Source of the DNA: a virus
Lineage: Duplodnaviria > Caudoviricetes
Direction: 5' to 3' (one strand)
DNA length: 26,303 nt
IMG/VR virus record: IMGVR_UViG_3300012157_000031
Location: 1-26,303 of that record
Shown: in pieces, positions 1-26,303 of the stretch
Layout of the letters: the number at the start of each line of letters is the position of its first letter
Position numbering within the stretch: the first letter of the stretch is position 1
Made by a program: the position numbers and the translations under genes
Notes under the pieces: generated by a model
Told to the model about the DNA's origin: nothing
The model's input: the letters and a program-made list of their open reading frames with translations, nothing else
Databases searched by the model: none

Positions 1-114
1 AGCAGGATAGGGCATACGTCCAGTGATTCCACCCTGCTGTGGAAGGTCATTTCCAATCATAGGAGGTTGACCGAAAATGTTCTGCTGTCTCAAATACTCA
101 AGAAAGTTAGGCAT
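1..114 (-). CDS. N-terminal fragment of next late gene, probably an ejection/internal virion protein (MPNFLEYLRQQNIFGQPPMIG...), runs off window
   Basis: ATG at 114 preceded by AAGGA; frame open to the window edge; follows the 480-aa gene. Confidence 0.7.
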   Translation of the reverse strand, partial: MPNFLEYLRQQNIFGQPPMIGNDLPQQGGITGRMPYPA

Positions 115-125
115 TTTCGTGTCCT

Positions 126-1568
126 TTAACCGTTATAGTAAGTGCCATAGTCCCACGGATTACCATAACTATTTTGACCAGAATATTCAGGGCCAAAATT
201 ATATCCTGCCCAAGGGTCATTAGCCCATCCACCAAAATTACCATTCCACTGGTCATATCCTCCACCACCAGTATCCCATCCCCCACCCTGCCATCCTAGT
301 CCAAGATTGGGGTTCAAGTAAGGGTCATTATACTGGTCATAGGGATTACTATAGGGATTACCATAATTGGGACTACTCAATGAATCAGGAGGATAATATA
401 CACCTGTCTGAGGGTCAGTATATCCTGTAACTCTACCAGAAGTCTGAGGCTGATAGTTACCTGGAGTTCCAGTAGGCATACTAGGTTGATAGCCCTGGAA
501 TGAAGTTCCCTGCATATTATTGGGAGTATTATATCCCATCGGTGTAGAACCTGATGGACCCATACTAGTAGGAGCATTAGTCTTAGGCTGACCCAACATG
601 TCCATAGCAGAACCAGCCATACCTAGAGCCTGTTTCCACCACGGTTCACTAGATTGCTGTCCACCATACGCATCAATCTGTTTACCAAGTAATCCAAGAC
701 CAGTCTGATTCCTCAACTGTTCAAGATTGATTCTATTCTGATAAGCCTGTAAAGCCTGATTTCCAAATGTAGATGCAAGACCTGGAGTAGTTCCATATAG
801 ACTAGTTTGGCCCCTAAGAGCCTCCAACTGAGTATTTCTCAAAGCCTGCAAAGACTGTTCAGATAGTTGTTGTGCCTGAAGGTCTGCATTTTGATTAGCC
901 ATTCCAGCTTGTAACATTCTACCAGCATCTTGACTGGCTAGGCCGCCCATTGTGCTACCAATACCAGTCAATCCTGCTAATCCAGCAAGTCTACCTTGTC
1001 TAACATCTTGTGCAAGTTGAGCATTTACGCCAGTCATAGCGTCAGCCATCTGACCTGGCATTTCTCTCTGAGCCTTACTAGTAGCAGCGATATAATTAGG
1101 TGCGCCACCACTTCCACCAAGCGCGCGAGCACGATTAAGCTCCATCATGGTATTACCATATGCAGAGCGTATCGGAGCTACACCACGCGCTCGGAGTTCT
1201 TGGATATCAGTAGGCGAATATCCACCAGTTCGAGAGAATTCACTGTATCCTGGTGCAGCTTCACGCATATACCCATATGCTTCTTGCTGTTCCTTGGGAT
1301 TGTCAGCTGCTACTCTCTCGAATCCAAATTTAGTTGGACCCTGCTGAGAAACTTGATTGCCAAAGTTCTGATATCCACCCATTATATTGCTATAATCGGC
1401 AAGATTCATATCTTTGCCAGTCATGTAGGTATTCCACATTTCCTGACTCTGTGGAATATACTCCTTCTCAAGAGGAGTCTGCTGGCTCATCAGATTGTTA
1501 TACCAAGACCCCGCAGCATTTCCTACATTAGATAGGTCTTTGTTACGGTCAGCGTTCTTATCACCCAT
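126..1568 (-). CDS. Putative DNA ejection / internal virion protein with low-complexity G/N/Y/P/W C-terminus
   Basis: 480 aa rich in G/Q/A/M/N, as seen in P22 gp7/gp20-like and T7 gp14-like ejection proteins; lies after the GNAT-like gene at the end of the tail module. Confidence 0.65.
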   Translation of the reverse strand: MGDKNADRNKDLSNVGNAAGSWYNNLMSQQTPLEKEYIPQSQEMWNTYMTGKDMNLADYSNIMGGYQNFGNQVSQQGPTKFGFERVAADNPKEQQEAYGYMREAAPGYSEFSRTGGYSPTDIQELRARGVAPIRSAYGNTMMELNRARALGGSGGAPNYIAATSKAQREMPGQMADAMTGVNAQLAQDVRQGRLAGLAGLTGIGSTMGGLASQDAGRMLQAGMANQNADLQAQQLSEQSLQALRNTQLEALRGQTSLYGTTPGLASTFGNQALQAYQNRINLEQLRNQTGLGLLGKQIDAYGGQQSSEPWWKQALGMAGSAMDMLGQPKTNAPTSMGPSGSTPMGYNTPNNMQGTSFQGYQPSMPTGTPGNYQPQTSGRVTGYTDPQTGVYYPPDSLSSPNYGNPYSNPYDQYNDPYLNPNLGLGWQGGGWDTGGGGYDQWNGNFGGWANDPWAGYNFGPEYSGQNSYGNPWDYGTYYNG

Positions 1569-1953
1569 GTGGCACCTTTATTGAAAAGGCTGAACTGCGA
1601 GGATAGAATCCATGTTTAATTAGTCCCTTAGCGAAAGTATCGTCACCTTCGACATATGCTACTAGTTCATTTAATCCGAATCTCTTTCCAACATATAGAG
1701 AAGCGTTCTTTGCTTCAAGTAACGCCTTAACAATCTTAATCTGTCCCATGTCTTTATCAGCGAATAATAGTATTTCAGCGGTCGGTCGAAGCCCCGCTAC
1801 CAATACTATCTTGTTTTCATCATCTTCTACTACAAATGCACAATAATGGTCATGTGCGAAGTCGGGCAAAGGATAATCAGGATAGAATTTCTGCTGAATT
1901 TCCCTGATTTTCTCTAAATCTTCAGGTTTTAATGCCCTAGCCTTATTTATCAT
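1561..1953 (-). CDS. GNAT acetyltransferase-like protein (position of T7 gp13-like gene before ejection proteins)
   Basis: Start revised to MINKARAL because of the ATGA overlap with the lysin stop. Pattern 'RAL..EDL..I', 'AFVVEDDENKIVLVAG', '..LIKHGF' resembles a GNAT fold. Confidence 0.55.
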   Translation of the reverse strand: MINKARALKPEDLEKIREIQQKFYPDYPLPDFAHDHYCAFVVEDDENKIVLVAGLRPTAEILLFADKDMGQIKIVKALLEAKNASLYVGKRFGLNELVAYVEGDDTFAKGLIKHGFYPRSSAFSIKVPHG

Positions 1954-2435
1954 GAATCTTCTGCTCCATATCTCAAATTCTGAGCTATTCTTCTGGCCCA
2001 TCCTTTACCATGATAAGGCCAGTTTTTTAGTCTACTCATGAACTCTAGTCTTTCTGCATTAATTCGCATAATCATGTCAGTTTCACTTGCTATACTAGCA
2101 GCTCCCTGACTAATTGGACCCCAATGACCATCATCTGCAACGCCTAATGCTCGTTGAAAATGACGAATTGCAGTTTGAATACCTGAGTTTACTGCGAAAT
2201 CAAATAGTTGGAATGCTACTCCATCCGGTAAATCTTTAGCATCAATAGCAATCCAAAAATCCCAATAATAGATACGTTTAGCTTCATCTCTAGTCAGATT
2301 TTGGATATCTAAATGGGGATATGCCCGTTTGGATATACCCCATTTAGTTTCCCCACCGGGGTCATTAGGGTCATTAGAATAGTTACCCTCATGCCCCATT
2401 AGACGGTCAAAAACACTATCCCAAGACAATTTCAT
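1950..2435 (-). CDS. Endolysin / peptidoglycan hydrolase, glycoside hydrolase family 108 with C-terminal PG-binding domain
   Basis: HEGNYSNDPNDPGGETKWGIS, FDFAVNSG, LGVADDG..GP and GKGWARRI motifs. Start taken at MKLSW (2435); 2444 is possible. Confidence 0.92.
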   Translation of the reverse strand: MKLSWDSVFDRLMGHEGNYSNDPNDPGGETKWGISKRAYPHLDIQNLTRDEAKRIYYWDFWIAIDAKDLPDGVAFQLFDFAVNSGIQTAIRHFQRALGVADDGHWGPISQGAASIASETDMIMRINAERLEFMSRLKNWPYHGKGWARRIAQNLRYGAEDS

Positions 2436-2742
2436 CACCATCAATAGTGAGTGTCAAGATGTTATTAGTTCCTGCGAGTGCCTGAATAATCTCTGCTGCA
2501 TCAATTACATAGTAACAGAAATGGTCAAGCACAGCACCAGCCGCGATGCTATACGCATCGAATAGTCTAGTAGCGGCTGCATCAGCACCAATAGACATAG
2601 TGAATGTTACAGCTGCACCAGAGGGATTCTCAATGTGAACATGGCGAACGATAGTCTTAGTAAGTGCTGGAACTGTATATTTGGTTGCAGCAGCATTACT
2701 AACCTGAGCCGGTCCCGCAAGTCTTGTAGGAATTCTAGCCAT
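2416..2742 (-). CDS. Small beta-rich virion/tail-associated protein
   Basis: 108 aa, GGAG RBS, 'YTVPALTKTIVRHVHIEN' pattern typical of small phage tail accessory proteins. Confidence 0.6.
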   Translation of the reverse strand: MARIPTRLAGPAQVSNAAATKYTVPALTKTIVRHVHIENPSGAAVTFTMSIGADAAATRLFDAYSIAAGAVLDHFCYYVIDAAEIIQALAGTNNILTLTIDGDEIVLG

Positions 2743-2751
2743 TGTTATCTC

Positions 2752-3012
2752 CTAATTAAATATCTGCCATGTCCCATCAGGTAATCTTAGATGAACTCCA
2801 CCAACCTGAACTATATGTGCCCAAGTCCCATCAGGACGTTTGATTCTTACGTTACTAAAAATAGTCGGAATCTGCGTTGAATTTGGGAAACTTGTTGTTC
2901 TCATCGCTGATTCAGTTTGCATATCCTGTAATACTATCGAACCTACCAAGGGACTAGGTAGGAGGATAGAATCTAAGGATATGATAATTATTGGCTGGAG
3001 TTCATTAGCCAT
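2752..3012 (-). CDS. Hypothetical tail-fibre-associated protein with two PDGTW beta-hairpin repeats
   Basis: 86 aa, TAATG coupling to the upstream gene, 'KRPDGTW' and 'RLPDGTW' repeats. Confidence 0.6.
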   Translation of the reverse strand: MANELQPIIIISLDSILLPSPLVGSIVLQDMQTESAMRTTSFPNSTQIPTIFSNVRIKRPDGTWAHIVQVGGVHLRLPDGTWQIFN

Positions 3013-3872
3013 TATTCATACCTCATCATTAGTGCCGCAGCAGTAAATCCTCCTCGTCCTGCACTACCGAAATTTGTAGAACCTAGAGTAAAATAAGTAT
3101 GTGCAGCACCATAAACATTAAAATTAATAGTCGCGAGGGTTCCAATAGTCGCATTTTCATATACAAGAGCATTATATCCAGGATTACAAAATACGCCTTT
3201 ATTATGATATATTGGATATATAGCTACTTGAAGTCCAGTTACTCCAAATGGAGCTACTGCTGCACCCATAGCACCTAGGGAAGCTTCCCAAGTAGCTGTA
3301 TACGGACCAATAGCTTGATTCCAAGCCTGTTGTCCCCAAATAGAACTCCCACGAAAAATTAGTAATGCTCCTTCACCTGCTACAACTCCCGCTGCATCAA
3401 CTGTGCGTTCAATTCCAAATAGCATAGATGTAGCAGCAGAAGCACCAATTACTCCCACAATCAATCTATTAGTGTCACCAGACCAATAGTGTGGAATAGC
3501 ACCTGCTGTAGCCGTGCATTGAACTTGCTGTCTTGTAGATGTTACACCAAGTAATGCACCCGCACCATCACTTCCATTACCCAGGGTAATCCAAACTGAA
3601 CCATTAGCAGCAGCCGCACCAGAACCATATTCAATCTTAAGAAAAATAGGAGCAGTTGCTTGAAGCGCATCATCCATGCGCCAAATTTCATATCCCCTAA
3701 CAGTATTTCCTGCTCCGGGTGTTAGAACTGTAACCCAATTTATTTGTCCTGTATCTGCTGTTTGAATCCATCCCATTGAAGCAAATTTAGCTGCATAGGC
3801 TAATCCCCAAGCTCTAAATTGAGCATCACTAGTAATAGTATTAGTCATACTTGTATTGGCTGCATAACTCAT
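3012..3872 (-). CDS. Putative tail fibre / receptor-binding accessory protein
   Basis: 286 aa, A/G/T-rich beta composition, AAGGA RBS, inside the fibre cassette. Confidence 0.6.
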   Translation of the reverse strand: MSYAANTSMTNTITSDAQFRAWGLAYAAKFASMGWIQTADTGQINWVTVLTPGAGNTVRGYEIWRMDDALQATAPIFLKIEYGSGAAAANGSVWITLGNGSDGAGALLGVTSTRQQVQCTATAGAIPHYWSGDTNRLIVGVIGASAATSMLFGIERTVDAAGVVAGEGALLIFRGSSIWGQQAWNQAIGPYTATWEASLGAMGAAVAPFGVTGLQVAIYPIYHNKGVFCNPGYNALVYENATIGTLATINFNVYGAAHTYFTLGSTNFGSAGRGGFTAAALMMRYE

Positions 3873-3884
3873 GTTATTATCCTT

Positions 3885-5156
3885 TTAAGGAACAATCCAA
3901 AAATCACCGGGATATGCGCTTAGAGGTTCTGTTGGTTGTTCATATATTGCAACAGCTCTACCCGGAGAACCATCAGCTCCATCCTGTCCATCTATTCCAT
4001 CATATCCAGGGATTCCATCTATTCCATTAATTCCACTTGGTCCTCGCGGACCTACTGCACCTGCTGTTACTGTAGCACCAACATAAGATTGATGAGTCGC
4101 GCCTTCAAAATAAGTAGTTACACTAACATTAGCTGGTCCAGAAACTCTAGCTGCATATAGTTTCCATACAAGCCTCTTAGTAGGGTCTAATGCAAGTCGA
4201 GAAAGTTGATACAAATCCCAATTAACTTCATCAACTGATGTATCAGTAGTAGGGTCGGAATAAGATGAACCAATTAGAGTTTCATTTGTTCCATCTGCAT
4301 CGCAGTAATACATTTCGATAAGTAATCTAGCAAACCCTCCTACTGTCGTAACAGCAGTATGAATATGCCTAAACATTCCACCAGTTTCAAGCCAATATGC
4401 CCCCGGAATTCCTGGCTCACTAACAAAACTAGCTAATAGATTATCACCTACTCCTGCACATACTTGAACAATAGTAGATTCAGCATTAGGAGAAGGACTA
4501 AGTAGAGCCTTAAAATATCCTGCTATATCAGAAGCATCAGTAGGGTCAAACCAAAATACAAGTCCACCATTTCCGCCTGTTAAACCTTGTATACCTTGTG
4601 GACCTTGTATACCCCATTCTCCTATTTCACCTTCAGAACCATCTAATCCCGGAGGACCAGGAAATCCAGACTGTCCAATTTGACCCTGATTTCCTTGTGG
4701 TCCTATGCTTCCTGGCTCTCCATTTTGCCCGTCTTCACCATCTAAACCGGGCATACCTGGAATACCATTTATACCAGATATACCATCTATACCTATTCTT
4801 CCTGGTGGTCCCTGTGGGCCTTCTTCTCCATCTTCACCACCATCCATTATAAATGGTATAGCAGTAGAAATGACTCTACGACCATTGGCATCATTAAATT
4901 GAATTCCAGCGCCAGCTATAGTTTGCAAAGAATTAGGAAGTCCAACCTCCTTATTCTTTGTAAGATATGTGGCACCTAGTAATCCTACTCCACCACCCCC
5001 ACCGCCTCCACCACCACTAACTGCTTGATTAACTGCATCAATATTACCTCGCAAATAGTCAATTAATTGATTAATTACCTGAAATAGAGCAAAATTCTCC
5101 TGTTGTAAACCCGAAGTTAACAGTTGAGATTTTAGTCTATCAAGTGCGTCAGGCAT
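3885..5156 (-). CDS. Collagen-like fibre protein with two Gly-X-Y tracts flanking a globular domain
   Basis: About 31 Gly-X-Y triplets (4560-4838) and 12 triplets (3954-4061), N-terminal helical segment, poly-Gly linker, C-terminal 'PTEP..YPGDFW' motif. Confidence 0.85.
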   Translation of the reverse strand: MPDALDRLKSQLLTSGLQQENFALFQVINQLIDYLRGNIDAVNQAVSGGGGGGGGGVGLLGATYLTKNKEVGLPNSLQTIAGAGIQFNDANGRRVISTAIPFIMDGGEDGEEGPQGPPGRIGIDGISGINGIPGMPGLDGEDGQNGEPGSIGPQGNQGQIGQSGFPGPPGLDGSEGEIGEWGIQGPQGIQGLTGGNGGLVFWFDPTDASDIAGYFKALLSPSPNAESTIVQVCAGVGDNLLASFVSEPGIPGAYWLETGGMFRHIHTAVTTVGGFARLLIEMYYCDADGTNETLIGSSYSDPTTDTSVDEVNWDLYQLSRLALDPTKRLVWKLYAARVSGPANVSVTTYFEGATHQSYVGATVTAGAVGPRGPSGINGIDGIPGYDGIDGQDGADGSPGRAVAIYEQPTEPLSAYPGDFWIVP

Positions 5157-5455
5157 TATGCCGGATACTCCATCGCAACAGGCTTCACAAACATCAAAAT
5201 ACGCTGAATTGTGAAAGTTTCATCAATTTCAGTCGTTTTTCCGACCAATCTAATCCTCTGAGATTGAAGATTTGCTAATCGAGTAGGTTCAAATCGTGTA
5301 GTTGCCTGCATAGCAATAGGAACTAAATTTTGGACCTGAATATCATCCAAATCAGCTAAAGAAAGTTGCAAATTGCCACTTCCTACCACACGTAAGCGAA
5401 CGCTTACAATATGATGTTCATATTCGCCGCCCTGATTCTTCTTAGCCACCGACAT
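5156..5455 (-). CDS. Small beta protein resembling the C-terminal domain of a podophage nozzle/tail tubular protein B
   Basis: 'HHIVSVRLRVVGSGNLQL...SQRIRLV...FTIQRILMFVKP' alternating strand pattern; overlaps the upstream ORF by 14 nt. Confidence 0.5.
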   Translation of the reverse strand: MSVAKKNQGGEYEHHIVSVRLRVVGSGNLQLSLADLDDIQVQNLVPIAMQATTRFEPTRLANLQSQRIRLVGKTTEIDETFTIQRILMFVKPVAMEYPA

Positions 5456-8255
5456 ACCCCGTCTTGAATGTAGGGTCTGGTTTCTTTACGTCAACTGTAT
5501 CGTCTGCAATACCAGTATATATTGTATCATCAGTTTTACCTGGAACTAATGTATAAATTCCAGATAAATTTTCAACTGCTAATAGTGGAACATCTCCATT
5601 AAAGTTCATTCCTCCATCACCAGTTATAATTGGAAGGTCTGGTGGATTATAAGGAGGTTCGCTCCAATTTCCCGGAGCACTAATACCGGGGGGATAAAAT
5701 GTTCCGTTATTCCATCCGGTAGAATCTCCTAGTATTACGAATACATCATAAATTACACCATTAGAATTTAGTGTGGAACCAACAAAAAGTTGGTCAATTC
5801 CACCACCAACGATAGCACTAGTGCTATCAGATAATGCACCAATAGCTGTGCTATGATTACCAACATGAGAAGGGTCTCTTGAATAACTAGTTCCACTTCT
5901 AGAAACTACAAAAGCAAAAAGTGGATATCTACCAGAAGCATGGGGTAGATTAATTACTTTGAATCCCGTGCCATCACCAATATATCCCGTAAGTTGAACC
6001 ATGAGATATCCTTCAGGGTCCAACATTCTCCAAGCACTATAAACCTGTTGTGTTCGGAGATTCAAACCAATAGAATCTGCTAAAGCTGAAAATAATCCTG
6101 CTGAAAAACTACCAAAATTAGCATATGCAGTTCCACCCCCTAATTTTGCTCCAGTAGTTCCAACTTGTCCCGGACCCTTATATTTATAAAGTTCAGTTGA
6201 AGTATTATTTTCTAAATAATCAGGAGTTATTATCATTGCTTCGGGAGTAAAATCACTTAAATAAAGTGGAACTGAATAAGAAGCATAAGTCCAGGGTGCA
6301 TCAAATACACCTGTAGCATTAAACCTCATTCCGGGGTCACAAAATGCAATATACTGAAAAGTAACTCCATTAGCATTACTAGAAATTTGTGAACCAGTAA
6401 CAGTAAATTTATGTTGTCCAGTGTCATCACACCAAACTCTAACAATTAAATTACATACTCCCCGCATTTGAAGTCCAATATGCGGAGAAACATGAGGTCC
6501 AATGTAATAAACTCCGGAAGATGAACCAGTTAGAGGACGAATCCAAATAAAACTAACTGGAGCCGGAAGGTCAATATCTTGAGTTGTTCCATTTCCTACA
6601 TAAGTTCCACCTATAGCATAAGTAGGAGCAGATACAGGTCCAAGATTAGGATATCCCCATTGAGTATTGGCAAATCTAGCATTATGAAAGTTAGAAACAT
6701 TAGACAAATCTATTGGTAAAGTTGGGTCGTCCTCTCTACCCCATATTCCAACATATTCAACTAATCCTGCAAGAGCATAAACAAATGTATTAGTAACATT
6801 ATTAGCCTTTTCAAACAAAACACTAAAGGGATTAGCTATAAAGGGTAAAGTTAATCCTGAAGGATTATAATAACCATATTTCCAATTTGGACTAGTATTG
6901 ACAGTAACATCTGTCCAAACAGTTGCGCCACCCGCAAGTTTATATCCAACTCTAGCTGTAGCAGAACCAGAAAGTTGAGTTGCCATAACGCCAGAAGCAA
7001 TAGAAGCAACTCCTAAAACAGCTCCCGGAGGAAATCTTTCTGTATCTGTTACATCAGTTAATCCTTCTATTGTATCTAGTGGAGTAGTAGAATTTGGAGT
7101 AGAATTAGATGCAAATTGGGGGTCGAAAAATTGATTAGCAAATCCTATATCTCCTGACCATGTTCCCATATTTCCAGAAATTACATGGGCAGAACGAACA
7201 TGAGTTCCTAGTAACCAATCAATACTATCAAGAGATTCTACTCCCCCAAATTCAGGAACATCTGCTCCCATCCAGTCATCAAAATCTAATATAACATCTG
7301 CATCTGCGGCACCGTCTGCAAATGCACTATAAGTATGAGTAGATAGAAAATCAATACCTCCACCACTATTATTAGTAGCGTCTATTGCTAGAACATGATT
7401 AATGAACACTCTAATTCTACCTGAATCCCCGGCAAGGGGAGGCAAATTTAGAATGACATCAATTAGATACCATTTATTTAGAACTAAAGGAGTAGTAGTT
7501 CCAAGAGTTGAATATATACCAGTAGCAGGAAGATTTTCCGCAATAACTTCACCAGCAGTAGTAATACCTATAGTTCCACCATTAACACTATTAATAGTGG
7601 TATGAAATCTCCAGAATCGTTGAGTTCCAGCAGTAGGTAAACTTCTAACTCTAATGTAAAAGCGTTCCCAAGAATTTTTAGGAGTTAATCCTGGTCTAAA
7701 CGCATCTACAAGGCGTAACATCTGGCCTGAAGTATTATTTCCACAAATAGTTATTCCCATTCCATCCATAGTGCGAGAAGCCTCTCGGCTCCCAAAATTA
7801 GTATAACCATCTCCCAACTCATGAGATGTATTAGTATGTTCTTGTCCAGCAATCCATCTGCGCTGAGGCATAGGAGTTGCTGGTGGAACTCCCCCCGTAA
7901 CCTCATTGGGAGAATATACAACAACTCCATACCACTGAAAAGTGCAATACTGTCCAGCGGGATGAAATGCTGGAGGATAACCGGCTGCTGGAGCTACAAT
8001 AACACTATCAACATTTGTCGGAAGAACAGAGGGGTCAGGAAAGTATCCATATATATTATATGGTCCTGCATTAAGAATTCCTTTTGTTCCCGTAATTGGA
8101 CCACCACCCGCAGGAGGCCATGTAATACCTAAAAGAGCTGCCGCATATTCAGGATTTTTCTTGAATCCACTACCGCCTCCTGTAGCAGCGACAGCAGCAT
8201 TATACTCCGCTAAATCAGCGAACCAAAGAATATAGTGAACGTCTGAAATAATCAT
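5442..8255 (-). CDS. Large tail fibre / receptor-binding protein with a ConA/LamG-like domain and repeated 'Y.G(N/D)GT' modules
   Basis: 937 aa, beta-rich; 'WYLIDVIL...GRIRVFIN...FDDW' lectin-like segment; repeats GTYVGNGTTQDIDLP and GYIGDGTGFKVINLP. Confidence 0.7.
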   Translation of the reverse strand: MIISDVHYILWFADLAEYNAAVAATGGGSGFKKNPEYAAALLGITWPPAGGGPITGTKGILNAGPYNIYGYFPDPSVLPTNVDSVIVAPAAGYPPAFHPAGQYCTFQWYGVVVYSPNEVTGGVPPATPMPQRRWIAGQEHTNTSHELGDGYTNFGSREASRTMDGMGITICGNNTSGQMLRLVDAFRPGLTPKNSWERFYIRVRSLPTAGTQRFWRFHTTINSVNGGTIGITTAGEVIAENLPATGIYSTLGTTTPLVLNKWYLIDVILNLPPLAGDSGRIRVFINHVLAIDATNNSGGGIDFLSTHTYSAFADGAADADVILDFDDWMGADVPEFGGVESLDSIDWLLGTHVRSAHVISGNMGTWSGDIGFANQFFDPQFASNSTPNSTTPLDTIEGLTDVTDTERFPPGAVLGVASIASGVMATQLSGSATARVGYKLAGGATVWTDVTVNTSPNWKYGYYNPSGLTLPFIANPFSVLFEKANNVTNTFVYALAGLVEYVGIWGREDDPTLPIDLSNVSNFHNARFANTQWGYPNLGPVSAPTYAIGGTYVGNGTTQDIDLPAPVSFIWIRPLTGSSSGVYYIGPHVSPHIGLQMRGVCNLIVRVWCDDTGQHKFTVTGSQISSNANGVTFQYIAFCDPGMRFNATGVFDAPWTYASYSVPLYLSDFTPEAMIITPDYLENNTSTELYKYKGPGQVGTTGAKLGGGTAYANFGSFSAGLFSALADSIGLNLRTQQVYSAWRMLDPEGYLMVQLTGYIGDGTGFKVINLPHASGRYPLFAFVVSRSGTSYSRDPSHVGNHSTAIGALSDSTSAIVGGGIDQLFVGSTLNSNGVIYDVFVILGDSTGWNNGTFYPPGISAPGNWSEPPYNPPDLPIITGDGGMNFNGDVPLLAVENLSGIYTLVPGKTDDTIYTGIADDTVDVKKPDPTFKTGYVGG

Positions 8256-8662
8256 TAGAATACGCTACTTCCTGTAAACTTGGGAGTTACCTCAACCAAG
8301 CTACCGACAATAGGCGTAAATGGAACAGCAGCGGGTGGAAATCGCTCTGCCCACATCAGTAGTCCATCAGAATCTCGTGTAATGAAATAACCGTATATTG
8401 TTCCCGGAGCATTTATAGCTCCCGTAAATGTCCATGATTGCTTAGTATGAATACCGTATGATGGGGCATTAGCTGTAAATGACCATCCTGCAAATGTTAT
8501 TGGTTTATTCGCATAACCCCCGCCAGCAATTTCATTAAAATCAGCTGCTACACTTAATGGACCGGGGGTAGCATTATTCCCAAATATCCTGATAGTCATA
8601 TTCAGGTTAAGAATAAGCTGTAAAAATCTAACTTCCGCTGCATCAGGAACTACAAGTGACAT
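8255..8662 (-). CDS. Minor tail / fibre-adaptor protein
   Basis: 135 aa; 'E..GGGYA.K.I....W...TFTG...TIYGYFI...LMWAERF' pattern common in phage minor tail proteins. Confidence 0.6.
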   Translation of the reverse strand: MSLVVPDAAEVRFLQLILNLNMTIRIFGNNATPGPLSVAADFNEIAGGGYANKPITFAGWSFTANAPSYGIHTKQSWTFTGAINAPGTIYGYFITRDSDGLLMWAERFPPAAVPFTPIVGSLVEVTPKFTGSSVF

Positions 8663-8664
8663 GG

Positions 8665-10182
8665 CTACACCTGTGCCAATCCAAATATGAGTTCACTTAC
8701 ATTCACAAGTGCTAAAGTATTTACATAAATTGGATTTACATCATTCATTTTGAATGTCCAAGGACACCATCGAATATTTTTAGGGTCAAAGCCATTAGCA
8801 TAGTTACCAAACATCACAGTCCGGTCTGTCATCACGATATATAAGAGTTGATTTACTGAATCATTTACCATCTGAATAATACGATTCTTAGTTTTGAATT
8901 CATTTTCTAACCAACGAGTTTGAATTTTCCAAGTAAGTTCGGGAAGAATATATCTGCCATTGAATAGTGTAACACCTTTATAAGCAGATACAATAAGATA
9001 GTCAATATTAGCTGACCCCGCATCCACTACTGTTGCGATGCCATGAACTCCACAGCCCATAGCATTATCTACACCAGAATAAGGCCAGAAAGCAGGTTCC
9101 TGACCATTATCTACGAATGAACCTGTCTTATTACGCTTGAAGAAGTAGAGAATATCTCTCAGTTCTGCCGCATTAGTAAGAGGATTTCCATCAGGAGGAA
9201 ATAGTAGAACTCCATCAATCTGATTGATAGCCTCGGGTTCACCTACTGCACTTGCATATCCAAGTGATATGTTATTATAACTACAATAGATTACAAGTCG
9301 GTTATGATACGTGCAAAGTCCAACTCCCGCCGGAATTTCCGCGAAGTTATCAATAAGATGAGAAGCATCAAGAAGTAAATCTTGGTCATAAAATGATTGG
9401 TTAGCCAGAGTCGTGCCCGTATTATTGGGAACTGTTGCACCGGGAATGAAAAATAGCTGGTATCCGTTAACATCACCATTATAAGTTTGAATAACTTTAG
9501 AGGCGACAACATGACGCTTGGTAACATGCGCGAGTCCTGATACAGCTATACCACTAAAATCTACTTCAAGATTACCTACAGTAGTATGTGCTACCAATCC
9601 TCCGGGGGCGGAAAGATAGCCCGTATCAGTCTCGAAGACATAACCAAAGATATGCACACCAGCATCAGTATAGCCAGCAGCACCATTCGCGGGAACAATA
9701 GCAGTAGTTGGACCAGCACCCGCCGCTTTACGCGCAGCAGTTCCATCACCTTTATAGACATAGAGGAATTCACTTTGAAGTCCCCTTTCACGATTCATTC
9801 CAGCTACTAATTCAGTGGTAAAGGGAGTTATATAGGCTCGTCCTGCATATGGAACAAACCCAAAATCAGTCATAGTAGCAATAGTAAGAATAGGTCCAAA
9901 TACTGTAAGGGCATCAACTACATGATAAATCTTTCCCCCAGTAGTCAGAACAAGTAGAGTTTGTTTATCCGAAGTAGGATAATTATAGATTCTCAAGATA
10001 TCTTGAGTTGGAGTTGCTAGAGTCTGATGTAGACCAATTCCATCTCTAGTTCCAAATCCACTATCTCCAATAAACTTTAGATTCCAACACTCAGAAAAAT
10101 GGTCCATTGGGGTATCTTCTGCATCACCCCGATTATATAGACCATTAAATTTATCAAATCTTATTGGGTCATGTTCTCTCAT
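8665..10182 (-). CDS. Tail nozzle / packaged-DNA stabilisation protein (P22 gp10 / T7 gp12-like beta-propeller)
   Basis: 505 aa; N-terminal 'FNGL...DTP...ECWNL...TRDG', propeller-like 'YHNRLVI...YASAVGEPE' and 'LYFFK'; directly follows the adaptor with an ATGA overlap. Confidence 0.7.
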   Translation of the reverse strand: MREHDPIRFDKFNGLYNRGDAEDTPMDHFSECWNLKFIGDSGFGTRDGIGLHQTLATPTQDILRIYNYPTSDKQTLLVLTTGGKIYHVVDALTVFGPILTIATMTDFGFVPYAGRAYITPFTTELVAGMNRERGLQSEFLYVYKGDGTAARKAAGAGPTTAIVPANGAAGYTDAGVHIFGYVFETDTGYLSAPGGLVAHTTVGNLEVDFSGIAVSGLAHVTKRHVVASKVIQTYNGDVNGYQLFFIPGATVPNNTGTTLANQSFYDQDLLLDASHLIDNFAEIPAGVGLCTYHNRLVIYCSYNNISLGYASAVGEPEAINQIDGVLLFPPDGNPLTNAAELRDILYFFKRNKTGSFVDNGQEPAFWPYSGVDNAMGCGVHGIATVVDAGSANIDYLIVSAYKGVTLFNGRYILPELTWKIQTRWLENEFKTKNRIIQMVNDSVNQLLYIVMTDRTVMFGNYANGFDPKNIRWCPWTFKMNDVNPIYVNTLALVNVSELIFGLAQV

Positions 10183-10880
10183 GTCATGAACCCACGCCGC
10201 TTATAAGCAGCTCTGAATGGACGCCGACGAGTCATAATAGTCTGTTTACCCTTAACACCAATACCTGTAGCTCTATCTAATGCCAAAATAGCATAGATAT
10301 TAAGAGAATTAGCACTAGCAAGGTTACGCTCAATAAATTCTGCACACAAGGCTGCGGAACGATATTCAAGAAATGTAGAAGCATTAATGCAGTTAATGAG
10401 AGAATTTTCATCTACCAGAGGAGTAAAGATATCTTTGATATAGTCAATTTTAATGTCATTATTTCGATTAGAAGGAAGAAATCGAATGTCATTATCTTCC
10501 CAAACGAAAATACTAAACATTCCAACTGGAGTTCCCTCAAGATTATGAGGAAGATAATCTCGTCTTGTCATAGGAATGAAAGGGTCAATACCTCGCTCTC
10601 GTTCCCATAACTGTTGAGGTTCAATCAAATTATCAGGTAGTTCAGGAAGGGGAGCAGCATTAAAAGCTATCTCTGTTAGCCCCGCGTTTACCTGAATAAT
10701 TGTAGAAGAAAGCTGAGTTGCAGGGATATTATTCAACTCAAAATGTTCCTGCAACTCTTGAAGTGCTATTTGTAAATAAGGTAGAACCGCTGCATAGGTA
10801 TAGACAGTCCTATTCGTGTCATTCATCAATGACGCGGCTTTAGCTAGAACTGTCGATGCCACGAGGTCTACGGTTGCCAT
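10179..10880 (-). CDS. Head-tail adaptor / gatekeeper (P22 gp4 / T7 gp11-like)
   Basis: 233 aa, helical N- and C-termini with a central beta insert ('LP.NLIEP..LWER'), canonical position before the nozzle. Confidence 0.7.
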   Translation of the reverse strand: MATVDLVASTVLAKAASLMNDTNRTVYTYAAVLPYLQIALQELQEHFELNNIPATQLSSTIIQVNAGLTEIAFNAAPLPELPDNLIEPQQLWERERGIDPFIPMTRRDYLPHNLEGTPVGMFSIFVWEDNDIRFLPSNRNNDIKIDYIKDIFTPLVDENSLINCINASTFLEYRSAALCAEFIERNLASANSLNIYAILALDRATGIGVKGKQTIMTRRRPFRAAYKRRGFMT

Positions 10881-10884
10881 GTTT

Positions 10885-11052
10885 TCACCAGAAGAAATGT
10901 CCCATTAATACTCCGAATGCGAAGGGTAGAATGGGCTTCTTTGCAAATTTCCAAACTATCTCACTGATAGTGTCTCCCGGCTTATCATTCCAAGCAGACC
11001 AAAATTCATACACGAATATTAGCACTACTCCGGTTATTAGTATCCATTTCAT
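10885..11052 (-). CDS. Small two-TM membrane protein (55 aa, MKWILITG...GHFFW)
   Basis: Start revised to 11052, immediately after the upstream stop; two hydrophobic segments around 'PGDTISE'. Confidence 0.65.
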   Translation of the reverse strand: MKWILITGVVLIFVYEFWSAWNDKPGDTISEIVWKFAKKPILPFAFGVLMGHFFW

Positions 11053-11053
11053 A

Positions 11054-11230
11054 TTACAACACATTGGGGATATTGGCCCCAAACTTATGAAGCAAATACA
11101 GAAGCACCGCAACAAACACAATAATCTGAATCCCTATCTTGAAGGGTTCAGTCATAGGAATCTTGGTAGTAATCAACCATACCAAAAATCCCAATAGAGC
11201 AAGTCCTAGGACGAGAATAATCAAGTCCAT
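11054..11230 (-). CDS. Small two-TM membrane protein (58 aa, MDLIILVLGLALLGFLVWLITTKIPMTEPFKIGIQIIVFVAVLLYLLHKFGANIPNVL), Thivi_2564-like; absent from ORF track
   Basis: AGGAGG RBS, fills the gap between neighbours, 'WL...IPM..P.K' helical hairpin pattern. Confidence 0.8.
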   Translation of the reverse strand: MDLIILVLGLALLGFLVWLITTKIPMTEPFKIGIQIIVFVAVLLYLLHKFGANIPNVL

Positions 11231-11239
11231 ATAACCTCC

Positions 11240-11932
11240 TTATGTGGCGAATGTGAGGCCCAACTCCTTAGCCTTAGCAGGGTCATTAATAGCCTTGCAG
11301 GTTGGGCAAACTGGAAACATAGGATTAAGTAGTCCACCACAAGCCTTACAGCGAACAGTTTCCACCATTCTAAAATCTTTCATCCAGTCTTTTTCAAGAT
11401 TCATTTCTCTAGCTGCAATTCGCATAGTATCACTGATTGCAAGAGGATTACCACTAGAACGTGCCCACAAAGAATCAGCCAACTTAATCAATGCTGAATA
11501 CCAATTACGCTGACGAACTAGAGCAGCATCCAATTCATGCTTATAATTCTTGCGAATAGCTGTCAAGTCATGTTCACCCGGAACAAGAAATAGTCCTGGC
11601 ATAGCATCAGCCATATTACAACCCAAAATACCGTTGCAATAGTCCTTAATAACTGAATCTGCAATCTGAATACTTGAAACAGGAATTTCAAGTAGTGGCT
11701 GTTCCTCATCAATTTCTCTCCACCAGCTACTTGGACCAATTACAACAACAGATGGATTATCAAAACTACCAGCAGGAATTAGAAACACTCCTGGCTGAAT
11801 TGTAGGTTTAGTTTCGATGATTTCTAATGGATAAATACTTACGAGTGTAGTTTTATCCAAAGGATTCACCGGACCACGAATTGTTCGACGCCTAAATGCC
11901 TGATGACCTGGAAATTCGCCAACTACTGACAT
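11240..11932 (-). CDS. Hypothetical head-completion-region protein with C-terminal zinc ribbon (CKAC-x10-CPTC)
   Basis: 230-aa ORF in the late operon with two CxxC pairs. Confidence 0.75.
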   Translation of the reverse strand: MSVVGEFPGHQAFRRRTIRGPVNPLDKTTLVSIYPLEIIETKPTIQPGVFLIPAGSFDNPSVVVIGPSSWWREIDEEQPLLEIPVSSIQIADSVIKDYCNGILGCNMADAMPGLFLVPGEHDLTAIRKNYKHELDAALVRQRNWYSALIKLADSLWARSSGNPLAISDTMRIAAREMNLEKDWMKDFRMVETVRCKACGGLLNPMFPVCPTCKAINDPAKAKELGLTFAT

Positions 11933-11934
11933 GA

Positions 11935-12498
11935 TTAGCTCTCTTTCTGTGTGGTTTCATACGATTGAGGCACCACAATAGCCTCTCCTGTTATAGTTCG
12001 TCCGAGAATATTCGATTCATCACCAAATAACTCCTCCGTAAGCTTTTCAATACGCTTTTCACGAACTTCTGTAGGATTTTTAGCTTCTTCATCCACATAT
12101 TTTGCTAAACTCTGCTTGCCCATAGCAGCATACAGAGTGTCGATGACAAATTTACTGCCCCAAAGAGTAGGAGGAACATACTCTTCGTTCCTACCCTTGA
12201 ATACCCAAAGGGGTTCATACGATAGTTTAATACCTGCAAGCTCTCTAAGGTTCTGTTCAGGAACAATTACAAGTCGTTCAAGAACAAATCTCTCTTTAAT
12301 CCACTGTTTATACTTAGGAAGTAGCTTCATAACGGGAAATGGAAGTTCTAATCCAGAATCAGTATTAGTGGTAAGTCTATTTTCAAACTGGTCCTCCGAC
12401 CATACAACCCTAAACATGGCCTGACCAGTTGCAGTATCCAGGCCAAATAGGTCTATTAACTGCTGATTGATAGATTCAATTGGTTCTGCTAATTCCAT
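11935..12498 (-). CDS. Hypothetical phage protein
   Basis: 187 aa, GGAG RBS, tightly packed with neighbours. Confidence 0.75.
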   Translation of the reverse strand: MELAEPIESINQQLIDLFGLDTATGQAMFRVVWSEDQFENRLTTNTDSGLELPFPVMKLLPKYKQWIKERFVLERLVIVPEQNLRELAGIKLSYEPLWVFKGRNEEYVPPTLWGSKFVIDTLYAAMGKQSLAKYVDEEAKNPTEVREKRIEKLTEELFGDESNILGRTITGEAIVVPQSYETTQKES

Positions 12499-12508
12499 AA
12501 TAATCTCC

Positions 12509-12551
12509 GGGGAGAGGATACTAGTTGGAGCCTAACTAATACCCTCTCCCC
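12509..12551 (-). promoter_or_regulatory. 18-bp intergenic RNA stem-loop (processing/stability element) abutting the next RBS
   Basis: On the minus strand GGGGAGAGGGUAUUAGUU pairs with AACUAGUAUCCUCUCCCC using two G-U pairs; no U-tract follows. Confidence 0.65.
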
Positions 12552-12568
12552 TTCTCCGCCATGCAGAC

Positions 12569-13483
12569 CTACGCCGGAACGACTACCTTCGGGTCAACAA
12601 CAGTTGCAACAAAGGTTCGCCAAATATCACCAGCAGAACCCTTCTTAAATCCAAGTGCAATGGTAGCATCAACATCAGCAACATGATTATCAAGAACCAT
12701 GTTGAGTGAGCCACCATCAAGATTGATTCTCCAACCACCTTCTACCGCAAACTTAGCATAGAAGATGTTATTCTGAATCAGATAGTTATTACCAGCAACA
12801 ATGATATCCCCTGCATTACCGCGCTGGAATCTATTGCCTTTGATAACACCATAATTAGTCTGGGCTACACCACCATCGGCAGTATTACGAATGGCAGTTC
12901 CAGTCCCAAGTGCTTCAAAGTCACAATCTTCAATCCAAATTCGTTTACATTCACCAACATTAATACCACAACCCGCTGCACCACCAGTAGAGAAATAACA
13001 ACCAATAACGGAACCGTGTGAACCATCAGGAATAGTTGTAGTTTCCATACGACGGAAACGAATACAATCCAAAGCAGCAGGAGGAGCAAACTGAACATTC
13101 TGCACAGTCCAACCCTGTTCAATGATATCCAACAGGGATTTACCAGCAACAACAGTAGTAGGAGCCAACCAAGAAGCTCCACCACCCGTAGGAACACCAC
13201 CATTAGTAGCCTGACGAGGCTTATTAGCAGCACCTACAATAGTTACATCATAGACACCAACAGGTGTCATAGCCTGTTCTTTCAAAACACCTGACAAAAG
13301 CACAATATCTCTACTCTTGAGATGCGGTGCCAAATCAGTAAATGTTTCAAAAGTAAATGAACCTGATGGACCACCGCCTTGTGGAAACAGATAGAAAATT
13401 CTCTGAGTTCCTACATCATGGTCGCCCAACATAATCCTTCGGTTATCCGTCCGAAGGTCACGCCAAAATCCTGCAACACTCAT
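12569..13483 (-). CDS. Right-handed parallel beta-helix (pectate-lyase-like) virion protein in the head module
   Basis: Repeated 'I.(G/D/N)(C/N).F' rungs (TVQNVQF, VIGCYF, IEDCDF, IKGNRF, IQNNIF, VLDNHV); GGAG RBS. Confidence 0.75.
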   Translation of the reverse strand: MSVAGFWRDLRTDNRRIMLGDHDVGTQRIFYLFPQGGGPSGSFTFETFTDLAPHLKSRDIVLLSGVLKEQAMTPVGVYDVTIVGAANKPRQATNGGVPTGGGASWLAPTTVVAGKSLLDIIEQGWTVQNVQFAPPAALDCIRFRRMETTTIPDGSHGSVIGCYFSTGGAAGCGINVGECKRIWIEDCDFEALGTGTAIRNTADGGVAQTNYGVIKGNRFQRGNAGDIIVAGNNYLIQNNIFYAKFAVEGGWRINLDGGSLNMVLDNHVADVDATIALGFKKGSAGDIWRTFVATVVDPKVVVPA

Positions 13484-13533
13484 TGTTTTCTCCAGTCCCC
13501 AAGGACCAGCGTTATACGCCAGAGAAACTATTG

Positions 13534-13818
13534 TTAACCAACAGGAGGAGGATACTGAGCAGCAACACCCTTCAACCTAACAGTTAGAGCGTCAATCTGA
13601 CCCTTAACAGTTTCGGTTTCTTCAGGAGTCAATCCGCCTGTAACCAACTGAGCCATCAATGTCGCAATATCTTCTGCGATTTCATTAGTAGCCAAATTAG
13701 CTTCCTGCAACGCCAATAGAAGTTCGTCAACCTTTACCATTATTTTTCTCCCCTGCTCATAGATTTCCTCTAGTTTCTTCATAATTTTAGAAGTAAAGAG
13801 CAAATCTATGATAGACAT
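13534..13818 (-). CDS. Small coiled-coil protein (alternative start MVKVDELL at 13740)
   Basis: Heptad-like L/I/A pattern; GGGGAG RBS precedes the 13740 ATG. Confidence 0.6.
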   Translation of the reverse strand: MSIIDLLFTSKIMKKLEEIYEQGRKIMVKVDELLLALQEANLATNEIAEDIATLMAQLVTGGLTPEETETVKGQIDALTVRLKGVAAQYPPPVG

Positions 13819-13858
13819 GATTATTGCGCGTGATGAGTATGCGCGCCCCACTTTTTGT

Positions 13859-14164
13859 TTAGCCTACAGGCCAATACTTAGCAGAAATTGGGTCATAGAC
13901 CAACAGCATAACTTCACCGGCGACGGAAGCCTTAGCTGTATTGACATTACCCGTAGCATCAACACCATTAACCCCCGCGAACTTAAATGCAAGCATATGC
14001 ACACAAGTCATCGGAGGAGTAATAGTCTTGACAACAGTATCACCCGTCAGAAGGGTAAGAAATCCTGACGGTGCAATCACATTTGCCGATGCCAGAGTCT
14101 TAGGCAGGGTAAAGTGACTATTTACGGTGCTGAAATCCTGGAAATTAAGGGTATCGGCTGCCAT
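13859..14164 (-). CDS. Putative capsid decoration/cement protein
   Basis: 101 aa, beta-rich, immediately after the capsid gene, strong AAGGAG RBS. Confidence 0.55.
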   Translation of the reverse strand: MAADTLNFQDFSTVNSHFTLPKTLASANVIAPSGFLTLLTGDTVVKTITPPMTCVHMLAFKFAGVNGVDATGNVNTAKASVAGEVMLLVYDPISAKYWPVG

Positions 14165-14192
14165 GTTAATTCTCCTTTTACCTTAATTCCAG

Positions 14193-15443
14193 TTAATAAC
14201 CTGTGGGAACTGCCAAAGCATCAATATAGGCACAGGCAGCAGGATTTGTAACAAATGTCTGCATACCCACAACCATATAGAAGATTTCGGCAGTAGCCAC
14301 ACCACCAGAAGGACCACGAATTTCAAAGATATGCCGTCCATCAGTCTTATAGAAACCAATGGGCAGAATCTCTGCACGGCCCCACACTTCATCAACGATG
14401 AAGTCAATACGCTTCTTGTCCCAGTTAAAGGAATCACGCAGACTAGCACCAGCCATCTGCATACCATCACCGAAATACATATTCAGTGATTCTTCCTTCG
14501 CAACCTTCTGAATAATAGAAATAAGCTGTCCGATTTCCTCGTAAGCCTGCTTCTGACAAGGATGCAACCATGCAGTAGGCTTAAACGAATTGTCAATTCC
14601 AACACGATTACCAATCTTGTTCATCGCAAGACGTGGCAACGGAAGTGACAATGCAGCGTTCAAACCATTAACACGATTCGCCCTAATCTCAGGAGTTGCA
14701 CTACGCGAAAATCCCAACCATGTGCCAGTAGAAGCATTAGAATGATGATACGGCACACCATACAATGCAGGGAGAGAAGTAGGAGTAGCAATACCATTAA
14801 CAACCAACTTATCGGTGGCAATAGCACCAACGATAGCCGGAGTTACGTCGATACTCTTATTCTCAACATCCCACTTGGTAATGACACCACTACCACGCAG
14901 GGTTGCAAGAGTGGTATCAAACACCTGAACAGTCTGTCCATAACGCACCAAACGTGCGCCAAAGCCATCAGTTCCAAGTGTATAGGTATCAACGCCACCA
15001 GCAGTAGAAACTACGCTGACAACGCCAACAACACCATCACCACTCTGCATCATCTGAGCATCAAGCTGACGACGCAATTCGTCAAGTGCTGATGCAGTAA
15101 GGCGACGCACACCATTAGTGACAGCCTTACGTTCATCATTCGTGGACCATTCTGCCAACTTAGTGTATTCGATATTCTCACTAACGAATACACTAGTCAG
15201 GACAGCCCTATCGAATGTTGGTCCACCACCGCGTCCCAAGTCTCCACCATCAGCATTAAAATACTGAAAGCTTCCACCAGGACGGAGTTCCAACGGAACA
15301 CGCATCTGTCTATTAGAGATTTTCTCTACGTCACGCTTCTTAATGTTGGCGTAGAACTTATCATCTCTTTCAAACAGAACGCGAATCTTTGGAATGACAC
15401 GTTCCAATTCAAGACCCGCAACCTGTGATTCAACAACGGCCAT
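14193..15443 (-). CDS. Major capsid protein (HK97 fold inferred)
   Basis: 416 aa after the scaffold, AAGGA RBS, 'LDELRRQLDAQMMQSGDG' spine-helix pattern and C-terminal 'NPAACAYIDAL'. Confidence 0.85.
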   Translation of the reverse strand: MAVVESQVAGLELERVIPKIRVLFERDDKFYANIKKRDVEKISNRQMRVPLELRPGGSFQYFNADGGDLGRGGGPTFDRAVLTSVFVSENIEYTKLAEWSTNDERKAVTNGVRRLTASALDELRRQLDAQMMQSGDGVVGVVSVVSTAGGVDTYTLGTDGFGARLVRYGQTVQVFDTTLATLRGSGVITKWDVENKSIDVTPAIVGAIATDKLVVNGIATPTSLPALYGVPYHHSNASTGTWLGFSRSATPEIRANRVNGLNAALSLPLPRLAMNKIGNRVGIDNSFKPTAWLHPCQKQAYEEIGQLISIIQKVAKEESLNMYFGDGMQMAGASLRDSFNWDKKRIDFIVDEVWGRAEILPIGFYKTDGRHIFEIRGPSGGVATAEIFYMVVGMQTFVTNPAACAYIDALAVPTGY

Positions 15444-15457
15444 GATTTTTCCTTTAA

Positions 15458-16720
15458 CTAATCTTGCATCAAAAAGTCAATAGTTCGCATCCCTTTCGGA
15501 ATGTCACTCGCTTTAGAAATCTTGCCACCTTTATTACCTTCGATGGAACGTGGCCGTCCTACGGGAACTGGACTCTTATTAGGAGTCTCCTCCTCATCGC
15601 TACGCTTACCTAGTCCCTTGAGCGCGTCAATTCTGGCCTTTTTAATTACTGCTGGCAACAGTGTTTTTGCTCGGGACAAATAAGCGGATTTAATACGGTC
15701 GATAGATGCCTTACTAAAATTCTCCTTGAAAGCGGATTCCCACAGTTTATCCTTCAATGCTACAAACCGGGTATCCTTTCCCAAAACTGACTCTAGCATT
15801 TCCATAGCTTCTCTGCTCGCATTTTTGCGAACATAATCAGTCATAGATTTCTTAGGGTCAATATTGGCTTCAATGGTATTCTTAAGAGTATTATTAATAC
15901 GAGTATTCAAATCTCCCACAGCAGTTTCAAATTGCTGTCTAACAAACTGCTGTTCCTTCTGTTCAAGTTCCTTATCCTTACCATCTTCCTGCACTGGCTT
16001 TGAAAGATTAGTAGGAGGCTGAAAATCGCTAGTTCCAAATACAAACTGATTAACAAGCTGTGCTGCTGATTGTAGAGCCTCATTACCAGACCTTCGAGCC
16101 TCGCGCACCATCGCTACGATAGTATGCTTTGTGACGTTACCAAGCACATGATAATATGCTTGCTCATCCACACGCGCGAGGGTAGGAAGATAATCATCAA
16201 CTAGTTTAGCAAAACCCTTAGGATTCTGTTCCTTAACAGCCTTAAGAATAAGTTGAGTATTTCCACCCATTACATCAACTTCCATCCTATCGAGAGTCTG
16301 CTTGGCTTCTACAGCAGCCTTAGCATCATCAATCGTAGGAAGAAGCTCTGTAAACTGCTGTTCTCTATAATATGCCTTCTCAAGATAAGGAAAATCCTTG
16401 AATAGAGCTGGATACTTAGCAAGTATCTCTTTTCTACGAACAGGAGTTACAAGCTCTAACTGTTCTTCTGTTGGACCTTCTAATTCTTGTTCGATTTCAA
16501 GTAGTTCGTCTACTTCTCCATCTTCGTCTTCTTCGCCCTCAGCACCATGAATACCCGTTGTGCCATCTTCTTCAGGTTTAGGAGGTTTAGGCTTATCTTC
16601 CAATTCGATTTTGTCGGTATCATCCTCTCCACCCAAAAAATCAATTACATCCTCATGATTCATATCACCATCAGTTACCGGAGGAGTAGAAATAGTTACA
16701 TTAGGATTGGGTAGGGACAT
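15458..16720 (-). CDS. Scaffolding protein
   Basis: Start revised to MSLPNP (GGAG RBS); acidic disordered N-terminus, helical core, basic C-terminus; between portal and capsid. Confidence 0.75.
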   Translation of the reverse strand: MSLPNPNVTISTPPVTDGDMNHEDVIDFLGGEDDTDKIELEDKPKPPKPEEDGTTGIHGAEGEEDEDGEVDELLEIEQELEGPTEEQLELVTPVRRKEILAKYPALFKDFPYLEKAYYREQQFTELLPTIDDAKAAVEAKQTLDRMEVDVMGGNTQLILKAVKEQNPKGFAKLVDDYLPTLARVDEQAYYHVLGNVTKHTIVAMVREARRSGNEALQSAAQLVNQFVFGTSDFQPPTNLSKPVQEDGKDKELEQKEQQFVRQQFETAVGDLNTRINNTLKNTIEANIDPKKSMTDYVRKNASREAMEMLESVLGKDTRFVALKDKLWESAFKENFSKASIDRIKSAYLSRAKTLLPAVIKKARIDALKGLGKRSDEEETPNKSPVPVGRPRSIEGNKGGKISKASDIPKGMRTIDFLMQD

Positions 16721-19034
16721 TAGATTCTCCTTGAATGGGTGCTTCTGGTTGAAGTTCTTTAGGATTGGGCTTTTCAGGCGGAGCAGCACCTTTCTCCTCA
16801 CCTGTAGCCTGTTGCATCATCATATTCTGCTGCATTAGTTGATAATGAAGTTTACCATGTAATAGAACATTCCTATATCCTGGTTCATTATCCATCTTAG
16901 CCTGTTGACCCGCAGGACTAACTGCCCACTTACGAACAATCTCAAACTCTATAGCATGATTCTCAAATATAGGGTCAACATCTACCGAAGGAATCTCAGG
17001 ATTCAATGGGTCCATAGGATTAGGCAGAGGTTCAGAACCCAACAAGAGTTTAATCTCATCATACTGATGGTTTCTATCATCCTCTCCAGGAACAAAGAAA
17101 TCGGTAAGTCCAATAGCTTCACGAATGATAGGAAGATTCTCAGGTGAACCAATCACAGCAAGAATCTCAGGATTAGCAGCCGTCAAAAGCTGCATAATGA
17201 TATCCTTCTGCTGTGACCACGTTAGAGGAAGATTCTCATTAGCTTCTAGTTCTACTCTACCAATCTTACCTTCAAGTTCTGCTTTACGAATGAAAGTATT
17301 GACAAAGTTACCTTCTGAATCTCTCTCTACGTTACGCTCATCCGCTTTTACTTCTTGGATGTAAGCGGGAATGACTTTACCAAAGATTTCTTTCCACCAG
17401 ATTGTAAAAATCTTCCAGGTATTCTGGAGTCTCTGTAATGCTTGCGCACGAGACATGCTATACTGTGATGCAGTTTCACTTCCTTGTAGTGAGCCACCAA
17501 ACAAGGATGGGAGAGCGCCTGATACAAGTTGCGCGAGTCCCTGAATTTGAGTTGCAAATGGTTGAACCTCTGGTGAAAGATTTGCAGTTTTAATTTCATG
17601 AAATCCATCACTTAAAGTTTTACCAGATTTAGGAATAGCCTCATAGATACCCCCTGGAACTGATTCCATCTGACGATAAGCATTGAAATTCAATACTCCA
17701 GGGTCAGCAAATGTTTGACCAATTCCATGCTCAATAGTCTGAAGTGTTAGTGAGATTAAGTCGTTGGTAATTTCCTGGACGCTAACCAACAACAACCCCA
17801 GAGGGTCATGATGAAGATAATCAGAAAGAGGATTATAAGTAAGAGTCCAAGTATCATCCAACTGCTCATTATAAGCCTCGCCAAACTCATCATTAACGAG
17901 ACAAACCTTAGCTCCGTTAGGAAATTCCTTCTTAAGTTTATTTACATCATCTTCATCCTGTAGGACATTAAAAGCCGCAGGACGAAGCCACGCATTACGA
18001 ATAGTCACATTATTAGTTGGATATGAACCCTGATACTGTGGGCTAAGTCGGCCCCACTGTTCATAGGGGTCTTTAGGTCCAACAGAAGTTTCAATCCTCT
18101 GTTTCTCTCCCTTAGATAACTTACCATGCAAATGCTGAAACTTCTCAATAGCATTAGCATAGTGAGTTTCATAGCTAAAAATAAGATAAGGGCAATCTTC
18201 CTGTTTCCTCGCATAAATTGGAACCTTCACATACAAGCCCCCAAAACAATCTATCATAATCCGAGTTTTGGGTTGATGTGTAGTTCCTACAATTCTAGTA
18301 ACGAAGAAACTCTCCTGACTTACTGTTGGCTGAATGACCTGCCCACAAGCAGGACACAACTCTATCTCATAATCTTCGGGGTCTCGATTAAGAACAGTAG
18401 TAAACTCATCTTCTTGCTGTCGTTGCGTAACATCTTCTTGAAGTTCTTCAAGTTCATTATTAAGTTGCTTATCCTCAATCATGTATCCACATTGAGGACA
18501 ATTAGTAGTTTGATGTTGTTCTTCTATTTCTTCCTTCTCATCCTCTGCATAAGTTCCAAAACTTTCATCAGCTTTAGGATAAGTATAACCTGCTACCATT
18601 CCTTCTGTGCAATAGATAAAGAGAGCATGAAGCCATGCCAACTGAGCATTATTATGTCGATAAATTAACTGAGCAATTTTATCGCCGGCCTTAGCTGTTG
18701 CCAAGTCAAGAGTATTATCAGCATCATCGGGATAACACTTAACAGGAGGCACAACAACAGAGAGAGCCGCGATGATTGATTCCAGATATGCTCGAAAGAC
18801 GTTAATGGGCTTGTCATAGTAAGACTGTTGGGTATCTTCTGATTGAGTATCATCCCAGATACGCCAATCATGTGCAACTTCACTATACCAAGTTTTCTGG
18901 AAACCCTCCCAAAATAACTTTAGTCTACGCCAAGTTCTAATTTGACGTTCTCTAATTTCACGGTCCTCTCCATCGAAGTGACTAACCACTTCTTTTAAGA
19001 GGCGTTGGATTTCCTCGTCGTATTTTTTAGCCAT
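16701..19034 (-). CDS. Portal protein (P22-like) with internal zinc-ribbon insertion
   Basis: 777 aa upstream of scaffold and capsid; 'INVFRAYLESIIAAL', 'VQEITNDLISL', 'ETASQYSMSRAQALQRL' portal-like helices; Q/P-rich tail. Confidence 0.85.
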   Translation of the reverse strand: MAKKYDEEIQRLLKEVVSHFDGEDREIRERQIRTWRRLKLFWEGFQKTWYSEVAHDWRIWDDTQSEDTQQSYYDKPINVFRAYLESIIAALSVVVPPVKCYPDDADNTLDLATAKAGDKIAQLIYRHNNAQLAWLHALFIYCTEGMVAGYTYPKADESFGTYAEDEKEEIEEQHQTTNCPQCGYMIEDKQLNNELEELQEDVTQRQQEDEFTTVLNRDPEDYEIELCPACGQVIQPTVSQESFFVTRIVGTTHQPKTRIMIDCFGGLYVKVPIYARKQEDCPYLIFSYETHYANAIEKFQHLHGKLSKGEKQRIETSVGPKDPYEQWGRLSPQYQGSYPTNNVTIRNAWLRPAAFNVLQDEDDVNKLKKEFPNGAKVCLVNDEFGEAYNEQLDDTWTLTYNPLSDYLHHDPLGLLLVSVQEITNDLISLTLQTIEHGIGQTFADPGVLNFNAYRQMESVPGGIYEAIPKSGKTLSDGFHEIKTANLSPEVQPFATQIQGLAQLVSGALPSLFGGSLQGSETASQYSMSRAQALQRLQNTWKIFTIWWKEIFGKVIPAYIQEVKADERNVERDSEGNFVNTFIRKAELEGKIGRVELEANENLPLTWSQQKDIIMQLLTAANPEILAVIGSPENLPIIREAIGLTDFFVPGEDDRNHQYDEIKLLLGSEPLPNPMDPLNPEIPSVDVDPIFENHAIEFEIVRKWAVSPAGQQAKMDNEPGYRNVLLHGKLHYQLMQQNMMMQQATGEEKGAAPPEKPNPKELQPEAPIQGESNVPTQS

Positions 19035-19046
19035 TTGAATTTCTAA

Positions 19047-19742
19047 TTAATAAAAGAGTCCGCCACGAAATCTATTACCACCACCCCCATACATAGCACC
19101 AAATCCACCACTAGGTCTATTCATTCCTTGTGGCATATTAGGAATACCTGGAAGGGGTCCTCCATAAGTATACGGAAGTTGTCCTTCTGGAATTGGAGTA
19201 GATGGTGCGCTAATACCAGCACTTCCACTCTGAGGCATCTGACCCCCAGTAAATCCACCCCTCTCTAGGTAAGGATTAGTAGGATTCTGCCAAGTAGTAG
19301 CGCCAGAACCTCCCCCCGGAGGCATCAAAGGAGTATTCATACCACCAAAATTACCGTCTCTTGGACCCATCATAGGAGGAGGAGTAAAGTTAGAAGATGG
19401 ACCCCCACCACCATATTCTCCACCAGGAGTAAATCTAATAGGCTGATTCTGTCCATATGGGTCAGCAGGAGGAGTCATCCTACCACCTGACACTGAACCA
19501 TATGTGCGGTATGGGTCCATAGCTGATGGAAGAATACCCATATTACTAGTTCTACCTACATTAATACCTCCACCCATTGATGGAGCTGAATTAATTTTCC
19601 CCCGCCCGCGTTCCTGATTATTCCTAAAATTACCCCTACTCATACGCTGAGACTGTTCAGGCTGTGTAGGTTTAGGAATTTTAGTTTCAGGCATTCCCCT
19701 GAATGAACCCATATTACTCATACCAACATTAAGTCCAGCCAT
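19047..19742 (-). CDS. Low-complexity G/M/P/N/R-rich disordered protein
   Basis: 231 aa, GGAG RBS, RG/RGG and YGG motifs, almost no hydrophobic core. Confidence 0.7.
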   Translation of the reverse strand: MAGLNVGMSNMGSFRGMPETKIPKPTQPEQSQRMSRGNFRNNQERGRGKINSAPSMGGGINVGRTSNMGILPSAMDPYRTYGSVSGGRMTPPADPYGQNQPIRFTPGGEYGGGGPSSNFTPPPMMGPRDGNFGGMNTPLMPPGGGSGATTWQNPTNPYLERGGFTGGQMPQSGSAGISAPSTPIPEGQLPYTYGGPLPGIPNMPQGMNRPSGGFGAMYGGGGNRFRGGLFY

Positions 19743-19744
19743 TG

Positions 19745-19909
19745 TTATACTCCGTGTTCCTTCTTAACCTTTTTAGATGGCCCCGCGTCTAGTCCACGCT
19801 TATTAGCTGTAGCGTAGAATACTTCTTTACCCTTCTTACTGCCATATCGTTTCTTCATGGACGACATGACTTTTTCGCCAGAACCACCGTAATATTTAGA
19901 TAGAGGCAT
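19745..19909 (-). CDS. Small basic protein (54 aa, MPLSKYYGGSGEKVMSSMKKRYGSKKGKEVFYATANKRGL...); absent from ORF track
   Basis: GAGG RBS, fills the gap exactly; resembles the 'MKK.YG..KG..VFYA..NK' small proteins I recall from environmental phage head modules. Confidence 0.8.
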   Translation of the reverse strand: MPLSKYYGGSGEKVMSSMKKRYGSKKGKEVFYATANKRGLDAGPSKKVKKEHGV

Positions 19910-19911
19910 GA

Positions 19912-20319
19912 TTACCTCAACTGAATATCTCTACCCTTAGGTCTATAAGGATACTTGAGACTAGCAACTTCAGCTTCTCTTTCCGCAGGACGCTGGCTCA
20001 CCGGAATATTACGTTCTCTATAAGCCTGCCACAAACTTCGTGGTTTCTGCTTAGTGTGAGTATACTCATGAACTAGAAGGTCAATCATATCATCAGGATT
20101 TTGTGCTCTATCCATATTGATAGCAACAGTATTATTGGGATAAGTTAGTCCACCTGTATCCTTGCCCATGAAATACTGTTCAAAAGCATTATAGGGACGA
20201 GTCTTATTAGGCTTAGCCTCGGGCATACGAGCCATAACACCCGCAGCCGTTTTATCGAATAATTCTCGCTGCTTCTCAGCAGAAGGATTAGCGAGTTTCT
20301 TCTCTTTGGGCGGTGGCAA
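19912..20319 (-). CDS. Zincin-like metallopeptidase (HExxH)
   Basis: 'DLLVHEYTHTKQ' plus downstream 'PAEREA' third-ligand motif; TTG start with AAGGA upstream. Confidence 0.7.
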   Translation of the reverse strand: MPPPKEKKLANPSAEKQRELFDKTAAGVMARMPEAKPNKTRPYNAFEQYFMGKDTGGLTYPNNTVAINMDRAQNPDDMIDLLVHEYTHTKQKPRSLWQAYRERNIPVSQRPAEREAEVASLKYPYRPKGRDIQLR

Positions 20320-20638
20320 GGTCTAAGTCCTTCTCAAGTTCTTCCGTAGGAATAGGAGCACTTCGTAGGATTCTAGCTTTCTCTCTATCTTCTGCTTCTA
20401 GCATTTGTCTACGAACATTCCAAGGAACACTAACTGGTCGCGTAGGTTCCATTGGAACTGATACTGGTTCGGGCTGAGGCTTTTCTAGAATCCTATCAAG
20501 AAGTCTTTTATTTTCAATCCTAGAAATTTCAAGCTGCGCCCTAAGAGTTTCACACGATAGACAAACTCGCGCATACTCAAGTTCCTCTTTACAGTGAGGA
20601 CAATGGGGATTGAATAGCTTGTGAAAATAGTTACTCAT
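20288..20638 (-). CDS. Hypothetical protein with CxxC...CxxC knuckle and coiled coil
   Basis: CPHC and CLSC motifs; ATGA overlap with the upstream gene. Confidence 0.7.
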   Translation of the reverse strand: MSNYFHKLFNPHCPHCKEELEYARVCLSCETLRAQLEISRIENKRLLDRILEKPQPEPVSVPMEPTRPVSVPWNVRRQMLEAEDREKARILRSAPIPTEELEKDLDLATAQREETR

Positions 20639-21000
20639 TTAATCCTCAAGTTGATAGGAGCGCCGGGTGTTACGACGAAAGCGAAACTTAAAGGGGCAGA
20701 CTTAACACTCTCCCCCGCAAGATTACTAGCTGTAAGTGTAAGATTATGTGGACCAGGTGTAAATGCTGGAAAAAGAACATCACACTGATAAGGTGAAACA
20801 GTTCCAGCACAAGTTACAGAAACTAGAGTAGTCCCTACTATCGCAGAGTCAGGATAATATTTATAAGTATATCCTTGAGCTTCTGTCAATGTTGGGGCAG
20901 GCTGGTCCCACCCTATTTTGTTAGCTCCAGTTACAGGAGGCTGTGCATATATAGTTGATGCAACGAACAACAGAATAGCTGCAAAAAGAATTCTTTTCAT
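20635..21000 (-). CDS. Secreted fibronectin-III/Ig-like protein with Sec signal peptide
   Basis: MKR plus hydrophobic core plus IYA|Q cleavage site; 'PGPHNLTLTASNLAGES..S' and 'PGAPINLRI' FnIII hallmarks; one Cys pair. Confidence 0.75.
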   Translation of the reverse strand: MKRILFAAILLFVASTIYAQPPVTGANKIGWDQPAPTLTEAQGYTYKYYPDSAIVGTTLVSVTCAGTVSPYQCDVLFPAFTPGPHNLTLTASNLAGESVKSAPLSFAFVVTPGAPINLRIK

Positions 21001-21092
21001 ATAACCCCACTAACCATGTTCCAAATGAGAAAGGTCCACACAATGATGATAGCTAATACAGCCCCCGCGCCTAGTTTCTCACCTATGTCCAT
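20997..21092 (-). CDS. 31-aa single-TM peptide (MDIGEKLGAGAVLAIIIVWTFLIWNMVSGVI); absent from ORF track
   Basis: Overlaps the terminase stop and ends in an ATGA overlap with the next start. Confidence 0.6.
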   Translation of the reverse strand: MDIGEKLGAGAVLAIIIVWTFLIWNMVSGVI

Positions 21093-22752
21093 GATGGAAT
21101 CTACTTACTACTTGCATCTTGGGGACAGCATCAACAGAACGCATATTCCTATAATAGGCTGTCCAATCTCTATTTCCGCTGAGAATCTCCGTTAACATTT
21201 CCTGTCTCTGAATTTTCTCAAATTCCTGAACTGATTCTATAAAATAACGTTCTGCTGAATCACAAGCATATCGCAAGTCATCGTAAGGGTCATCACCCTC
21301 AAATGTCGCCACATCCTCAGCAGGTTTGTTATCTTTAGGCTTATCATAACTACAAGCCCTAATAGCATCAACCATTAAGGGACAGCAATTAGGATGTCCG
21401 TCATGATTACCAGATTCCTCGCATCTAAATATCTGCAACTTAGGAATATTCTTCTCCTCCTCGGGAGGGTCAAACATTCTAAGATATGCCTTATAATCTT
21501 CTAATCCTTTATTCCTCAAAACCCACTGAGCGTATTCCTCACTATAGGTCGGCAAATCAGATGGTGGAACAATCGGCTTTTGCCTCCATCTCAGATATTC
21601 ATGTAGGAGCATCTTTCCTGAGATTCTACTACCAGGAGAATTGTTACTCAGTTCTATTGACCTCCCTAATGCAACCTCAATCTGCTGTTGGATAGTATGT
21701 TCTTGCCCTCTATCCTGACTTGCCGACCTACAAAACTTAATAACTTTAGGATTCTCACGTTCTACAAATGATTTAATGATTGGTGCCCATTCCTCAATCT
21801 TAGTTTTCAACCAGTAAAGTTCACGATATAGATACAGTTTCTTAGTTGGTGAAATAGCATAGAACCCAATATATGTCATCGCCGCGAATCCCCAGTCACC
21901 GATAACCATTTTAGGCCACCAGTCGGGAATTGCAAAGGGTGGGACAACATGTAGCGCGTTTTCTGGCTCATCAGGATAATGCCTATCTCGGAATTCATCA
22001 AAGACTTGTCCTTGATAAGCATCCCAATCTCCAAATTTCCTGGCCTTACGTTCTGCTTCCGATGGTATGCCATCCAGACGAGCAGAGTATTCAGGGTCAG
22101 CATGAGGATTATCGCTGACAGTAGAATGAACATAAAACCGTTTGACATTTCCCTTACCTATGATTATCTTTCCACCATCAGGATAAGGAGTTACAAATCG
22201 TTTCTTTGCAAAAGTATGTCCAATTCCACCCGGCATTCCAGCGGCCCTAATGATAGCAGGTAGTTCAGGGACTTTTGTCCTAACGCGCGTGAAACCGATA
22301 TAAAGATATATGTATTCCGTAAAAGACGTAAGTTCGTCGGGTGTGAATAAATTGATTTCCATTGAGTCGTATTTGTGAACATCTGATTCTTCCTCACAAT
22401 GACCTAAGAAAATCATCGCACCTTCATTTGAACCACCAGTTCCACCGATTTGGTCGGGTCTAGGAAAGGTCCAAACCATGTCAGTCTTATTGAAAGTCGC
22501 CCCGAATTTGGGATATATTTCTCTACTTCTTGGGACGATTTCATTCCGTAATTCGGGAAAAGTCCGACGCATGAATACTTGTTTAAAGGTCGGATGTTCA
22601 TGCCATCTGTGTATAAGTCCATAGACTAACAACACATCAGACTTTCCACTCGCGTTTCCTCCTCCATAGAATGCTTCAAATATAGAATTAGGAAGACTTA
22701 GAAATATCTCCTGTTTCCTATTTGGTCGCCAGAATCCTCGGTCGAAACTCAT
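21079..22752 (-). CDS. terL: Terminase large subunit
   Basis: Q motif 'PNRKQ', Walker A 'GGGNASGKS', Walker B 'FTPDE', coupling motif 'AGMPGG', RNase H-like nuclease 'IGDWG' ... 'DDPYDDLRY'. Confidence 0.95.
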   Translation of the reverse strand: MSFDRGFWRPNRKQEIFLSLPNSIFEAFYGGGNASGKSDVLLVYGLIHRWHEHPTFKQVFMRRTFPELRNEIVPRSREIYPKFGATFNKTDMVWTFPRPDQIGGTGGSNEGAMIFLGHCEEESDVHKYDSMEINLFTPDELTSFTEYIYLYIGFTRVRTKVPELPAIIRAAGMPGGIGHTFAKKRFVTPYPDGGKIIIGKGNVKRFYVHSTVSDNPHADPEYSARLDGIPSEAERKARKFGDWDAYQGQVFDEFRDRHYPDEPENALHVVPPFAIPDWWPKMVIGDWGFAAMTYIGFYAISPTKKLYLYRELYWLKTKIEEWAPIIKSFVERENPKVIKFCRSASQDRGQEHTIQQQIEVALGRSIELSNNSPGSRISGKMLLHEYLRWRQKPIVPPSDLPTYSEEYAQWVLRNKGLEDYKAYLRMFDPPEEEKNIPKLQIFRCEESGNHDGHPNCCPLMVDAIRACSYDKPKDNKPAEDVATFEGDDPYDDLRYACDSAERYFIESVQEFEKIQRQEMLTEILSGNRDWTAYYRNMRSVDAVPKMQVVSRFHHGHR

Positions 22753-23130
22753 TTAGTTACCATTACGAGCATTAATATCAGTTAGAACTCTCTTAGCTTC
22801 ATTATTCTTAACATCAGTCTGAATACGATTAATCTTCGCGGCTACTGTGCTCAATCCACCTGCACCCAATAGTGCAAGGAGAGTCTGATAAGTAGCCTCG
22901 TCAATATAACCCGCAGCATGAAGCCCCGCGAGAATTGCAATAATCGCGGCAATGATGTAAGTCTTGTAAGTCTTTAGCATTTCTTGCATCTCCTTTATAG
23001 ATAACGCAGTATCGAATACTTCTTTCCACCACTTAATATCATTTAATAGTTTAGGATTATCCTTCGCCTTTCTTAGTAAACTATATAATTTCTGTATACG
23101 ATACAGATTAATTAGATTACCCAGTCCCAT
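22753..23130 (-). CDS. Holin-like membrane protein with soluble N-terminal extension
   Basis: C-terminal 'KTYIIAAIIAILAGL..GYID...LLALLGAGGL' two-TM pattern; TAATG coupling at 23130; internal AAGGAG before MQEMLK. Confidence 0.55.
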   Translation of the reverse strand: MGLGNLINLYRIQKLYSLLRKAKDNPKLLNDIKWWKEVFDTALSIKEMQEMLKTYKTYIIAAIIAILAGLHAAGYIDEATYQTLLALLGAGGLSTVAAKINRIQTDVKNNEAKRVLTDINARNGN

Positions 23131-23366
23131 TAGCATGGCCTGAGAGTAATGATACAGTTAGCAGCAGTAGAGCGAATGAATCCTCCAGCTACTTCTTTCT
23201 GTCCATCTACTAGTGTAATGTTCACATCAGCTGTCATCACATCAGTATTGGACTGTTCTAGTGCCGCGCCTGCTGTGTCTACAAATAGGAGACAACGACG
23301 CGCGGGTAGTGCATAGATTGTATTCTGCACAAGAGTATGAGGTCCACCGATTGATAGGAGTTCCAT
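23130..23366 (-). CDS. Small hypothetical beta-rich protein
   Basis: 78 aa, GGAG RBS, tightly packed. Confidence 0.65.
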   Translation of the reverse strand: MELLSIGGPHTLVQNTIYALPARRCLLFVDTAGAALEQSNTDVMTADVNITLVDGQKEVAGGFIRSTAANCIITLRPC

Positions 23367-23368
23367 AT

Positions 23369-23719
23369 TTACTCCGAGTTCTTAACTCGTTCTTCTTCCC
23401 TTGTTCTACCCGCAGCTACACCTTCAGCGAAATCTGCACGCTTAGAAGATTCCATCAACTGACTCAATCTACCATTAACTGCAATCGTCAAGTCCTTCAC
23501 ATGATTAGAAGTTTGACTAGTTTTGAAAGCAGCATACATTGAAGATAGTGTAGCTGTAACGAAAGCCAATAGTAATCCTACAATAGTAATTGCATCCTCT
23601 CTGGTGCTATATAGAATAACTATAACACTTCCAATAACTACAGCAACAGCAAGAATAGTGCCTGCTATAATTAGAAGGTTGTGATGGTCATCTATCTTTT
23701 CCTCATATATTTCGGTCAT
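23369..23719 (-). CDS. Two-TM membrane protein with charged C-terminus (holin-like)
   Basis: Two long hydrophobic segments followed by 'VNGRLSQL' and a charged tail; ATGA overlap. Confidence 0.6.
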   Translation of the reverse strand: MTEIYEEKIDDHHNLLIIAGTILAVAVVIGSVIVILYSTREDAITIVGLLLAFVTATLSSMYAAFKTSQTSNHVKDLTIAVNGRLSQLMESSKRADFAEGVAAGRTREEERVKNSE

Positions 23720-24291
23720 TCTTTTACCTGAACTATATCGAAGACTTTTTCACTTCGCATCTGGGGGCTATAGAAAATGAAGGTAGGTCCAGTATTACCA
23801 GTTGGATTCTTAGACTGTTCAGGTTCCATAGTCTTGATGACAGCAGCCATATCCTTAGCTACACCCGCAATATCCTTAGCCTTCGCATTCTCAATCTTCT
23901 CTTTCGTAAGAGAATTGAGAGCTATGATTAGTTTATTTCGAGCCTTCTTAGCTACGCGGAGTTTAGCTTCATTAATATGAGCTAGATTAGGACGGTCATC
24001 ATATGTAGCTGTAGAAGTGGAACCGTGAGTGTAGGCTGAAACTGAGGAAGGACTAACACCGAATCTGTCTGCTAAATCTAGGGCTGATGCCCGTCCATTG
24101 ATAGTGGCTTCTTCACCTATAATTTTTCGTAAACCTTCTGGGACTTCTACGTTATCTTCGCCTCGTCCTTTATTAATTGGAACGATAGCGACACCTATCC
24201 CATTAACTCCACCTAGAGGAAGTGGAGGACATGGAGTTACATCACTTAGTGCCTTATCGAAATCCTTATCAGATACGATTCCCATACTCAT
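23716..24291 (-). CDS. Putative terminase small subunit (HTH plus helical oligomerisation region)
   Basis: HTH-like 'ASALDLADRFGVSPSSVSAY', two basic helices, terminal beta strand 'PTFIFY'; near the start of the late operon. Confidence 0.5.
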   Translation of the reverse strand: MSMGIVSDKDFDKALSDVTPCPPLPLGGVNGIGVAIVPINKGRGEDNVEVPEGLRKIIGEEATINGRASALDLADRFGVSPSSVSAYTHGSTSTATYDDRPNLAHINEAKLRVAKKARNKLIIALNSLTKEKIENAKAKDIAGVAKDMAAVIKTMEPEQSKNPTGNTGPTFIFYSPQMRSEKVFDIVQVKE

Positions 24292-24326
24292 ATTTTACTC
24301 CGTTTATATGAGCGAATCGAATCGAA

Positions 24327-24563
24327 TTATGAGATAACGATAGTATGAACTCCACCCGCGATAGTGTCAGTAATCGTAGTGACACCATGAAGGTCAAATT
24401 CATAAGTAGGTGCGCCTGCTTCACTACCCTCAAACAACTGAATGACCTCGCGCTTCACATCTACGCGAATAGATGTAAGTCCAGTCAATGCAAGAGAAGT
24501 AATCTGTTTAGCAGGTCCAGTCTTAGCAGTTACAGTAGCAGAGAATGTTGAGTTAGTCCCCAT
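24327..24563 (-). CDS. First gene of late operon, small T/S-rich beta protein
   Basis: 78 aa, AAGGAG RBS. Confidence 0.7.
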   Translation of the reverse strand: MGTNSTFSATVTAKTGPAKQITSLALTGLTSIRVDVKREVIQLFEGSEAGAPTYEFDLHGVTTITDTIAGGVHTIVIS

Positions 24564-24619
24564 TTTGAAACTCCTTTTATTCCGGAAGTCGAATGTTCAG
24601 AGCTTTCCTCTCATGCACC

Positions 24620-24648
24620 ATGCTAGCATGAGTCAGACTGAAAGTCAA
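24620..24648 (-). promoter_or_regulatory. Sigma70-type promoter for the structural operon
   Basis: Minus strand TTGACT-17 nt-TAGCAT with extended -10 TG. Confidence 0.6.
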
Positions 24649-24769
24649 ATTTCTATACACTCCATAGTCTAAGCGCAGCGAAGCAAAGTCAAATTTTCGT
24701 TTTTTTCCTAGAAAATTGGGATGGGTGGTAGTGAATTAATATTAGGGAAAGTCAGATGATTGCTATAGA

Positions 24770-24786
24770 GGCAAATTCCATGCCAA
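24770..24786 (-). promoter_or_regulatory. Sigma54 (RpoN) -24/-12 promoter facing the structural operon
   Basis: Minus strand TTGGCATGGAATTTGCC; exact GG-N10-GC, close to the YTGGCACG-N3-TTGCW consensus. Confidence 0.75.
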
Positions 24787-24840
24787 CTTTTAATAATTGC
24801 GCTGCGGGATACTCCGGTATACTACTTGCATACGTGGCTG

Positions 24841-24865
24841 TAACCTATTGAAAATAAACAAGTTA
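24841..24865. promoter_or_regulatory. Back-to-back IHF-like sites
   Basis: TTTCAATAGGTTA (minus) and AATAAACAAGTTA (plus), each one mismatch from WATCAANNNNTTR. Confidence 0.55.
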
Positions 24866-24870
24866 GAATT

Positions 24871-24925
24871 TTGTCATACATTTACCACGCAATTGTCATA
24901 ATAATATCATACTCCAATTTATGTT
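24871..24925 (+). promoter_or_regulatory. Pho-box-like (PhoB/OmpR family) array of four 11-bp units with a possible -10
   Basis: TTGTCAT, TTACCAC, TTGTCAT and ATATCAT start at 24871, 24882, 24893 and 24904; TATGTT at 24920-24925. Confidence 0.55.
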
Positions 24926-24931
24926 GCCTCG

Positions 24932-25012
24932 TGTCACTTTGAGACAACGATTTATGAGGGTCGTAAGTGACTGACAGGAAGGGGGATAGCGTCCCTGTCT
25001 CGAAAGTGGACA
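24932..25012. promoter_or_regulatory. Two enhancer-like (bEBP UAS) dyads
   Basis: TGTCACTTTGAGACA (24932-24946) and TGTCTCGAAAGTGGACA (24996-25012), near-inverted copies of each other, between the two sigma54 promoters. Confidence 0.5.
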
Positions 25013-25102
25013 GTTTTGGCCACATTCTATGATGCTTCCATTAAACTGTTGAGAATATCGACGCGAAAACATTAGGAAATAAGCGAGTTTTCAGGCCGAA
25101 TG

Positions 25103-25119
25103 CTGGCATGGCAGATGCA
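25103..25119 (+). promoter_or_regulatory. Sigma54 (RpoN) -24/-12 promoter for the rightward unit
   Basis: CTGGCATGGCAGATGCA; exact GG-N10-GC; shares TGGCATGG with the leftward promoter. Confidence 0.7.
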
Positions 25120-25140
25120 ATAGAGTAGGGTAGCGAGTCG

Positions 25141-25153
25141 GTTCTTTGAAAAC
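25141..25153 (+). promoter_or_regulatory. rRNA-operon-type BoxA antitermination element
   Basis: GTTCTTTGAAAAC(TGAATA) matches the BoxA form found in rrn leaders/spacers of many bacteria; about 11 nt after the predicted start site. Confidence 0.65.
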
Positions 25154-25169
25154 TGAATAGGGGATTCGG

Positions 25170-25195
25170 GAGTTGTCACCAAACAAGGACAACTC
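25170..25195 (+). promoter_or_regulatory. 8-bp hairpin partly occluding the RBS of the 128-aa gene
   Basis: GAGTTGTC-10 nt-GACAACTC; AAGGA (25185-25189) straddles the loop and 3' arm; ATG at 25198. Confidence 0.7.
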
Positions 25196-25197
25196 AG

Positions 25198-25584
25198 ATG
25201 CAGACCAAAATCGCCAAGTTTACCTTTTCGGTTCCTGAAGGCCATCCAGAGGCAGGGAAAAAGGTAGAGAAGACTTTCGAGTATTCCGTTTGCGACAATC
25301 AGACGGAAGCGGAAACCATCATCACAGATAAGAAATGGTCTGTGGTCGGAATGGTAAACGACATTCTCAAGGCCAATTCACGCAGTAATGCGTATCAGGC
25401 AGCCCTTCTGCCGTATCGGCCTTCCGAGGTATCTGAGGAAGACATCGTTGAACGTATGGTGCGTGATTACATTCGTCTGGGGTTCCCGGAAGATGTCGCA
25501 CGCAAGCAGATTCAGGCCCTCCGCGCAGCAACCGCTGTTGTTCCTGAGACTGACTCCCAGGAACCTCCGGCAGACTCGAACTAA
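25198..25584 (+). CDS. Hypothetical 128-aa protein, first rightward (probably early) gene
   Basis: AAGGA RBS, own promoter and terminator, visibly more G/C-ending codons than the late genes; beta N-terminus and helical C-terminus. Confidence 0.85.
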   Translation: MQTKIAKFTFSVPEGHPEAGKKVEKTFEYSVCDNQTEAETIITDKKWSVVGMVNDILKANSRSNAYQAALLPYRPSEVSEEDIVERMVRDYIRLGFPEDVARKQIQALRAATAVVPETDSQEPPADSN

Positions 25585-25613
25585 CTAGACTCTTGAGTCC
25601 CCTATTCAGTATC

Positions 25614-25649
25614 CCCGGCGGGGTGAAAATCTCCGCCGGGAATTTTTTT
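25614..25649 (+). terminator. Rho-independent terminator
   Basis: CCCGGCGG(GG)...(CT)CCGCCGGG stem followed by AATTTTTTT. Confidence 0.85.
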
Positions 25650-25692
25650 ATATATGGCTGGCGCTTTGCTTATTGTAACTATTGGAGGGAAT

Positions 25693-25944
25693 ATGAAAGT
25701 CCTGTGGCAATATCATTCCATTACAGCTCGCGGCGATAATGATATCATTATCAAAGCTAATAACAATCTAGCTTATGATTTCCTACACGCGCTTTCTACT
25801 GTAGCTAATGGTATGAAGCGCGTTCATACTGTTGAGGAGGCAGATAATTACTTCAGGAATACTGAATCAGGAGTCGTTAGCGAGGAGATAGATAATATAG
25901 AGGAGTTCTGCGATTGTCCTCTTAATGTTGATTATATCTGGTAG
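25693..25944 (+). CDS. Hypothetical protein (83 aa from MKVLW)
   Basis: GGAGG RBS before the ATG at 25693; start revised from 25654. Confidence 0.6.
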   Translation: MKVLWQYHSITARGDNDIIIKANNNLAYDFLHALSTVANGMKRVHTVEEADNYFRNTESGVVSEEIDNIEEFCDCPLNVDYIW

Positions 25945-26208
25945 TGGCATGACTTATTGTATGTAGCAAATATGCTATCAGATTTATAACGGAACCGTAT
26001 ACGACCGGATTCTCTACTATTTCCTTACTGATACCCTACTCATTCCGCCCTCTTTCCCCCCTGCCCGATTCGACCTATCTCGTTCATTCCGAAGGACTTA
26101 CAGCTAGGGGAGGGACTCTCCCATGAGGCAATAGGGGCACTTTCAGCCCTTTGTCATCGGAATAGGACACTGGGCTGTCGGGAGTGTGAGAGTTATATCT
26201 TCTCTTTA

Positions 26209-26232
26209 TTTTTTTTTTTTTTTTTTTTTTTT
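26209..26232 (+). repeat. T24 homopolymer in a non-coding region
   Basis: 24 consecutive T. Confidence 0.9.
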
Positions 26233-26303
26233 GTTATGCATGTTGGCCATCCCAGCGTAACGTGCTTTTTTTGTGCGTTCAGCTTCAGAGACGGGTGCGA
26301 TCA

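What the first reader, a model, noticed from the sequence alone, without database searches (positions are those of the whole stretch)
25103..25649. A protein-coding gene arranged like an rRNA: BoxA leader plus a 22-bp helix clamping the whole ORF
Seen: promoter, then GTTCTTTGAAAAC, then a 22-nt arm, the 128-aa ORF, the complementary arm and a terminator. All three DNA-level mismatches between the arms are G-U pairs on the coding strand only, which points to selection on RNA pairing rather than a DNA inverted repeat. Established: in rrn operons BoxA recruits NusB/NusE/NusG/NusA/SuhB, and flanking complementary strands close a long-range stem cut by RNase III. Inference: the phage borrows host rRNA transcription and processing machinery to make an abundant, end-protected or processed mRNA for this one protein. 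I know no described phage system with this layout.
Basis: partly seen in the sequence, partly recalled or inferred. Interest (0 to 1): 0.88.

Follow-up and report, generated by a model that had tools for sequence, protein, structure and literature searches.

The report
rRNA-style clamp gates phage mRNA translation
A small phage gene sits between two complementary sequences just behind the signal bacteria place before ribosomal RNA, a layout that recurs around unrelated phage genes including one in phage T5, and the pairing likely unlocks a hairpin over the ribosome-binding site, so the protein would be made only from finished messages.

Summary
The arms (25152-25174 / 25588-25610) form 23 contiguous pairs; other genes here reach at most 13. 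Among 100 distinct homologous loci, 26 (one clade plus one) carry BoxA and clamp, and 74 carry neither. The arms diverge yet stay paired (96% cognate, 45% swapped). In a motif survey, 27 of 165 viral BoxA sites start a long-range helix (controls 0 of 165), often around unrelated ORFs. All 13 chromosomal matches of the motif lie upstream of 16S rRNA.

The 3' arm is predicted to displace it (opening cost 10.5 to 3.2 kcal/mol; shuffled arm 9.8). This recurs in 20 of 26 family loci, 10 of 16 unrelated cassettes and T5 gene 008 (hdi).

Best reading: the Nus complex holds the leader, the message stays untranslated while being made, and the trailer closes and unlocks it. RNase III cleavage, Nus binding and expression are untested. 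The protein is a predicted homodimer of unknown function. This scan noted the BoxA-plus-clamp layout before on other DNA, including T5.

The parts
25104..25119 (+). Sigma-54-like promoter (GG at 25105-6, GC at 25117-8); predicted start near 25130
   Evidence: Sequence. Strict pattern within 125 nt upstream in 19 of 26 clamp loci and 10 of 74 others. Consensus recalled, function untested.
25141..25159 (+). Extended BoxA; its 3' extension overlaps the start of the 5' arm
   Evidence: Core in 26 of 26 clamp loci and 0 of 74 others. A related 19-base pattern marks 16S leaders in 13 of 13 chromosomal matches.
25152..25174 (+). 5' (leader) arm of the clamp helix
   Evidence: pair probability 0.9-1.0 for the outer 17 pairs, 0.3-0.8 for the inner 6. 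Covariation.
25170..25195 (+). 8-bp hairpin (25170-25177 with 25188-25195) over the end of the Shine-Dalgarno and the spacer; 5 of its 8 5'-strand bases are shared with the clamp
   Evidence: Pair probability 0.90-1.0 in nascent RNA; the outer four fall to 0.30-0.47 in full-length RNA.
25185..25189 (+). Shine-Dalgarno-like AAGGA
   Evidence: Sequence; the GGA core is nearly invariant in 21 aligned clamp loci.
25198..25584 (+). 128-aa ORF: conserved acidic protein, predicted homodimer, no known family; first gene of the arm divergent from the packaging genes
   Evidence: 667 homologues. Codon-position identity 0.81/0.92/0.47. AF2 pLDDT 88.8. Dimer score 0.62 vs best control 0.02.
25588..25610 (+). 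3' (trailer) arm of the clamp helix, starting 3 nt after the stop codon
25614..25649 (+). Intrinsic-terminator-like hairpin and U tract
   Evidence: Such a hairpin directly follows the arm in 5 of 21 standard clamp loci.

Best explanation
This gene is bracketed by a BoxA signal and a covarying leader-trailer RNA helix laid out like those of rRNA operons, and the helix likely works as a switch that lets the message be translated only once it is complete. Step 1 (inferred from E. coli work): host NusB/NusE bind BoxA and tether the leader to RNA polymerase. Step 2 (predicted by folding; conserved): the leader folds an 8-bp hairpin over the ribosome-binding region, so ribosomes do not load on the nascent RNA; the Nus complex probably also keeps this untranslated RNA from Rho. 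Step 3 (pairing shown by covariation, timing inferred): when the 3' arm emerges it is handed to the tethered 5' arm, zips a 23-bp helix and strips most of the hairpin's 5' strand. Step 4 (inferred): the result is a closed-loop mRNA with both ends paired, open to ribosomes and probably long-lived; transcription stops at the terminator behind it. RNase III trimming may follow but is not needed for the model. The clamp replaced two local hairpins that flank the same gene in related phages.
For: Clamp: 23 contiguous pairs vs at most 13 at 31 other genes. Bimodal family, 26 of 100 with clamp and BoxA, 74 with neither. Variable helix positions are 96% paired in cognate and 45% in swapped combinations, with 3-5 pair types per position, in 20 distinct loci. 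BoxA: 13 of 13 matches in 6 of 201 genomes lie upstream of 16S, and the rrn helix starts right behind it in 2 of 2 operons. About 790 viral stretches hold the motif vs 27 for the reversed pattern. Generality: helix score >=14 behind 27 of 165 viral BoxA sites, 0 of 165 upstream controls; 0 of 21 reversed-pattern sites reach 13; G-U 39 vs A-C 7. Switch: cost of opening -14..+3 is 7.9 kcal/mol for clamp leaders alone, 4.6 with own arm, 8.4 with shuffled arm, and 3.6 in the 74 non-clamp leaders; lowered by more than 0.5 in 20 of 26. Window 10.5 to 3.2 (shuffled 9.8 +/- 1.7); T5.008 9.6 to 4.2 (shuffled 9.5 +/- 1.2). 10 of 16 non-family cassettes lowered by more than 2, vs 2 of 16 with shuffled arms. 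19 of 21 standard loci share 3-8 bases between hairpin and clamp. Literature: BoxA-Nus loop blocks translation of the nascent suhB mRNA (PMC5725501); Nus tethering model for leader-trailer pairing (PMC4807359; PMC10250234).
Against: No RNA, binding or cleavage data; every switch number is a folding prediction, and the clearest ones replace the coding sequence by a 12-A linker. Full-length equilibrium folding shows only a small gain in ribosome-site accessibility (0.46 to 0.51; up in 19 of 26, p=0.06), and the inner four hairpin pairs persist at 0.65-0.83 in the window. The arm raises the opening cost in 3 of 26 family loci and changes it by 0.5 or less in 3. 6 of 16 non-family cassettes show no switch, so gating is not the universal purpose. 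Tight nascent closure is only weakly tied to the clamp outside the family (10 of 16 vs 5 of 20, p=0.06). Results for L384 and L394 flip with the start codon and arm limits chosen. The 26 family loci are one clade plus one (2 changes on the tree), so BoxA-clamp co-occurrence there is one or two events. In suhB, BoxA promotes rather than prevents Rho termination. Host unknown.
Confidence: 0.55

Rival explanations
1. The helix is mainly an RNase III (or Mini-III) processing stalk: it is cut to release a trimmed monocistronic, possibly ligated, mRNA from a longer early transcript.
For: Geometry matches rrn leader-trailer helices, which RNase III cuts (PMC10250234 passages). Helices are about 17-29 bp with freely changing sequence. 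In most clamp loci a further gene follows within about 40 nt with no separate terminator hairpin. A second BoxA-like motif follows the arm in several loci, as in rrn spacers.
Against: Does not explain why clamp leaders carry an anti-RBS hairpin shared with the arm. In the window the unit has its own promoter-like site and terminator, so there is nothing to excise it from. A cut could release the anti-RBS strand and close the site again (inference).
Confidence: 0.2
2. The clamp only protects and defines the ends, acting as a 5' and 3' nuclease barrier and, with the U run behind it, as a terminator stem whose loop is the whole gene. The hairpin is incidental.
For: Non-clamp homologues mostly show a short 5' hairpin and a 3' hairpin that the clamp class lacks (by eye). 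The 16 standard loci without a hairpin directly behind the arm have 4-7 T in the 8 nt after the helix (14 of 16 have 5 or more); the 5 with a hairpin have 0-2. A 14-bp 5'/3'-UTR pairing protects B. subtilis hbs mRNA (PMC5737220 abstract). 6 of 16 unrelated cassettes have no switch.
Against: Clamp leaders are more closed than non-clamp leaders (7.9 vs 3.6 kcal/mol) and only the cognate arm opens them. The T run may instead be a degenerate second BoxA or pair with the first. The terminator contrast rests on about two events.
Confidence: 0.15
3. The element is a brake: BoxA represses translation and invites Rho as at suhB, and the 5'-3' duplex marks the mRNA for decay as at icaR, keeping a host-toxic protein low or delayed.
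For: BoxA lies about 45 nt from the start codon, inside the range that represses suhB (PMC5725501). The T5 case encodes a growth inhibitor (PMC10714956 listing). Two clamped ORFs are GIY-YIG nucleases.
Against: The 3' arm is not complementary to the Shine-Dalgarno; it pairs with the anti-RBS strand and is predicted to open the site. Non-clamp homologues have near-consensus sigma-70 promoters and open ribosome sites, which suggests selection for high output.
Confidence: 0.07
4. The arms are a DNA inverted repeat bounding a mobile or invertible cassette.
For: Inverted repeats bracket exactly one ORF, and the ORFs between arms vary across phages.
Against: Arm sequence differs from locus to locus while pairing is kept. 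G-U bias is strand-specific (39 vs 7). No locus has the BoxA core on the reverse strand behind the gene (0 of 100). The gene sits divergent from the same 191-aa neighbour with (14 of 14) and without (44 of 53) arms.
Confidence: 0.03

Closest known systems
rrn operon leader: BoxA/Nus complex (NusB, NusE, NusG, NusA, SuhB, S4) plus 16S leader-trailer helix (PMC10250234, PMC4807359; passages read)
   Same: Extended BoxA followed at once by a 5' arm that pairs with a trailer; helix over 17 bp; free sequence turnover with covariation.
   Different: Encloses a protein-coding ORF with its ribosome-binding site, not an rRNA; the 5' arm doubles as an anti-RBS strand; no room for boxB; sigma-54-like promoter.
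BoxA-mediated translational repression of E. coli suhB and C. koseri CKO_00699 (PMC5725501; passages and Discussion read)
   Same: BoxA within about 50 nt of a start codon; translation blocked while the RNA is being made.
   Different: There the outcome is Rho termination, and no flanking helix appears in the parts read; here a trailer arm is predicted to open the site after synthesis.
[quoted passage not shown]
   Same: Phage gene with BoxA-dependent translational control and a double-stranded leader element.
   Different: The lambda stem is local to the leader and the system needs boxB and N; here the stem closes around the whole ORF.
Type I toxin mRNAs aapA3 and hok: metastable anti-SD hairpins and 5'-3' long-distance interaction (PMC6733600; passages read)
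   Same: Co-transcriptional hairpin hides the ribosome site and is then replaced by a 5'-3' pairing.
   Different: Opposite sign: there the full-length fold is inert and needs 3' trimming; here the full-length pairing is predicted to activate. BoxA is not part of those systems in the passages read, and this protein is not a small membrane toxin.
5'/3'-UTR pairing in B. subtilis hbs (protective; abstract read) and S. aureus icaR (repressive; review passages, PMC7821165)
   Same: Intramolecular 5'-3' duplex around a coding sequence.
   Different: Shorter pairings, no BoxA described in what I read; icaR pairs with the SD itself, whereas here the trailer pairs with the anti-SD.
ORF-bearing intervening sequences of 23S rRNA (PMC4990558; search listing only)
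   Same: ORF enclosed in a stem in an rrn-type context; RNase III excision is recalled.
   Different: An IVS lies inside rRNA; here there is no rRNA, and the protein matches no Pfam family.

Membership tests
rrn leader-trailer system | BoxA sequence of the rRNA-leader type | tested here: met
   A pattern differing from the window's motif only in allowing C or T at two places marks 16S leaders in 13 of 13 matches (all of the T variant), 6 of 201 genomes of one phylum. B. subtilis consensus AUGAUCUUUGAAA binds NusB.
rrn leader-trailer system | Leader-trailer helix over 17 bp right behind BoxA, with covariation | tested here: met
   23 bp; 96% vs 45% pairing; same geometry in 2 of 2 rrn operons.
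rrn leader-trailer system | Encloses an rRNA | tested here: not met
   No Rfam match in the region; encloses a conserved ORF. It works like the system but is not a member.
rrn leader-trailer system | boxB hairpin upstream of BoxA | tested here: inconclusive
   Only about 10 nt lie between the predicted start and BoxA, with no local hairpin, but the start is itself a prediction.
rrn leader-trailer system | NusB/NusE binding and RNase III cleavage | not testable with these tools
   Needs biochemistry or RNA end maps.
suhB-type BoxA translational repression | BoxA within about 50 nt of the start codon | tested here: met
   BoxA ends at 25151-25153, ATG at 25198; the TTGA anchor lies 44-73 nt before the start in 26 loci.
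suhB-type BoxA translational repression | Premature Rho termination inside the gene | not testable with these tools
   No expression data.
Type I toxin-antitoxin mRNA | Small hydrophobic toxin | tested here: not met
   128 aa, pI 4.9, 21 D+E and 16 K+R; beta-hairpin plus helices.
Type I toxin-antitoxin mRNA | 5'-3' pairing keeps the full-length mRNA inert | tested here: not met
   Predicted to open, not close, the ribosome site; prediction only.
Type I toxin-antitoxin mRNA | Antisense antitoxin RNA | not tested
   Not looked for.
23S rRNA intervening sequence | Inserted within rRNA | tested here: not met
   No rRNA match around the ORF; phage gene neighbourhood.
Mobile or invertible IR-bounded cassette | Conserved terminal repeats, variable position or orientation | tested here: not met
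   Arms diverge; 0 of 100 inverted; fixed neighbour.

The most novel reading that the evidence does not exclude
Many unrelated phages, T5 among them, have independently turned the rRNA BoxA/leader-trailer machine into a bacterial closed-loop translation licence. The Nus complex carries the 5' end along, translation is uncoupled from transcription, and the arriving trailer both terminates the transcript (a terminator whose loop is the entire gene) and unlocks the ribosome site, so only full-length early mRNAs are translated.
Probability: 0.35. Interest if true: 0.92.

Novelty: new variant of a known kind. Interest (0 to 1): 0.8.

Why it matters
The bacterial 5'-3' mRNA pairings I found described either repress or protect. 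One that activates translation, delivered by the Nus complex, would be a new way to uncouple translation from transcription and a new job for Nus factors. It would also give a protein-output readout for how the Nus complex hands a leader to a trailer, a question raised for rRNA in the papers read. The layout is common (about one in six of the viral BoxA sites examined), and T5 gene 008 makes it testable at once in E. coli with nusB and rnc mutants. It may also be a portable design for stable, full-length-only expression.

Tried and rejected
Rfam: no credible match in the region, and none in 20 BoxA-clamp loci.

Protein function: no Pfam or PHROG family for the protein or for more than 3 of 97 homologues. 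No tblastn match in GenBank phages. No usable Atlas hit. No Foldseek match at E <= 0.001 in viral (first model) or PDB. Best VIA Z was 3.6, which is inconclusive. Only a weak C-terminal likeness to RuvA domain III (E 0.002, alongside a designed repeat protein), which I do not take as function.

Host: the genome scan gave one weak partial hit, so the host is unassigned. No RNA holder was listed.

L073 looked like an rRNA leader by a short motif, but Rfam did not confirm it.

A MAFFT alignment of the flanks was unusable on the 3' side, so covariation was counted by sequence anchors. The first anchor was wrong for 7 of 21 loci (81% vs 47%) and was corrected. Gapped pairing scores let controls reach 47, so ungapped strand-neutral scoring was used. 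The BoxA core pattern was widened by one position to cover all 26 clamp loci, so 26 of 26 is partly by construction; 0 of 74 is not, though L305 has a near-match without a clamp.

The T5 'inverted repeat A/A'' label quoted in earlier notes did not appear in the passages I saw of 10.1101/866236; its supplements, which describe further repeats, were not seen.

Full report
CONTEXT. The window is a linear virus record, 57% complete. The minus strand carries terminase, tail-fibre and GH108 endolysin genes and a weak capsid match; the nearest named terminases are under 30% identical, so the phage is unclassified and its host unknown. The 128-aa ORF (25198-25584) is the first gene transcribed away from the packaging genes. 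It is a real gene: 667 homologues at 90% clustering, 110 hits among 50% representatives, a few of the weakest probably spurious, and third codon positions vary most (0.81/0.92/0.47).

OBSERVATION. The arms at 25152-25173 and 25589-25610 are the top inverted repeat of the region. As RNA they give 23 contiguous pairs, against at most 13 for the flanks of 31 other genes and at most 14 in 1000 shuffles. The helix is in both the minimum-energy and the centroid fold (z -4.6). BoxA ends where the 5' arm starts. A terminator-like hairpin follows. The upstream site is not sigma-70-like but has GG-N10-GC spacing (25104-25119; sigma-54 consensus recalled), which puts the start near 25130.

FAMILY TEST. 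I gave 185 loci (the window and hits). Eighteen were dropped for a missing start, stop, anchor or flank, and the other 167 collapsed to 100 distinct. Pairing scores are bimodal: 26 loci score 41-62 and 74 score 31 or less. All 26 have the BoxA core and none of the 74 does; the pattern was fitted to the 26, and L305 has a near-match without a clamp. The 74 mostly have a sigma-70-like promoter (60 of 74) and, by eye, a short 5' hairpin and a 3' hairpin. On a tree of 92 distinct proteins the clamp needs 2 changes (shuffles: at least 16), so it arose about once and the 26 are not independent. What carries weight is the divergence within that clade. Own arms give the best duplex in 20 of 26 loci (mean -29.4 vs -15.1 kcal/mol). 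In 20 distinct loci of standard geometry (of 21; 5 loci with a longer leader left out), ten variable positions are 96% paired, against 45% for swapped partners and 41-55% for slid registers, with 3-5 pair types each. G-U against A-C was 16:10 in one count and 16:3 in another. The gene keeps the same divergent neighbour with and without arms (14 of 14; 44 of 53), and none of 100 loci is inverted, which rules against a mobile DNA cassette.

IS IT BOXA? A 19-base version of the motif matched 13 places in 6 of 201 genomes of one phylum (reversed control 0). All 13 lie about 190 nt upstream of 16S rRNA. In the two operons fetched, the leader strand of the 16S leader-trailer helix begins immediately after it. 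B. subtilis NusB binds a boxA of this UUUGAAA type (PMC13753749, passages). In viral contigs a related pattern occurs in about 790 stretches (estimate) vs 27 reversed, and 7 of 20 hand-picked motif loci checked hold tRNA genes, mostly in arrays.

IT IS A GENERAL PHAGE LAYOUT. Of 287 loci from three BoxA scans, 165 distinct sites had enough flank. A helix scoring 14 or more starts behind 27 of them, against 0 for an upstream control window; at 13 the figures are 30 and 2, and 0 of 21 reversed-pattern sites reach 13. Scoring was strand-neutral, and the non-Watson-Crick positions in those 30 helices are 39 G-U to 7 A-C; 3 of the 30 are family members and some others are relatives of each other. 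Many enclose one ORF that fills 84-95% of the loop. These ORFs are unrelated to this protein, except perhaps L049, and mostly to each other; most match no family, and two are GIY-YIG nucleases. Earlier notes of this scan pointed to T5. I checked: a boxA at 4988 (minus strand) is followed by an arm that pairs over about 26 bp with the sequence behind T5.008, 4715-4918. The hdi paper contains no 'boxA', 'RNase' or 'nus' (PMC10714956, term search).

THE MISSED PART: AN ANTI-RBS HAIRPIN. In the window, 25170-25177 pairs with 25188-25195, covering the end of the Shine-Dalgarno and the spacer. Five of its eight 5'-strand bases also belong to the clamp. In nascent RNA these pairs have probability 0.90-1.0; in full-length RNA the outer four fall to 0.30-0.47 while the inner four stay at 0.65-0.83. 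The cost of opening -14..+3 falls from 10.5 to 3.2 kcal/mol with the own arm and stays at 9.8 +/- 1.7 with shuffled arms (coding sequence replaced by a linker). Across the 26: 7.9 alone, 4.6 with own arm, 8.4 shuffled; lowered by more than 0.5 in 20, raised in 3; non-clamp leaders cost 3.6. In 19 of 21 standard loci, 3-8 bases are shared, and in several the trailer's inner end copies the hairpin's 3' strand (L006, L164, L192). Outside the family, 10 of 16 cassettes drop by more than 2 kcal/mol (2 of 16 with shuffled arms), and T5.008 drops from 9.6 to 4.2 (shuffled 9.5 +/- 1.2). Against this: whole-transcript folding shows only 0.46 to 0.51 accessibility (p=0.06); 6 of 16 cassettes lack the switch; the link between closure and clamp outside the family is weak (p=0.06); and L384 and L394 depend on the start chosen.

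MECHANISM. Shown: the parts, the covarying helix, the identity of the motif with rrn BoxA, and recurrence in unrelated phages. Predicted: hairpin and displacement. Inferred from E. coli: Nus factors loop BoxA to polymerase (PMC4807359, passages), the tethered leader is poised to meet the trailer (model described in PMC10250234, passages), and a BoxA loop blocks ribosome loading on nascent mRNA (PMC5725501, passages and Discussion). Together: transcribe untranslated, close the clamp, open the ribosome site, translate a closed-loop message. I put this at 0.55, and the RNA-level reality of the clamp at about 0.95. The main rivals are an RNase III stalk (0.2) and pure end protection or termination (0.15). 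For the latter, the 16 standard loci without a hairpin directly behind the arm have 4-7 T in the next 8 nt, while the 5 with one have 0-2. That suggests the clamp can itself be the terminator stem, though it rests on about two events and the T run may be a second BoxA. These rivals can coexist with gating.

PROTEIN. AlphaFold2 with 97 sequences gives a beta-hairpin and four helices (pLDDT 88.8, pTM 0.50). A homodimer is supported by the model but not shown: score 0.62, best control 0.02, runs agree in at least 87% of contacts, pLDDT at least 80; the mark was reached by 20 of 30 solved homodimers and 1 of 23 single chains. The protein is acidic (pI 4.9). My guess, by position and conservation only, is an abundant early host-interacting factor.

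NOVELTY. Each part has a precedent: the rrn leader-trailer helix, suhB repression, lambda N, type I toxin mRNA folding (PMC6733600, passages), hbs (abstract) and icaR (review passages). In those mRNAs the 5'-3' pairing represses or protects. Searches of the open-access library listed no paper on a BoxA plus whole-ORF helix in a phage mRNA, or on a trailer that frees the ribosome site; subscription journals are largely missing from that library. The scan's own notes describe the BoxA-plus-clamp layout on other DNA, one with an anti-SD; none shares sequence with this locus. Verdict: a real, widespread new variant of the rRNA leader-trailer system, interest 0.8.

Noticed in passing
window 24770-24785 (- strand), 25104-25119 and 25655-25669 (+): Three sigma-54-like GG-N10-GC sites. 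A divergent one facing the packaging genes is present in 17 of 17 clamp loci and 28 of 60 others vs 0.3% of shuffles, so this phage group may rely on sigma-54-type promoters.
   Followed up: partly
window 24932-24946 and 24996-25012: Two TGTC-N7/9-GACA palindromes between the divergent promoters, resembling enhancer-binding-protein sites (resemblance recalled).
   Followed up: no
non-clamp family loci, e.g. L025, L017, L212, L233, just after the stop codon: 3' hairpins have variable stems but recurring loops (GACTGCAAAC, GACAGCAAAC, GACTGAATATC, GACTGTATATC), and 5' hairpins share a GCAATT-type loop; possibly protein-recognised.
   Followed up: no
L165, L167, L169, L166, L001, after the 3' arm: A second BoxA-like motif follows the trailer arm, as in rRNA spacers, ahead of the next gene.
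   Followed up: no
L050 and L048 (adjacent units), L113, L423: BoxA-clamp units of 220-490 nt with no ORF of 45 aa or more; L050 runs straight into a second BoxA unit; L113 lies beside tRNA genes. Candidate unknown non-coding RNAs.
   Followed up: partly
L384, L414: Clamped ORFs are GIY-YIG nucleases; no Rfam intron match. These and L357, L360, L372 and L375 form a group with little or no predicted switch.
   Followed up: partly
L114, L047, L086, L069, L094, L059, L113: The extended BoxA sits in or beside phage tRNA genes.
   Followed up: partly
L492 (T5) 4682-4988, - strand: boxA, 5' arm with anti-RBS strand, T5.008 and 3' arm: the same layout in a laboratory phage.
   Followed up: yes
window 26208-26233: A run of about 26 T almost uninterrupted near the contig end; relative L237 has a similar T run.
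   Followed up: no
L170, L162, L005, L161, L011: A longer-leader version: degenerate BoxA in most, arm displaced 8-20 nt downstream, and in some a hairpin over the start codon that the arm barely opens.
   Followed up: partly
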